In this document: positions 1-64,000 of the stretch, in pieces
Position numbering within the stretch: position 1 is the first letter of the stretch
Layout: the number at the start of each line of letters is the position of its first letter
Assembly (NCBI GenBank): GCA_963740355.1
Contig: CAVUDW010000002.1
Coordinates: 1,696,001-1,760,000 of the forward strand
From: an uncultured Gemmatimonadaceae bacterium
GTDB taxonomy: Bacteria; Gemmatimonadota; Gemmatimonadetes; Gemmatimonadales; Gemmatimonadaceae
Reading direction: 5' to 3'
DNA length: 64,000 nt
Program-made: the position numbers and the translations under genes
Notes under the pieces: generated by a model
Told to the model about the DNA's origin: nothing
The model's database searches: none
The model's input: the letters and a program-made list of their open reading frames with translations, nothing else

Positions 1-2
1 GC

Positions 3-51
3 ACCATCGCAAACGGCAAATGGGTGGGAGGCCACGGAGCTCACGGAGTGC
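3..51. repeat. Dispersed REP-like repeat (core CACGGAGCTCACGGAGTGC at 33-51), probably the right half of a doublet truncated by the window edge
   Basis: Positions 3-51 closely match the reverse complement of 27494-27540; the 19-bp core is identical to 27577-27595. Confidence 0.75.
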
Positions 52-122
52 TCCAATAGCAAGCTTGGCCTCTTCCCCAGCGACAGTGCTGGAAGAAGGG
101 AACTGCAACTGCTGGAGACGAG

Positions 123-3100
123 CTACGCTGCCGCTTCCACGGTCTCCGAGGCGGCGTCGGACGGGATGGAGAGGAGGTTGCCGTCGGAGGGGCCCGGCGT
201 GACTGGATCAGGATCGACGCCGCCATTCGGGCCGCCACTATCGCCGCCATTCCGGTTGCGCAGGCGCACGCTCACCAGAGAGCTCACGCCGGGCTCCTGC
301 ATCGTCACACCGTACACGGCATCGGCCGCTTCGGTGGTGGTGCGGGGGTTGTGCGTGATCACGATGAACTGGGTCCGCTCCTTGAACTCGTTCAGCATCT
401 TCACGTAACGACCCACGTTCTGGTCGTCGAGTGGTGCGTCGACTTCGTCGAGGAGACAGAACGGGCTCGGACGGGTGAGGAAGATGCCGAACAGCAGCGA
501 CAACGCCACCAGCGCCCGTTCACCGCTCGAGAGCAGGTGGATGCGCTGCGTCTTCTTGCCGCGCGGGCTGGCGTGGATCTCGATGTCGCAATCGAGCGGC
601 TGGTCGGGATTCTCCAGGCGCAGGTCGCACTCGCCACCACCGAACAACGTCTGGAAGATCTGCTTGAAGTTGTCGCGCACCTTGGCGAACGTCGCAAGGA
701 ACAACTCGCGCGCCGTAGCATCGATCTCCTTGATCGCCTGCAACAGCGACAGCTTCGCTTCCGCAAGGTCATTGCGCTGCGCTGCCAGGAAGTCGAGCCG
801 CTTCACCTCTTCCTCGTGTTCTTCCACCGCCAGCGGGTTCACTGGCCCAAGCTGATCCAACTGCTGACGCAACAATTCGTTCTCACTGCGCAACGCGTCG
901 GCATCCAGGTCGAGCGGCTCGAAGCCTTCCAGCAACTCGGCGATCGGCTTCCGCCACTCGGTCTCGAGGCGCTCGCGAATATTCTGGCGACGCGCTTCCA
1001 GCTGCGTGTGACGCAACTCAGTCTGGTGCAGCTCTTCCGCCATCTGCACCGCCTGGCGACGCACCAGTTCCAGTGCTTCGTCCCCAGTGCGCAACGACAT
1101 GTCGGCGGCACGCAGTCCTTCCTCGGCTTCCATCAGGCGCGTGTCGAGTTCCGACAACGCCAACTGACGTTCCTCGAGCTGCACCGTCAACGTCGCGATC
1201 TGCTCAGCCAAGGCAGAATCTGCATTCGCCAGCTGCATCAACTCGTTGCGCAGCGTCTCGAGACGAGCCGTCGCCGTGGCCTGTTCCTGCAGCAGGCGTG
1301 ACGCACGATCCTGTGCGACCTGCACGCGGGCCTGTGCCTGCGCCTGCGACACCTGCGCGATGGTGCGGCCTTCGCGCGCTTCTTCCAGCATCTCGTCGGC
1401 ACCAACGAGGCGCTGACGGGTGCTGGTGATCACCGCTTCGTAGCCAGCCAACCCCGCGCGCAGCTCTTCCGCCTTGGCATCATCGTCCGCCGCACGCGCC
1501 TGCAGCGATGCCTTCCGCTCACCGAGCTTCTCGGCCAGCTGCTGGGCATCGGCCTGCTCACGACGAGCGCGGGCACTGCGACGCTCGACTTCAGCGCGCG
1601 CCTCTTCGGCACGACGCACTTCACCCTGCGCCTGCGTCGCGGCATCGGCCGCAGCCATCACCGCCTGCTCGGCCGCGGCCAGCGTGGCACTGACCGTGGT
1701 CGCCTCGAGCGCGATGCGTTCTCGCTCTGCCACCAGCCCTTCGAGATCGTCGCGGAGCATCGCCAGTTCAGCACGACGCTGGATCGGGCCCTGCGCCGAC
1801 TCACCACCCGGCAGGTAGATCGCACCACGTGAATCAATGAAGCCGCTGCCACCATCGAGCTGCGTCACCTGGCCGAGCAGTGCCTTCACCCAGCGCTGTG
1901 CCGGCTCGGTGGAGCGCACACGTGATGCAAGTGCTTCGTCCGAGACTGCCGCGTCGTTCACCGCATCGAGCGGGAGCAGCAACACGGGGCCTGGCTTCGC
2001 GTTGGCATGCCATGCTGCCACTGCGCTGGCTGCTTCACGGTCGCGCACCACGACGGCATGCACGGTCGCGCCGAGATACCGCTCGACGAGAATCGCCGCA
2101 TCGCTGTCCGCCGAGAGGAAGTCGGAGAGCGGGCCGAGCACGGCGCCTGCGCCGAACTTCTCGCGCTCGCGCAGTACCGATGCCGCACCCGGTGCAAGAC
2201 CGACACGATCGCGATCGAGTGCCTCGAGACCGTGGATGCGACCCTGCAGCGACGTGCGCTGACGATCGTTGTCACCCAGGCGCGTGCGAACGTCCGCTTC
2301 CGCGGTGCGGGCTGTCTGCGCGGCGAGGCGTGCGCCTTCGAGTGCAGTCTGTGCACGCGAGACCTCCACGCGCCCGATCTCGACTGCTTCTTCGGCAGCT
2401 GCGCTGTCGCGTGCCACTGAGGCCAGTGCATCAGCCAGCGTCTCGATCTCGGCGCCGAGTGCCGATTCACGAGCCAGCACTTCGGCCAGTTCACGCTCGG
2501 TCCCTTCGCGATCGAGTTCCAGTCGGCGCACCTGGTCGCGCGCATCACGCAGCGTCTTCTCGGCGGCTTCCACCTGCTGGCGCGCCATCGACACACTGCG
2601 ACGTGCTTCTTCTTCCGCGCCGGCACGCTCGGTCAACAGCTCGACCGCTGCAGCCAGTTCGGTCTGGAGGCGGAGACGCTCGGTCTCCGCATCCTCACGT
2701 TCGGCCACCACGCGCTGCCCGAGGGCCTCGCCATCCTGCAGTTCCGTGTCAGCGCGTTCACGACGCGACATTGCATTACGCTGGCGCTCTTCAGCCACGC
2801 GCAACTCACGCTCCACCTGGTTCGCCTGCTCGCGCTGCGCCTGTGCCATGCGTGCCAACTCGGCCCGCATCGCTTCGGCAGCGGCGCGTGCACGCTGTGC
2901 GGCTTCGCGATCACGCGCTGCGGTTTCAGCCTGCTCGGCAGCGGCGGGAACGGCGTCACGCAGTTCCTCGAGTCGCGCCTGCAACTGCGTCAGTTCATCG
3001 GCCCAGCTTTCCAGTTCGCGCGCGGCCAGCGTCACATCAACGGAGAACCGGCGCGACGTCAGTTCGACGTTGCGCTCCGCCTTCTTGCGCTGACGTGAAA

Positions 3101-3713
3101 GGGAACGCACCTGGCTCTGGACTTCCTCGATCAGGTCATCGAGGCGCGAGAGATCGACCGTCGTTTCTTCGAGGCGACGCTCCGTGCTGCGACGACGATC
3201 ACGATAGAGGCCGACACCTGCGGCTTCCTCGAACAGTTCGCGACGATCATCGGGACGATCGCTGAGCAACGCGTCGATCATCTTCGCTTCGATCACGACA
3301 CCGGTATCGGCGCCGAGACCGGTGCCACGCACCAGGTCGTGAATGTCGCGCAGACGGCAGGGGGTGCGATTGAGGAAGTAGTCGCTTTCACCCGAGCGCG
3401 AGAGGCGACGGGTGATCACCACTTCCTTGAACGCCACCGGCAACACGCCGTCGGTGTTATCGAAATGCAGCGACACTTCTGCCACGTTCACGGCACGGCG
3501 CGCCGACGAACCCTGGAAGATGACCTCTTCCATCTTTGCGCCACGCAGCATGCGCGCGCGCTGTTCGCCCAGCACCCAGCGCACGGCGTCCGAGACGTTC
3601 GATTTGCCGCAGCCGTTGGGACCGACAATCATCGTCGCCCCCGGCTCGAACAGCATCTCTGTATGGTCCGCGAACGACTTGAAGCCGTGCAGCGTCAACT
3701 TCGTGAGTCTCAC
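123..3713 (-). CDS. smc: Chromosome segregation protein SMC
   Basis: N-terminal GFKSF, Walker A GPNGCGKSN, long coiled coils with central hinge, LGPVN motif, signature LSSGE, Walker B LLDEVDAPLD. Confidence 0.97.
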   Translation of the reverse strand: MRLTKLTLHGFKSFADHTEMLFEPGATMIVGPNGCGKSNVSDAVRWVLGEQRARMLRGAKMEEVIFQGSSARRAVNVAEVSLHFDNTDGVLPVAFKEVVITRRLSRSGESDYFLNRTPCRLRDIHDLVRGTGLGADTGVVIEAKMIDALLSDRPDDRRELFEEAAGVGLYRDRRRSTERRLEETTVDLSRLDDLIEEVQSQVRSLSRQRKKAERNVELTSRRFSVDVTLAARELESWADELTQLQARLEELRDAVPAAAEQAETAARDREAAQRARAAAEAMRAELARMAQAQREQANQVERELRVAEERQRNAMSRRERADTELQDGEALGQRVVAEREDAETERLRLQTELAAAVELLTERAGAEEEARRSVSMARQQVEAAEKTLRDARDQVRRLELDREGTERELAEVLARESALGAEIETLADALASVARDSAAAEEAVEIGRVEVSRAQTALEGARLAAQTARTAEADVRTRLGDNDRQRTSLQGRIHGLEALDRDRVGLAPGAASVLREREKFGAGAVLGPLSDFLSADSDAAILVERYLGATVHAVVVRDREAASAVAAWHANAKPGPVLLLPLDAVNDAAVSDEALASRVRSTEPAQRWVKALLGQVTQLDGGSGFIDSRGAIYLPGGESAQGPIQRRAELAMLRDDLEGLVAERERIALEATTVSATLAAAEQAVMAAADAATQAQGEVRRAEEARAEVERRSARARREQADAQQLAEKLGERKASLQARAADDDAKAEELRAGLAGYEAVITSTRQRLVGADEMLEEAREGRTIAQVSQAQAQARVQVAQDRASRLLQEQATATARLETLRNELMQLANADSALAEQIATLTVQLEERQLALSELDTRLMEAEEGLRAADMSLRTGDEALELVRRQAVQMAEELHQTELRHTQLEARRQNIRERLETEWRKPIAELLEGFEPLDLDADALRSENELLRQQLDQLGPVNPLAVEEHEEEVKRLDFLAAQRNDLAEAKLSLLQAIKEIDATARELFLATFAKVRDNFKQIFQTLFGGGECDLRLENPDQPLDCDIEIHASPRGKKTQRIHLLSSGERALVALSLLFGIFLTRPSPFCLLDEVDAPLDDQNVGRYVKMLNEFKERTQFIVITHNPRTTTEAADAVYGVTMQEPGVSSLVSVRLRNRNGGDSGGPNGGVDPDPVTPGPSDGNLLSIPSDAASETVEAAA

Positions 3714-5126
3714 CTAGAAACTTCTCCCCGTCCGGTAGTAGAGCGTCGATGGGACGCCCTTTGACTTCAGCTCATTCATCAGCGGGATCGCCTGTTCAGG
3801 CGACTCGAACGCGCCGACGAAGATCGTCGCGCTGCCATCGGGCTGCAGCAGCGGATAGGCGGCGATCTGGCGCTGTCCGTAGCCGTCGGCCACGTTCTGC
3901 GCCGCGCGTCGCGAGACCTTGCTTTCCAGCACCAGCGCAAACGGCGTGGCGACCACGCGCCCTGCATCGGCCTTCAGCTTGCCGGTGCTCCGCAATGCTG
4001 CGAGGAGCGAATCGGCCTGACGGGCCTTCGCGAACGCGCCGGCCTGCATCTGGAAGAAACGGCCACGTTCACCGCGAATGCGTACCATCGTGACCGTGCC
4101 CGCAGGCAGCTTCAGGCCGAGATCTGCCCAACGTGCCAGCGCCTGCGCTTCGTCATTGGTCGCCACGATCACGACGCCGAATGCAGCCGCCTTGAGCGAG
4201 TCCTGCGGATTGGCGATTCGTGTCGCCGTCAGTGAATCGACCGCCCGCGCGTTGGGCGACGACGTGTCGCCACCACCAACCGCGCTCGTGTCTTCAACGT
4301 TCACGGCCGACGTCGTCGTCGGCTTGGTGACCGACGAATTCGACGAGGACATGCCGGGACGACCGAGCACGAACCAGAGCGCCACCAGCGCCAGCACCAC
4401 ACCGCCGGCAATGAGCGCCTTCTTCTGCACCGTGCTTTCCGGGAACGGCGTCATCACGCGCTTCTCGACCACGTCCTGCGCCGGCAGCATGACCGGTGAT
4501 GGCTTCTGCGTGACCTGTGGAGCGCGTTCGGTGAGCACATCCGGCACGCCAACGCCGGATGGTGTCGTCAAGACAGGGGCCGGCGCGTCGACATGGGCGA
4601 GCACGGAATTGCGCGGCACGGATAGCACCGATGCAGCGTCGCCAACCACCACCACGCCGTCGAGCATCGAGGCGAGTTCGTGCACCCCTTCGGTGTCGCT
4701 GGTGGCGACGAGGATCAGCAGGGCACCAACTTCGCGGAAACCAGCACCGAGGCGGCGCCAGCGTTCGTTGCGCATGATGTCGGGCGTCACCACCGGCTCG
4801 GTGCCACTTGGCATCACGAACAGCATGCCCGACTCGTCGACCTGGCGCGCGATCTTGTTCAGCGAGACGCCGTAGAGGAAGCTGTCGACGATACCGTGCG
4901 GATCATCGCCGGTGACCAGGCGCTGCAAGGGCTCGACTTCGCCGATCAGGTCACCGATGGCCACACGACGCACACGCGACTGCGCGCGGCCGATACCGAT
5001 CGCGGCGCGAGCTGCGGCGATCGGATCCTTGCCCGTGACGAGGATGGCATGCGCACCTTCCACGGCGGCGGATGATTCCGCACCGAGTGCCTCCCAGTCG
5101 AGCCCAAGCGTGGCGCCTGCTGCCAT
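3714..5126 (-). CDS. Membrane protein: degenerate ParA/MinD/CpsD-like N-terminal domain, one TM helix, C-terminal SPOR-like repeats
   Basis: TM segment ALIAGGVVLALVALWFVLG; C-terminal FQMQAGAF and IFVGAFESPEQA SPOR-like motifs; abuts the smc start. Confidence 0.65.
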   Translation of the reverse strand: MAAGATLGLDWEALGAESSAAVEGAHAILVTGKDPIAAARAAIGIGRAQSRVRRVAIGDLIGEVEPLQRLVTGDDPHGIVDSFLYGVSLNKIARQVDESGMLFVMPSGTEPVVTPDIMRNERWRRLGAGFREVGALLILVATSDTEGVHELASMLDGVVVVGDAASVLSVPRNSVLAHVDAPAPVLTTPSGVGVPDVLTERAPQVTQKPSPVMLPAQDVVEKRVMTPFPESTVQKKALIAGGVVLALVALWFVLGRPGMSSSNSSVTKPTTTSAVNVEDTSAVGGGDTSSPNARAVDSLTATRIANPQDSLKAAAFGVVIVATNDEAQALARWADLGLKLPAGTVTMVRIRGERGRFFQMQAGAFAKARQADSLLAALRSTGKLKADAGRVVATPFALVLESKVSRRAAQNVADGYGQRQIAAYPLLQPDGSATIFVGAFESPEQAIPLMNELKSKGVPSTLYYRTGRSF

Positions 5127-6727
5127 CAGTTCGATCCCCCTTCAAAAACCCAGTAGTCACGGCCCGCGGCCTGCCCAGCACGTTCGGCATCCGAACGCGA
5201 CCGGAAAGGACCAAGAATAACCCGATAGAGGGCGATCCCGTTCGTCGTCGTCGTTACCACCCGCGCCTTTTCGCCATTCGCCTTGATGGCCGAGGCCAAC
5301 TGGCGAGCTGGACCTTCCGCCTTCAGGGCCGCGAACTGGACCACGAAGGTGCCACGTTCACCGAGGGGCGTCGTCGGCTCAGGGGCGGGGCGCTGGCGCG
5401 GCTGGGTGTCGGGCTTGGCCAGTGGTGCCTTGCGGGCGGTGTCCGCCTTGGCTCGGGCGCTGTCGGCAGTACGTACCAGGCGTCGCGCCGCAGTGTCGCG
5501 GCTGAGCCGACCGGAATCACGTCGCGCCACGGCCGAATCGCCGACCATTGCCGTGTCGCGCAGGCGACGCTGCGTGGTGTCGGCGGCGGCCGCCGTGGCC
5601 CGGATCGGATTGTCGCCCGCGCGGCGCCGGAAGCCATTCCACTGCACCACGGTCCAGATGTCCTTGGCGCCCCCCGGCACCACCGAGAGCGGACTGAACG
5701 CATCGGCCGAGAGCACCACCACATCGCCGCCACGCAACGTTCCCACTCGGCCGTCGGGGAAGACGAGAGGCAAGTCAGCGCGCCAGGGGGAGACGAAACG
5801 GCCCAGCACCTTGTCGGTGGCGATGCCGATGACCAGTACCGAGTCCGCCGTTCCACCATGCCGCACCAGCAGGTAACGGCCCAGCGGGTCCATGCGAAGG
5901 GCGCTGGCGTCGGTCGGGACCGGAATCTTGGCCACCACTTCATCGCCGTACTTGTTGATCACCTGCACGCGAGCTTCATCGTCGTCGCGGCCGAGCACGT
6001 ACACTCGGTCGCCGCTCGGCGACGAGGCGGTGGCGATGAGCGAGTCACCGAGACTGATCTTGCCGAGGATCTCCAAGTCGCGGGCCCGGACGCTGACCAA
6101 GCCACGCGGGCCGTCGCTCAGGTAATACCGGTCGCCGCCGGCGGCTGAGATCAGGCGTGCCTCGCCGTCCAGCACTGCGCTGTCCACCGCGGTCGTGGCT
6201 GGGGGCCGGAATCGGGTGAGGACGGTTTCCTTGCCGCGGCGCCCGATGAGAAGCACGCCGCCATCACGCAGCGGCTGCAACTGGCTGGGAGCGGGCTCGG
6301 TGCGAACCTGCCATGGCTTGGCTTCGTTGGCCGTGAGGCGCACCACTGCGCCGGCACTGGTGCCGAAGATTCCGGTGCCATCGAGGCTCACGCTCTCGCC
6401 GAGGGCGCTGGGAAGCACGCGCTCCACGAGGCCACTGCCGAGGGTCAATCGCCATGGCAGGCCGCCCGCATCGCTCAGCACCAGCGTGCCGTTGTCGATG
6501 CTGAAGGCGAGCGGGTGAATTTCCGCCGGCAGCGACGCCTTGCTGCTCCAGAGGAGCGTGTCGAGTGCCGGGTACCGATAGGCGCGCGCCGTGCCTCCCT
6601 GTGCGGGGACACGGAGCACGATGGCATCGGGGCCGAGGGGGGCGACAGAAGCGGCCGTCGCCCCGCGGTCATCGGCGGTGCTGCAGGCGGCCAGCACCAG
6701 GACGAGGGCGAGCAGGGGGGATCGCAC
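5126..6727 (-). CDS. Lipoprotein with beta-propeller-like region and C-terminal SPOR domain
   Basis: Lipobox LAAC; beta-rich repeats; C-terminal FVVQFAAL...YRVILGPFRSRSDAE SPOR signature; stop overlaps the next start. Confidence 0.8.
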   Translation of the reverse strand: MRSPLLALVLVLAACSTADDRGATAASVAPLGPDAIVLRVPAQGGTARAYRYPALDTLLWSSKASLPAEIHPLAFSIDNGTLVLSDAGGLPWRLTLGSGLVERVLPSALGESVSLDGTGIFGTSAGAVVRLTANEAKPWQVRTEPAPSQLQPLRDGGVLLIGRRGKETVLTRFRPPATTAVDSAVLDGEARLISAAGGDRYYLSDGPRGLVSVRARDLEILGKISLGDSLIATASSPSGDRVYVLGRDDDEARVQVINKYGDEVVAKIPVPTDASALRMDPLGRYLLVRHGGTADSVLVIGIATDKVLGRFVSPWRADLPLVFPDGRVGTLRGGDVVVLSADAFSPLSVVPGGAKDIWTVVQWNGFRRRAGDNPIRATAAAADTTQRRLRDTAMVGDSAVARRDSGRLSRDTAARRLVRTADSARAKADTARKAPLAKPDTQPRQRPAPEPTTPLGERGTFVVQFAALKAEGPARQLASAIKANGEKARVVTTTTNGIALYRVILGPFRSRSDAERAGQAAGRDYWVFEGGSN

Positions 6728-6776
6728 CCGGACAAGCTAGCCGTGACAGCGCGGGTACAAAACGCCTTGAAATAGC

Positions 6777-6805
6777 ACGGGCGCCCGCTTTTCGCGGGCG
6801 CCCGT
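6777..6805 (-). terminator. GC-rich hairpin, probable terminator after the Omp85-like gene
   Basis: 12-bp perfect stem ACGGGCGCCCGC/GCGGGCGCCCGT with 5-nt loop; weak U tract. Confidence 0.6.
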
Positions 6806-6839
6806 CGGATCGGTCAGGAACTGCTGACGCGGCTGGTGA

Positions 6840-9800
6840 TCAGTACGACGTACCCAGCGACCACTGCCAGAAGCCCTTCCGCTCCGGACGATCGAGCGGG
6901 ATCGCGTAGTCCCAGCGCAGCAGCGCGAAGTTGAAGAGGTTCACGCGAATGGAATAGCCGTAGCTCCGCAGCACGTAGCGCTGATTGGCGTTGTCGTAGT
7001 TGGCCGGCTTCGACAGCGAGGCCTTCTGGCCGGCGCTGTACGCAATGCCCGCATCGTAGAACACCGCACCATCGACCGGCGGCAGCTGCACCGGCAGCAC
7101 GCCGAGCTCGAAGCGACGCACCAGCGGGAAGCGAACTTCGGCCGAGGCGACCGCAGCGCGCGAGCCAAGCAGCTCGGCGTTGCTGCAACCGCCCGACGCG
7201 CCGATGGTCGGCTGGCAGCCGTAGTCGAGGGCATTCACACGATCGTAGCCACGCAACCACATCAAGCCGTTCGGGTTGCCGATGTAATTCGGGAAGAACG
7301 TCTCGTCCTTGCCCGCGCGAATCATGCTCGTGAAGCGCGTGGCGATCGTGATGTAGTTGAACAGCAACGGGTCATAGCGGCGATAGTCAACCGTGAACTC
7401 GTGCCACTGCTTGCTGCCGAACGTCGGCTCGTAGGCGAAGCGCATACGACGGCCCATGATCGGCGCCGTGTAGCCGTTGAGGGTGTTGTCGGAGACGAAC
7501 GCCGCCTTCGGTTGCAGGAACGTCAAGGCGCCGAAGTTCTGGTCCTCGATGATCTGGAACTGCGTGCTCTCGCCGAAGCTGTTGAACTGACGCGCCACCA
7601 GCAGCTGCGAGCGCCCGATGTTCTGCAACCCGAGCCCAAGCTCGAAACGCTTGAAGCGATTGCGCGGCAGCAACGAGGTGAACCCGACATCGCGCAGCAC
7701 ATACCGCGCGAGGCTCTGCGTTTCCTGGTAGACACCGGCCGAGACCTGTGTGATCTCCTGGCCATTGAAGAAGAAGTACGGGTACTGCGAGACTGCGGTG
7801 TTGTACTGCAGCTTGCCACCGAGATTCGTGTAGCCAGCGTAGATGATGGCATCCTGCAGGCGGCCGTTCACCTGTGCCGTGAAGGCGAGGCGATTGTTGC
7901 CAAGCAGGTCGCTGAGCACGACGGTGGTGCCACCGAACAGGCCGCGCCCGAAGTTGTCCTGTGCGTAGCCGATGCTTGGGCGAGCGACATAGTCGGCTTC
8001 GTAGCTCACCTTGTACGGGCCGTCGCGGAACCGCGTCGGATCAGGCAAGGCGAGATCGGCGCTGTCGAGCATCTCGTTCACCGTTACTGCATTCGAATCA
8101 CGCTCACCGCGGTTCGGCAGCGAGTCGGCTGCGCGCGTGCCTTCATTGCCACGATAGACCGAGCGCGTGCCATACATCGGAGTCTGAACCACCGGCGTAG
8201 TGACGGCCGGATCGGATGCACTGCGCGGCGTCGACGGCACCACCGGGACTGGCGATGTCGGTGGCTTGGCGGTCGGTTGCCCGGGCCGCTGCACCGGCAA
8301 TCCTGGTGTCGGATTCTGCACCGCGGGAATACTCGGCGTCGTCGTCACCGGCGGCTGCGTCACGATGGTCGGCGTCGGCGCACTCGGCACCGCGGTCACG
8401 CTGATCCCGTTCGCCGACGCGATCAGTGCCGGCTGCGCGGCGGCTGGTGCGCGATACGGTTCCTTCTTCAGCGCACGCGGATTCTCCACCGTCCACACGG
8501 TGTACTCACCCTTCTTCTCGAAGTGCACGAAGGCCAGGCGATCGGCCGTGCGCGCCCAGGAGAGGGCAGGGGAGAACTCGGTGATGCCCGAGACGCCACC
8601 AGCCACGTTCGTCAGCTGATAGTGCTCACGATTGCCGAAATCGTAGAGGAAGACGTTCGGCACCCCGTTGCGATCGGTGATGTAGGCCAGGCTCTTGCCA
8701 TCGGGCGCCCATTGCGGATTGATGCTCAGGCCTGGCTGGTTCGGCAGCACAGTGACATTGCCGGTGGCCATGTCATAGAGGCTGATCTTCCACCGGCTGA
8801 ATCGCAGCAACTCGAAGTCGGTCTCGGCGCCGCGGTCGCTGGCGAAGGCGATCGTCTTGCCGTCCGGCGACACACTCGGCATGAAGTCGCCATAGCGGTC
8901 GTTGGTCAGCATGCGGAAGCCAGTGCCGTCTACTGCCACGATCGCGAGATCGGTGATGCCACCCTTGTTCGAACTGAAGACGATGTGCGAACCATCCGGC
9001 GTGAACACCGGGCTCAACACGCCATCGACCGGCAGGTCGATGCGACGGGTATTGCCACCCTTCGTGCGCGTCAGGTACAGCACGTCCTTGCCGTTGCGCT
9101 GGCCGACGTATGCCACCTGCTGGCCGTCGGGCGAGAAGGAACTCTGGCTGTAGAGCAGGCGGAGTTCTTCGGCGTTCGGATTGGTGGTGCTCTTCACGAG
9201 GCGGCGAATGCGCTTGCCCGTGCGGGCATCCGCCAGCCAGAGATCGATGAAGACTTCGCCGCGCAGGAAGTTGCCGTCCGACAGGAACACCATGTTCTTG
9301 CCGTCATCCGACAACGTCGGCGCGAGGAAGATGTTGCCGCCGCTTTTCTTGGGGCTGAGGATGTTGTCGGCGAAGCGGCGCGGGCGGTCGAGGTTCACCA
9401 CCTGCGGCAGGAACTGCTTCTGCAGCGCATCCTTCCAGTCGTCGCTCAGTTCTTCCAGCGACAGGCCGAGCTCGCGCTTGAAGGAGCGTTCGACACCAAC
9501 GTTCGGCAGCGCCTCGAGAATCTGGCCGATCACCTGGTCGCCCCACCGCTCGCCGATGTAACGCATCAGCGACTCGCCGAAGCGATATGGGAAGAAGCGA
9601 TCCGGATAGAGCGTCATCTGCTCGATCGACGGGATGTCTCCGTTCAGCGCCGCATCGCGCAGCCACATGTCGGTGAAGCGATGGTCGGTGCCCAGCGACA
9701 GGTATTCGGCCATGCCTTCCATCAGCCAGAGCGGCGGATTGACCGCCTGCAGCGACTGCAGGTTGGCGCCGGCGCGACCGCGCGAGAAGACGTCGTACTG

Positions 9801-10289
9801 GAACTGGTGCGCCATTTCGTGCGTGAGCACATGCTCGAACGTGCGGAAGTCGCCCGTGAGCGGGAGCACGTTGCGCTGGCGTTGTGCGTCGGTGACGCCG
9901 CCGGTGCCTTCGCCGAGGTCGCCGAAGATGTTGTTCTGGGCGAAGTCGGTGCGGCTGGCGAAGATCACGATCGGCTTGCGCTCGCGGAATTCGTGGCCCA
10001 GCACGCGCGAGAGCCGCGCATACGACCGTTCGGCCATACGCGCCGCGTCTTCGACGGCCGCTTTTTCTTCCTTGTAGTAATGCACGCGGAAGTGCTCGGT
10101 CTCGAGCACCCGCCAATCGAACCGATTGTACTGCACCTGGTTCTTGCCGAAGTACCCCTGGGCTCCCGCTGTCGTGGCGACCGCCATCGACGAGGTGAGA
10201 GCCATCACCAGTGTGGGCAGAGCCATCACCAGGTTTCGCCGCATCCGCATTCCCAGTCCTCCCGGACCCGTTGCCGCCAGTTGCGTCAT
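6840..10289 (-). CDS. Outer-membrane protein: gluzincin-type peptidase domain, TolB/PD40 beta-propeller, Pro-rich linker, Omp85/BamA-type barrel (true start probably near 10250)
   Basis: Signal peptide; HEMAH plus EGMAE; repeated SPDG/APDG PD40 motifs; LRGY motif and aromatic C-terminus (WSLGTSY) typical of Omp85 barrels. Confidence 0.8.
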   Translation of the reverse strand: MTQLAATGPGGLGMRMRRNLVMALPTLVMALTSSMAVATTAGAQGYFGKNQVQYNRFDWRVLETEHFRVHYYKEEKAAVEDAARMAERSYARLSRVLGHEFRERKPIVIFASRTDFAQNNIFGDLGEGTGGVTDAQRQRNVLPLTGDFRTFEHVLTHEMAHQFQYDVFSRGRAGANLQSLQAVNPPLWLMEGMAEYLSLGTDHRFTDMWLRDAALNGDIPSIEQMTLYPDRFFPYRFGESLMRYIGERWGDQVIGQILEALPNVGVERSFKRELGLSLEELSDDWKDALQKQFLPQVVNLDRPRRFADNILSPKKSGGNIFLAPTLSDDGKNMVFLSDGNFLRGEVFIDLWLADARTGKRIRRLVKSTTNPNAEELRLLYSQSSFSPDGQQVAYVGQRNGKDVLYLTRTKGGNTRRIDLPVDGVLSPVFTPDGSHIVFSSNKGGITDLAIVAVDGTGFRMLTNDRYGDFMPSVSPDGKTIAFASDRGAETDFELLRFSRWKISLYDMATGNVTVLPNQPGLSINPQWAPDGKSLAYITDRNGVPNVFLYDFGNREHYQLTNVAGGVSGITEFSPALSWARTADRLAFVHFEKKGEYTVWTVENPRALKKEPYRAPAAAQPALIASANGISVTAVPSAPTPTIVTQPPVTTTPSIPAVQNPTPGLPVQRPGQPTAKPPTSPVPVVPSTPRSASDPAVTTPVVQTPMYGTRSVYRGNEGTRAADSLPNRGERDSNAVTVNEMLDSADLALPDPTRFRDGPYKVSYEADYVARPSIGYAQDNFGRGLFGGTTVVLSDLLGNNRLAFTAQVNGRLQDAIIYAGYTNLGGKLQYNTAVSQYPYFFFNGQEITQVSAGVYQETQSLARYVLRDVGFTSLLPRNRFKRFELGLGLQNIGRSQLLVARQFNSFGESTQFQIIEDQNFGALTFLQPKAAFVSDNTLNGYTAPIMGRRMRFAYEPTFGSKQWHEFTVDYRRYDPLLFNYITIATRFTSMIRAGKDETFFPNYIGNPNGLMWLRGYDRVNALDYGCQPTIGASGGCSNAELLGSRAAVASAEVRFPLVRRFELGVLPVQLPPVDGAVFYDAGIAYSAGQKASLSKPANYDNANQRYVLRSYGYSIRVNLFNFALLRWDYAIPLDRPERKGFWQWSLGTSY

Positions 10290-10307
10290 CCGCGCGTCAA
10301 TCCAACG

Positions 10308-10685
10308 TCACTCGAACGCGATCTGCTCCGCATCACTCCACAACCGCTCGAGCTGGTAGAAGTTCCGCAGCGTCGGGTGAAAGACGTGGATCACGACATC
10401 GGTGTAGTCGAGCAGCGCCCAACGGCCCTGTTCGACACCTTCCGCGTGGGTGACCCGCTCCCCTTCGTCCCGCAGCGTGCGCATCACGTGATCCGCCATG
10501 CTTCGTACGTGTGTATCCGACGTGCCGGATGCAATCACGAAGTAATCCGTCATGTCGGTCAAGCCGGCGAGCGACAACACCTGTATGTCCGTGCCCTTGA
10601 ATTCGCTCATCAGGTGCGCCGCACGCTTGGCGAGGGCTTCCGAGGCGGCTTTCGTGGCACGGGTCGTACTCTTCAATGCGGTCAT
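10308..10685 (-). CDS. rsfS: Ribosome silencing factor RsfS (Iojap)
   Basis: DYFVIASG, WALLDY, VVIHVF and FYQLERLW motifs; start moved to MTALKS. Confidence 0.93.
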   Translation of the reverse strand: MTALKSTTRATKAASEALAKRAAHLMSEFKGTDIQVLSLAGLTDMTDYFVIASGTSDTHVRSMADHVMRTLRDEGERVTHAEGVEQGRWALLDYTDVVIHVFHPTLRNFYQLERLWSDAEQIAFE

Positions 10686-10896
10686 CGATATATGGAACGG
10701 CGGGCGAACCCACCACATGGCACAGAGGCCCGTCAGTGCAGGAACGACGGGAGCGACCAGCCGTAGGTTAATCCGTCGCGCCCAGAACCACACACTGTGC
10801 CATTCGTTTCCCGACGGGATCCCTGTATGGAAACTCCGCCAACGTGCAGCGGGTCACAGTGGGGCGGCCAGCAGGAACACTGGGCAAGACACGCGA

Positions 10897-10929
10897 AACG
10901 GGGCGTCCCCCCATGGAGGACGCCCCGTT
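10897..10929 (-). terminator. Intrinsic terminator after rplI
   Basis: Stem AACGGGGCGTCC/GGACGCCCCGTT, ending in TTT on the minus strand. Confidence 0.65.
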
Positions 10930-11014
10930 CGTGGTACCCGTTCCCGCGGCACCGATGCCCAGCCTGCCCGATCCCTGCCCATCACATGGTGCTGATGTGG
11001 CCGGGCGGTGATGC

Positions 11015-11458
11015 TCAGCCCTTGATGACCCAGACCTTGATTTCCGGCTTCACGTCTGCGTGGAGCTTGATCGCGACCTTGTAGACACCCAGGGCCTTGA
11101 TCGGCTCGTGCAGGTCGATCTGCCGCTTCTCGACGTGCAGCCCCTGCGCCTTCAGCTGCTCGGCGATGTCGCCCGAGGTCACTGAGCCGAAGAGCTTGCC
11201 TTCTTCGCCCACACGGGCGGCGAAGGTGATCGAGAGGTCGTTGTACTTCTTGGCCTCTTCTTCTGCCGCACCCACGCGCGCCTGTTCGGCGGCGACGAGC
11301 TTGGCCTTCTCCATCGTAATGCGCTTCTTGTTGCCGTCGGTGGCCGGAAGGGCCATGCCGCGCGGCAGCAGGAAGTTACGGGCATATCCTGACGAGACCT
11401 TCACCAGGTCGCCAGCATGTCCGAGGCTATCCACCGCTTGCCGAAGAATCACTTCCAT
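11015..11458 (-). CDS. rplI: 50S ribosomal protein L9
   Basis: MEVIL, GYARNFLLP, GKLFGSVT motifs; downstream of rpsF-rpsR. Confidence 0.97.
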   Translation of the reverse strand: MEVILRQAVDSLGHAGDLVKVSSGYARNFLLPRGMALPATDGNKKRITMEKAKLVAAEQARVGAAEEEAKKYNDLSITFAARVGEEGKLFGSVTSGDIAEQLKAQGLHVEKRQIDLHEPIKALGVYKVAIKLHADVKPEIKVWVIKG

Positions 11459-11476
11459 CCTGTCACCCTCCTCGAA

Positions 11477-12499
11477 TCAGGAAACCGCTGGCCGGATCCG
11501 GCGTCGCCAGTCGGCCCAAGTATCACCCAGTCCCACCAAACCGAGCGCGATCGCCGCGCCATCTCGCAGCAGCAGCAACAACGCCACACCAACGATCAGT
11601 CCCAGCAGCGAACGGCCGGGACGTAAGAACCACGCCAGCACTCCAGCACCACGCAGGGCATAGAGCGCCCCGAAAAACACCAGCAGGTTGATGCCGAGCG
11701 GTTCCAGCGCCTCGAGCGCCGGCAACAATGCCAGCACCAGTCCGACGATCACCGACCAGATCCAGTGATCGTTGAAACGGAAGTCGCGCAAGCGCGACAG
11801 CTCATCTCCCAACCGCGTCCGACTGAAGCGATGGAAGAGCGCCCAGGCAATCGCCATCGCCGCCAGCGTCTGCAACGCCAGCATGGATGGCAACACGGCA
11901 CGTGCCATCTGCGGCAGTCCGGCCACGTTCTGTTCGAACCGATCGAGCACGGAGGTCGTGGCACTGTCGACACGGGTGGTGCTCCCTCGCGTCATCTGCG
12001 AGCGAGCCACGCGCCAGTTCGTGAGATCCGCGTTGCCGCGGATCGACAGCACCGAGTCCACCGTGCGTGCGAACGTGTTCGGACCTGATGGCGTCACCAC
12101 CACCAGCAGCGCTGCAACGATCAGCGCCGACAACGTTGCCACGACACCCCTGCCAAGAAACCGCGTCGAACGAGCCGCCAGCAGCGACAGGCCAAGACAG
12201 GCCGCTGCCACCACCGACCATCCCGCCGTCAGCATCTCACTGCTCACACCACTGGTGGCCGCCGTCCAGACCGGCCACACCGCCAGCCCAAGGGTCATGA
12301 TGGCCATCGTCAAACTGCCGCCGCGCCACCACCCCACCAACGCGCAGGCTGCCAGTGATGGCAACAGCAGCGTGAGAGGGTGATGCACGGGCAACAACGT
12401 TTGTGCGACGGGCAGGTCGGCGGCGATCGAGAACGTCACCAACGCCAGCCCAAGCCACCACCAGCCGCGCCGCGGCGCGGGCGTAGTGGCATCCGTCAT
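11477..12499 (-). CDS. DUF2232/YybS-like polytopic membrane protein
   Basis: Many TM helices, C-terminal LGLGDTWADWR; located between rpsR and rplI, as YybS is. Confidence 0.75.
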   Translation of the reverse strand: MTDATTPAPRRGWWWLGLALVTFSIAADLPVAQTLLPVHHPLTLLLPSLAACALVGWWRGGSLTMAIMTLGLAVWPVWTAATSGVSSEMLTAGWSVVAAACLGLSLLAARSTRFLGRGVVATLSALIVAALLVVVTPSGPNTFARTVDSVLSIRGNADLTNWRVARSQMTRGSTTRVDSATTSVLDRFEQNVAGLPQMARAVLPSMLALQTLAAMAIAWALFHRFSRTRLGDELSRLRDFRFNDHWIWSVIVGLVLALLPALEALEPLGINLLVFFGALYALRGAGVLAWFLRPGRSLLGLIVGVALLLLLRDGAAIALGLVGLGDTWADWRRRIRPAVS

Positions 12500-12506
12500 G
12501 AAACGA

Positions 12507-12731
12507 TTAGGCCTTGCTCGAACGCGTGTACGGCAGGAGCGCCAGATAGCGCGCCTTCTTGATCGCGCATGCCAGCTGACGCTGGTGACGGGCGTCCACT
12601 CCGCTCAACCGGCTCGGCAGGATCTTGCCGTTCTCGGTGATGAAACGGCTGAGGAAACGCTCGTCCTTGTAATCCACGAAACGAATGCCTGCCTCGTTGA
12701 CCGGGCTAGGCTTCTTGTTGCGGCGGGCCAT
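12507..12731 (-). CDS. rpsR: 30S ribosomal protein S18 (zinc-independent-type N-terminus, no CxxC)
   Basis: [34 protein letters not shown]. Confidence 0.97.
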
Positions 12732-12734
12732 GGG

Positions 12735-13115
12735 TTAATCCTCGTCGTCGTCGTCATCGCCGGCTTCTTCAGCGCGGCGCTTGGCTTCCAGCTGCTCTTC
12801 GGTGAGCGGCGGGGCTCCCAGCTCGTGCTCATGCAGCGAGATGAGATAACGGAGCACACCGTCGTCGAGCTTGAGCGAGCGCTCGAACTCGGGCAGCTTG
12901 CCCGTCTCGGTGGTGAAGCGGGCCACGACGTAATAGCCGGTGTCCTTCTTCTTGATCTGGTAGGCCAGCTGACGACGGCCCCAGTTGTCGATCGTGGCCT
13001 CTTCGGCCAGCGACAGCAGGCCATGATGCTTGGCCAGCTTTTCGGCGATCACGCCATCTTCGAGCGCGCTGTCGAAGATGTAGACGGCCTCGTACGGACG
13101 CAGAATAGCGCTCAC
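12735..13115 (-). CDS. rpsF: 30S ribosomal protein S6
   Basis: RPYE, WGRRQLAYQI, acidic tail; GTG start at 13115 is 10 nt downstream of GGGAGG. Confidence 0.95.
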   Translation of the reverse strand: MSAILRPYEAVYIFDSALEDGVIAEKLAKHHGLLSLAEEATIDNWGRRQLAYQIKKKDTGYYVVARFTTETGKLPEFERSLKLDDGVLRYLISLHEHELGAPPLTEEQLEAKRRAEEAGDDDDDED

Positions 13116-13124
13116 GAGTGGCAA

Positions 13125-13180
13125 TCCTCCCTGTGGTCAAAACCGCCCCCCGCGGGTTGCCGACGCAGGAGGAGGGGAAT
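13125..13180 (-). promoter_or_regulatory. Putative S6:S18 autoregulatory leader RNA
   Basis: Minus strand CCCCTCCTCCTGCG..CGCGGGGGCGGTTTTGACCACAGGGAGG: a pyrimidine tract complementary to the SD, an internal hairpin, and a CGG-N-GACC segment immediately 5' of rpsF. Confidence 0.5.
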
Positions 13181-13183
13181 GAA

Positions 13184-13206
13184 GGTCGCCCCACGAAGGG
13201 GCGACC
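13184..13206. other. Perfect 9-bp hairpin upstream of the rpsF leader (terminator of the quinone oxidoreductase gene or a 5' stabiliser)
   Basis: GGTCGCCCC-ACGAA-GGGGCGACC. Confidence 0.5.
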
Positions 13207-13306
13207 GTTGTCCCGCGCAGACGACGCCTGTCGCGGACTAGCCACTAAGGATAGCCAGTACCGGCCCCGGTGGGAACTGCCGCCGCCTCAACCGGCGAGG
13301 GATGGC

Positions 13307-14311
13307 TCAGTCGATCGACAGCGCCACCTTGCCGATCGTCCCGTTGCCCTCGACCAGCGCATGCGCCTCACCGATCTGCGCCAGCTCGAAGGTGGCGTCG
13401 ATACGCGGCACCAGCCGGCCGGACGCAAGAAACGGCAACACGTGAGCCTCGAACGCCTGCGTCACCGCCACCCGCTCCTCGAGGCTCCGGCTGCGGAGCA
13501 CGGTGCCGCGGAGCGTCAGCCGCTTCGACAGGATCGCGCGCAGGTCAACGGTGGCCTTCGAGCCGGCCAGCGCCCCGATCAACATCAGCCGCCCCTTGAG
13601 CGCCATCGCCGGCAGGCTCTCGGCGGTGTAGTCGCCGCCCACCAGGTCCACCACCACGTCGACGCCGCGCCCACCGGTCCAGCCGAGTACGGCCTTGGCG
13701 ACCCAGCCCGGCTCCCCCGGTTGGCACCCGTCGCGCATACCCAGATCACGGGCCGCATCGAGCTTGGCGGCACCACGCGCCGTGCCGAAGACCGTCGCGC
13801 CGAATTCCGTCGCCAACTGCACCGCCGCCAGCCCGACGCCGCTGCCGACTGCGTGCACCAGTACCGACTCACCCGCCAGGAGGCCGGCCTGCGAGACCAT
13901 GGCGTCGTAGGCCGTGATGTAGACCTCGGGCGAGGCCCCCGCGATTTCCCATGAGATGCCGTCCGGCACCCGCGCCACGGTGGTCGCATGCGTAACGAGG
14001 TACTCCGCATGTGCGCCGCCCCCGATCAAGCCGCATACCCGGTCACCGATCGCCCACTGGGACACATCGTCACCCAGCGCCGCCACCTCGCCGGCGAACT
14101 CCATGCCGGGAATGTCCGCCGGAACACCGGGCGGGGCGGGGTAGCGACCGATGCGTTGCAGCAGGTCGGCGCGGTTGATGGCCGACGCGCGAACGCGCAC
14201 CAGCATCTCGCCGGCGCCAGGCTGCGGCACTGGACGGCTTTCAATCGTCAGGACGTCAGGGCCGCCGGGCTTCGTGATGACCGCGGCGCGCATGCTGGAG
14301 GGAATGGACAT
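13307..14311 (-). CDS. NAD(P)H-quinone oxidoreductase (MDR, PIG3 family)
   Basis: NRADLLQRIGRYPAPPG, PGMEFAG, HAVGSGVG, GTVLRSR. Confidence 0.9.
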   Translation of the reverse strand: MSIPSSMRAAVITKPGGPDVLTIESRPVPQPGAGEMLVRVRASAINRADLLQRIGRYPAPPGVPADIPGMEFAGEVAALGDDVSQWAIGDRVCGLIGGGAHAEYLVTHATTVARVPDGISWEIAGASPEVYITAYDAMVSQAGLLAGESVLVHAVGSGVGLAAVQLATEFGATVFGTARGAAKLDAARDLGMRDGCQPGEPGWVAKAVLGWTGGRGVDVVVDLVGGDYTAESLPAMALKGRLMLIGALAGSKATVDLRAILSKRLTLRGTVLRSRSLEERVAVTQAFEAHVLPFLASGRLVPRIDATFELAQIGEAHALVEGNGTIGKVALSID

Positions 14312-14394
14312 GTGCGGAGTTTCGCGTGCGAACGGCGCAGACACCACCCCGCACGCATCGCTCAACTCTCAGCGAATGCTGCGACCCGGAGGGA

Positions 14395-15639
14395 TCAGGG
14401 CGTACCCATCAGGATCGCGCGCACGGAATCGAGCGATCCATCGGTGCGCGCCGGCCGCAGATGGAGCAGCTGCGCCAGCAGGGAATACACATGCACGTTC
14501 GCAAACGGCGGCACCGTCACGCCGCGACGAATGTCCGGACCGGCCGCGATGAAGGTGGCGCCCATCGACAGCAGCTGGTTGTCGTATCCGTGCGCCCCAT
14601 ATGTCCGGTCTCGCGGCGTCTTGGCCGCAGCCGCTCGCGTCGCGATCGACCAGCCTTCATCCGCCAGCACGACGATCGGCGTCACGTGCGCACCGGTGTT
14701 GTAGTGCAGTCGCGCCGGCAGGTCGCCCTTGCGGTACACCTTCATGTGCGGATTGGCGTGCACCAGCGCGTTGTACACGTATTCCATGCGGCCCGGCTTC
14801 GGGATGATCGTCGCCACCGGACTCCAGTCGCCCACGTCGAGGCTGTCCATCGACACGTAGTCGTCGAGTGCGATGGTGCGTTCGGCGTTGATCTCCGTCA
14901 TGCCATGATCGGAGACGACGACCACATCCACGCGATCGGCCGCACCGAGTGTCGCAATACCATCGACGATCGCGCCGACGGCACTATCCACCTTCGCGAT
15001 CGCCGAATCGGTCTGCGCGGACATCGGGCCAAAATTGTGGCTATCGGTGTCCACATCGCTGAAGTACACACCGACGAAGCGCGGGGCCGAGTCTTCGGGC
15101 ATGCCCAGCCACTCGAGCACGCGGGTGACGCGAGTGGCGCGTGAGGTGGTGACGTCGAACGGGTAGTACCAGTGCGGTCTCACGCCACCAATCGCCGCCT
15201 CTGAGCCGGGCCAGAAATAGGCCGCGCTTCGCACGCCCTGTTTTTCCGCCGTCGCCCAGATCGGTTCGCCGGTGAACCAGCGCGCATCGCGCACTGCCGG
15301 ATCGTTACCTGTCGCGAACCGGCCAAGGATGGAGTCGCGCATGATGTTGGCCGCGATGCCATGGTTCTCGGGATACAAGCCCGTCACCAGCGTGATGTGA
15401 TTCGGAAAGGTCTTGGACGGGAACGACGGTACCAGCCGTTCCGCTCGCACCCCACGGGCCGCCAGTTCGCGCAGCCGGGTCGCCTGGGGGCGCTGGATGT
15501 AATCCCAGCGGAACCCATCCAGTGAGATGAGCACGACGGAATGCGCACGCGCTGCGCGCTGCGGTCGGGCCATGGCAAAGCCCGACAGCACCACGATCGC
15601 GACGAGGAGCGCACCGATGCCGCGCTGGACGCGCTTCAA
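14395..15639 (-). CDS. Secreted ectonucleotide pyrophosphatase/phosphodiesterase (alkaline phosphatase superfamily)
   Basis: Signal peptide; ISLDGFR, PSKTFPNH with catalytic Thr, VSDHGM, HGYDN. Confidence 0.92.
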   Translation of the reverse strand: MKRVQRGIGALLVAIVVLSGFAMARPQRAARAHSVVLISLDGFRWDYIQRPQATRLRELAARGVRAERLVPSFPSKTFPNHITLVTGLYPENHGIAANIMRDSILGRFATGNDPAVRDARWFTGEPIWATAEKQGVRSAAYFWPGSEAAIGGVRPHWYYPFDVTTSRATRVTRVLEWLGMPEDSAPRFVGVYFSDVDTDSHNFGPMSAQTDSAIAKVDSAVGAIVDGIATLGAADRVDVVVVSDHGMTEINAERTIALDDYVSMDSLDVGDWSPVATIIPKPGRMEYVYNALVHANPHMKVYRKGDLPARLHYNTGAHVTPIVVLADEGWSIATRAAAAKTPRDRTYGAHGYDNQLLSMGATFIAAGPDIRRGVTVPPFANVHVYSLLAQLLHLRPARTDGSLDSVRAILMGTP

Positions 15640-15782
15640 CGGTCTCGCTCGTTCGTAACCAGTTGTTTCCTATCCGTCACGTCGCACAGGTCGTCGAAGG
15701 CAGGGAAAGTTCACAGGCCTGCAACTTAAGCACGACCTCGCTGCGGCACGACGTCCGGCCGTGCCTGGCACGGCCGACTGCT

Positions 15783-16958
15783 TCACGCGCTGCGCAGCTG
15801 GCTCCCCGGGGCGACACTGCCAACCGCATCGGCCAGCATCACGCCGCCCATCGCCTGACGTTTGGCCTGATACATCGCCTTGTCGGCGCGGGCCACCCAC
15901 CCTGCGACATCTTCACCGGGCGCCAGTTGCGCCACGCCAATCGAGGCGCCAAGGGCGAATTCCATCGCGGAATGGGGTTTCGGCAGGGTGCGCACCTGCT
16001 CGACGAGGCGCTTCGCCAGGGTCTGCGCCACGAGGATGTCGCAGCCGTTGAGGATCACGGCGAATTCGTCGCCGCCATACCGGCAGATCACGTCGGATTG
16101 ACGCAGGAACACCTTCCACAGTGCATTGGCCAGGCTGACGATCGCCGCGTCGCCGGCTGGATGCCCGTACGAATCGTTGATGATCTTGAGCTTGTTGAGA
16201 TCGATCATCAGCAACGTGACCGGTGCTCGTCCCAGCGAATACAGCTGCACCGCACGATTCGACATGAGGTCGAAATGCTTGCGATTGCCCACGCCGGTGA
16301 GCGGGTCGGTGGCGCTTTCCTTCTTCGCTTCCTCGAGCTGCCGACCAAGGGAATCGAGCGACGTGGCGAGGCTCTTGTACTGACGCTGCTGTTCCTCGCG
16401 ACGCTCCTTCAATGCGCGGTCGATCTCGCTCACCGCATTCAGCACTTCATCCTTGATGCTGCTCATCTGCCCGCCACTGACCGCCTTCCGCACCAGCGAG
16501 AGATGCGTGCCCGTCGTGGCGTCGGTGTTGTCCTCGATGCGCACCGCCTCATGCACGGCCGCGACGCAGCTCCAGAGCGCGGCGCGCAACTCGGACACCA
16601 GTGCCTCCACGGAGGACTGTTCGTCGCGACGCAGCGCAGCGACGGCGCGCACGAGTCCGCGCCAGTCGCGATCCTGGATGCCGACCGATGTCGTTTCGTT
16701 TTCGGCGTCGAGCGGAAGGCCAATCGTCGCGTGACGCTGCCACGCCGTCATCTCCTTGGCCGTTGCGCTGGCCGGCCGGTGCGGCAGGTCGACGGGGAAC
16801 CGCGCCAAGGCGGCGATCACGCCACCAAGTGCGTCGAGAACGAGGGTGCTGTGTCCATCACCGCCGTGCGACGGTTCCGCCGCCGGCTGCGGCACCGAGG
16901 CGGAGGGCGTCTGCTGTGACGCAATGCGCGCGGCGGTTTCCTTTTTTCGAAAGAACAT
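15783..16958 (-). CDS. Diguanylate cyclase (GGDEF) with helical N-terminal region
   Basis: TDPLTG, IND.YGH..GD, intact GGDEF and RxxD I-site (RQSD). Confidence 0.92.
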   Translation of the reverse strand: MFFRKKETAARIASQQTPSASVPQPAAEPSHGGDGHSTLVLDALGGVIAALARFPVDLPHRPASATAKEMTAWQRHATIGLPLDAENETTSVGIQDRDWRGLVRAVAALRRDEQSSVEALVSELRAALWSCVAAVHEAVRIEDNTDATTGTHLSLVRKAVSGGQMSSIKDEVLNAVSEIDRALKERREEQQRQYKSLATSLDSLGRQLEEAKKESATDPLTGVGNRKHFDLMSNRAVQLYSLGRAPVTLLMIDLNKLKIINDSYGHPAGDAAIVSLANALWKVFLRQSDVICRYGGDEFAVILNGCDILVAQTLAKRLVEQVRTLPKPHSAMEFALGASIGVAQLAPGEDVAGWVARADKAMYQAKRQAMGGVMLADAVGSVAPGSQLRSA

Positions 16959-17062
16959 GTGGCCGACCTTGGATTCGCCCGAGTAACATGAGTTTCCTCA
17001 AAGGATCGGAAGGTGGGGTGAGTTGCTTGAGCTGACATTTCAGCGCGCGCTCACCGACCGGC

Positions 17063-18295
17063 TCATTGTATAGCTGAGCTTGCCACCCGCGCACACTCGG
17101 CGAGAACGCCTGCGCCGACGAGAATCGCCCCTTCCGCAACGTCGAAACGAGGGGAATGGGCGGCGGTCGCCGCCTCGCCCGGCCCGCGGGAACCGATTCG
17201 CAAGAAACAGCCTGGGATGCGCTCCAGGTAGAACGCGAAATCCTCGCCGCCCATGTTGGTGATGCCGAACGGCACGATCGCGTCCGGCCCCAGCACGTTG
17301 GCGACCGCCGCCCGCGCCCACTCCGACTCGCGGACGGGATTCACGATCGGCGGCGTGCCATGCTCCACCTCGACCACCGCGGTCACGCCGTAGCCGGAGG
17401 CGACGTCAGTGGCGATGCGGGTGACCTCGCTCACCAGGCGAGCGCGGGTCGGCGCGTCCATCGCACGCAGGGTGCCGGTGAGGATCGCGGTCTCTGGAAT
17501 CACGTTCGAGGCGACGCCGGCGTGCACACTCCCGACGGTGCAGACGGCGGGCTTCGCCGGATCGATCCGGCGCGCCACGACGGTCTGCAACGCCGTGATC
17601 ACGGCGGCCGCAGCCACGATCGGATCGGCCGCCTCATGCGGACGCGCGCCGTGTGCGCCATGTCCGCGCAACTCGATGGTGAAGCTGTCGGCCGATGCCG
17701 CCAAAGGGCCCGCTTCCGCAATCACCTGGCCCACCTCGAACCGGCGATCGACATGCGCACCGAAAATCGCCGCTACACCATCCAACGCACCACTCGCGAG
17801 GATTGCGGTCGCGCCCGCACCAATCTCCTCGGCCGGTTGCAACACCAGCAGCACGTCTCCGGCGGCCGGTTCACGCAGCAGGTCCATTGCCGCACCGATG
17901 GCCCACGTAGCATGCACGTCATGCCCACACGCATGCATCACGCCCGGCACGATGGAGGCGAACGGGAGGCCGGTCTGTTCCTCGATCGGCAGCGCGTCGA
18001 TGTCACCGCGCAACGCGACCGGTGGACGTGTCCGATCACGGCCAGGAATGCGCGCGACGATGCCGGTGCCTGCGACGCGTTTCACGTCACTGATGCCAAG
18101 CGACTCGAGTGTCGCAACCAATTGCGCTGACGTCTGATGCTCCTCGTTCGAGAGCTCCGGATTCTGGTGTAGCGTGCGGCGCAGTTGGATCAGGGCGCGA
18201 ATCTGGTCATCGGTGAACCGTCGCGATGCCGCCTGGGGCACGTAGATCGTGTCGCGGGTCGGGAGGTCGATGTCGCTGATGGCCGACGCAGGCAT
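17063..18295 (-). CDS. M20D amidohydrolase (possible N-succinyl-L-amino acid desuccinylase)
   Basis: LHQNPELS, RGDIDALP, MHACGHD, QPAEE, GGEDF; start moved to MPASAIS. Confidence 0.88.
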   Translation of the reverse strand: MPASAISDIDLPTRDTIYVPQAASRRFTDDQIRALIQLRRTLHQNPELSNEEHQTSAQLVATLESLGISDVKRVAGTGIVARIPGRDRTRPPVALRGDIDALPIEEQTGLPFASIVPGVMHACGHDVHATWAIGAAMDLLREPAAGDVLLVLQPAEEIGAGATAILASGALDGVAAIFGAHVDRRFEVGQVIAEAGPLAASADSFTIELRGHGAHGARPHEAADPIVAAAAVITALQTVVARRIDPAKPAVCTVGSVHAGVASNVIPETAILTGTLRAMDAPTRARLVSEVTRIATDVASGYGVTAVVEVEHGTPPIVNPVRESEWARAAVANVLGPDAIVPFGITNMGGEDFAFYLERIPGCFLRIGSRGPGEAATAAHSPRFDVAEGAILVGAGVLAECARVASSAIQ

Positions 18296-18492
18296 GTCCG
18301 GACGGGTGGAGGAAGACAGGTGATGGACTGCGGCGCGCGGCCGGGTCTTGACCCGGCTGCGGGAAGATAGAACATCGTCATGCACGGCGGCCTGGATTGG
18401 TTGGCAGCCGCGGTGGCCGTGGCGCAGGGCGTGGCAGCGGATCATATATCGCCGACCGGTCGGGCCGTTCTCCCGGAGTGGAGGTCACCTCG

Positions 18493-20418
18493 ATGCACCC
18501 GTTCGTCAACCTGCTCGCGGCAGGCGTGTTCGCCGCGCCATTCGCCGTTGCCGTCACGGCATCGCGCGCGCCTGCGCCTGCGACTGCACCTCCGCCGGCG
18601 CCATCCACCGCGGCGCTCGCTCGTGCGTCGGTGGAGCGTGCGCTTCCGCTGCTGCAGTCCTCGGGCGACGCGTGGTTCGAGAAGCGTGCATGTTCATCCT
18701 GCCACCACCAGGCACTCGGCATGATGGCGGTGGCCCTCGCCAAGGAGCGAGGCATCGCAGTGGACACTGCGCGACTGCGCAACCAGGTGCGTCGGACGTC
18801 GCGCACCAACCCAGGGTGGTTGGAGCGATACGTCGCTGGCGATCCGAGCATCAACGAGGCGATCGGGCAGAGTTATCGCGCCGTCGGACTCGGTGCGGCC
18901 GGTTATGCGCCGACGGAATTGACGGATGCGATGGTGCAGATGTTGACCGGAAAACAGCACGCCTCTGGTCGGTGGTCATCGTACTCTCGTCGCCCTCCGC
19001 TGGAAGATTCGGAGTTCACGGCGACCGCCATCACGATTCGTGCGCTGTCACTGTATGCGCGGTCGCCGGCAGACGCCGCCATCACCACGCGCATCGCACG
19101 CGCGCGCACCTGGCTTAAGCAGGCCCGCGCGGAATCGACCGAAGATGCCGCGATGCAACTGTTCGGTCTGGGATGGGCTGGTGCGTCGGCGGCGGAGATC
19201 GCACCATTCGCAAAGCAATTGATCTCGGAGCAGCGCAGCGATGGCGGCTGGGCACAGATCACCACGCGGGGTTCTGACGCGTACGCCACGGGTCAGGTCG
19301 TGGTGGCCCTGAACCAGGTGGCGGGACTTCCGATCAGCGATGCGCAGATGCAGCGCGCCGTTCGCTACCTCGCAGAAGCACAGCTGCCGGATGGTTCGTG
19401 GCACGTCGTGACGCGCCGTGGGCGAGCCGAAGGACTTCCGTACTTCGAGTCGGGTTATCCGCACGATCGGGATCAATTCATTTCGTACGCCGGCGCCGCG
19501 TGGGCGACGATGGCGCTGACGTTGGCACAGTCCGAAGGGCGGTCCACTGTGTTGATGGGCAAGCCGGCTGCGACGATCGTCCTCCCGACCGACGAGTCGT
19601 CCTTCGATGATGTGACGCCGCTGATGTGGGCGGCATGGCGCGGAACGCCGGCCGAGATGGCACGGTTGATCGCGGCGGGTGCATCCGTGAACGACACGAC
19701 ACGTTCGGGGTTCACGGCGCTGATCTTCGCGGCGAGGGATGCCGCGAAAGTGAAACTGTTGCTGGACGCAGGTGCGGATGCGAACACCCTCACCAGAGGC
19801 GGCTACACTCCGTTGGTGCTCGCGGCCGCAAGCGACGGCTCCGACGATGCGGCGCGCCTGCTCCTGCAACGAGGCGCGTTGCCTGACGTTGCGGGCCGCA
19901 CGGGATCGTTCACGAAGGCGACGCCGATGACGTTGGCCCTGACACGAGGCGACACGGCGCTGGCGTCGCTCCTGAAAGCACGTGGAGCCGATGTCCGAGG
20001 CGTGACAGGCAGCAGCGAGACGCCGCTGCTGGCCGCCACGTGGTACGGTGATGCCGACATGATGCGCTGGCTGCTCGCGCGTGGCGCCACTGCCAAGACT
20101 CCTCCACCGGCGAGTGGCAAACTCGAGCAGCCATCATTGCTGATGATCGCCGCCGAGGACGGTGAGGTCGATCTGTTGCGCGAGTTGCTGGCCGACGATG
20201 CGGCGCTCGATGTCGTGGGGCCCGACGGCTACACCGCGCTTCAGATGGCGGTGTCGACGTCTGATCGCGGCAGCACCGAGGTGGTGGAGTTACTGCTGAA
20301 AGCCGGGGCCGACCCGAAATTCGTCGCCGCAGATGGAGAGACGTCGCTGTCCCTCGCACGGAAGTGGGCAACCCCGAAGGTCGTCGCGCTGATCGAGGCG
20401 GCCGTGGCTGGGCGCTGA
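18493..20418 (+). CDS. Exported protein: CxxCH motif, prenyltransferase/squalene-cyclase-like repeats, ankyrin repeats
   Basis: GGAGGT SD upstream; CSSCH; QW-like motifs QRSDGGW and QLPDGSW; ankyrin motifs TPLMWAA, TALIFAA, TPLLAA, GYTALQMA. Confidence 0.8.
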   Translation: MHPFVNLLAAGVFAAPFAVAVTASRAPAPATAPPPAPSTAALARASVERALPLLQSSGDAWFEKRACSSCHHQALGMMAVALAKERGIAVDTARLRNQVRRTSRTNPGWLERYVAGDPSINEAIGQSYRAVGLGAAGYAPTELTDAMVQMLTGKQHASGRWSSYSRRPPLEDSEFTATAITIRALSLYARSPADAAITTRIARARTWLKQARAESTEDAAMQLFGLGWAGASAAEIAPFAKQLISEQRSDGGWAQITTRGSDAYATGQVVVALNQVAGLPISDAQMQRAVRYLAEAQLPDGSWHVVTRRGRAEGLPYFESGYPHDRDQFISYAGAAWATMALTLAQSEGRSTVLMGKPAATIVLPTDESSFDDVTPLMWAAWRGTPAEMARLIAAGASVNDTTRSGFTALIFAARDAAKVKLLLDAGADANTLTRGGYTPLVLAAASDGSDDAARLLLQRGALPDVAGRTGSFTKATPMTLALTRGDTALASLLKARGADVRGVTGSSETPLLAATWYGDADMMRWLLARGATAKTPPPASGKLEQPSLLMIAAEDGEVDLLRELLADDAALDVVGPDGYTALQMAVSTSDRGSTEVVELLLKAGADPKFVAADGETSLSLARKWATPKVVALIEAAVAGR

Positions 20419-20453
20419 CGCCAAGCCACGGCCATCAGGCGACTTCCGCATCC

Positions 20454-21575
20454 TCAGCGGCTCAGCGTCACCGACCGTACCGTCAGGTCATCGATGCGGC
20501 CGACGTTCACCGTGACACCAATGCCTGGCTCGCTACGCGGCACGGTCACCATGCCGTCGGCGCTCATCGTCCATTCCGGCGTCACGACGTCCTGCGCCCA
20601 GTAGCGCGCGCTGGGACTGAGGTCGCCAGGCTTCTGGAAGTTGCTCAGTGACGCCAGTGCCACGTTGTAGGCGCGACCGATCCCGCTTTCCAGCATGCCA
20701 CCGCACCACACCGGCACCCCGTTCACTTCGCAGTAGTCGTGAATCGCCAGCGACTCCGCGAACCCGCCGACGCGACCGGGCTTGATGTTGATCAGGCGAC
20801 CGGCGCCGAGCGTCACCATGTCCTGCGCGCGATCGAGTGATGTGATCGACTCGTCGAGACAGATCGGCGTCTTGAGCAGCTTCTGCAACGACGCGTGCCG
20901 CACGATGTCTTCCCACGCCAGCGGCTGCTCGAACATCATCAGGTTCATGCTGTCCATCGCGATCAATGCATCGGGATCGTCGATGGTGTAGGCATTGTTC
21001 GCGTCGGCCATCAGTGGTGCATCGGGGAAGGCTTCGCGCACGGCGCGCACGTACTCCACATCCTTGCCGGGCATGATCTTGAGCTTGATCTTCCGATACC
21101 CCTCGGCCAGCGCCAGGCGGACCTTCTCGACCAGTTTGTCAGGTGTCGCCTGGATGCCGAGCGAAATGCCGACCGGGATGGTCTCGCGAGTGCCGCCGAT
21201 GAGCTTCGCCAGCGGCAGGCCGACGCGCACCGACTCGACGCCCCACATCCCCATCTCCACCGCCGCCTTCGCCATCAGGTGGCCGCGAAAGTCTTCCTCC
21301 AGCACCGCGAAGACATCGCTGGGTGCCTCGAATTTCCGGCCCAGCACCCGCGGGGCGATCCAGCGTTCGATGGCCAGCCAGGCGGTGTCGATCGTCTCTG
21401 CCGTGTAGTTCGGCAGGTCGTCGGCAACGCACTCGCTCCAGCAGGTGGCGCCGCTGGCGTCGTGCAACTCGAGCAGCGCAATGCGGCGATCGGTCATCGT
21501 ACCGGACGAGATACGGAACGGCTCGCGAAGCGGCAGCCGAATCTCGCGCATGGTGATGCTGGTCAGTTCGAGCAT
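20454..21575 (-). CDS. menC: o-Succinylbenzoate synthase / N-succinylamino acid racemase (enolase superfamily, NSAR/OSBS subfamily)
   Basis: KIKLK, DAN, EQP, LDES, NIKPGRVGG, WCGGMLE motifs; start MLELTS. Confidence 0.88.
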   Translation of the reverse strand: MLELTSITMREIRLPLREPFRISSGTMTDRRIALLELHDASGATCWSECVADDLPNYTAETIDTAWLAIERWIAPRVLGRKFEAPSDVFAVLEEDFRGHLMAKAAVEMGMWGVESVRVGLPLAKLIGGTRETIPVGISLGIQATPDKLVEKVRLALAEGYRKIKLKIMPGKDVEYVRAVREAFPDAPLMADANNAYTIDDPDALIAMDSMNLMMFEQPLAWEDIVRHASLQKLLKTPICLDESITSLDRAQDMVTLGAGRLINIKPGRVGGFAESLAIHDYCEVNGVPVWCGGMLESGIGRAYNVALASLSNFQKPGDLSPSARYWAQDVVTPEWTMSADGMVTVPRSEPGIGVTVNVGRIDDLTVRSVTLSR

Positions 21576-21606
21576 GTGAGGCGAGGCAGAGGTGAAGAGG
21601 CGTCGA

Positions 21607-22428
21607 TCAACGCGCGAGCGTGAGCACGTAGTACGGCAACTGATCGTCCTGGCCGCGCACGAAGCGCGAGACCGTGAACCCAAGCGCGAGCCGCGATGTG
21701 AAGGCGGCGCGGACAGCGATGCGCCAGGCGAGCGCGCGGTTTGCGCTGCTGGCCTGCACGACCTCGAGGTCGTGCGGCACGGTGATGCGCACTGCGGTGG
21801 CGTCGACGCTGGGAATCGCCATCGGTGTGCCATCCGGTTCGAAGGCAATGGCCAGCGGGATGCTCCCGTCGCCAGCGTCCGGCTGTCCGCTCCGCATGCT
21901 GCCGTCATGCGCGGTGTCGAGCGCCCAGCGATAGACGAAGCGATCGGTTGGCATCGCGCCATGCAACACGCTGCCGGTGTTCTCGCCGTACATGTTCTCG
22001 ACGTAGCTGGAAGGAAAGGCGCCGAGGTGATTGATGTTGAAGTGTGCGTTGCGGGCGACGAGCGGGTCGGCGGTCCAGAGCATGACATCGACGCCGAGGG
22101 CGTGGACATGCTGGCGCTGGTAGTGCTTGAGCTTCTCACCCAACCCGAGGCCGCGCGCCTCGGGACGCACGGCCAGCATGTCGGACCAGTGCACGAGTTT
22201 CCCATGCTGCACACCCGTCATGCCGAATACGAAGCCGAGCAGGCGGCCGTTGTCGTCATAGGCGCCAGCAGCCACGCCACCGATTTTTTGTGCGACGCGC
22301 AGGATGGCGCCGGGGACGCGCTCCGAAAAGCCGTGTCCCCAGGTGTCTTCCTGGAGCGCGACGCAGGCGTCGTAGTCGGCGATGGACGCGAATTCGCGGA
22401 TGGTGAGTGACGAGGCCGTCGCGGTCAT
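21607..22428 (-). CDS. GNAT acyltransferase (putative D-amino acid N-succinyltransferase)
   Basis: WSDMLAV, RGLGLG acyl-CoA motif, WTADPL..RNAHFN, PTDR; directly upstream of OSBS/NSAR. Confidence 0.8.
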   Translation of the reverse strand: MTATASSLTIREFASIADYDACVALQEDTWGHGFSERVPGAILRVAQKIGGVAAGAYDDNGRLLGFVFGMTGVQHGKLVHWSDMLAVRPEARGLGLGEKLKHYQRQHVHALGVDVMLWTADPLVARNAHFNINHLGAFPSSYVENMYGENTGSVLHGAMPTDRFVYRWALDTAHDGSMRSGQPDAGDGSIPLAIAFEPDGTPMAIPSVDATAVRITVPHDLEVVQASSANRALAWRIAVRAAFTSRLALGFTVSRFVRGQDDQLPYYVLTLAR

Positions 22429-22500
22429 GTCGGGCGGGGCAGGGTTGGGCGTGCTCTTGCGTGTCGGGCACCCGGGTGGTAGCCATAGATGCGCACAGAA

Positions 22501-22510
22501 CTGTATACAA
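22501..22510. promoter_or_regulatory. Putative GntR/FadR-family operator CTGTATACAA
   Basis: AT-rich TGTATACA palindrome in the 98-bp divergent intergenic gap; a GntR gene lies two genes away. Confidence 0.55.
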
Positions 22511-22526
22511 TTTACCCGGTGCAAGC

Positions 22527-24356
22527 ATGCCTCTCCGTGATTCGCGGCGCAAGGCCGAAAGCCGTCGACTCCCCGCCACTGGTGGCCTGGTCCCGCTGTA
22601 CGCGACGGCGCTTGCGACCGCCGTGCTGCTGGCCGCCTGCGGCCGCAAGGATGCCACTGCCCGAGACGGCACGACGAGCGGCAGGGCGGCACCCGCCACC
22701 GGTGGCGCTTACGACGTCGTGATCAGCAACGGGCACCTGATCGACGGCACCGGCAACGCCTGGTATGCCGCAGACGTCGGGATACGTGGCGATCGCATCG
22801 CCATCATCGTGCCTGCGGGGCAGCTGGCGAAGGCAACCGCCACCACTCGCATCGACGCCACGGGGAAGGTGATCGCGCCCGGCTTCATCGACATTCAGGG
22901 GCAGTCATATACGCCATTCACCGTCGGTGACGGCCGCGTGGTCGGCAAGGTATCGCAGGGTGTGACGACGGAGATCATGGGCGAAGGCAGCACGCCGGCG
23001 CCAGTCAATGACGCAATCGCGAAGACGATTACGTCCGGCATTCGCACGCACGATGACTCAGCGCAGGCGAAGGTCTTTCTCTCCTTCACCGGCGAGCACG
23101 GTTTCGGGCGCTGGCTGGAGGCGATGGGGAAACACGGCACGTCCGTCAACGTTGGCTCCTTCCTCGGCGCCGCCACCGTGCGGGTGTACGCGAAGGGTTT
23201 TGCGCAGGGCGCACCGACCGCGGCCGAACTGGATACGATGCGGGCAGTGACACGCAATGCGATGCGTGACGGGTCGTTCGGCATTGCCAGTGCGCTCATC
23301 TATCCGCCAGGCAACTTCGCCACCACGGAAGAACTGGTCGAGATGGCGAAGGCGATGGCCCCGATGGGCGGTGTCTACATCACGCATATGCGCTCCGAGG
23401 CGGATGGTTATCTCGAGGCCATCGATGAAGTGCTGCGCATCGGTCGGGAAGGTGGCGTGCCGACCGAGATCTATCACCTGAAGGCCGGCGGCGTGCGCAA
23501 CTGGCCGAAGGCGACGGTGGCCGTGGCGAAGATCGATTCGGCGCGTGCGGCCGGTCAGGACATCGGCGCTGACATGTATCCCTACGTTGCCGGCGGCACG
23601 TCGCTGTCAGCCTGTACGCCGCCCTGGGCCACGGAAGGGGACAAGCTGCTGGAGCGGCTGCGCGACCCCGCCACCCGTGCGAAGATCATCGCGGAGATGA
23701 AGGCACCGAAGAACACGTGGGAGAATCTCTGTCAGCTGGCGACGCCCGCCGGCATCATGACCGCGGGATACGAAAAGCCGGAGTTGAAGAAGTACGAAGG
23801 CAAGCGCATCTCGGAGATCGCGACCGAGATGGGCAAGGACTGGGCGAATACCATCGTCGACCTGCTGCTTGCCACCGATGCGCGCGTCGGCATGTTGGTG
23901 TTCATGATGTCCGAGCCGAACGTCGAGATGCAGATGCGCCAGCCGTGGATGAAGTTCGGCACCGACGCAGACGGGATGGACCCGGACTCGGCGAAAGGCC
24001 TCGCGCACCCGCGCTCCTACGGCACGTTCACGCGCGTGCTGGGTCACTACGTCCGCGATCGGAAAGTGATGACGCTGGAAGAGGCGATCCGGAAGATGAC
24101 CTCCGCGGTCGCCAACCGGCTTTCGATCCGGGATCGCGGCCAGCTGCGTGAAGGCTTCTTCGCCGATGTGGTGGTGTTCGATCCGGCCACGGTGAGCGAC
24201 AAGGGCACGTTCACCGAACCGCATCAACTCTCGGTCGGGATCCAGACCGTGTTGGTGAACGGCGTGCGAGTCTGGGACAACGGGAAACACACCGGTGCGA
24301 AGCCTGGCCGCGTGGTGCGTGGGCCGGGCTACAGTGGAGCGGCGCCATCCCGATGA
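22527..24356 (+). CDS. N-acyl-D-amino-acid deacylase family lipoprotein
   Basis: Lipobox LLAAC; PGFID, QGVTT, THMRSE, HPRSYGTF, ADVVVFDP. Confidence 0.87.
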   Translation: MPLRDSRRKAESRRLPATGGLVPLYATALATAVLLAACGRKDATARDGTTSGRAAPATGGAYDVVISNGHLIDGTGNAWYAADVGIRGDRIAIIVPAGQLAKATATTRIDATGKVIAPGFIDIQGQSYTPFTVGDGRVVGKVSQGVTTEIMGEGSTPAPVNDAIAKTITSGIRTHDDSAQAKVFLSFTGEHGFGRWLEAMGKHGTSVNVGSFLGAATVRVYAKGFAQGAPTAAELDTMRAVTRNAMRDGSFGIASALIYPPGNFATTEELVEMAKAMAPMGGVYITHMRSEADGYLEAIDEVLRIGREGGVPTEIYHLKAGGVRNWPKATVAVAKIDSARAAGQDIGADMYPYVAGGTSLSACTPPWATEGDKLLERLRDPATRAKIIAEMKAPKNTWENLCQLATPAGIMTAGYEKPELKKYEGKRISEIATEMGKDWANTIVDLLLATDARVGMLVFMMSEPNVEMQMRQPWMKFGTDADGMDPDSAKGLAHPRSYGTFTRVLGHYVRDRKVMTLEEAIRKMTSAVANRLSIRDRGQLREGFFADVVVFDPATVSDKGTFTEPHQLSVGIQTVLVNGVRVWDNGKHTGAKPGRVVRGPGYSGAAPSR

Positions 24357-25066
24357 AACAGTCGGCTGAGGCGGTGGCGGTGCGCGGCGCGCGACCGATG
24401 GTGGTCTACCACGCGCTGCGCGAGCTGATCGTGCGTGGTCAGCTGGCGCCGGGGTCGCGCATCGTGGAGACGGATGTCGCGAGCAAGCTTCGGGTCAGCC
24501 GCACGCCGGTACGTGGTGCACTGCAGCGCCTGCAGCAGGAAGGCTACATCGTCGATTCGCCGTCGCTGCAGCAGTCGCGTCCGACCGTGGCGCCACTGAC
24601 GCGTGAGGATGCGATGGAGCTGTTCTCGATCGTGGCCGAGATCGAAGGACTGGCCGCGCGCTGTGCGGCTGCCCTCCCAGACGTGGCGCGTGCGAAGCTG
24701 GTGCGCGAACTCGAATCCATCAACACCAGGCTCGAACGCGCGTCCCGCGCGAAGGCGCCACAGCACGACCTGCTGTACGAACTGGATGAGCAGTTCCACC
24801 GTCGGTACGTGGAGGCCGCGGCTGGGCCTCGCCTGCGTGCGTTGCACGATGCGGTGAAGCCGCAGGCGGAGCGGTACGAACGGTTGTATGTGAGCCTGCT
24901 GTCACGCGGGCTGGCGCCATCGATCCAGGAGCATGGCGCGATCGTGCGCGCGATCCGGGGAGGGGACGCGGACGTGGCGCAGGCCGCAGTGCAGAAGAAC
25001 TGGCGGAACGCCGCCGAGCGCCTTGGGAAGGTGATTGCCACCGTCGGGGAGCGTGGATCATGGTAA
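24353..25066 (+). CDS. GntR-family transcriptional regulator (FCD domain)
   Basis: wHTH VSRTPVRGAL; C-terminal FH and EH..IV.AI motifs; ATGA overlap with the upstream gene. Confidence 0.92.
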   Translation: MKQSAEAVAVRGARPMVVYHALRELIVRGQLAPGSRIVETDVASKLRVSRTPVRGALQRLQQEGYIVDSPSLQQSRPTVAPLTREDAMELFSIVAEIEGLAARCAAALPDVARAKLVRELESINTRLERASRAKAPQHDLLYELDEQFHRRYVEAAAGPRLRALHDAVKPQAERYERLYVSLLSRGLAPSIQEHGAIVRAIRGGDADVAQAAVQKNWRNAAERLGKVIATVGERGSW

Positions 25067-25077
25067 GGGATTTCGGT

Positions 25078-27432
25078 ATGCGGCGCCTCGCCGTGTTGGC
25101 TGTGCTGCTCGGCGGCGCAACAGCTGCCCGCGCGCAATCGCCGGCGGTGATTGGCCCCGTGTCGCGATACGCCGCGGTGTCACAGGCACTGACGGCCTTC
25201 ATCGAGCAGGAGATGAAGGACAAGCGAATCCCCGCCTTGTCGATCGCGCTGGTGGATGGCAACGAGGTGGTGTGGTCCCGAGGCTTCGGCGAGGAGAATT
25301 CCACGACACATGCGCCGGCGACCGCCAATACGGTGTACCGCGTGGGCTCGGTGTCGAAGCTGTTCACCGATATCGGCGTCATGCAGCTGGTCGAGCGGGG
25401 CCAGGTTGACCTGGATCGGCCGGTGCAGCGATACCTGCCGGCCTTTCGTCCACGAAACACTTACGGCACACCGATCACGCTGCGCCAGTTGATGTCGCAC
25501 CATTCGGGCCTGGTGCGTGAGCCGCCGGTAGGGCACTACTTCGACGACACCTCGCCCTCGCTGGCGGCCACGGTCGCGAGCCTGAATGCGACGGCGCTGG
25601 TATACGCACCAGGGACGACGGCGAAATATTCGAATGCTGCCATCGCTACCGTGGGCTACCTGCTGGAAAAGCGGAGCGGCGTGCCGTTCGCCCGTTACCT
25701 CCAGCGTGCGGTGCTCGCGCCGATGGGGCTGACGTCGAGTGCGTTCGAACTGACCCCGACGCTGGCAGCGCGTGTCCCTCAAGCGGTGATGTGGAACTAC
25801 CAGCAGCATGACTTCCCGGCACCGACGTTCGCGTTGGGCATGGCGCCGGCGGGCAGCATGTACAGCACCATGCCAGACCTGGCGAAATTCATGAGTGTGC
25901 TGTTCGCCGGAGGCGTGGGATCGAAGGGGCGTGTGCTGAGCGAAAAGACCCTGCACTCGATGTGGATTCCGCAATTCGCGCCCGCTGGTGCGACGCGCGG
26001 CTCCGGCATCGGGTTTGCCATCAGCACGCTCGATGGCCAGCGCATGATCGGGCATGGTGGTGCGATCTACGGATTCGCCACGCAGCTCTCGGCGTTGCCG
26101 GATGAAAAACTGGGTGTGGCCGTGAGCGCAGCGAAGGACGGCGTGAACGCACTCACGGCCAGGATCGCGCGTGAGGCGCTGCGCCTGATGCGCGCCGCAC
26201 GCACTGCGCAGCCATTGCCCACCGTGGCATCGCTGGCGCCGGTGTCCCGCGCCGTCGCCGCACCGATGGCCGGCAGCTACGGCGCTGGTGATTCGACGGT
26301 CGACGTGGTGGTTCGCGACTCCACGGTGTGGGTCACGGCGCCGTTCCTCGAGATCCGTCTCGAGATGCGTGCGCTCGGCGGCGATACGGTCACGGCGGAC
26401 GACGGCCTGTCATACGGGCACAAGATGTGGATGCAGAATGGCGTGCTGATGCTCGATGGTCACGCCTACTCGCGCGCGCCCGTGACAGCGGCGCTACCGC
26501 CGCAGGTGCCGGTGCGTTGGCAGGGCCTGATCGGTGAGTATGGATGGGACTACGACGTCCTCTACATCCTCGAGCGGCACGGGCGCCTGAGCGCGTTGAT
26601 CGAATGGTTCACGGAGTATCCGCTCACCGAAGTGTCCGACGGTGTATTCGCGTTTCCCGCGTATGGTCTCTACGCCGGCGAGCGGATCGTGTTTACGCGT
26701 GATGGCAAGGGACGTGCGACACTGGCCACGGCCGCAGGCGTGGCTTTCAAGCGCCGAAACATCGTGGGCGAAGATGGAGGCATCTTCCGCATCACACCGG
26801 TGAAGCCGGTGGCTGCCCTTCGCGCGGCAGCACTTGTGGCACAACCGCCCAGTGAATCAGGCACGTTCCGCAACGCCGAATTGACGGAATTGGTGACGCT
26901 CGACTCCACCATTCATCTCGACATCCGCTACGCATCGGACCGGAATTTCCTCAGCGAACCGATGTACACCCAGGCGCGCGCCTTCCTGCAGCGACCGGCC
27001 GCCGAGGCACTCGTCCGCGCCAACAAGCGACTCGCGGCGCAGGGCTACGGCCTGCTGATCCACGACGGCTATCGACCCTGGTATGTGACGAAGATGTTCT
27101 GGGACGGCACGCCGCCCGACAAGCACCAATTCGTGGCCGATCCCGCATCGGGTTCGCGACACAACCGCGGCGGCGCCGTGGATCTCACCATGTACGACCT
27201 GCGTACCGGCGAACCGGTCGTCACGACGGGTGGGTACGACGAGATGTCCGATCGTTCGTACCCGGAGTACCCGGGTGGCACCTCACGCCAGCGCGCCCTC
27301 CGCGAAATCCTGCGCGCGGCCATGACCGCAGAAGGCTTCACCGTCTACGACGCCGAGTGGTGGCACTTCGACTACAAGGACTGGCGCCTCTACCGCATCG
27401 GCAACCAGCGCTTCGAGGAGCTGGGGAAGTAG
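25078..27432 (+). CDS. Secreted serine hydrolase (class C beta-lactamase-like) fused to a VanX/DdpX D-Ala-D-Ala dipeptidase
   Basis: Signal peptide; SVSK (SxxK), YSN, HGG; C-terminal DGYRP, SRHNRGGAVD, EWWHF (M15D). Confidence 0.9.
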   Translation: MRRLAVLAVLLGGATAARAQSPAVIGPVSRYAAVSQALTAFIEQEMKDKRIPALSIALVDGNEVVWSRGFGEENSTTHAPATANTVYRVGSVSKLFTDIGVMQLVERGQVDLDRPVQRYLPAFRPRNTYGTPITLRQLMSHHSGLVREPPVGHYFDDTSPSLAATVASLNATALVYAPGTTAKYSNAAIATVGYLLEKRSGVPFARYLQRAVLAPMGLTSSAFELTPTLAARVPQAVMWNYQQHDFPAPTFALGMAPAGSMYSTMPDLAKFMSVLFAGGVGSKGRVLSEKTLHSMWIPQFAPAGATRGSGIGFAISTLDGQRMIGHGGAIYGFATQLSALPDEKLGVAVSAAKDGVNALTARIAREALRLMRAARTAQPLPTVASLAPVSRAVAAPMAGSYGAGDSTVDVVVRDSTVWVTAPFLEIRLEMRALGGDTVTADDGLSYGHKMWMQNGVLMLDGHAYSRAPVTAALPPQVPVRWQGLIGEYGWDYDVLYILERHGRLSALIEWFTEYPLTEVSDGVFAFPAYGLYAGERIVFTRDGKGRATLATAAGVAFKRRNIVGEDGGIFRITPVKPVAALRAAALVAQPPSESGTFRNAELTELVTLDSTIHLDIRYASDRNFLSEPMYTQARAFLQRPAAEALVRANKRLAAQGYGLLIHDGYRPWYVTKMFWDGTPPDKHQFVADPASGSRHNRGGAVDLTMYDLRTGEPVVTTGGYDEMSDRSYPEYPGGTSRQRALREILRAAMTAEGFTVYDAEWWHFDYKDWRLYRIGNQRFEELGK

Positions 27433-27493
27433 CGCAACGCAAGGCAGTTCCCCGTCAAACAGTGGTTGCGCTGCACTAATCGTGGCTCACGTC

Positions 27494-27595
27494 GCACTCC
27501 GTGAGCTCCGTGGCCTCCCCCCCATTGCTGTTGCGATGGTCGTTCGCGAGCGACGAAACTGCATTGGAGCGGAGCACACGGAGCTCACGGAGTGC
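27494..27595. repeat. REP doublet / REPIN-like element: 19-bp perfect inverted repeats around a 64-bp spacer
   Basis: GCACTCCGTGAGCTCCGTG (27494-27512) and CACGGAGCTCACGGAGTGC (27577-27595), between convergent genes; a second copy is at 3-51. Confidence 0.8.
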
Positions 27596-27644
27596 TCGGC
27601 TGGCAAACTTCAATGCAGCGCGCACCCTCGTCGCAGGTAACAGC

Positions 27645-28904
27645 TCAGCGCAGTCCAGCGAGCGTTGCGAGTACGAGCGCCACATACTGCGGCCCGAGGA
27701 AACCGTTGGGGCCGTCTTCGTAGGACTCGTTCAGTGAGTGCGCCGTGGCGCTGCGGCCGCCGGCGTCGAGCGTGATGGCGGGAATGCCAAGGCCGATCGG
27801 CACATTCGAGTCGGTGCTGGAGGCCTGCGGCGTGACGGGGAAGCCAAGTGCCTTGCCGGCTTCGACGGCGATGCGCACGATGCGGGCGCTATCGGGCTGC
27901 GAGCCCGCGGGGCGGATGCCGATGGTGTCGATGGTCATCGTGAGCGGCACCTTGCTGTTCGGCCAGCGTGCCAGTTCCTCACGCAGCGCCGCGCGAATCG
28001 CGACCTGGAACTTGGCATCGAGCGTTGCGAGTGACGCCGCGCTTTCGGAGCGCATGTCGACTTCGACGATGCCCTCGTAGGGAATCGAGTTCACTGAGGT
28101 ACCGCCGCGGACCACGCTGGCGCTGAAGGTCGTCTTCGGATTGTCAGGAACCGTGAAGTCGGACATCTTCGCGATCGCACGACCCATCGCATGGATGGGG
28201 TTCGGCATGCCGAACGCGCCGTAGCTGTGACCGCCCGGGCCCTTGTACGACACGCGATACCGATTGCTGCCTACCGCGCCGCTGGTGGCACCGAATCCGG
28301 TGCCGTCGACCGAGATGAAATAGTCGATCTTGCCCTTCAACTCGCCGTTGAAGAGTGCACGCACGCCGCGAAGGTTGCCGGGGCCTTCCTCTCCAACCGT
28401 TCCGACGACGTACACCATGCCCGCCGTGTGCACGTTCGCCGCACGCATCGCACGCACCACGCTCAACACCGTCGCCAGGCCGCGACAATCGTCGCCGATG
28501 CCAGGTGCCGTCAGGCGCGTGCCACCCTGCGGCGTGCTGTCGCGCTTGACCTTCACATCCGTGCCCTCGGGAAACACCGTGTCGAGGTGCGCCGAAAGAA
28601 CCACCGTTGGGCCGTTGCCCACACCGGCCCGTTCGCCGATCACGTTGCCCGTGGCATCGATGCGCACGTTGGTGATGCCGAGCGACTCCAGGCGTCGCTT
28701 GAACTCAGCGGCGCGCATCGCCTCCTTGAACGGCGGCGACGGGATCTCGCAGATCGACGCCTGCTGCTCGAGCGTCCAGGCGTTGTCGGTGCGGAGGGTG
28801 GCGAGCACGTTCCGCATGCCAGCGTTGGTCATCGGCACCGCGATCGGCTGGGCGTGCAGCGTCGCTGAGGTCAGCAGGAGCAGTGCGGAGGCTTTCTTGA
28901 GCAT
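27645..28904 (-). CDS. Secreted M20/M25/M40 metallopeptidase
   Basis: Signal peptide; SAHLDTVF, PGIGDD, GEEG, GGHS, STDSN, AHS..E. Confidence 0.88.
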   Translation of the reverse strand: MLKKASALLLLTSATLHAQPIAVPMTNAGMRNVLATLRTDNAWTLEQQASICEIPSPPFKEAMRAAEFKRRLESLGITNVRIDATGNVIGERAGVGNGPTVVLSAHLDTVFPEGTDVKVKRDSTPQGGTRLTAPGIGDDCRGLATVLSVVRAMRAANVHTAGMVYVVGTVGEEGPGNLRGVRALFNGELKGKIDYFISVDGTGFGATSGAVGSNRYRVSYKGPGGHSYGAFGMPNPIHAMGRAIAKMSDFTVPDNPKTTFSASVVRGGTSVNSIPYEGIVEVDMRSESAASLATLDAKFQVAIRAALREELARWPNSKVPLTMTIDTIGIRPAGSQPDSARIVRIAVEAGKALGFPVTPQASSTDSNVPIGLGIPAITLDAGGRSATAHSLNESYEDGPNGFLGPQYVALVLATLAGLR

Positions 28905-28984
28905 GGATTTGGCGCAGACCGGTCAAGGGGAAACCGCGAACGACAGTTGCCAACGGTGTGCCGGCTCGCCGCCGGCACGCGCGA

Positions 28985-29422
28985 TCAGATCCCGTGAAAA
29001 ATCGCGAGGTATCCAGCGAGGCCTGCGATGATCGGCACCACGATGTAGATCGGCTTCGCCAACGCCGGAATGCGATACGGCAGGATCGAGAGCACCGCCA
29101 CGATCACCCAGATCGCAACCTTCGCCCACAACCAGCCGGGGAAGAGCGCGGTCTTGGTGAGACCAAGGCGAGCCGCCTGGCCGAATCCACCGGCCAGCGC
29201 CAGCAGCATGCCGAGACCAAACACACTCGCCGTCAGCCCGCGTGTGCGGCTGGTCGCCTTGGTGCCGCCATTCGCTGCGTGGATCGCGATACCGCCAAGC
29301 GACGTCATCGCGAGGAAGAGCCCGAAGATGTGCAGGCTCTTGTAGAACAGCTGCGTACGGAAGAAGGGCAGCGGAGCGGGCGCCGATGCGGCGACATCCT
29401 GCAGCAGGGCAAACAAGGTCAT
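28985..29422 (-). CDS. Small four-TM membrane protein (SirB2/DUF2269-like)
   Basis: Four hydrophobic segments; YKSLH near the N-terminus and WLWAK motif. Confidence 0.55.
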   Translation of the reverse strand: MTLFALLQDVAASAPAPLPFFRTQLFYKSLHIFGLFLAMTSLGGIAIHAANGGTKATSRTRGLTASVFGLGMLLALAGGFGQAARLGLTKTALFPGWLWAKVAIWVIVAVLSILPYRIPALAKPIYIVVPIIAGLAGYLAIFHGI

Positions 29423-29490
29423 GACGCTTCCGAATTGATGACGAGGTGGGCCGACGAATCGATCGCGATCAGGCTGCGATCAGGACGCGA

Positions 29491-30591
<1,101 letters not shown>

Positions 30592-30655
30592 AGAGAAAAT
30601 CCGAGAAGGTTTGAAGCAACAGGAGGAGCGGGAGCAACGCGTGCAGCAGGAGCGA

Positions 30656-31246
30656 TCACGGCGTGGGGCTGGCCGGTGGATTGAACTTATTCATCATGGC
30701 CGTGATTCCCTCACGGACCCAGCATTCGCAGGCGTCGCCGATGCGAGGCAGGGCGGCTTCCATGAACTCCGTCTCCTCGCGGCCGAACTGGCCGAGCACG
30801 AAGTCGGAGAGATTGCCGACGCTGGCGCGCGGATGAAATGGCGCGACGCCGATGCGGAGGCGGGGGTAGCCGGTGGACCCGACGTGCGCCTGAACCGACT
30901 TCAGGCCGTTATGCCCGCCAGCGCTGCCGCTGGGACGGGTGCGCATTGAGGCGAACGGCAGCGCGACCTCGTCGACGATCACGAGCAGGTCCTGCGCCGG
31001 GTCCCAACCAGGCCGGTTGAGAAATGGCTTCAGCACTTCGCCGCTGAGATTCATGTACGTCTGCGGCTTCACCAGCTTCACGACGTCGGTGCCGACCCGC
31101 GCAGTGGCCACCATCGCCTTGCCATCCTTCTTCCAGCCGTCGGTGTCCCAGCGGCGTGCGAGATGGTCGAGCACCCACCAGCCGATGTTGTGCCTGGTGC
31201 GCTCGTATTCCTTGCCGGGGTTGCCGAGGCCGAGAAAGACTTTCAT
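30656..31246 (-). CDS. pth: Peptidyl-tRNA hydrolase
   Basis: GLGNPG..Y..TRHNIG, KPQTYMNLSG, GGHNGL; start MKVFLG. Confidence 0.96.
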   Translation of the reverse strand: MKVFLGLGNPGKEYERTRHNIGWWVLDHLARRWDTDGWKKDGKAMVATARVGTDVVKLVKPQTYMNLSGEVLKPFLNRPGWDPAQDLLVIVDEVALPFASMRTRPSGSAGGHNGLKSVQAHVGSTGYPRLRIGVAPFHPRASVGNLSDFVLGQFGREETEFMEAALPRIGDACECWVREGITAMMNKFNPPASPTP

Positions 31247-31257
31247 GAGAAGAAACG

Positions 31258-31297
31258 GAAGCGGGGCGCCATGCGAATCCGCAGAGCGCCCCGCTTC
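31258..31297 (-). terminator. Hairpin between rplY and pth (attenuating terminator or mRNA stabiliser)
   Basis: 12-bp stem GAAGCGGGGCGC/GCGCCCCGCTTC followed by CGTTTCTT on the minus strand. Confidence 0.6.
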
Positions 31298-31310
31298 ACA
31301 ACAGATGGAA

Positions 31311-31958
31311 TTACTTCGCGTCGTCGGCGAGCTTCTTGGCGCGGAGCACTTCCGGCTCGGCTGCCGCAGCAGCGGCATCTGCAGCGGCGTCGGTCGCGTT
31401 GACCTTCGGTGCGGCGACCACGACCACTGAGGCATCCGGGTCGGTGAGGACCGTGACGCCGGCCGGCAACTGGATGTCGCGGACGTGGATCGAGTCACCG
31501 ATGTTGAGCGCCGAGACATCGATGTCGATGTGGTTCGGGATCGACGACGGATCGACGCTGATTTCCAGTTCGCGCATCGTCTGGTCGAGGATGCCGGCGA
31601 ACGAGCGAACGCCGACCGAGACACCGACGACGACGAGCGGGATGCTGACGGTGATCATCTCACCGGCCACCAGTTCCTGGAAGTCCACGTGCACGAGCTG
31701 CTTCTTGAACGGGTGCTTCTGGATCTCGCGGATCAGCGTGCGGGACACCTTGCCGTCGATGCTCAGTTCCACGACGGTCGAGCCAGCTGAGACGCGCTCG
31801 AGGAGGCGCTCCAGTTCGCGCGTCGGGACGGAGAGGGACATCGGCTCGCGCTTGTGGCCGTAGATGACGGCCGGCACGGAGCCAGCGCGGCGCAGCGAGC
31901 GGGCAGCGCCCTTTCCGGATTCGGAGCGAACAGTTGCAGAGAGCGTGGCAGTAGACAT
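31311..31958 (-). CDS. rplY: 50S ribosomal protein L25/Ctc (long form)
   Basis: GKGAARSLRR, PAVIYG, HVDF, plus the C-terminal Ctc domain. Confidence 0.96.
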   Translation of the reverse strand: MSTATLSATVRSESGKGAARSLRRAGSVPAVIYGHKREPMSLSVPTRELERLLERVSAGSTVVELSIDGKVSRTLIREIQKHPFKKQLVHVDFQELVAGEMITVSIPLVVVGVSVGVRSFAGILDQTMRELEISVDPSSIPNHIDIDVSALNIGDSIHVRDIQLPAGVTVLTDPDASVVVVAAPKVNATDAAADAAAAAAEPEVLRAKKLADDAK

Positions 31959-31988
31959 CGTGGAAACTCCTCGGGGACGCGCGCGGCG

Positions 31989-32939
31989 TCAGTCAAACAA
32001 CGAGCTGACCGACTGCTCGCTGTGGGTGAATCGAATGGCCTTCGACAGCAACTCGCCCACCGACAGCACGTTCAGCTGATGGGGACGACGGGACTCGGGA
32101 ATGGCGACCGAGTCGGTCACCGTCACTTCCTTGATCGGCGCATCGTCGAAGCGCTGCTTGGCAGGGCCACTCAACAATGCGTGGGTCGCGCACACGTAGA
32201 TGTCAGCTGCACCGAGCGCCTTCAGCGCGCGGGCGGCTTCCGTCATCGTGCCGGCCGTGTCGATCATGTCATCGGCGATGAGGCAATCACGCCCCTCCAC
32301 ATCACCGACCACGTTCACCACTTCGGCCACATTCGCTCGTGGGCGCCGCTTGTCGACGATCGCGAGCGATGCGTCGAGCCGCTTGGCAAAACCACGAGCC
32401 ATCTTGGCAGCACCAACATCCGGCGCCACCACCACGAGGTCCTTCAACTCCTTCTTTCGGTAGTGCGCCGTGAGGACCGGCGCCGCGTACAGATGGTCCA
32501 CCGGCACATCGAAGAAGCCTTGCAACTGATGCTGATGGAAATCGAGGCCGAGGACGCGATCCGCGCCCGCTGCCTGGATCATGTTCGCCATCAACTTGGC
32601 TGCGATGGCCACACGCGGCTGGTCCTTGCGGTCCTGTCGCGCATAGCCGAAGTACGGCAACACACAGGTGATGCGATGCGCACTGGCGCGGCGTGCCGCG
32701 TCGATGAGCAACAGCATCTCGAGAATGTTGTCTGCCGGTGGATTCGTCGACTGGATGATGAAGAGATCCGACCCGCGGATATTCTCATCGATCCGGACGA
32801 AGATCTCACCGTCGCTGAAGCGGGTCGCCGTGGTCTTGGCGAGTTCGACGCCAAGATGGCGAGCGACCTCGTCGGCCAGCGCCTGATTGGCGGTCCCGGA
32901 AATGATCTTGGCGCCAGGCGCCAGCGGCAGTGTGTCCAT
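31989..32939 (-). CDS. prs: Ribose-phosphate pyrophosphokinase
   Basis: FSDGE, PYFGYARQDRK, APDVG, DDMIDTAGT. Confidence 0.97.
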   Translation of the reverse strand: MDTLPLAPGAKIISGTANQALADEVARHLGVELAKTTATRFSDGEIFVRIDENIRGSDLFIIQSTNPPADNILEMLLLIDAARRASAHRITCVLPYFGYARQDRKDQPRVAIAAKLMANMIQAAGADRVLGLDFHQHQLQGFFDVPVDHLYAAPVLTAHYRKKELKDLVVVAPDVGAAKMARGFAKRLDASLAIVDKRRPRANVAEVVNVVGDVEGRDCLIADDMIDTAGTMTEAARALKALGAADIYVCATHALLSGPAKQRFDDAPIKEVTVTDSVAIPESRRPHQLNVLSVGELLSKAIRFTHSEQSVSSLFD

Positions 32940-32950
32940 ATGGCAGAGCC

Positions 32951-34351
32951 TCAGAAGCTACCGGTAGAGGGGCGGTCGTTCAAGTCCGCAGACGGGTCCG
33001 GCGGCAATTGCCCGGCTCCGCGGTCGGCCCTCTCGACGAGAACGGCCACCAGTCCGGCGGCCGCGCTGGTTATCAGGATGTCGGTCACGTCGGGATATCG
33101 GCCGGGCACGAGAAACTGTCCCGCCTCGAGAATCGCGGCGTAGAGCACGGCAGTTCGAACCCCTGGCCAGGGCTCGCCCATCCGCGTCCGGGCCGCCAGG
33201 CAAGCGCCAAGCGCCGCACCAAGCCCGGCCTTTTCCAACACAATGAATACGCTCGAGAGGTCCTGGCGCTGAAACAGGGACATCATCGGCACCAGCTGCC
33301 GCCACCCGAAGGGGGCCGCGCCGCCCTTGGGGATGGCCCACGACGCCGGACTCCAGGCCATCAGCGCACCGATGCCGGCGACCAGAACGCCCAACTGCGT
33401 GGCGCGGGTGCTGCGCGCCGTGACCGCGGTTCTCCATGGACGAAGGCCGATCAGGCCGAGCACGAGGCCAAGCACCGCCGACGCTCCCTGCAGCTGCCAG
33501 GTGATGACTTCCCGCTGGAGGCCTGCCATGTCGCGGGCGGCGTGGATCCCCACCAGTAGCGCCGGCACGATGAGGAGCCAGGCCAGCAGTTGATTGCGCC
33601 GCACCCGACCGGTGCGGTCACTGATCGCGATCGTCAGCACGAGGCCGACGAGAAGCCAGATCGCGGCATCGGTCACCAGCGCGGGCCATGGGACGACGAT
33701 GGCCGGCGCACTCATCACCTGCCGCGCGCGCTCGATGGGCGAGGGCGACCACCCGATCGCCATCGTGGCGCGACTCGACGGCGCGAAGGCGAGCCCGAGG
33801 GCCGTCATCAGGAGGGCGCTGCCCGGCAGCCAGCCCGGAATTCCGATCATCGTGCCGCGCCGCATGTCCAGCGTCGCGCGACGTTCCACGAGCCAGAGTG
33901 TGCAGGCGCCGATCAGTGAGCCAAGCGTATTCGTGGCGACATCGGCGATGCTGGCCATGCGGTACTGGCTGAACACCTGTGCCGATTCGACGGTGATGCT
34001 GGCCGCCATGCCCCACAGCGTGGCAATGACGACGTCGCGTCGCGTGGTTGGCGCCGGCGAGGTGAGCACCCAGGTGGCGCCCCAGCCGAGGAAGAGCGCG
34101 ACGTTGCGCGCCGCATCCACGACGTCGCGAAAGCTGAGCGAGGGATCGAGGGCGCGCCGCAGGCGGAACACCGCGTTCACCAGCGAAGTGTCGAAGCCCA
34201 GGTGCAACAGCGTCGCGATGCCGATGCAGAGCAGGTACGCAATACGCAACGTGGTTGCGTACCGCAGCGCGACGGCCGAGAGGTCGATGCCCTTGCGCGG
34301 TGCCCGCTGTGCGGGCGTGTCGGTCGTGCGCCGGATGTCGCGCTCGGTCAA
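32951..34351 (-). CDS. Polytopic membrane protein with two VanZ-like domains
   Basis: About 12 hydrophobic segments; NVALF..G, ESAQVF...R.ASIAD...N and EAGQFLVPGRYPDVTD VanZ-type motifs. Confidence 0.7.
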   Translation of the reverse strand: MTERDIRRTTDTPAQRAPRKGIDLSAVALRYATTLRIAYLLCIGIATLLHLGFDTSLVNAVFRLRRALDPSLSFRDVVDAARNVALFLGWGATWVLTSPAPTTRRDVVIATLWGMAASITVESAQVFSQYRMASIADVATNTLGSLIGACTLWLVERRATLDMRRGTMIGIPGWLPGSALLMTALGLAFAPSSRATMAIGWSPSPIERARQVMSAPAIVVPWPALVTDAAIWLLVGLVLTIAISDRTGRVRRNQLLAWLLIVPALLVGIHAARDMAGLQREVITWQLQGASAVLGLVLGLIGLRPWRTAVTARSTRATQLGVLVAGIGALMAWSPASWAIPKGGAAPFGWRQLVPMMSLFQRQDLSSVFIVLEKAGLGAALGACLAARTRMGEPWPGVRTAVLYAAILEAGQFLVPGRYPDVTDILITSAAAGLVAVLVERADRGAGQLPPDPSADLNDRPSTGSF

Positions 34352-34370
34352 GTGTGATGCAGTTGCGGAG

Positions 34371-34441
34371 TTCCCCGACGTGGATTCGAACCACGATTCA
34401 CGGCTCCAAAGGCCGCTGTCCTGCCATTAGACGATCGGGGA
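34371..34441 (-). tRNA. tRNA-Gln(TTG), CCA not encoded
   Basis: Cloverleaf: acceptor TCCCCGA/TCGGGGA, anticodon arm GCGGC-CTTTGGA-GCCGT, T-loop TTCGAAT; conserved ispE-tRNA-Gln-prs context. Confidence 0.95.
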
Positions 34442-34453
34442 ATGTACCGAAGG

Positions 34454-35398
34454 CTAACGGGGGCCCGATGGCGTGGACAAGATTGTGACGGGAGGAACTG
34501 TCTCCAGCGTGACCGCGAGATCCAGTTTCACGCTGCCATCCGCAGGCCAGTGACGTGCCGCTTCATGGAACTCGTCGGCGTGCATGTTGGTGATTGCGAA
34601 GACCGTGGCCCCCGACCCGGACATGCGCACCAGCGAGTTCGGGGCGACGGCCGACATCGCGGCGTGTACCGCCGCGATGTCAGGACGCATGGCGAACACC
34701 GGCACCTCGAAGTCGTTTCGTGCGTGGCGCTGGAAGTCGGCCCATGAGCCCAGCATGTGGAGATCCCGCAAACCACTGCCGAGCGGCGGAATGCGTCCGT
34801 CAGCACGGGCGGCGGCCAGTTCTCGGTAGGCCATGGCGGTATTCACACCATCACGAAACGATGCGTAGCGAACAAAGCGCTGTGGCAGCGCCTCGAGGGC
34901 AAGGAGTCGCTCGCCGCGACCCCACGCCAGCGCACGCACACACTCGGTGGTGAGAAACGGCACATCGGCACCCAATGTCGCGGCCACGGTGAGCAGCGCA
35001 TCGGTTGTCAGCGGGGTCGGGTTGAGTGCGTTCAGCGCGCGCAACACCGCGCCGGCGTCGGCACTGCCGCCCCCCAGTCCGGCGCCGGTGGGAATCCGCT
35101 TGGTGAGTGTGATGACGATCGCACGATCAACCTTCGGCCAGGAGGCGGCGTGACGGTACATCGCTGCCGCGCGCCAGGCGAGGTTCTGCTCTTCCGGAAC
35201 GCCGAGATCCTTGTCACACGTCAGCGTGATCCCGCCACCCGACGTGATGCGAAGATCGATGTGGTCGGAGAGTGCGATGCGCTGGAACACCGTCTCCAGC
35301 TGGTGATACCCGTTCTCTTCGCGCGCGATGATCCGGAGGTCGAGATTGATCTTGGCCCACGCCGACACCTGCGCGATGAGCACCGGACGTTCAGGCAT
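34454..35398 (-). CDS. ispE: 4-diphosphocytidyl-2-C-methyl-D-erythritol kinase
   Basis: AKINL, GYHQL, KRIP.GAGLGGGSADA, LGADVPF, MSGSG. Confidence 0.95.
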   Translation of the reverse strand: MPERPVLIAQVSAWAKINLDLRIIAREENGYHQLETVFQRIALSDHIDLRITSGGGITLTCDKDLGVPEEQNLAWRAAAMYRHAASWPKVDRAIVITLTKRIPTGAGLGGGSADAGAVLRALNALNPTPLTTDALLTVAATLGADVPFLTTECVRALAWGRGERLLALEALPQRFVRYASFRDGVNTAMAYRELAAARADGRIPPLGSGLRDLHMLGSWADFQRHARNDFEVPVFAMRPDIAAVHAAMSAVAPNSLVRMSGSGATVFAITNMHADEFHEAARHWPADGSVKLDLAVTLETVPPVTILSTPSGPR

Positions 35399-36422
35399 CG
35401 GCGGCGGCGGGCTGCTGTGCGGTGGCGCGCAATTCGCGGAGCGACAACCCGAGGCGCGAGAAGTAGAACGCGCCGAGCGCCGTCACCGGAATGAACGAGA
35501 GCAGGTGGAATCCGACGGCCCAGGTGACGGCCAGCGTCACCGGCACGCCGTAGATCTGCAAGCCGGTCTTCGCGAAGGCCTCGAACACACCGAAGAACCC
35601 TGGCGACGATGGAATCGCGACACCGATCGCGATCAAACCCTGGAGGAACAACGCGGCCGTGAACGGCGCAGTAATTCCGACGGCGCGAAAGGCGATCCAG
35701 AAGGCCAGGGCGTTGGTCAGCCAATGCAGGACCGTCCAGAACACCACACGCGCGAATCGCGAAGGACTCCGAAGCACGGCGAATCCTGCGGTGACGTGTT
35801 CCGCGATACCGACCACGCGTGATTCCCACTTCGGTACAATCGCACGGCAGACAGCGCTGGCGAAGGCGATCATCATCGCAGGCCGGAATGCCACCATCAC
35901 GGCACCGAGGAAGACCACCAGCAGTGCCGCGATGCCCCACGTGCCCACGAGGGCAGTCGCGGGCCGGCCGGCGATGGTGGCACCAGCGGGAAATCCCGGT
36001 GCAAGCATGGCACCGAACATCAACGCAAACACGATCAGGGCGTCGAAGACGCGATCGAGCGCGATCGAGGCCAGCGCGCTGGTGAATGACACCTCTCGTG
36101 TTTCACGCGAAACGGCATACGCTCGCGCCAGTTCACCGGCGCGCGCGGGCAGCACGTTGTTGATCATCATGCCGATCGCCACCGCGCGCCACGCATCCAT
36201 GAAGCGCAGCTTGGGCGCGATCGGCTCGAGCAGCACCACCCACCGCACGGCGCGCAGGGGAAAGATCGCGGTCGCCACCACGGCGGCCAGCAGCAGCAGG
36301 CCCACGTTCGCCTGGCGCAGCTGGTCCATCAGCACGGCGGGTTGCACGTCGCGCAGCGTCCAGCCCAGCAACAGCAGCGTGAGGACGGCACCGATCAATG
36401 TCTGCCAGCGTGCGCGGGTCAT
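35391..36422 (-). CDS. Lysylphosphatidylglycerol synthase TM-region (flippase-like, UPF0104) protein
   Basis: RW, NNVLPARAGELAR, DRVFD, PSSPG..GVFE; many TM helices. Confidence 0.85.
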   Translation of the reverse strand: MTRARWQTLIGAVLTLLLLGWTLRDVQPAVLMDQLRQANVGLLLLAAVVATAIFPLRAVRWVVLLEPIAPKLRFMDAWRAVAIGMMINNVLPARAGELARAYAVSRETREVSFTSALASIALDRVFDALIVFALMFGAMLAPGFPAGATIAGRPATALVGTWGIAALLVVFLGAVMVAFRPAMMIAFASAVCRAIVPKWESRVVGIAEHVTAGFAVLRSPSRFARVVFWTVLHWLTNALAFWIAFRAVGITAPFTAALFLQGLIAIGVAIPSSPGFFGVFEAFAKTGLQIYGVPVTLAVTWAVGFHLLSFIPVTALGAFYFSRLGLSLRELRATAQQPAAADA

Positions 36423-36435
36423 GCGCGAAGACCGT

Positions 36436-37893
36436 TCAGGTCGCGCTCCCTGCGAGTTCGACGAGGTCGAACAGCTCGCCGATCAGCGCCGCATCGTGCA
36501 CATCGCCGGCACTGCGCAGTTGGCCGACGATGTGCCGCGCGCGCGACAACGCTCGCGGTCCGCGATAGAGCAGGGTGTCGATCGGCACCACATCGGGCTC
36601 GCCATCGGGCGAGGTGGATGCGGTTGCCTTGCCTTCGGGAATCACGATCAGGTCGAGCGGCGTGGCGTCCAGCTCGCGCACCTTTTCGAGGCTGTTGCGG
36701 AGCAGGGAGCTGAGCTCACGCCCACTCGGTGCCGGCGGCGTGGGACGTGCGACCGTCGGCGTGGGAATGATCGATGCCACCAACGGCGTGTTGCGGCGCG
36801 GCGTGAACGAGCCGCTGGGACGCGACACACTTTCCGATTGCGCGGTGCTGCTGAGTGGCGTCGACGCAAACACCACGCGTCGCAGCTCGGCGAGGCGCTG
36901 CGCGCGGAGGTGCGGCGCGAGGTCGGGCTGCAGGATGACCGTGAGGGCGGTATCCAGCGCGCCAGCGGCGGCGGCCGGCAACGGGGCCTGTGCCGTCAGG
37001 ACCGCGTCACAGAATGCCCGGATGTCCTCGTGCTGGTAGCTGGCGGCGGTATCGCGCAACGACATCAGTACAGGACGGAAAGCGGCCACCATGTCGGCAC
37101 TCGCCTCCTGCATTGCGCCCTGACGCAATGGTGCGAGCCGTGCCCTCAGCGAGCCGATCAGCGGCGACACATCAGCGGTGAACCGCTGGGCGAAGGTGAT
37201 GGCAGGATTGGGCGCGCGGTACACCACGGCGTCGAGGTCGTTGCTCGGCGCGAGTGACGCGATGGGGACGATGGGCATTGTTGCGTCGGACATGGCGGTC
37301 ATTCCACGAACCGGACTGACCGCCGTAGCGGACTCGACTGAGCGCATCGCCACCGGCGTCGGTGGCACGGGCGAACTCATTGGAGTGGGGAGTGCGGGCG
37401 CATTGGCGCGGTGATCGATCGAATCAAAAAACGCCGTCACCGCTGGATTCGGCTCAGCGACGATTGCGGGCGATGGCGCCGGTGTGCCGGCACCGCTCTG
37501 CATCAGTTCGCCGTGCTTCTCCACGGCGTCGAGCACCGAGGCCAGCTTGCCGCCGGCCGTTCGCGCCCGTTCGTCGTGGTGTTCGCCCCAGAGGCGCGCC
37601 ATCGGGATCAGCGCGCGCAACTCGTTGACGGAGTCCGAGATCGAAAGGCCGAGCCCGGCAGTCCAGGCGATCCGGCCCTCATTGAGGAGGCGCGCCGCGC
37701 GTTCGAGGCCCGAGGCCGCGTCGGCGAACGTACCGAGCCGGGCCATGACGGCGCTGCCCCGAAGCCCCCGCGCCAGCTTCAGCAGCGTGGCGGAGTCCGG
37801 GCCCTGCGGGTCGTCGCTGGCCACCAGACGCTGGAGCCGGTCGACGTAGTCGCTGGCTTCGAGCACGAAAAAATCGAGCAGGCCGACAGACAT
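36436..37893 (-). CDS. Hpt-like domain protein lacking the phospho-acceptor His
   Basis: N-terminal FFVLEASDYV...LARGLRGSAVMA aligns with Hpt H-x-LKGSA but has Arg at the His position; Pro-rich linkers. Confidence 0.65.
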   Translation of the reverse strand: MSVGLLDFFVLEASDYVDRLQRLVASDDPQGPDSATLLKLARGLRGSAVMARLGTFADAASGLERAARLLNEGRIAWTAGLGLSISDSVNELRALIPMARLWGEHHDERARTAGGKLASVLDAVEKHGELMQSGAGTPAPSPAIVAEPNPAVTAFFDSIDHRANAPALPTPMSSPVPPTPVAMRSVESATAVSPVRGMTAMSDATMPIVPIASLAPSNDLDAVVYRAPNPAITFAQRFTADVSPLIGSLRARLAPLRQGAMQEASADMVAAFRPVLMSLRDTAASYQHEDIRAFCDAVLTAQAPLPAAAAGALDTALTVILQPDLAPHLRAQRLAELRRVVFASTPLSSTAQSESVSRPSGSFTPRRNTPLVASIIPTPTVARPTPPAPSGRELSSLLRNSLEKVRELDATPLDLIVIPEGKATASTSPDGEPDVVPIDTLLYRGPRALSRARHIVGQLRSAGDVHDAALIGELFDLVELAGSAT

Positions 37894-38045
37894 GGGCGCG
37901 GGAAAGGGTGGCTGGCGATCGAGGCTCGACGACCTGCGCGTCGTACAAGCTACATGACGTGGGAGGCTCGCTCCATTGCTACGCTCGTGAGCCGCACCTC
38001 TCGAGCGTCAGCGGTCGCCGCCCACGTGGTGTGAGCCAAGTGTCG

Positions 38046-38819
38046 TCAGTATGTCTGGCGGGCCGCATTCATCACCGCCCGCAACTCGTGGATTGCCCCC
38101 GCGATGCCGATCAGCACACTGCGGCCGATGAGTGAATGGCCGATGTTCAGCTCCTCGATCGCTTCGATGGCGGCCACCGGCGCCACGTTGCTCACGGAAA
38201 GGCCGTGGCCGGCATGCACGAACAGCCCGACCCGCACGCCTTCGTCGGCCGCTGCTGCCAGCGCGCGGAGAGGAGCAGGGTCGCCCGGATGGTGCGCATA
38301 CTGGCCCGTGTGCAGCTCGATCGCCGCGGCCCCCAGCTCCCTCGACGCCCGAACGACGTCCAGATCAGGATCGATGAAGAGGGCGGTTCGTATCCCCGCG
38401 ACATTCAGCGCGTCCAGTGTACGACGCAGTGCGACGGGGTCGCGCCGGACATCGAGGCCGCCCTCCGTGGTGACCTCGGCTCGCCGTTCGGGGACGATCG
38501 TCACCTGCTGGGGGCGAAGGCGCAGGGCGATGGCCAACATCTCGTCGGTGCACGCCATCTCGAGATTGAGGTAGGAACGGACCGTGCGGGACAGGGTCTC
38601 CACATCAGCATCCTGGATGTGCCGCCGATCTTCTCGCAGATGGACCGTGATACCGTCGGCTCCAGCGTCTTCGCACCACCGGGCGGCTTCGACGGGATCG
38701 GGTGTCGTCCCGCGCCTCGCCTGCCGCAGGGTGGCAACGTGGTCGATGTTTACATAGAGCCGCTGATACCGGGCGGTGCGTGGTGGGGTCCCGTGACCCG
38801 GATTACCTTCGCTCGACAT
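38046..38819 (-). CDS. pdxJ: Pyridoxine 5'-phosphate synthase
   Basis: VNIDHVATLRQAR, HLREDRRHI, TTEGGLD, HAGHGL, ELNIGH. Confidence 0.96.
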   Translation of the reverse strand: MSSEGNPGHGTPPRTARYQRLYVNIDHVATLRQARRGTTPDPVEAARWCEDAGADGITVHLREDRRHIQDADVETLSRTVRSYLNLEMACTDEMLAIALRLRPQQVTIVPERRAEVTTEGGLDVRRDPVALRRTLDALNVAGIRTALFIDPDLDVVRASRELGAAAIELHTGQYAHHPGDPAPLRALAAAADEGVRVGLFVHAGHGLSVSNVAPVAAIEAIEELNIGHSLIGRSVLIGIAGAIHELRAVMNAARQTY

Positions 38820-38850
38820 GTCTAATCGGACTCATGGAGTGGAAAACGTG

Positions 38851-39306
38851 ATGCGACGGACCGTAGTGGCGTTCCTGCTGGTGCTCGGTGCTTGCAAATC
38901 AGGCGGTTCCAGTGCCCCTGTCGGCGTTGCCGGCGCCGTCGGCCCCAAGCAGGCGGCCGAGCAGTTCCTGGCGTCGATCCGAGCCGAGGATGTGCAGGCG
39001 ACCTCGATCATCTGGGGCAGCTCGAAGGGGCCCGCCCGTGAGCTGATCACGGACCGCGGCGTCCTCGAAAAGCGGATCCTGGTCATGCAATGCAACCTGA
39101 ATCACGACAGCTACCGCATCCTCGGCGATGTGCCGGGTGAGGGAATGAAGCGAAACCTGAAGATCGAACTGCGCCGCGGTGGGTTGACCGCCCAGACGAC
39201 GATGGTCGCGACGCCAGGCCCGAAGCAGCGCTGGTTCATCGAGAACACCGACCTGGCGCCGATGCGTGGCTTCTGCTCCAACCAGCCGCAGGAACAGCGG
39301 CGCTGA
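38851..39306 (+). CDS. Hypothetical lipoprotein
   Basis: MRR..LLVLGAC lipobox; fills the gap between pdxJ and mce. Confidence 0.7.
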   Translation: MRRTVVAFLLVLGACKSGGSSAPVGVAGAVGPKQAAEQFLASIRAEDVQATSIIWGSSKGPARELITDRGVLEKRILVMQCNLNHDSYRILGDVPGEGMKRNLKIELRRGGLTAQTTMVATPGPKQRWFIENTDLAPMRGFCSNQPQEQRR

Positions 39307-39352
39307 GGAGCGGTCCAGTACGGTCGGCCCGCCGGTCGGACGGAACTCTACG

Positions 39353-39763
39353 CTAGTATTCGGATAGTTCTACAAGGACGCCCGCAGTACTTGCCGGGTG
39401 CAGGAAGGCGATCCGCTTGCCTTCTGCGCCCAGCCGAGGAGTTTCATCGATGACCCGTACGCCCAACGCCTTGCAGCGGGCCAGCGTGCCGTCGATGTCG
39501 TCAACGTTGAAGCAGATGTGGTGAATGCCGGGGCCCCGCTTGGCGATGAACTTGCCGACCGGGGTATCAGGATGACGGGCTTCGAGCAGTTCGATCAATG
39601 ATTCCCCGGCCGCGAGGCCGGCGATGCGCGCACCATCGGCGTCATCGAGGGGCACCTCGGGCATCCCGAGGATGTCGCGGTAGAATGGAAGAATTTGGTC
39701 GAGTGCGGTGACGGCGAGACCAATGTGGGCGATGCGGGTGCCGCGTGGTGCGGTATCTGTCAT
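39353..39763 (-). CDS. mce: Methylmalonyl-CoA epimerase (VOC family)
   Basis: IAHIGLAV, IELLE, GPGIHHI, GAEG...AFLHP....GVLVEL. Confidence 0.88.
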   Translation of the reverse strand: MTDTAPRGTRIAHIGLAVTALDQILPFYRDILGMPEVPLDDADGARIAGLAAGESLIELLEARHPDTPVGKFIAKRGPGIHHICFNVDDIDGTLARCKALGVRVIDETPRLGAEGKRIAFLHPASTAGVLVELSEY

Positions 39764-39822
39764 GATGGGAAGAACTCTAGCGGGGCGGACGTGAAATCGG
39801 CCGCCCACGACAGGTGAGAGAC

Positions 39823-40146
39823 ATGGCGAACGTGACTGCCGTCACTGACGGCGATTTTCAGAACGAAGTGCTGGATCACAAGGGACTGGCCGTCGTTGAT
39901 TTCTGGGCGACGTGGTGTGGCCCGTGCCGCATGGTGGCGCCGATCCTCGATCAGCTGGCCACGGAGTATGCGGGCAAGGTGAAGATCACCAAGCTCGATG
40001 TCGATGCCAACCAGAAGACTGCTGCGAGTTTCAACGTCCGCTCCATTCCGACGTTGTTGTTCGTGAAGGATGGCAAGGTGGTGGAGCAGGTGGTTGGTGC
40101 GCTGCCGAAGGCGCAGCTGCAGACCTACTTCGAGAAGCACGTCTGA
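39823..40146 (+). CDS. trxA: Thioredoxin
   Basis: VDFWATWCGPC, SIPTL. Confidence 0.96.
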   Translation: MANVTAVTDGDFQNEVLDHKGLAVVDFWATWCGPCRMVAPILDQLATEYAGKVKITKLDVDANQKTAASFNVRSIPTLLFVKDGKVVEQVVGALPKAQLQTYFEKHV

Positions 40147-40316
40147 ACTGATGGAATCCCCGCGCCGGCCCGTCCGGTGCGTTGACTGTTGAAGGGGTGC
40201 ACGAAGGTGTGCACCCCTTCGTCGTTGCTGGCACTTGGATTTTCGGAGCCGCACTTGGTGCTGGAGTCGATTTTCCGGTGTCGCTCGTGGCGGGCTTCGC
40301 GCATCTTCCGGATACC

Positions 40317-41138
40317 ATGTCAGGCACGCTCTATATCGTTTCGACCCCGATCGGGAATCGGGCTGACCTCTCGCCGCGCGCGATCGAGACGCTGCGTCGC
40401 GTGTCGCTGATCGTGGCCGAGGACACGCGTCACAGCGCACCGCTGCTGGCGTGGGCGGGGATCAGCACCTCCGTGCGCAGCTACCATGCGCACAACGAAG
40501 CCGAACAGGCGCCGCGGCTGGTGGCGCGCTTGCTGGAAGGGAGCGACATCGCCCTCATCAGCGATGCCGGCACGCCCCTGGTGTCGGACCCCGGCGCGCG
40601 CCTGGTGGATGCGGCGGTGGCGGCCGGGATCACGGTCACCCCGATCCCTGGCGCCTCCGCGATTCTGGCGGCACTGGTCGGCAGCGGGCTGTCGGCGACA
40701 GCATTCACCTTCCTCGGGTTCCTGCCCCGGCCTGCCATGGATCGGGCGGCTGCGGCGCGGATGGCCCTTGCACTACCCCATACCGTGATCCTGTACGAGG
40801 CACCGCCGAGGGTTGGCGAACTGTTCGAAACGCTGGTCACGGCGGGTGGGGGAGAGCGGCGGGCGGTGGTGGCGCGCGAGCTCACCAAGCTCCACGAGGA
40901 GTTCCGGCGCGGAACGGTGGCGGAACTCGCTGCGTACTACGGGGCAACGGCCCCGCGAGGGGAGGTTGTCGTATTAATCGATGGGGCGCCGGCGTCGGTG
41001 CCCGATCATGAAGCGGCAGCGCGGCGCGCCGAAGCGCTGCGTGCCGAGGGCACATCGGTCCGCGACACGGTCCGTCACCTGCAAGAGGAGTTCGGCGTGG
41101 CGCGAAACGAGGCCTATCGATTGGCGCAGGGCACCTGA
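40317..41138 (+). CDS. rsmI: 16S rRNA (cytidine1402-2'-O)-methyltransferase
   Basis: LYIVSTPIGN, AEDTR, SDAGTP.VSDPG, ARELTKLHEE, RGE. Confidence 0.95.
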   Translation: MSGTLYIVSTPIGNRADLSPRAIETLRRVSLIVAEDTRHSAPLLAWAGISTSVRSYHAHNEAEQAPRLVARLLEGSDIALISDAGTPLVSDPGARLVDAAVAAGITVTPIPGASAILAALVGSGLSATAFTFLGFLPRPAMDRAAAARMALALPHTVILYEAPPRVGELFETLVTAGGGERRAVVARELTKLHEEFRRGTVAELAAYYGATAPRGEVVVLIDGAPASVPDHEAAARRAEALRAEGTSVRDTVRHLQEEFGVARNEAYRLAQGT

Positions 41139-41860
41139 TGGCGCTGCGTCCCTGGATGATTGCAGGCGGCTTGGCGGCATCGCTGGCCGTCGCAGGCGTG
41201 ACGGCGCCGCATCTGCGCGCCGACAGCGCGCCGCATGTCGCGCCGGCGGCTTCGCGTGTGATGATCGGTCGCGTCCACTACAACGGTGGCGGCGATTGGT
41301 ACGCGAACCCGTCGAGCCTGAAGAACCTGATTCGCGCCGTCGCCGAGCGGACCTCGCTGCCGATCGATCGCGAGGAACACGCCGTCACGTTCCGAGACCC
41401 GCAACTGTTCGACTACCAGTTCCTGCATCTCACCGGGCACGGCACGATCACGATGGAGCCGGACGAGATCGCCCGCACGCGCGCCTACCTGCTGCGCGGC
41501 GGATTTCTGCACGTGGATGACAACTATGGCCTCGACAGCAGCTTCCGCATCGTCGTGAAGCAGCTCTTTCCAGACCGTCCGCTGGTGGACGTGCCGCTCA
41601 ATCATCCGATCTACCGATTGGTGTATCCCTTCCCCAAGGGTGTACCGAAGATCCATGAACACGATGCGAAGCCGGCGCGTGGCATGGGCATCTTCATCGG
41701 CGACCGACTCGCGTTGTACTACACGTATCAGTCGGACCTTGGCAACGGCTGGGAAGATGTCGGCACGTATCCCACCGATCCGCCGGAATTGCATGAGCAG
41801 GCGTTGCGCATGGGTGTGAATCTCATCACGTACGCGGTCACCAGCCGGTTGCAGCCATGA
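41138..41860 (+). CDS. DUF4159 family secreted protein
   Basis: GGGDWY, LTGHG, GGFLHVDDNYG, PKIHEHD, DLGNGWE, MGVN. Confidence 0.85.
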   Translation: MALRPWMIAGGLAASLAVAGVTAPHLRADSAPHVAPAASRVMIGRVHYNGGGDWYANPSSLKNLIRAVAERTSLPIDREEHAVTFRDPQLFDYQFLHLTGHGTITMEPDEIARTRAYLLRGGFLHVDDNYGLDSSFRIVVKQLFPDRPLVDVPLNHPIYRLVYPFPKGVPKIHEHDAKPARGMGIFIGDRLALYYTYQSDLGNGWEDVGTYPTDPPELHEQALRMGVNLITYAVTSRLQP

Positions 41861-41867
41861 TGTCAGC

Positions 41868-44800
41868 ATGACAGCTCCTTCCATTCCGCAGGGCGCGATC
41901 GGCCAGCTGGATTCGATCGTCCGCGATGAACGCAGCGCGCTGCTTCGCCTGTCGCGCGACACGCGTATCGCCGCTGCGTTGCTGCCGGTCTTCGCGATCG
42001 GTGCCGTCGGCATCGTGTTGCTGGGCGGCGGTCGGTGGCTGGCCCTGCCGCGTGTCGCTCCGTTCCTGATCTGGGGCGCCGGCATCGGCGCGGCCGCGTG
42101 GGTCTGGCAGCGTCGTCGTGCGACGGACGGTCGCGCCACCACGCAGGACGCGGTGGCGGAGGCGATCGAGCACGAGCAGAAGCTGCGTCGCGGTGAAATT
42201 CGCGTGGCGAAGGAAGTGGCGCAGTCCGGACCACTCGGCGCACACGCGGCCATGCAGACGTCGCGCGCGCTGGCGGGAACCGCAGTACCACGTGCTCCGA
42301 AGACGTACGCCGCGCTGAGCGATGTGCGGAAGCGTGCGATGCTTTGGGCTGCCGGTGCACTGGTGGCGCTGATCGCCGCGGGCGCCATCTGGGGCGATGG
42401 TGCGGATGCGCTCGCGAATCCGATTGGCGCCTGGAACGGATCACTGTTGCCGCAGCTGGTGCTCGATGCCCCCTCGGTGGCACTGCGCGGCGCGACACCG
42501 ACGATTCGCGTCACCGGTGCCGGACGCACGGCGCTCACGCTGCAGATCCAGAAGTCCGATGGGAAGATCGTGTCGATCGACCTCCCGCTGGTCAAGGAAA
42601 CTGCGCAACGGACGCTGCCTGTGCTGGACAGCGACGTGCTGCTCACCATCAGCGATGGTCGCGCAACGTCGGCACCGCATCGCATCCGCGTGACGGACAA
42701 GCCGTACCTCGGCGACGTCGTGGCGCAGGCGAGTTATCCGGCGTACCTCGGCCGAATCGACGAGGACGTCGCGCTGGCAGGCGTTTTGGTGCTGCCGCGC
42801 GGCACCGTGCTGACGCTGCGTGGCCGTGCCTCGGTACCGCTGGCGTCGGCGACGCTGGTGAGTGACGAAGGTGGACGTGTGGTGCTCAACGTCGCTGGTG
42901 ACAAGGTCGATGGACGCCTCGTGGCCGATCGCAGTGCGCGCTGGGAATGGCGCGCCGATGCCGCGACGACACTGCAGGAAATGCCGCCGTCGTTCGCACT
43001 CGACATTCGCGCCGACTCGGCGCCGCAGGTGCAGATCGCCAGCACCAGCGACACGCTGCTGCTGGCTGGCGCAACGGCAACGGTGAGTGTCATCGCGACC
43101 GACGATCATGCGCTGTCGAGCGTGATGCTGACGGTGCGCTCGGGTGAATCGGTGGTGGCCCGTCGTGAAGTGCTGGGCGCGAATGCACCGTCGTTCGAGG
43201 GCACCGTGCCGCTCGACCTCGATGCACTTGGGTTGAAGGGTGACGACGGATCGTTGCGCGTGGACGTGACCGCGACGGATGCTTCGCCTTGGCGCCAGGT
43301 GGGCCGCAGCCGCACGCTGATCCTGCGCCGTGCAGGGGTGACGGAACGCCGCGAACAGGCGCGGGCGACGGCGGACAGTGTCGCTGCAGGCGCCGCCTCG
43401 CTGGCACGGCAGCAACAGGCGCTGGCGCAACAGACGAGTGACGCTGCCCGCAACGCGAAGGCCGGCGGGGAGAATGGACAGCCGATGAGTTTCGACGCCC
43501 GCGAAAAGGCCGCGCAGATGGCGCAGCAGCAGCGCGCACTGCAGCAGCAGGCGCAGCAACTGCAACAGCAGGCCAAGCAACTCACCGATCAGCTCAAGGG
43601 TGCCGGTGCACTCGACTCGGCGCTGGCAGGCCGATTGGCTGAAGCGCAGAAGATGATGCAGGAAGCTCTCTCGCCGCAGATGATGCAGCGGCTGCAGCAG
43701 GTCGAGCAGTCGGCGCAGCGACTCGACCAGGCGGCGACGCGGCAGTCGCTGGAAGACCTGGCGAAGCAGCAGCAGGCATTGCGTGAGCAACTCGAGCGGA
43801 ATGCCGAGATGTTGAAGCGTGCCGCGCTCGAAGGCAGCATGGAGACGTTGCGCGACGAGGCACAGGACATGGCCAAGGCGCAGCGTCAGCTGGCCGATTC
43901 ATCGGGCAACGCCACGGCCGCGCAGCGTCAGCAGCAGGCCGAGCGCCTCGCGCGACAGAATGAGGCGTTGAGCCGCGACATCAACGATCTCACCAAGCGC
44001 TTGCGTGAGTCGGACGCACAGCGCGGTGCGCAGCGTTCGGAACAGGCACGCCAGAACAGTGAAGCCGCCACCAAGCAGATGCAGGAGGCGGCACGCGATC
44101 CACAGAACGCACAGCAGGCTGCCGAGCGCGCATCGCAGGCGATGCAGCAGGCCGCTGACCAGTTGGCGCAAGCGCGTCAGGAACAGGTGAACGACTGGAA
44201 GCGCGAGACCACCTCCGAGCTCGATCAGTCGATCCAGGAGATGATGCAGCTCAGTCAGCAGGAGCGGCAGATGGCCAACGCTGCGCAGCAGCAGGCGCAG
44301 CAACAGCAACAACAGCAGCAGGGTCAGCAGGGCCAGAAGCAGGAAGGCCAGCAGGGCCAGCAGGGGGAACAGAAGCCTGGTGAACAGGGCGAGAGGAAGC
44401 CGGGACAGCAGGGCGAACAGAAGGCTGGCCAGCAGGGACAGCAGCAACAGGGGCAGCAGCAGCAAGGACAACAGGGGCAGCAGGGGCAGCAGGGACAACA
44501 AGGACAGCAAGGGCAGCAGATGGCCGCCGAGCAGGCGACTGTGCAGAACGGTGTGCAACAGGCCGCACAACGCCTGCAGGAAGCGGCGAAGCGATCGCAG
44601 CATGTGAGCCAGGGCTCGCAGCGTGCAATGCAGGAAGCGCTGCAGCGTGCACAGGAAGCGACCCAACAGGCGCAGAAGGGGCAGGGCCAGCCTGGTGGGC
44701 AGGGCCAGAATGGCGAAGCGGCGGCGGCTGCGATGCGTGATGCAGCCGCGGCGATGGAGCGTGCGGCCTCGAGCCTGGTGCGCGATCGTGAGCGCGCCAG

Positions 44801-45359
44801 CCGCGCCCGATCTGCGTCGGGTTTGCCGGAAATGATGGAGGAGATGCAGCAGTTGGCGCGGCAGCAGCAGCAGGTGAACGGTCAGGCGCAGGGCATGTCG
44901 ATGATGCCCGGCGGCGAGGCCGGTTCGCAGGCGCAGCAGATGGCGCAGCAGATCGCGCGTCGCCAGCGTCAGATTGCGCAGCGGCTCGACGATGTGGGCG
45001 GTGCCGACCAGAGTGGCCGTGCCGATGCGCTGGCGAAGGAAGCGAAGCGTCTCGCCGATGCGATGGAGCGCGCGGCGGGTGATCCGGAGACGGCCGCGCG
45101 TCGCGAGCAGTTCCTGCAGCGATTGCTGGATGCCGGTCGCACGCTGCGTCGTGAGGATGAGGACAAGCAGGGGCCGCGTGAGTCGAAGCCTGGCATCGGC
45201 ACGGCCGCCTTCGCGCCGCCAGCGATTCCTGCCACCGGTGCACCGGCGTCACGCGTGGCACCGCCATCGTGGGAAGAGCTGCGCGGCTTGCGTGAGGACG
45301 AACGTCGCGCGGTGCTGCAGTATTTCGAACGCCTGAACAAGACGGGAGCCAAGCCGTGA
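41868..45359 (+). CDS. Large membrane-anchored DUF4175-like protein: Ig-like region then Gln-rich coiled coil
   Basis: Three N-terminal TM helices, YPAY and ATDDH motifs, very long Q/A-rich helical region, C-terminal YFERL. Confidence 0.7.
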   Translation: MTAPSIPQGAIGQLDSIVRDERSALLRLSRDTRIAAALLPVFAIGAVGIVLLGGGRWLALPRVAPFLIWGAGIGAAAWVWQRRRATDGRATTQDAVAEAIEHEQKLRRGEIRVAKEVAQSGPLGAHAAMQTSRALAGTAVPRAPKTYAALSDVRKRAMLWAAGALVALIAAGAIWGDGADALANPIGAWNGSLLPQLVLDAPSVALRGATPTIRVTGAGRTALTLQIQKSDGKIVSIDLPLVKETAQRTLPVLDSDVLLTISDGRATSAPHRIRVTDKPYLGDVVAQASYPAYLGRIDEDVALAGVLVLPRGTVLTLRGRASVPLASATLVSDEGGRVVLNVAGDKVDGRLVADRSARWEWRADAATTLQEMPPSFALDIRADSAPQVQIASTSDTLLLAGATATVSVIATDDHALSSVMLTVRSGESVVARREVLGANAPSFEGTVPLDLDALGLKGDDGSLRVDVTATDASPWRQVGRSRTLILRRAGVTERREQARATADSVAAGAASLARQQQALAQQTSDAARNAKAGGENGQPMSFDAREKAAQMAQQQRALQQQAQQLQQQAKQLTDQLKGAGALDSALAGRLAEAQKMMQEALSPQMMQRLQQVEQSAQRLDQAATRQSLEDLAKQQQALREQLERNAEMLKRAALEGSMETLRDEAQDMAKAQRQLADSSGNATAAQRQQQAERLARQNEALSRDINDLTKRLRESDAQRGAQRSEQARQNSEAATKQMQEAARDPQNAQQAAERASQAMQQAADQLAQARQEQVNDWKRETTSELDQSIQEMMQLSQQERQMANAAQQQAQQQQQQQQGQQGQKQEGQQGQQGEQKPGEQGERKPGQQGEQKAGQQGQQQQGQQQQGQQGQQGQQGQQGQQGQQMAAEQATVQNGVQQAAQRLQEAAKRSQHVSQGSQRAMQEALQRAQEATQQAQKGQGQPGGQGQNGEAAAAAMRDAAAAMERAASSLVRDRERASRARSASGLPEMMEEMQQLARQQQQVNGQAQGMSMMPGGEAGSQAQQMAQQIARRQRQIAQRLDDVGGADQSGRADALAKEAKRLADAMERAAGDPETAARREQFLQRLLDAGRTLRREDEDKQGPRESKPGIGTAAFAPPAIPATGAPASRVAPPSWEELRGLREDERRAVLQYFERLNKTGAKP
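44285..44520 (+). repeat. In-frame low-complexity CAG/CAA/GGN repeat encoding QQG/GQQ tracts
   Basis: Runs such as cagcaacagcaacaacagcagcag and (caggggcag)n. Confidence 0.8.
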
Positions 45360-47059
45360 TGGCTGTGCGACAGTGGATGGTGGTCGCGAGCCTCGTGCTG
45401 GCGACCGCAGCGCCGGTGCGTGCGCAGGAGGGGGGCACCAGCAGCACGGACACGCTGGTGACGCGCGCGCTCGATCTCGAGGAGAGCAAGCCACGCGAAG
45501 CGGCAGTGCTCTACCGCCGCGCGTTCGCTGGCGCCGGCGAGTCGATGGTGCCGGCGCTGCTCGGCCTGGAGCGCGTGTACACGAACCTCGGTCTGGTGGA
45601 CTCGCTGCTGCCGCTCATTCGCAGTGCGATTCGCGCTGAGCCGCGCAGTGGTGTGGTGCGCTCGATCCAGCTGCGCACGTTGACGGCGCTGCAGAAGGAC
45701 GAGGAGCTGTCGGCGGCGTTCCGCGACTGGGTGCGCGCAGCACCGGGCGAAGCGGCGCCGTTCAAGGAATACGCGCGAATCCTTCTCGAGTCGGGCCGCT
45801 CGCAGGCCGCCGACTCGGTGCTCACGGTTGCCAGCCGGATGGTGCGCGACCCACGTGATTTCAGCAGCGAACTGGCGCAGGTGGCGTCGGCGCAGCGGAT
45901 GTGGAACGAGGCGGCACGGCGGTGGCGCGAGACGCTGACGCAGACCCCGCAACTGTACCAGGCGGCGGTGTTTGCGCTGTCGCAGGCGACGGGGGTGGCG
46001 CGTGACTCGGTGCGGACGAACCTGCTCGCGGATCCGCTCTGGTTGCCCGCGCGGCGGGTGTTGGCATCGCTGGAACTGGTCTGGATGCAGCCGCGGCAGG
46101 CGTGGCTGGCATTCAATGGCGTGAAGCCGGATGCGGAGGCTGTTTCGGCGTGGAAGGAGTTTGCCGAGGAAGCGGACGCGCGAAACATGCAGGTCGCATC
46201 GCGCGAGGCGTGGGCGGCGATCTACGCCAAGAATGGCGATGCTGCGAGCGCGCTTCGTGCGGCCGATGCCGCATTGACGAGCGGTGAAGCGGCGACTGCG
46301 CTGCAGTTCGCCTCGGCGGCGCAGGGCAAGCTCACCACACAGCTAGGGTTGCGTGACGCGGTGCCGGTGCGGTTGCGTGCGATGGCGGCCCTCGGTCGCG
46401 CGTCGGATGCGTTGGCGCTGGTCGATTCCGTGCGGCCGAAGGTCGTGCCGATACAGCTTCAGATCCTCGAGCGCGAACTGATGTGGGCCTGGCTGCGCGT
46501 GGGAGACGCGGCGCGTGCGCGGCCATTCGTGACGCGCCTCGATGAGGACGAAGCGACGGCGCTGCTGGCGATCTACGACGGCGACCTCGAGAAGGCTCGC
46601 GCTGCGCTGCGGAACGCCGACGCGTCGAATACGCTGTTGCTGGTACCGCGCGCGCTGCTGTCTCGCACCACGCTGCCGACGTCCGCCGGCATCGGCGCCG
46701 CCTTCGTGGCGCTGGCCAAGCGCGACACAGCCACCGCGTTGACGCAGTTGCTCAACACGACGACTGAAGTGGGTGACGCGGCGCCACTGGTGCTGGCGAT
46801 GGCCGCGCGCCTGCTCACAGCCAGCAACAACGATGCGCGCGCGGTGCCGATCTGGACGAAGATCGTGACCGAGTATGCCACGAGTCCGGAAGCCCCCGAA
46901 GGCGATCTCGAATGGGCGCGTGCCGCGCTCCGTGCACGCGATGGTGGCACGGCCATCGCCCGACTGGAACACCTGTTGCTCACGTATCCCACCAGCGCAT
47001 TGGCGCCGCAGGCGCGGCGTGAACTGGACGCCGCCCGCCGCCTCGCGAGGACCTCGTGA
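45356..47059 (+). CDS. Secreted TPR-like helical repeat protein
   Basis: Signal peptide; Ala-rich helical repeats; C-terminal YPTSALAPQAR TPR-type motif. Confidence 0.7.
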   Translation: MMAVRQWMVVASLVLATAAPVRAQEGGTSSTDTLVTRALDLEESKPREAAVLYRRAFAGAGESMVPALLGLERVYTNLGLVDSLLPLIRSAIRAEPRSGVVRSIQLRTLTALQKDEELSAAFRDWVRAAPGEAAPFKEYARILLESGRSQAADSVLTVASRMVRDPRDFSSELAQVASAQRMWNEAARRWRETLTQTPQLYQAAVFALSQATGVARDSVRTNLLADPLWLPARRVLASLELVWMQPRQAWLAFNGVKPDAEAVSAWKEFAEEADARNMQVASREAWAAIYAKNGDAASALRAADAALTSGEAATALQFASAAQGKLTTQLGLRDAVPVRLRAMAALGRASDALALVDSVRPKVVPIQLQILERELMWAWLRVGDAARARPFVTRLDEDEATALLAIYDGDLEKARAALRNADASNTLLLVPRALLSRTTLPTSAGIGAAFVALAKRDTATALTQLLNTTTEVGDAAPLVLAMAARLLTASNNDARAVPIWTKIVTEYATSPEAPEGDLEWARAALRARDGGTAIARLEHLLLTYPTSALAPQARRELDAARRLARTS

Positions 47060-48330
47060 TGCGAGGCTGGATTCGGAACGCGCTGGTCGCTCTTGTCCCA
47101 ACGCTGGTCGCCGCTGCGCCTGCCGTCGCACAGCACCTGCTGGTGCCCATGGACGACGCGCAGCGCAATCACCTGAAGGCGTACGGGCTGACCTACAGCG
47201 CGCTGCAGCGGACGGAGAAGGCGGAGTGGCTGCTGAACTATCGCGGCGGCTCGTTCCTCCTCCTCGACACGCCGCCCACGCGCCGTCGCGCCGGGCTCGA
47301 TGGCATCTCCGTCACGCCGCTGGATGACAACGCACTGGCCGCCATCCGCACCGAGATGGCCGGCGGCAACTTCGATGCGGTGCCGCTGGAGCGGGCGCCG
47401 AAGGTTGCGATCTATTCGCCACCGAATGCGAATCCGTGGGACGACGCCGTCACGATTGCGCTCGATTACGCTGGCATTCCGTACACCAAGGTCTGGGACC
47501 CGGAAGTGATCGCCGGTGACCTCTCGAAGTACGAGTGGCTGCACTTGCACCACGAAGACTTCACGGGGCAGTACAACAAGTTCTACATCTCGTATCGCGG
47601 CAGCCCGTGGTTCATCAACCAGGTGAATCGCACGGTGGCGCAGGCGAAGCAGCTCGGCTTCAGCAATGTGCCGGGCCTGAAGAAGGCGGTCGCGGAGAAG
47701 ATGCGGATGTACGTCGAGAATGGCGGCTTCCTGTTCGCGATGTGCGGCGCGACGGAAACGCTCGAGCTCGCGATCGCCGGCCAGAATGTGGACATCGCCA
47801 GCAGCTTCAGTGACGGCACGCCGATGGATGCGGATGCCGACCAGAAGATGGATTGGTCGAAGGCCTTCGCGGTGCAGAATGCGCACCTCGAACCGAGCCC
47901 GCTGATCAACAGCATGAGCGACATCGACGGGCATCAGGTCAACGTGCCAGGTCGCCGCCGCGCACTCGGCACGTTCAGCCTCTTCGCCTTCTCGGCCAAG
48001 CTCGATCCCGTGCCCACGATGCTGACGCAGGATCATCGCAGCGTGTTGCAGGACTACTACGGCGTGACGACCAGCTTCACCAAGTCGACGCTCAAGCCGG
48101 GTACTCGTGTGCTTGCGTACGAAGACGGCATGCCGCTCGCCAAGTACATCCATGGCAGCTACGGCAAGGGCGCGTGGACCTTCCTCGGCGGTCATGATCC
48201 TGAAGACCCGCAGCACGAAGTCGGCGCCGCACCGACCGACCTGTCGCTGTATCCGTCGTCGCCCGGCTATCGCCTGATCCTGAACAACGTCCTCTTTCCA
48301 GCAGCGCAGAAGAAGCCGCGGAAGACCTGA
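47056..48330 (+). CDS. Secreted conserved protein with class-I GATase-like fold (family often auto-annotated 'asparagine synthetase B')
   Basis: LVPMDDAQRNHLKAYG, WLLNYRGGSF, WLHLHHEDFTGQY, GGFLFAMC, GGHDPED, SPGYRLILNNVLFPAA. Confidence 0.7.
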   Translation: MMRGWIRNALVALVPTLVAAAPAVAQHLLVPMDDAQRNHLKAYGLTYSALQRTEKAEWLLNYRGGSFLLLDTPPTRRRAGLDGISVTPLDDNALAAIRTEMAGGNFDAVPLERAPKVAIYSPPNANPWDDAVTIALDYAGIPYTKVWDPEVIAGDLSKYEWLHLHHEDFTGQYNKFYISYRGSPWFINQVNRTVAQAKQLGFSNVPGLKKAVAEKMRMYVENGGFLFAMCGATETLELAIAGQNVDIASSFSDGTPMDADADQKMDWSKAFAVQNAHLEPSPLINSMSDIDGHQVNVPGRRRALGTFSLFAFSAKLDPVPTMLTQDHRSVLQDYYGVTTSFTKSTLKPGTRVLAYEDGMPLAKYIHGSYGKGAWTFLGGHDPEDPQHEVGAAPTDLSLYPSSPGYRLILNNVLFPAAQKKPRKT

Positions 48331-48395
48331 GCGATTTTGATTCGCTGATGTCGCGGTTGAAGGCGGGGTATGGCGTGGTCAGGTAGATTCCGGAC

Positions 48396-50984
48396 ATGAC
48401 GCGCCGCAGCAAGGCCGCCCGGGCGGACGACACACCACCTGACTTTCGGATCGCCACGGCTGCGGCTGCGGCGATTCGTGTCGCGATCCGGTTGGCGGGC
48501 GGGCGCGAAGTGTTGTTCGTCTGCGCGGTGGATGCCGACGGGAAGCTGACATCGGCGCGTGCAGTGGCGCGCGGCACTCCCGGGCAGGTGTTGGCGCTGC
48601 CCGGCGTGGCGCAGCGCGGTGAGATGCTGGTGCACAACCATCCGTCGGGATGGCTGGAGCCCAGTGACGCCGACCTTGGCATCGCGGCGCGCCTGCATGA
48701 CGATGGCATCGGATTCGCCATCACCGACAACGACGTCACTGACCTGTACGTCGTGACCGAAGTGCCGCGCGTGACACCGAAGGTCGTCGTGCCGGCATCG
48801 TCGATCGAGGCGGACTTCGGCCCAAACGGTCCGCTGGCGCGCGGCTTCGGCTCGTACGAATCACGCGACGGCCAGCGTGACATGGCCACCACGATCGCTC
48901 GCACGTACGCCGACGGTGGCGTTGCACTGCTCGAGGCAGGGACAGGCGTCGGCAAGTCGATGGCGTATCTCGTCCCCGCGTTGCGCTGGGCGGCCGCGAA
49001 CAAGGAACGCACGATCGTCAGCACCAACACGATCACGCTGCAGGAGCAGCTGTTCGGCAAGGACCTGCCACTGCTGGCTGACCTGCTCAGTGATCAGCCC
49101 GTCCGTTTTGCGTTGCTGAAGGGATGGCGCAACTATCTCTGCCTCTCGCGACTGGGACAGGCTGAAGCCGGCAGCGCTTCGCTGTTCGAGGCCCCGCAGC
49201 GCGAAGAGCTGGCGATGCTTTCGGAGTGGGCCAAGTCCACCAAGGATGGCTCGCTCAGCGATCTCGCGACGCCACCGCGCCCCGATGTCTGGGATGAAGT
49301 CGCGGCCGAAGGTGATCTCTGTACGCGCCTCAAGTGCCCACACTTCGACGCCTGCTTCGTGTTCAAGGCGCGCCGTGTGGCGGCCACGGCCGACATCGTG
49401 GTCGTGAATCACTCGTTGCTGCTGGCCGACATCGCAGTGCGCCGTGCGTCGCAGAACTGGGCCGAGGCGGCAGTGCTGCCGGCGTACACACACCTCGTCG
49501 TCGATGAAGGGCATCACCTCGAAGATGCGGCGGCCAATCACCTCGGCAGCAGCGTCTCCAATCGCGCGCTGTCGAAACTGCTGAATCGGCTCGAGCGTCG
49601 TGGTGGACGTGAGGCGAAGGGCTTGCTGCCCACGCTCGAGACGCGCCTGATGGCGCGCGGAGACCTGCTCAGCATTGCGAGCCTCGACCTGTTGCGTGCG
49701 CGCCTTCGCCCGTCGGTGGAGAATGCTCGCGGCGATTCGGCGCAGCTCTTCGATCGCATCGCGACCTGGCTGCAGGAGAGCAAGCAGGCCACGATCCGGC
49801 TCACCCCGGATTTGCACACCGAAGCGGTGTGGCGTGATGGACTTGGTGCCGCACTGCGCAACCTCGTGCAGGCGCTGGAAACGATCGGGGAGAACTTGCG
49901 CCTGATCCGGGAGCGCCTCGAAACGGAAGATGAGCGCGACGAAGCACTGCTCTCGCTTCTGCAGGAATTGCGGGGTGTCGGCTCACGCACATCGGCTCAC
50001 ATCGACGGTTTGCGTGCGACGCTCGATCCTCCCGACGACGCGAAGGGCTTCGTGCGGTGGGCGGAGTTGCGTGGTCGATCCGATGGCGGCGCGGTGCGCG
50101 GCAACAGCACACCGACCGTGCTGCTGTATAGCGTTCCGCTCGATCTTGCGCCGATCCTGCGCGAGGACCTCTTCGGTCGACTGGCCAGTACGGTCGTCAC
50201 CAGCGCGACGCTCACGCCAAACTCGAATTTCGGATTTCTCCTCACCCGATTTGGGCTCGACGAGGCCGAGACGAATGTCGAGACAGCGCAGTTTCCATCG
50301 CCGTTCGACTATCACGAGAACGCACTGCTCGTCGTGCCGAGTGATACGCCGGCCCCGAACATCGATCCGGCAGGGCATCAGCGCGCCGTGGTGACCCACG
50401 TGCTCGACATGGCGGAGGCGAGTGATGGCGGGATTTTCGTGCTCTGCACCAGTCATCGCGACGTGAAGGCGCTCTCGGCATCACTGCGTGACAGTGCCGC
50501 GACGAACGGATGGCCGCTGCTCATTCATGGCGAGGATGGCCGCGATACGCTGCTGAAGCGATTCCGGCAGTCGGGGCGCGCAATCCTCGTGGGCACGGCG
50601 ACCTTCTGGGAAGGCGTCGACGTGCCCGGACATGCGTTGCGCGGCCTCGTGATCAACAAGTTGCCGTTCCGCGTACCGAGCGAGCCGATGGTGGCGGCGC
50701 AGTGTGATGCGATCGAGGCACGCGGCGGTGATCCATTCATGGAATACATGCTGCCGCATGCCACGTTGCGCTTGAAGCAGGGGGTCGGCCGACTGATCCG
50801 AACCGCGACGGATCGTGGCGTGATCGTGCTGGACGACGTGCGCGTCGTGACCAAGCGGTACGGTCGCGATCTGCTCGATGCGCTCCCGCCGGCGCAGCGC
50901 GTGTTGCGCCCGTGGGCCGAGGCAGAGCGGCGGATCATCGATTTCTACGCTGCGCGTGAGGCGGCGTCCTTCTCGGCGCCCTGA
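48396..50984 (+). CDS. DinG/XPD-family Fe-S helicase with N-terminal JAB/RadC-like domain
   Basis: HNHPSG...PS.AD; EAGTGVGKS; NYLC and C-x4-C-x5-C; DEGHH; FWEGVD; QGVGRLIR. Confidence 0.9.
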   Translation: MTRRSKAARADDTPPDFRIATAAAAAIRVAIRLAGGREVLFVCAVDADGKLTSARAVARGTPGQVLALPGVAQRGEMLVHNHPSGWLEPSDADLGIAARLHDDGIGFAITDNDVTDLYVVTEVPRVTPKVVVPASSIEADFGPNGPLARGFGSYESRDGQRDMATTIARTYADGGVALLEAGTGVGKSMAYLVPALRWAAANKERTIVSTNTITLQEQLFGKDLPLLADLLSDQPVRFALLKGWRNYLCLSRLGQAEAGSASLFEAPQREELAMLSEWAKSTKDGSLSDLATPPRPDVWDEVAAEGDLCTRLKCPHFDACFVFKARRVAATADIVVVNHSLLLADIAVRRASQNWAEAAVLPAYTHLVVDEGHHLEDAAANHLGSSVSNRALSKLLNRLERRGGREAKGLLPTLETRLMARGDLLSIASLDLLRARLRPSVENARGDSAQLFDRIATWLQESKQATIRLTPDLHTEAVWRDGLGAALRNLVQALETIGENLRLIRERLETEDERDEALLSLLQELRGVGSRTSAHIDGLRATLDPPDDAKGFVRWAELRGRSDGGAVRGNSTPTVLLYSVPLDLAPILREDLFGRLASTVVTSATLTPNSNFGFLLTRFGLDEAETNVETAQFPSPFDYHENALLVVPSDTPAPNIDPAGHQRAVVTHVLDMAEASDGGIFVLCTSHRDVKALSASLRDSAATNGWPLLIHGEDGRDTLLKRFRQSGRAILVGTATFWEGVDVPGHALRGLVINKLPFRVPSEPMVAAQCDAIEARGGDPFMEYMLPHATLRLKQGVGRLIRTATDRGVIVLDDVRVVTKRYGRDLLDALPPAQRVLRPWAEAERRIIDFYAAREAASFSAP

Positions 50985-51054
50985 CCAGACCCTGATCACC
51001 GGCGCGCAGCGCGCCAGCGTGCTCTCACCGATTCATCCCACCAGCCCCGTCATC

Positions 51055-51672
51055 ATGTCTGTCCGCCCTGGCAAAATCGTCTGTGTTGGCCGGAACTACC
51101 GTGAACATGCGAAGGAACTGGGGAACGCGGTGCCGACCGAGCCGTTGTTGTTCCTCAAGCCGTCGACGTCGATCATCCAGTCGGGAGACGCAATCGTCGC
51201 ACCGAAAATGTCCCGGCAGGTGGAACACGAGGGGGAAATCGGGGTCGTGATTGGGACACCGATCCGGCGTGCCACCGAGGCGCAGGCGTTGGCGGCGATT
51301 CGCGGAATCGTGGCGCTGAACGACGTCACCGCCCGGGACATCCAGAAGTCCGATCCGCAGTGGACCCGCGGGAAGGGCTTCGACACCTTCTGCCCCATCG
51401 GGCCGGAGTGGGTCGGGATTCCCGATTTTTCTCGGCTCGAGGTGGTCACGCGGGTCAACGGTGTCGTACGGCAGAGGGGCTCGGGGGCCGAGATGGTGTT
51501 TTCCGTCCCGGCGTTGCTGGCCTACATTTCCCAGGTCATGACCCTCGAGGCCGGGGACATCGTGGCCACCGGGACCCCCGCTGGCGTCGGCCCCCTGGTT
51601 CCGGGCGACACGGTGGAAGTCGAAGTGGTCGGATGCAGTACGGTCTCCAATCCTGTCGTCGCCGAATCCTGA
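51055..51672 (+). CDS. Fumarylacetoacetate hydrolase family protein
   Basis: KIVCVGRNY, FLKP, HEGE, NDVTARD, KGFDTFCP, TGTPAGVG. Confidence 0.92.
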   Translation: MSVRPGKIVCVGRNYREHAKELGNAVPTEPLLFLKPSTSIIQSGDAIVAPKMSRQVEHEGEIGVVIGTPIRRATEAQALAAIRGIVALNDVTARDIQKSDPQWTRGKGFDTFCPIGPEWVGIPDFSRLEVVTRVNGVVRQRGSGAEMVFSVPALLAYISQVMTLEAGDIVATGTPAGVGPLVPGDTVEVEVVGCSTVSNPVVAES

Positions 51673-52853
51673 TGCCTCCGCGTTCCCATCGTTTCGAGAG
51701 TCTTCCCGACTATCCGCTGGCGCTGATTCCGATCAAGAAGCGCGAGTTGCTGGCGCGGGGTGTGGACGTGATCGATCTCGGTGCCGGCGATGCGGATCTC
51801 GATCCGCCGGCCGCGGCCGTGGAAGCGCTGGCCGCCGCGTCGAAGATTCCGGCGATGAACCGGTACGGCTTTGGCCTCGGCAATCCGGCGTACCGCGACG
51901 CGGTGAGCGGCTGGATGACACGACGCTTCGGCGTCACTTTCGATCCGGTTCGCGAGATCGTTCCACTGCTCGGCAGCAAGGAAGGCCTCTCGCACCTCGC
52001 GCTCGGCTACGTGAACGAAGGTGACTACACGATCGTCCCCGAGCCGGGCTACAACGCCTACAAGGGCGGCACGATCCTCAGCAGCGGCAATCCGTATTTC
52101 TATGCGTTGCGCCCGCAGAACAATTTCCTCGTCGACATCGACGAGGTGCCAGCGGATGTGCTGAAGCGTGCGCGTATACTGTACTTGAACTATCCCAACA
52201 ATCCGACGGCGGCCATCGCCCCGCGCGACTATCTCGAGCGAGTGGTGCAGCGGTGTCTCGAACTGGACATCCTGTTGGTGTACGACAACGCCTACTCCGA
52301 GATGGGCTTCGATGGCTATGTGCCACCGAGCATCTTCGAGATCGATGGCGCGCGCGATGTGGCGATCGAATTCCACTCGCTGTCGAAGACCTACAACATG
52401 ACCGGCTGGCGCTGCGCCTGGGCCTGCGGGCGCACGGAAGTGATCTCGACGCTGGCCAAGGTGAAGAGTTACGTCGATACCGGCGCCTTCATGGCCGTGC
52501 AGCAGGCCGGTGTGGCCGCGATCGAGAGCTGGGCTGAGTTCGTGCCGAAGAACACGGCGGTGTTTCAGGAGCGACGTGACGCGGCAGTGCAGGCGTTCCG
52601 TGACGCCGGATTCACTTGTGAGGTGCCGAAGGCCACGATGTACCTGTGGATTCCGCTCCCCGAGGGTATTCCGTCGGCGGTGTTCGCGGATCGACTGCTG
52701 GATGACGAAGGCGTGATCGTGATGCCGGGCACCGGTTTCGGTGCCGGTGGCGAAGGCTTCTTCCGCATCAGCTTCATCACATCGCCGGACCGGATGCGTG
52801 AAGCGGCCGTGCGTGCCGGTCGCGTGCTCGCGTCGTTCGGAGCACCGGTCTGA
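51672..52853 (+). CDS. PLP-dependent aminotransferase class I/II (LL-DAP aminotransferase-like)
   Basis: GSKEG, LNYPNNPT, DNAY, SLSKTYNMTGWR, GEGFFR. Confidence 0.88.
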   Translation: MPPRSHRFESLPDYPLALIPIKKRELLARGVDVIDLGAGDADLDPPAAAVEALAAASKIPAMNRYGFGLGNPAYRDAVSGWMTRRFGVTFDPVREIVPLLGSKEGLSHLALGYVNEGDYTIVPEPGYNAYKGGTILSSGNPYFYALRPQNNFLVDIDEVPADVLKRARILYLNYPNNPTAAIAPRDYLERVVQRCLELDILLVYDNAYSEMGFDGYVPPSIFEIDGARDVAIEFHSLSKTYNMTGWRCAWACGRTEVISTLAKVKSYVDTGAFMAVQQAGVAAIESWAEFVPKNTAVFQERRDAAVQAFRDAGFTCEVPKATMYLWIPLPEGIPSAVFADRLLDDEGVIVMPGTGFGAGGEGFFRISFITSPDRMREAAVRAGRVLASFGAPV

Positions 52854-53746
52854 TGATGTTCAAGCCGCGCCAGCCGGAGGAGCGATCGCCAGGTGCGATC
52901 GCGACTTCCGTCGCCCTGCACATCGTGCTTGGTGCGGTCCTGCTGCGTGCTGTCGTTGGCTCGAATGGCATCGCCGAGTGGCTGGTCGGACCGGAGAGCG
53001 CCGCCAAGCCGGAGAAGATCCAGATGGTGGCGGTGACGGCGCCGAGTGGCGACGCCTCGGGCGGCGGTGCGCCGGTGAATGGCGCGGTGAAGCCGACGTC
53101 CTCGCAGCGTCCGAATGTGCTGGTCGCGCCAACGTCGGTTCCCACCGCGTTGCCGGATGCGGCGGGCGGGCGTGGCGGGGCAGGGGGTGGCACTGGCTCC
53201 GGCTACGGCACGGGCAGTGGCTCGGGCGTCTCGCGCGGCGTGGTGCCGGCGTACGATCCACGACTCTATCCCGGGTCGGCGGAACCGGCGCGTGTGGCAC
53301 GTACGCCGAAGGAGCGCCTCGACAGCGTGATCCTCGAGCGGTTTGCGCAGTACGCCGACAGCGTGCAGAACGCACCGCGCAGCGGAGTCACCGAGGATGG
53401 TCGCGCCGACCTGACCTTCACGCGCGGTGGCAAGAAGTACGGCTGGTCGCAACGCGGCATCGTGCTTGGCAACATCACGCTGCCAGCGCCGCTACTGGCG
53501 TTGCTGCCGCTCAATCGTGTCGGCAGCAACCCGACCGCGCTGATGCGCGGCGAAAATCCGTGGGCGATGCGCAACCAGATTCAAGCTGGCGCACAAGTCG
53601 CCCTCAACGCGGAGACATTCAACGAACGCGTGAAGCGCATTCGTGAGCGTCGTGATCGCGAGCGCAAGGAAGGTCGCGAAACGAAGGACCAACCCGCCGC
53701 GCCGATCCAGCAGCAGCAACAACAACCGCTGCAGCCGGATCGCTGA
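52853..53746 (+). CDS. Hypothetical single-pass membrane protein with TonB/TolA-like N-terminal helix
   Basis: SVALH within the TM helix, Pro/Gly-rich linker, charged C-terminal tail. Confidence 0.6.
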   Translation: MMFKPRQPEERSPGAIATSVALHIVLGAVLLRAVVGSNGIAEWLVGPESAAKPEKIQMVAVTAPSGDASGGGAPVNGAVKPTSSQRPNVLVAPTSVPTALPDAAGGRGGAGGGTGSGYGTGSGSGVSRGVVPAYDPRLYPGSAEPARVARTPKERLDSVILERFAQYADSVQNAPRSGVTEDGRADLTFTRGGKKYGWSQRGIVLGNITLPAPLLALLPLNRVGSNPTALMRGENPWAMRNQIQAGAQVALNAETFNERVKRIRERRDRERKEGRETKDQPAAPIQQQQQQPLQPDR

Positions 53747-53757
53747 TCCACGATCAA

Positions 53758-54411
53758 TCAGGCTGCGGCTTCGGCGTCCGGATCCAGTTCGTCGGCCTGC
53801 AGTGAGCCGCGGAAAGCGCCGCAGACCACACCCAGCACGACCTGATCGTCGCCCGGCGGAATCACGATCGGGCTGACGTCATCCGAGGCGGCGCGGAGCA
53901 GCGTATCGTTGCCGCGCTGCTCGAAGACACGGACCACCGCATCGTGCCCGACGCGCACTGCCACCAGGTCGCCATCGAGCGCCGCAAAATCCGGGTTCAC
54001 CAGCACCGTATCGTCGCGACGAATGCTGCGCGCTGCCATCGCGTCATCCGCGACGCGAAGGAAGAACGCGTTGTCCGACGGTGCGAGTCGCCGATCGATC
54101 ACGATCGCATCGGTACGCAGGTCAGGGGTGATCGCCTCGCCGAATGCCGAGAGGCGACCGTAGAATGGAATCGAGCGCGTCGCGCCTGGTGACTGTGCAC
54201 CGAGGATGCGCAGGCCGCGTGAGCGAGCCTGATTGCGCTGGATGTATCCCTTGCGCGCCAGGTTGCCGAGCACGTCGGACACCGTCTTGGTCGACTTGAT
54301 GTCGAACTGACGGCCGATTTCACGGATGCTCGGCTGGTAGCTGTTCGCAGCCAGGAACTCGATCAGATACTGGTAGACCTTTTCTTCAGTCGGCGTCAGT
54401 GCATCACTCAT
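53758..54411 (-). CDS. lexA: LexA-family repressor with degenerate S24 autoprotease domain
   Basis: N-terminal LT..E....YQPSIREIG....KS...V...L..L.RKGYI.R....RG wHTH; C-terminal S24 fold lacks the catalytic residues. Confidence 0.82.
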   Translation of the reverse strand: MSDALTPTEEKVYQYLIEFLAANSYQPSIREIGRQFDIKSTKTVSDVLGNLARKGYIQRNQARSRGLRILGAQSPGATRSIPFYGRLSAFGEAITPDLRTDAIVIDRRLAPSDNAFFLRVADDAMAARSIRRDDTVLVNPDFAALDGDLVAVRVGHDAVVRVFEQRGNDTLLRAASDDVSPIVIPPGDDQVVLGVVCGAFRGSLQADELDPDAEAAA

Positions 54412-54454
54412 AAGGCTCCCTGCGACGTGATCGCAGGGCGCCCGGAGTGGGTGC

Positions 54455-55909
54455 CTACGCTTGCGTCGCCAGCATGTCCAGCGTGCGCGCGAGACGCTCG
54501 AGGCTCCGATCCCGACCGATCAGCGTGAGGACATCGAAGATGCCTGGGCTGACGGAAAGTCCGGTGACGGCGACGCGAAGCGGGGTGAAGATCTTCCCCG
54601 CCGCGAGTCCCCGTGATTCCGCGAGTGTTCGCAGGGCCGGCTCGAGCGCCTCCGCCGTCCAGGCCGGTGCGTTCACGAGTGCGTCCCGTGTCGCGGAGAG
54701 AATGTCGGCACTCGCGGCGCGATCCTTCAGCAATGCCTTCGCAACGGCATCATTGTCGTATTCCAATTCATCGAGCAGGTACGGGCGCGCCTGCTTCACG
54801 ATCTCCTCGACCGTTCGGGCGCGCACACGCAGCTGATCGACGAGATGCGAGGTCCACGCCGGGTCGGCATCGAGCTTTTCCTGCGTCGCGACGCCGTGGC
54901 GCACCAGCGCATCCGTCACGCGCGGCAGCACTTCCTCCAGCGGTCGGCGGGAGAGGTGCTGGCCGTTCATCCACTCGAGTTTCTGCGTGTCGAAGATCGC
55001 GGCCTTCTTGTGCAGGCGATCGAGCGTGAAGTGCTGCAGCATCTCCTCGGGCATCATCACTTCGAGGTCATCTCCCGGACTCCAGCCAAGGAGTGCGAGG
55101 AAGTTCGCCATGGCGGTGGGGAGGATGCCCTTGAATTCCCAGTCGCCGACCGCGGCGGCATCGCGACGCTTGCTCAACTTCTTGCCGTCGGTGCCATGGA
55201 TCATCGGCACGTGCGCGAACTGCGGCAGGGCGGCGCCGAGCGCCTGATAGAGCAGGATCTGCTTCGGCGTGTTGGAGATGTGGTCATCGCCGCGCATCAC
55301 GATCGTGATGCCCATGGCGATGTCGTCGGAGACTACGGCAAGGTTGTAGATCGGTGTGCCGTCGGAGCGGAGGATGATGAAATCCTCGATCTCCTTGTTC
55401 TCGAACGCGATGCGTCCGTGGACGATGTCGTCCCAGGCGGTGGTGCCTTCGGGGACGCGGAAGCGGATGGTGTAGGGCTCACCGGCGGCGAGCTTCTGGG
55501 CGACCTCATCCGGAGTCCAGCTGGCCAGCCGTCGATCGAACCGGAACGGCTCCTTGCGGGCGTCGGCGTCGGACCGCATCCGGTCGAGCTCGGCGATTGT
55601 GGTGAAGTCGAGGTAGGCGCTGCCGTTGGCGACGAGCCGCTCGGCGTCGGCTTTGTGTCGGTCGACGTTGGCGCCCTGGAAGACCACGTCCTCATCCCAG
55701 TCGAGCCCGAGCCACTCGAGGCCGTGGAAGATGGCCGCCGTGCTTTCCTCGGTGCTGCGCGCCTTGTCGGTGTCCTCGATCCGGAGCAGGAACTTGCCGC
55801 CGGTCTTGCGGGCCCAGAGCCAGTTGAAGAGGGCGGTCCGGGCACCACCGACGTGGAGGTAGCCGGTCGGGGACGGGGCGAAGCGGAGGCGTGGGGCAGG
55901 CGCAGTCAT
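54455..55909 (-). CDS. gltX: Glutamate--tRNA ligase
   Basis: RFAPSPTGYLHVGG, RIEDTD, RGDDH, KKLSKR; start MTAPAP. Confidence 0.96.
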   Translation of the reverse strand: MTAPAPRLRFAPSPTGYLHVGGARTALFNWLWARKTGGKFLLRIEDTDKARSTEESTAAIFHGLEWLGLDWDEDVVFQGANVDRHKADAERLVANGSAYLDFTTIAELDRMRSDADARKEPFRFDRRLASWTPDEVAQKLAAGEPYTIRFRVPEGTTAWDDIVHGRIAFENKEIEDFIILRSDGTPIYNLAVVSDDIAMGITIVMRGDDHISNTPKQILLYQALGAALPQFAHVPMIHGTDGKKLSKRRDAAAVGDWEFKGILPTAMANFLALLGWSPGDDLEVMMPEEMLQHFTLDRLHKKAAIFDTQKLEWMNGQHLSRRPLEEVLPRVTDALVRHGVATQEKLDADPAWTSHLVDQLRVRARTVEEIVKQARPYLLDELEYDNDAVAKALLKDRAASADILSATRDALVNAPAWTAEALEPALRTLAESRGLAAGKIFTPLRVAVTGLSVSPGIFDVLTLIGRDRSLERLARTLDMLATQA

Positions 55910-55931
55910 GCGAAGGCTCGGCTCGGATAAG

Positions 55932-55965
55932 AAAAACGGGCCCACCGGTACGTGGTGGGCCCGTT
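55932..55965 (-). terminator. Intrinsic terminator after tRNA-Ser
   Basis: 12-bp stem AACGGGCCCACC/GGTGGGCCCGTT ending in a T run on the minus strand. Confidence 0.8.
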
Positions 55966-55968
55966 GCA

Positions 55969-56057
55969 CGGAGAGAGAGGGATTCGAACCCTCGGTACCA
56001 GTTTCCCAGTACGCCGGTTTAGCAAACCGGTGCCTTCAGCCTCTCGGCCATCCCTCC
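55969..56057 (-). tRNA. tRNA-Ser(GCT), long variable arm, CCA not encoded
   Basis: GGAGGGA/TCTCTCC acceptor, CCGGT-TTGCTAA-ACCGG anticodon arm, GTACTGG-GAAA-CTGGTAC variable arm, GGTTCGAATCC. Confidence 0.96.
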
Positions 56058-56187
56058 AACAGCAGCAGAAGCTACCCAACCGGTCCGGTCGGCACAACGT
56101 GTCGGGGGAGCCGAGTTGCGATGACCCGATCTCTGGCTCGGCTCGCGCGCCGGGCGGTATGGCGGGTGTGCGCCGCGGCGACTCGCC

Positions 56188-56630
56188 GAACGGCAACAGC
56201 GAATCGCAGAGTCGCCGAGGGCGCAGAGGAACTGCAACGGCGTCGACGCGGAACGGCACCAGCGAATCGCAGTCGCGGAGGTGCAGAGGAACTGCAACTG
56301 CTTTGACGCGGAACGGAACAGCCGAAGAAGGGAGCCGCCGCGGAAGGGCAACGGCATGAGCCACGGGAATGGCAACAGCAACGGCAAATCACGAGCAACA
56401 GCGACAGCAAAGACACGAGCAACGGCAACTGCCCTGACGCAAAACGGACAACTGGGATGCTGCGACAGCCGCGAAACAGTGAACCGCCGCAAAACTGCTA
56501 CTGCTGGATAAAGAGCCGTCAGGGAGACGCTAGGTAGGCATAGGTACCACAGCAACGACGAATGCGGTGCGGACTCTCGTCAGTTCATGCTGTTCTCCGC
56601 GGCTCCGCGTTCCCCGCGGCTCCGCGTGAG
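56188..56630. repeat. Intergenic repeat cluster: ~60-63-bp tandem duplication with CGCAGAG-periodic REP-like motif, AACGGC/AACAGC microsatellite, and an inverted motif at 56595-56627
   Basis: Units 56188-56250 and 56251-56310 share GAACGGCA.CAGCGAATCGCAG...GCAGAGGAACTGCAAC.GC...GACGCG; CTCCGCGGCTCCGCGTTCCCCGCGGCTCCGCG is the opposite orientation. Confidence 0.7.
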
Positions 56631-56922
56631 GGAGTGTGGAACAGCGCGCGCGGCTCGCGCCCGGTACGAAGTGCAATGCATCGCGAGAGCAATCGGGCGA
56701 GTCGCAAGCTGGCGCGACGATCCGTGCGAAGTGTTTTTGGGGTCGATGAAACGCCAACGAAAGAGGGCAAGAGCCAACTCAGCAGTTCACCGTGGCTTCG
56801 TTCTTGCGCTATCTAGGCCCGCGCGATGCAGTGCGCTGACATGTCAGTCCGTCGTCACGCCGTGGTGCGAATCTCGATTCGTGCGCTCGCGTTCGGAACA
56901 AATTCAAGACAGGAGATTTTCC

Positions 56923-57318
56923 ATGAATCGCATCAATACTTTTGCAGTCGCGACCATCCTCACGATCGCCACTGCGTGCAGCAACACCGCCAAGGGTGTC
57001 GAGAAGGACGCCGAGAAGGCAGGCGATCAGGCCGCAGCCGCCACCGAAAAGGCCGCTGATGCAACCGCCAGCGGCGCAGCCAATGCGACCGCTACTGTTG
57101 GCGCCGCAATGGAAACGGCTGACGTGAAGACCGCACTGATGGCTGACACGCGCGTGGATGCGGGTGGCATCAATGTCGATACCAACAAGGACACCAAGAC
57201 GGTGACCCTGAACGGCACCGTGCCGACCGATGCCCAGAAGAAGCTGGCCGAAGAAGTCGCGAAGGCGAAGGCGCCGGAATTCACCGTCGTCAACAACCTG
57301 ACGATCAAGGCCAAGTAA
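56923..57318 (+). CDS. BON-domain (OsmY-like) lipoprotein
   Basis: AGGAG SD; lipobox ATAC; VKTALMAD, INVDT, VTLNGTV, VVNNL. Confidence 0.88.
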   Translation: MNRINTFAVATILTIATACSNTAKGVEKDAEKAGDQAAAATEKAADATASGAANATATVGAAMETADVKTALMADTRVDAGGINVDTNKDTKTVTLNGTVPTDAQKKLAEEVAKAKAPEFTVVNNLTIKAK

Positions 57319-57335
57319 TTTCGCTGTTCTCGACT

Positions 57336-57766
57336 GCGAATCGCGGAGACGCGAGGACGCAGAGGGGCAGCAGGTTCGACCGCAAGTTCAGCGACATGTT
57401 CAACGGTAAGTTCAACTGACTTGACGCAGAACTGAAAACGGCGGAACGGTAACAGCCGCAGAACTGCAAACTGACGCAGAACTGCTCGTGGTAAACGAAA
57501 GGTCGGTGGAGTCGACAGTCCCTTTTTGAGGGTAACTGCGCGCCCACCGACCTTTCGTTTTGCACACGCAGTTCTCAAAGCCTTTTGCAGTCTTGCGGCT
57601 TCTTGTTTTGCGGCTGTTTCCTTTTGCGGGCGCCGCAGGCGCCTTGCGTCAAGTCAGTTGCTGTTGTTGTTGGTCTTGCCGTTGGTCGTGCCGTTGAACT
57701 TGCCGTTGAACTTGCCGTTGAACTTGCTGTCCCTCTGCGTCTCTGCGACTCTGCGTCTCGCCGTTC
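57336..57766. repeat. ~430-bp imperfect palindromic element between convergent genes
   Basis: Nested inverted repeats: 17-bp perfect 57493-57509/57544-57560, 16-bp perfect 57413-57428/57645-57660, outer CGCAGAG-type arms; (TGCCGTTGAACT)x3 in the right arm. Confidence 0.85.
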
Positions 57767-57777
57767 AGCACCGTAGC

Positions 57778-59472
57778 CTAAAGATTCCGACGGTTGAGCT
57801 CCGCGACCGCGAAGTCGGCCGCGCGCGCTGTGAAGGCCATGTAGGACAGCGACGGATTCTGGCAGGCGGTCGAGGCCATGCAGGCGCCATCGGTGACGAA
57901 GACATTCGGCGCGTCCCAGACCTGGTTGTGCTTGTTCACGACCGAATTCTTCGGGCTCGTGCCCATGCGCGCCGTGCCCATCTCGTGGATGCCCTGACCC
58001 ATCGCATAGCCATAGTCGAAGGTCTTCACGTCCTTCACCCCGGCAGCCGTCAGCATCTCGGCCATGTCGTTCATCATGTCCACACGCATCAGGCGTTCAT
58101 TCTCGCCGATGTCACTGTCGATCTTGAGCACCGGCAGGCCCCACTTGTCCTTCACCGATTCGTCGAGCGACACCTTGTTGTCGTGGTTCGGCAGGATCTC
58201 GCCGAACGCGGTGCCGCCAAGGGTCCACTCACCGGGCTCCGTCGCATGATCCTTCATGTCGCCGCCGATGCCCAGTTCACCGACCGCGCGTGACCAACCC
58301 TGGCGACTGGCGCCGCCTTCGTAGCCGAAGCCGCGGAGGTAATTGCGCTTGTCGCCGAAGAGATTGCGATAGCGCGGGATGTAACTCGGGTTCGGACGCT
58401 GCCCCACCTGGATCTTGTCGAGAAACATTCCCTCGAGCCGACCTTCGGCGCCGAGCCGGAAGTGATGGTCCATCAGGTTGTGACCAAGCTCACCGGAGCT
58501 GCTTCCAAGGCCGCCGGGCCAGATGTCCGTCGCTGACCGCAAGAGGAGCCAGGTCGAATTGAGCGTCGATGCGCAGAGAAAGATCACCTTCGCCTTGTAC
58601 TCGATCGTGGCGTTGGTCACGGCATCGATCACACGCACTCCGGTGGCGCGCTGCGTGTTCTTGTCGTACGTCACCTCGCTCACGATCGAGTGTGGCTTGA
58701 GCGTGAGGCGGCCCGTCTTCATGGCGGCCGGCAATGTCGACGACTGCGTGCTGAAGTAGGCGCCGTAGGGACAGCCCAACCAGCAGGCGTCGCGGGACTG
58801 GCACGCACCGCGGCCGGGCAGCGGCAGCGTGAGATTGGCGGTGCGGCTGGAAATCATCCGCCGATTGCCGCCGTACATACCCTTCAACTTGCCCGCGAAC
58901 CATTCCTCGGCGCAGTTGAGCGGCATCACCGGCTGGAAATCACCGTCCGGGAGCTGCGGCAGGTTCTCGATCGAGCCGGCGATACCGGCGAACTTCTCGA
59001 CGTGACTGTACCACGGCGCCATCTCGGCGTAACGAATCGGCCAATCGGTGCCGATGCCTTGCTTCGCGTTCGCTTCGTAATCGAGGTCACTCCAGCGAAA
59101 GCTGCAGCGGCCCCACATCAACGAGCGGCCGCCGACCTGATAGCCGCGATACCAGTCGAAGCGCTTCACTTCCGTGTATGGGGCCTCCTGCTCGTTGACC
59201 CAGAAGTCCGGATTCTTCTCGTTGCAGGCGAACCGGCTGCGCTCGAGGACCGGATGGGAGGCCTTCAACGCGTTGGTGACGCCGCCGCGGTGCGGATACT
59301 CCCACGGGCCCTTGGTGGCGTTCGGATAGTCCTTGATGTGTTCCACGTTGCGACCGCGTTCCAGCATCAGGACGCGCAGCCCCTTCTCGGTCAGTTCCTT
59401 GGCCGCCCATCCACCGGAGATTCCGGAGCCCACCACGATCGCATCCCAGGTTTCTGCCACCGATGCCTCCAC
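57778..59472 (-). CDS. GMC oxidoreductase flavoprotein (gluconate 2-dehydrogenase/glycoside 3-dehydrogenase large-subunit type)
   Basis: GSGISGG FAD motif, GGRSLMWG, C-x5-C-x3-C cluster, LMDH, IHEMGTARMG, QNPSL. Confidence 0.9.
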   Translation of the reverse strand: MEASVAETWDAIVVGSGISGGWAAKELTEKGLRVLMLERGRNVEHIKDYPNATKGPWEYPHRGGVTNALKASHPVLERSRFACNEKNPDFWVNEQEAPYTEVKRFDWYRGYQVGGRSLMWGRCSFRWSDLDYEANAKQGIGTDWPIRYAEMAPWYSHVEKFAGIAGSIENLPQLPDGDFQPVMPLNCAEEWFAGKLKGMYGGNRRMISSRTANLTLPLPGRGACQSRDACWLGCPYGAYFSTQSSTLPAAMKTGRLTLKPHSIVSEVTYDKNTQRATGVRVIDAVTNATIEYKAKVIFLCASTLNSTWLLLRSATDIWPGGLGSSSGELGHNLMDHHFRLGAEGRLEGMFLDKIQVGQRPNPSYIPRYRNLFGDKRNYLRGFGYEGGASRQGWSRAVGELGIGGDMKDHATEPGEWTLGGTAFGEILPNHDNKVSLDESVKDKWGLPVLKIDSDIGENERLMRVDMMNDMAEMLTAAGVKDVKTFDYGYAMGQGIHEMGTARMGTSPKNSVVNKHNQVWDAPNVFVTDGACMASTACQNPSLSYMAFTARAADFAVAELNRRNL

Positions 59473-59740
59473 TCGTCGTCACGTGTGCGCGCAGGGCGCC
59501 GTCCCTTCCGCATGAAATTGGGGGCCGGGAGGCGTCGCCGCCATGCGTGCAGGTGATCGGTGGAGGCGCTCACGCCCGCGTGCCGCAACGCGTAGAATCG
59601 AGGTGCGACTGCGCTCTCGTTTAGGGGCCTGCCTGGATCTGCGCGGGGCGGTCAGACCTGACGGGAAGTACTGTTCCCGCAGACGTGTCACCGCGCCGTC
59701 TCGCCTGCCGCCCACCCCATCCCGTCGACCGACATCACGC

Positions 59741-60526
59741 ATGCTGCGGAATTCCCCTGCGTCCCTACGCCTCATTGCTCTGTTGCTCGTGCTGGCCGCC
59801 TGTGAAAGCGCCAAGCCCGCCGCTGGCGATGCGTCAGGTGCAACTCCTCCTGCCACCGACTCCGAGATGGCGCGACAGCGTGCTGCCGACTCCGCGTTCC
59901 GGAATGACTACGCCAATTTCGCGCGCTATCGCGATTCGAACGCTGCCCTGCCGGCGCCAAAGGCCGGGGAACAGCGCGTCGTCTTCATGGGCAATTCGAT
60001 CACCGAAGGCTGGGTGAAGTATTTCCCCACCATGTTCGCCGGCAAGCCGTACATCGGACGCGGCATCGGCGGGCAGACCACACCGCAGATGCTGGTGCGA
60101 TTCCACGCCGACGTCGTGGCGCTGAAGCCGGCGGTGGTGGTGATCCTCGGCGGCACCAACGACATCGCCGGCAATACCGGGCCCTCGACCAATGAGATGA
60201 TCGAGGACAACATCGAGGCGATGACCAACATTGCACAGGCGAATGGCATCAAGGTCGTGTTGTCGTCGATCCTGCCGGTGTTCGATTATCCGTGGCGAAA
60301 GGGGCTGACACCAGCGCCGCGCATCGTGGCCGTCAACAGCTGGATGAAGGCGTACGCAGCGCGTGTGGGTGCCACCTATCTGGACTATCACAGCGCCATG
60401 AAGGACGAACGTGACGGATTGAAGGCTGGCCTTGGTGACGATGGTGTGCATCCCAACGAGGCGGGATATCGCATCATGGCGACCTTGGCCGACAGTGCGA
60501 TCGCCGCGGCACTTCGCGGCAAGTAG
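59741..60526 (+). CDS. SGNH/GDSL hydrolase lipoprotein
   Basis: Lipobox LAAC; FMGNSIT, RGIGGQTT, GTND, DGVHPN. Confidence 0.9.
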   Translation: MLRNSPASLRLIALLLVLAACESAKPAAGDASGATPPATDSEMARQRAADSAFRNDYANFARYRDSNAALPAPKAGEQRVVFMGNSITEGWVKYFPTMFAGKPYIGRGIGGQTTPQMLVRFHADVVALKPAVVVILGGTNDIAGNTGPSTNEMIEDNIEAMTNIAQANGIKVVLSSILPVFDYPWRKGLTPAPRIVAVNSWMKAYAARVGATYLDYHSAMKDERDGLKAGLGDDGVHPNEAGYRIMATLADSAIAAALRGK

Positions 60527-60589
60527 CCTTCAGTGTGTTGTGACGGTGTCGTGCGTCGGGTGTTCGTTTCCAACCATTTGCCCTGAGAC

Positions 60590-62266
60590 ATGATGTTGCG
60601 TCGAGTCGCCACGCTGCTGATCGCTGTTGCCCTGCCGTTCCTGGCGTCCTGCGTGACCCCGATGGGCTACCTCGGACCGCGTCCGGCGTTGGCTGTCGTG
60701 AACGCGCGGATCTGGACGGGAAGCACCGCCCGTCCGTGGGCGGAGGCGCTGGCGGTGGACAGTGCCGGACGGATCTCCTATGTCGGCACCTCGGTGCAGG
60801 TCGGTCGACTGGGCGCGGTCACGGTGATCGACGCGAAGGGCCAGATGGTGGTGCCGGGATTCATCGACGCGCATGTGCATTTCGTCGACGGAGGCTTTGC
60901 GCTGTCCTCGGTGCAGTTGCGCGATGCGAAGACGAAGGAGGAGTTCATCTCGCGAATCCGCGACTACGCGCGCACCCTGCCGAAAGGTGCGTGGATCACC
61001 AATGGTGATTGGGATCACACCAATTGGGGTGGGGAACTGCCGCGTCGTGACTGGATCGACTCGGTGACGCCCGACAATCCCGTCTGGATCAATCGGCTCG
61101 ACGGGCACATGAATCTCGCGAATTCGCTGGCGCTGAACGCGGCGCGGTTGACGCGCAGCGTGGCCGACGTGCCTGGCGGCGAAGTGGTCCGCGATGCATC
61201 GGGCGAACTGACCGGCGTGTTCAAGGACAACGCGCAGGACCTCGTCAATCGCGCAATGCCCGCGCCGCCCGCCGCGATCGAGGATCGCGCGCTGGATACG
61301 GCCATGGCCTACGTCGCGTCGTATGGCGTGACGAGCGTGCACAACATGGGGAGCTGGAATGACCTCGCCATTTTTGCTCGAGCACATGGCACACCACGCC
61401 AGAAGACGCGCATCTACGGCATGATCCCGCTGGCCGACTGGAAGCGACTGCGCGATACCGTCGCAACTCGTGGTCGCGGCGATGACTGGCTGCGCATCGG
61501 TGGGCTGAAGGGTTTCGCCGATGGGTCACTCGGCTCGCATACCGCCGCGATGTTCGATGGATTCACCGACAAGCCATCCGACAAGGGATTCTTCGTCACG
61601 CCACCCGAGAGCTTGTACGCCTGGACCTCCGGCGCTGACAAGGCCGGCCTGCAGGTGATCGTGCACGCGATCGGCGACCGCGCCATCTCGACGCAGCTCG
61701 ATGTCTTTGCGCGCGTGGCCAAGGAGAATGGGGCACGTGACCGTCGCTTCCGGATCGAACACGCGCAGCACATTGGGCGCGATGACGTCGGGCGCTTTGC
61801 GAAGCTCGGCGTCATTCCCTCGATGCAGCCCTATCATGCCATCGACGATGGGCGATGGGCCGACAAGGTGATCGGTGCCGATCGCGCGTCGCGCACCTAT
61901 GCTTTCCGGTCGTTGCTGGATGCGAAGGCATCACTCGCCTTCGGCTCGGACTGGTTCGTTGCGCCGCCGCGTCCGATGGAAGGCGTGTACGCGGCCGTGA
62001 CCCGCCGCACGCTCGACGAGGCCAACCCCAACGGGTGGGTTCCGGCGCAGAAGATCACGGTCGAGGAGGCACTGCGCGCCTACACACGCGGGAGTGCCTA
62101 CGCCGCGTTTGACGAGGCCAATCGCGGTACGCTCGACATCGGCATGCTGGCCGATTTCGCGATGCTGGAGCGTGACATCACCACGATTCCCCCGGCCGAC
62201 ATCCGCAACGTGAAGGTGACGCGGACGGTGGTTGGGGGGCGGGTGGTGTTCGAGCGGAAACCGTAG
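60590..62266 (+). CDS. Amidohydrolase_3 (YtcJ-like) lipoprotein
   Basis: Lipobox LASC; PGFIDAHVH, DGSLGS.TA, HAIGD, RIEHAQ, FGSDW. Confidence 0.9.
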   Translation: MMLRRVATLLIAVALPFLASCVTPMGYLGPRPALAVVNARIWTGSTARPWAEALAVDSAGRISYVGTSVQVGRLGAVTVIDAKGQMVVPGFIDAHVHFVDGGFALSSVQLRDAKTKEEFISRIRDYARTLPKGAWITNGDWDHTNWGGELPRRDWIDSVTPDNPVWINRLDGHMNLANSLALNAARLTRSVADVPGGEVVRDASGELTGVFKDNAQDLVNRAMPAPPAAIEDRALDTAMAYVASYGVTSVHNMGSWNDLAIFARAHGTPRQKTRIYGMIPLADWKRLRDTVATRGRGDDWLRIGGLKGFADGSLGSHTAAMFDGFTDKPSDKGFFVTPPESLYAWTSGADKAGLQVIVHAIGDRAISTQLDVFARVAKENGARDRRFRIEHAQHIGRDDVGRFAKLGVIPSMQPYHAIDDGRWADKVIGADRASRTYAFRSLLDAKASLAFGSDWFVAPPRPMEGVYAAVTRRTLDEANPNGWVPAQKITVEEALRAYTRGSAYAAFDEANRGTLDIGMLADFAMLERDITTIPPADIRNVKVTRTVVGGRVVFERKP

Positions 62267-62286
62267 GCGTTGCGCCCGCGGAGGAC

Positions 62287-62622
62287 CATGAAGAGGTCAG
62301 CATCAGGGGGCCGCATCAAGGGGTCAGGGGCGATCAAGGGGTCAGAGATCGTGTACTGGGATTTCGTGGCGTAAGGCGTTGTGCCGTATGGCGTTGCGCA
62401 TCGATCAAGGGGTCAGAGATCTTGATCGAGCTTTTCGCAGCGTAAATCGCGGCGCATCAAGGGGTCAGAGATCTTGCACTGGGATTTCGTGACGTAAGGC
62501 GTTGCGCCGCATGGCGTTACGCATCGATCAAGGGGTCAGAGATCTTGATCGATGGTTTTCGCGGCGTAAATCGCGGTGCCGCATAGCGTTACGCATCGAT
62601 CAAGGGGTCAGAGATCTTGATC
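62287..62622 (+). repeat. Array of GATCAAGGGGTCAGAGATCTTGATC hairpin motifs with alternating related spacers
   Basis: Copies start at 62332, 62403, 62455, 62526 and 62598 (spacing 71/52/71/72), preceded by three degenerate 13-14-bp half copies at 62287-62327. Confidence 0.9.
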
Positions 62623-62656
62623 CTGCCATCGCCCCCGGTCACACGCCACACCGCAG

Positions 62657-63697
62657 TTAACGCATCAGTGTCGCGGGCGGCACCGCGACCCGACCAATCG
62701 TCCCCTGATCGGTGCCGAACCAGATCTGGCGGGTTGCAGGATCGAACGTCATGTGCCGGATCGTGTTCGGCCCAGGGCGACCCACCGGGATCTCCGCACC
62801 GAATGACTTCGTGCGCGGGTCGAACGCGACCAGCGTTGCCGGCGCATTGGTGCGGCCGTTCTGTGCGACCCAGATGATGTCGCGATCATCCGTCGCCATG
62901 CCGTAGGGCAGGGCGTTGCCACCGGCAGGCATTGGCCATTCGCGCGTGGCGCCACTCTTGGGATCGAGATGGCCGACGAACCCGCGTGAGTAGTCGCCCC
63001 AGTAGATCTGGTCGTCCGAGGTGATGGCGATGCGGCGCGGGCGCGTGCGTTCGTCACCCACGGCGTAGGTGCGGATCTGTGCGCTGCCCGGTTCGATGGT
63101 CGCCAGCTTGTTGGTGCCGAACAGGTCGAACCACGGCTGCCCGCGCGAGTCGAGCACGATGCCATAGGGACGTGAGCCTTCGCCTGTGCGCCAGAGACGG
63201 AAGCGGCCGGACGCTGGATCGAATCGACCGACGACGCCAGAATTCTGCGCCGTGAACCAGGCGATGCCGGTCCGCTTGTCGAAAATCATCGTGTGTGGAT
63301 CGCGCACCGTGCTGTCTGGAATCATGAACGTCGTGAGCTTTCCCGTGCTCGGGTCGAGCTTCACGATGCGGTTGTTGCGATTGCCGGTGAACCAGACCAT
63401 TCCCTTTTCGACGACGAGATTATGCGGGTTGGTCCCCGCCTCGATCTCGTAGCGACGGAACTGTCCAGTGCGGGTGTCGAGGTGGGCGATGTAGTTGCCG
63501 TTCTGCCCGACGAACCAGACGCGCCCCTCGGCATCGGCATAGGGATCGCGCGGGCGGGAGTCGGCGCCGTAGGGCACGGTCCACTCGCGGAGCACAGGCG
63601 GTGCGGCAGCGGCTGCGGCCCGCTGCGCGCGTAGTGTGGCGCTCTGGGCGAAGGTGGCGAGGGACGCGACGAGGCTGACGGCGACGGCAATACGCAT
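62657..63697 (-). CDS. Secreted Vgb (virginiamycin B lyase)-like beta-propeller protein
   Basis: Signal peptide; repeated P-x-[GN]-x...G.VWF..Q....I.+LDP.TG blades (PRDP, PHNL, PHTM, PYGI, PRRI, PYGM). Confidence 0.82.
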   Translation of the reverse strand: MRIAVAVSLVASLATFAQSATLRAQRAAAAAAPPVLREWTVPYGADSRPRDPYADAEGRVWFVGQNGNYIAHLDTRTGQFRRYEIEAGTNPHNLVVEKGMVWFTGNRNNRIVKLDPSTGKLTTFMIPDSTVRDPHTMIFDKRTGIAWFTAQNSGVVGRFDPASGRFRLWRTGEGSRPYGIVLDSRGQPWFDLFGTNKLATIEPGSAQIRTYAVGDERTRPRRIAITSDDQIYWGDYSRGFVGHLDPKSGATREWPMPAGGNALPYGMATDDRDIIWVAQNGRTNAPATLVAFDPRTKSFGAEIPVGRPGPNTIRHMTFDPATRQIWFGTDQGTIGRVAVPPATLMR

Positions 63698-63755
63698 GAG
63701 GGCTCCCCGGGAATGGATTCTCAATCTAAGTGCTGGCGTCGTTCAAGGGACCAGC

Positions 63756-64000
63756 GATCAAGATCTCTGACCCTTGATCGGGGGCTAAGCCGATCAGCGG
63801 CAATGCGTTACGCGCGGAATTGCGTGATCAAGATCTCTGACCCCTTGATCGGGGCTCAGCCGATCAGCGGCAATGCGTTACGCGCGGAATTGCGCGATCA
63901 AGATCTCTGACCTCTTGATCGGGAGCTAAGACGATCAGCGGCAATGCGTTACGCGCGGAATTGCGCGACCAAGATCTCTGACCCCTTGATCGGGAGCTAA
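63756..64000 (-). repeat. Near-perfect 70-71-bp tandem array of the same hairpin motif in the opposite orientation; runs off the window end
   Basis: GATCAAGATCTCTGACCCCTTGATC variants at 63756, 63826, 63896 and 63967; spacers are almost identical. Confidence 0.92.

Follow-up and report, generated by a model that had tools for sequence, protein, structure and literature searches.

When a single gene lies between two arrays of short hairpin repeats that point in opposite directions, are the arrays ends or recombination sites by which that gene can be captured, inverted or moved, or do they merely adjoin a resident gene? The question is raised by a locus in the last part of the stretch of DNA analysed here (the window; 64,000 nt, C2:1696001-1760000), which belongs to a 5.45-Mb Gemmatimonadaceae genome with a G+C content of 65%, assembled in 5 contigs. 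A first-pass annotation, made from the letters of the window, had proposed such a repeat-bounded gene cassette, with either a HUH/Y1 RAYT-like transposase or a tyrosine recombinase acting on the arrays in trans.

The two arrays around the Vgb-like gene

The left array follows an amidohydrolase gene (Amidohydro_3; 60590..62266, + strand; identified as an open reading frame and by Pfam PF07969, 352.7 bits), to which it lies in sense, and the first full hairpin begins 65 nt after the amidohydrolase stop codon. The outer edge of the array consists of degenerate partial hairpins (62287..62331, + strand) recognised by direct reading, where Tandem Repeats Finder gives a row at 62303-62345 with a period of 18. 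The array itself (62332..62622, + strand), found by pattern search and by Tandem Repeats Finder, contains five hairpins starting at 62332, 62403, 62455, 62526 and 62598, which are spaced by modules of 46-47 nt or by a shortened 27-nt module and form a 123-nt higher-order repeat (Tandem Repeats Finder periods of 72 and 123 nt, with 85-92% matches). The right array (63756..64000, - strand), found by the same two means, has four hairpins in the window, at 63756, 63826, 63896 and 63967, with a Tandem Repeats Finder period of 70-71 nt (93% matches). Its copy at 63756-63779 on the - strand carries a 1-nt deletion, and a fifth copy, also on the - strand, follows 38-62 nt past the window end at C2:1760038-1760062. 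When the 19-mer core defined in the first-pass annotation, GATCAAGGGGTCAGAGATC, was searched for with at most three mismatches, five matches were obtained on the + strand (62332-62616) and three on the - strand (63832, 63902 and 63973, the last extending to 63991), and matches occurred in none of 100 shuffled sequences. The reported layout, with a 25-bp motif present five times on the + strand to the left of one gene and at least four times on the - strand to its right, is thus borne out, with the fifth right copy lying past the window. The gaps of 34 bp and 58 bp that had been given for the two ends of the gene also prove exact on direct reading, the first running from the end of the last left hairpin (62622) to the stop codon (62657-62659) and the second from the ATG (63695-63697, - strand) to the first right copy at 63756.

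The framed gene (62657..63697, - strand) was recognised as an open reading frame of 346 aa from its ATG and encodes a beta-propeller protein of the Vgb_lyase family (Pfam PF24684, 92.4 bits with a cut-off of 50). Its assignment as a streptogramin B lyase was rejected, the scores of 61.9 bits for Vgb(A) and 58 bits for Vgb(B) standing against a cut-off of 600, and the protein is a member of the broad family only. By eye, its N-terminus resembles a signal peptide, and the protein is probably secreted. The first-pass annotation had found no recombinase or transposase in the window. The check made here covered the Y1 family, and the two Y1_Tnp genes that the genome contains both lie outside the window. 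The annotation had also advised looking past position 64000 for a Y1_Tnp/RAYT or XerC-like gene; the 8 kb beyond the window end hold five genes, for a metallophosphoesterase, a protein of no assigned function, an ABC transporter, an MBL-fold protein and an epimerase.

Among public sequence sets compared with the locus, the best contain 0.05-0.12 of the sampled words; all of these are short metagenome contigs, and none of the sets listed is recorded as RNA. The contigs carry scattered pieces of the locus with a few joints, for example from 62428 to 63819 with 38 foreign letters between, and such joints are hairpins from other arrays or other organisms.

The hairpin family and its RAYT-type transposase

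The full repeat is a 25-nt hairpin, GATCAAGGGGTCAGAGATCTTGATC, with a 7-bp stem, an 11-nt loop and a folding energy as DNA of -3.6 kcal/mol. Searching the whole genome for this 25-mer with at most five mismatches gave 217 matches, corresponding to 214 distinct places, and the same search on the reversed genome gave none. According to a codon-usage gene caller written for this analysis (4295 genes), all 214 copies are intergenic, and they are distributed over 48 intergenic regions. Hairpins on the same strand are spaced by exactly 71 nt in 70 cases and by 25 nt in 27 cases, and the dominant 71-nt spacing indicates that the unit consists of a 46-nt module plus the 25-nt hairpin. At the junctions of neighbouring copies, the order '+ then -' occurs about 20 times and '- then +' four times, so that the usual inverted doublet (REPIN) is a minority form among the 214 copies.

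The consensus of the 46-nt module has GG at positions 1-2, TT at 7-8, TAAG at 16-19, TTG at 23-25, TTAG at 38-41 and CC at 45-46. A scan of all column pairs in fixed register revealed no clear covariation, and a three-helix fold taken from single-sequence folds was rejected as a conserved fold, its pairing of 50-56% being no better than that of permuted columns. Within an array, modules differ at a median of 4.5 of 46 positions, compared with 22 of 46 between arrays, and the hairpins of different arrays differ at 1.6 of 25 positions. Taken together with the 123-nt higher-order repeat of the left array, these divergences suggest that a site grows by tandem duplication and that the hairpin is under strong constraint.

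Two Y1_Tnp genes, 34% identical to each other, were found in the genome. The RAYT gene (C2:1530271-1530981, - strand, 236 aa) lies 165 kb upstream of the window and is itself framed by the hairpins, with a ++++ array on its left, 32 nt from the stop codon, and, on the other side, a --- array that precedes the start. The Vgb-like gene is framed in this same '+ gene -' geometry. Its product scores 47-49 bits against PF01797 (Y1_Tnp; cut-off 23), with 48.9 bits in the profile search of the genome, and 79.7 bits against the NCBIfam model REP_Tyr_transpos, 0.3 under the cut-off of 80. The HUH motif (H60, H62) and the tyrosine Y120 (in RYIDLNPVRAG) are invariant across 26 homologues. The best solved relative of the RAYT profile is E. 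coli TnpA-REP (4ER8, E = 3.2e-5), which emerged only with the profile, a single-sequence search of the PDB giving no match. In addition, homologues from Ramlibacter and Polaromonas, 42-46% identical, carry the name REP-associated tyrosine transposase in their sources. The second Y1_Tnp gene is framed by a different repeat, CCGGTGACAGTGCAC, which is present in 126 copies and forms classical doublets, 32 nt from start to start.

The comparison within the genus covered 19 other genomes, 11 of which have the RAYT at 50-59% identity, and nine of these loci were examined. Five of the nine (G017, G009, G002, G007 and G005) are framed with + on the left and - on the right, each by its own hairpin variant; of the remainder, two carry hairpins on a single side (G012 and G008), one shows a lone weak copy (G018) and one lacks them (G010). 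The stem variants of the relatives include GTTCAAG...CTTGAAC, TTTCAAG...CTTGAAA and, in G012, GCTCATG...CGTGAGC. In a set of 18 distinct hairpins from nine genomes (one row 2 nt out of register), three of the seven stem pairs change on both sides, and the covariation score of 0.189, compared with 0.090 for shuffled sets, was reached in none of 500 shuffles. With a generalised pattern, at least 40 hairpins (range 40-151) were counted in 8 of the 11 RAYT-bearing genomes and 0-12 copies in seven of the eight genomes that lack a RAYT at 50-59% identity, a co-occurrence that is no independent statistical test because the genomes of the genus are kin. The eighth of the latter, G014, has 120 copies, and its RAYT is 36% identical. 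RAYT is present with few pattern matches (3-9) in G012, G005 and G019, and in G012 at least the low count reflects a flanking hairpin too diverged for the pattern.

The hairpin is not confined to the Gemmatimonadaceae. Its exact 19-nt core was also found in Algicola, Alteromonadaceae and Pseudomonadota MAGs, at about 20 of the 78 loci returned, and the RAYTs of proteobacterial MAGs, which show 35-45% identity, are framed with + left and - right at three of four full-length loci (G041, G043 and G044), with no framing at the fourth (G042). That one hairpin core accompanies proteobacterial RAYT relatives of only 35-45% identity is useful for asking what such enzymes recognise. The AT-rich modules of the Algicola units show a pattern that by eye resembles an IHF site, and no counterpart of this pattern was found in the modules of the Gemmatimonadaceae genome.

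The framing of the RAYT gene and of its orthologues in eight other genomes by hairpins supports the view that a RAYT of the HUH/Y1 type acts in trans, as had been guessed from the window. On the strength of these sequence comparisons, the arrays are members of a repeat family with which a RAYT-type HUH/Y1 enzyme is associated, and this enzyme must act in trans.

Proposed explanation and alternative readings

We consider it highly probable that the arrays represent a REP-like repeat, a short palindrome outside genes that forms a hairpin in single-stranded DNA, which is clustered locally and kept by a single-copy RAYT-type Y1 transposase, and that the frame around the Vgb-like gene is not mobile. 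Direct support comes from the repeat family and its strictly intergenic spread, from the RAYT framed by the repeats and from the co-variation of RAYT and hairpin across genomes. By analogy with E. coli TnpA-REP, the RAYT would recognise, on single-stranded DNA, the hairpin formed by the 7-bp stem and the conserved GGGGTCAGAG loop, would bind it, and would cut and rejoin nearby, giving rise to new copies that often lie close to old ones. A site once seeded may then grow via tandem duplication of the 71-nt unit, a process that would keep the units alike within an array while the arrays drift apart. What encloses the Vgb-like gene would accordingly be two old and independent arrays, one in each intergenic region next to a resident gene, and no mobile unit. 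Adjacent occupied intergenic regions are in excess, with 5 pairs observed versus 0.69 expected when occupancy is permuted within region types (P = 0.0006). Copying over a short range is directly evidenced by one pair of arrays, at C2:127.6 kb and 129.2 kb, whose modules differ from each other at no more than 3-7 positions. The pairing of arrays around genes is real, and the genes inside the pairs are resident. Several observations stand as counterpoints to the RAYT model. They are the fixed 46-nt module with conserved positions and no covariation, which the model leaves unexplained, the 120 copies of G014 in the presence of a RAYT only 36% identical, the low pattern counts of the RAYT-bearing G012, G005 and G019, the NCBIfam score just short of its cut-off, the empty single-sequence search of the PDB, the lack of the classical GTAG and CGTC tags, and the predominance of direct tandem copies over inverted doublets.

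A function for the host, in which the 71-nt units act in transcripts or DNA, for example as 3'-end stabilisers, insulators between convergent genes or platforms for protein binding, is compatible with the RAYT model and is suggested by several biases of the family. Arrays are about three times commoner in convergent intergenic regions (18/580) than in divergent (7/613) or same-direction ones (23/2109), and 69 of the 100 hairpins in same-direction regions lie in sense to the flanking genes. Stem variants with a T-G wobble are commoner than those with a C-A mismatch, and the unit length is fixed, as the 70 same-strand spacings of exactly 71 nt attest. However, the sense bias is not significant when counted by arrays (15 versus 7, with 2 ties), and array orientation shows no bias with respect to replichore (11, 8, 11 and 12 arrays in the four classes). 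Neither terminator-like nor promoter-like sites were found by a scan of 62200-64000, the module lacks a conserved secondary structure, and relatives are without arrays at the same sites. We regard a host function of this kind as unlikely. We also think it improbable that the 71-nt unit is a composite binding platform, either for the RAYT or for a host protein, which is kept beside particular genes, often on both sides, to insulate or tune them, so that the pairing of arrays would reflect this function and more than short-range copying; this reading is based on the near-invariant hairpin and on a module whose length is fixed and in which about 20 positions are conserved with no sign of base pairing.

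The gene cassette proposed in the first-pass annotation draws on the same pairing. Clean frames of the type '+ array, gene, - array' surround three genes, namely the RAYT gene, the Vgb-like gene and a Rieske-like gene; neighbouring intergenic regions are occupied together far more often than expected; and '+ then -' junctions exceed '- then +' junctions 20 to 4. The genome's second repeat family shares this '+ then -' preference, and the configuration is reported to be common for REP doublets (PMC3337134). Against the cassette stands the synteny of the framed genes. Orthologues of the Vgb-like gene (75-82% identity) lie tail to tail with orthologues of the same amidohydrolase (78-87% identity) in five relatives, G017, G011, G012, G016 and G005, and in four of these five loci no hairpin was detected with the 19-nt core and up to five mismatches; the locus of G017 has one hairpin, which is oppositely oriented and lies upstream of the Vgb-like gene. 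The stop-to-stop spacer measures 15-30 nt in G017, G011 and G016 compared with 390 nt in the Gemmatimonadaceae genome studied, and the metallophosphoesterase gene upstream of the Vgb-like gene is also kept in G011 and is present as a fragment in G017. In G019, G010, G007 and G009 the amidohydrolase gene occurs without the Vgb-like gene, and in G019 the gene directly after it is the orthologue of one found 6 kb further along in the genome studied. The arrangements in these four genomes show that the neighbourhood varies by ordinary insertions and deletions, independent of the arrays.

The other framed genes give a similar picture. The Rieske-like gene (C3:2457748-2458170) is syntenic in seven relatives, six of them without hairpins, and the gene of a 394-aa secreted protein (C2:766283-767470) is syntenic in three, all without hairpins. 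In G017, the intergenic regions on either side of the Rieske-like gene each carry hairpin doublets of that genome's own, suggesting that some sites are old or favoured. Another, wider array pair, about 3 kb apart, surrounds rpsG-rpsL, and every framed gene is single and at a conserved place. In addition, modules from the left array of the Vgb frame differ from those of the right array at 22-23 of 46 positions, as much as in any two unrelated arrays, so that the two arrays are no recent copies of each other, and RAYTs are reported not to move themselves (bioRxiv 10.1101/2021.07.10.451892). The first-pass annotation had named two findings that together would speak against a cassette, synteny with the amidohydrolase in relatives lacking the arrays and no tendency of the copies to flank variable genes in inverted pairs. 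Of these, the synteny was found, in five relatives of which four are without hairpins, whereas the tendency to pair persists (5 versus 0.69 neighbours). Capture or mobilisation of single-gene cargo is not supported, three framed genes being syntenic in relatives without the repeats, and the cassette is rejected for the Vgb locus and for the two other framed genes tested; overall we hold it to be very improbable. For annotation, the case advises caution, since an inverted repeat frame around a gene need not signal mobility.

That the repeats are a miniature element from a Tn3-family transposon is extremely improbable. The span that runs from the hairpin's GGGG to the module's TAAG measures 38 nt and is reminiscent of the 38-bp inverted repeats of that family, and this resemblance in length and end motif, together with the '+ then -' geometry, is what speaks for such an origin; however, DDE_Tnp_Tn3 (PF01526) had no match in the assembled genome (5% being unassembled) while the control genomes matched, and the repeats frame a Y1 transposase instead. 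We attach a negligible probability to a CRISPR-like array of 25-nt repeats and 46-nt spacers, for although the layout is regular and Rfam in E-value mode returned for 62200-64000 a single, chance-level match to CRISPR-DR51 (20.5 bits with a gathering threshold of 45, E = 4.7), this match is far under threshold and lies in the module rather than the hairpin, the 'spacers' are homologous and have a common consensus, and there are 48 arrays genome-wide, with both orientations within one site.

Comparison with known repeat systems

The family and its RAYT resemble the REP/BIME repeats and TnpA-REP of E. coli (the REPtron; Ton-Hoang et al. 2012, PMC3333891) in having an extragenic imperfect palindrome, one framed Y1 HUH enzyme, and clusters with fixed linkers and variable copy number; single-strand binding and cleavage are described for TnpA-REP in the same work. 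In contrast to the E. coli system, there is no GTAG tag here, the copies of an array point the same way instead of alternating, and the enzyme has 236 aa compared with 165 aa, their kinship being at profile level only. Membership of the classical GTAG/CGTC REP super-families was rejected, neither tetranucleotide nor its complement being present in or beside the 25-mer consensus.

A RAYT gene usually has REPs or REPINs on its flanks, and REPINs in tandem arrays are known (Bertels & Rainey 2011, PMC3337134); RAYTs framed by their repeats are also treated by Bertels & Rainey 2022 (bioRxiv 10.1101/2021.07.10.451892). As in the Pseudomonas REPIN-RAYT systems (PMC3337134), the genome studied has one RAYT per repeat family and more than one family, with tandem higher-order arrangements and a strong preference for '+ then -' doublets. 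Unlike in those systems, direct tandem units dominate here and inverted doublets are the minority, and the REPIN doublet was rejected as the dominant form, with 20 '+-' neighbours set against the 70 and 27 same-strand spacings of 71 nt and 25 nt. According to the 2011 paper, no mechanism had been proposed for the growth of tandem higher-order REP arrays, and the tandem 71-nt units provide a tidy case for the growth of REP clusters.

TIRYT genes are RAYT-like genes flanked by inverted repeats that share the motif GGGGWSAS, and their repeats make up families of moderate abundance that occur as dimers or in clusters (Di Nocera et al. 2013, PMC3733652). In the genome studied, likewise, inverted repeats frame a RAYT-like gene that exceeds the E. 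coli RAYT in length. The repeats occur in dimers or clusters, and their hairpin loop, GGGGTCAG, fits GGGGWSAS; the loop variant GGGGACGG of G009 and G012 is one position off this motif. As with the TIRtrons, the motif is common to distant species, here Gemmatimonadaceae and Alteromonadaceae MAGs. The difference lies in abundance and arrangement, as the present family numbers about 214 copies, most of which form direct tandem arrays whose unit is fixed at 71 nt, compared with the 'moderately abundant' families of the published account. Our search of the literature for REP repeats in Gemmatimonas or Gemmatimonadetes returned no report, and the string 'gemmatimon' is absent from PMC3733652 and from the available part of bioRxiv 10.1101/2021.07.10.451892.

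The features of REP-RAYT and TIRtron systems found here are an extragenic palindrome, a Y1 enzyme with HUH motif and tyrosine, inverted framing, a single-copy enzyme per family and the GGGGWSAS motif. Judged by sequence and by the description in PMC3733652, the family matches the TIRYT/TIRtron class, at the level of the class rather than of any of its four TIRYT groups. A RAYT/TIRYT repeat system is thereby placed in Gemmatimonadaceae, and its points of interest beside the known systems are the fixed 71-nt modular unit, the local pairing of arrays and a hairpin core common to different phyla.

Variation downstream of the amidohydrolase gene

Across the genus, the segment 3' of the amidohydrolase gene (positions 62267-64000 of the window; loci L014-L018 and L105-L108 in relatives) is variable. 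Six species carry the Vgb-like gene, and in others it was not found. In G019, another genome of the genus, the gene immediately after the amidohydrolase gene is the orthologue of an MBL-fold gene, which lies 6 kb further on in this genome.

Hairpin arrays elsewhere in the genome and genus

Two arrays of the first family (the 25-nt hairpin repeat with its 46-nt module) lie 1.3 kb apart in the same orientation at C2:127557-129577, outside the window, and enclose a TetR-like and cupin gene pair. Their modules differ at 3-7 of 46 positions, and the pair looks like a recent short-range copy.

Both intergenic regions adjoining the Rieske-like gene (C3:2457748-2458170) bear first-family arrays in this genome, and in the related genome G017 the same two regions carry that genome's own hairpin doublets (locus L129, 105-872). 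This shared occupancy is either ancestral or due to favoured sites. In another relative, G014, the generalised hairpin pattern occurs 120 times, and the only RAYT found in its assembly, which is 96% complete, is just 36% identical; the cognate gene may have been lost or left unassembled.

A second RAYT-like gene and its repeat

Outside the window, at C3:374499-375140 (locus L122, 1499-2140), the genome has another RAYT-like Y1_Tnp gene, which shares 34% identity with the first. It is framed, + on the left and - on the right, by its own repeat, CCGGTGACAGTGCAC, which is distinct from the first family. The genome contains 126 copies of this repeat in 51 clusters, for the most part classical inverted doublets 32 nt apart, and many of the clusters fall immediately upstream of the window, at C2:1630-1687 kb.

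The hairpin core in Gammaproteobacteria

The 19-nt hairpin core of the first family was also found in MAGs of Algicola sp., Alteromonadaceae and Pseudomonadota (loci L050-L104), where the hairpin frames RAYT relatives of 35-45% identity. The gammaproteobacterial arrangement consists of single units, in which the hairpin is followed by about 37 AT-rich nt and then a half copy, TCAAGGGGCCAGAG. Such sharing of the core may reflect either vertical conservation of a recognition motif or transfer between phyla.
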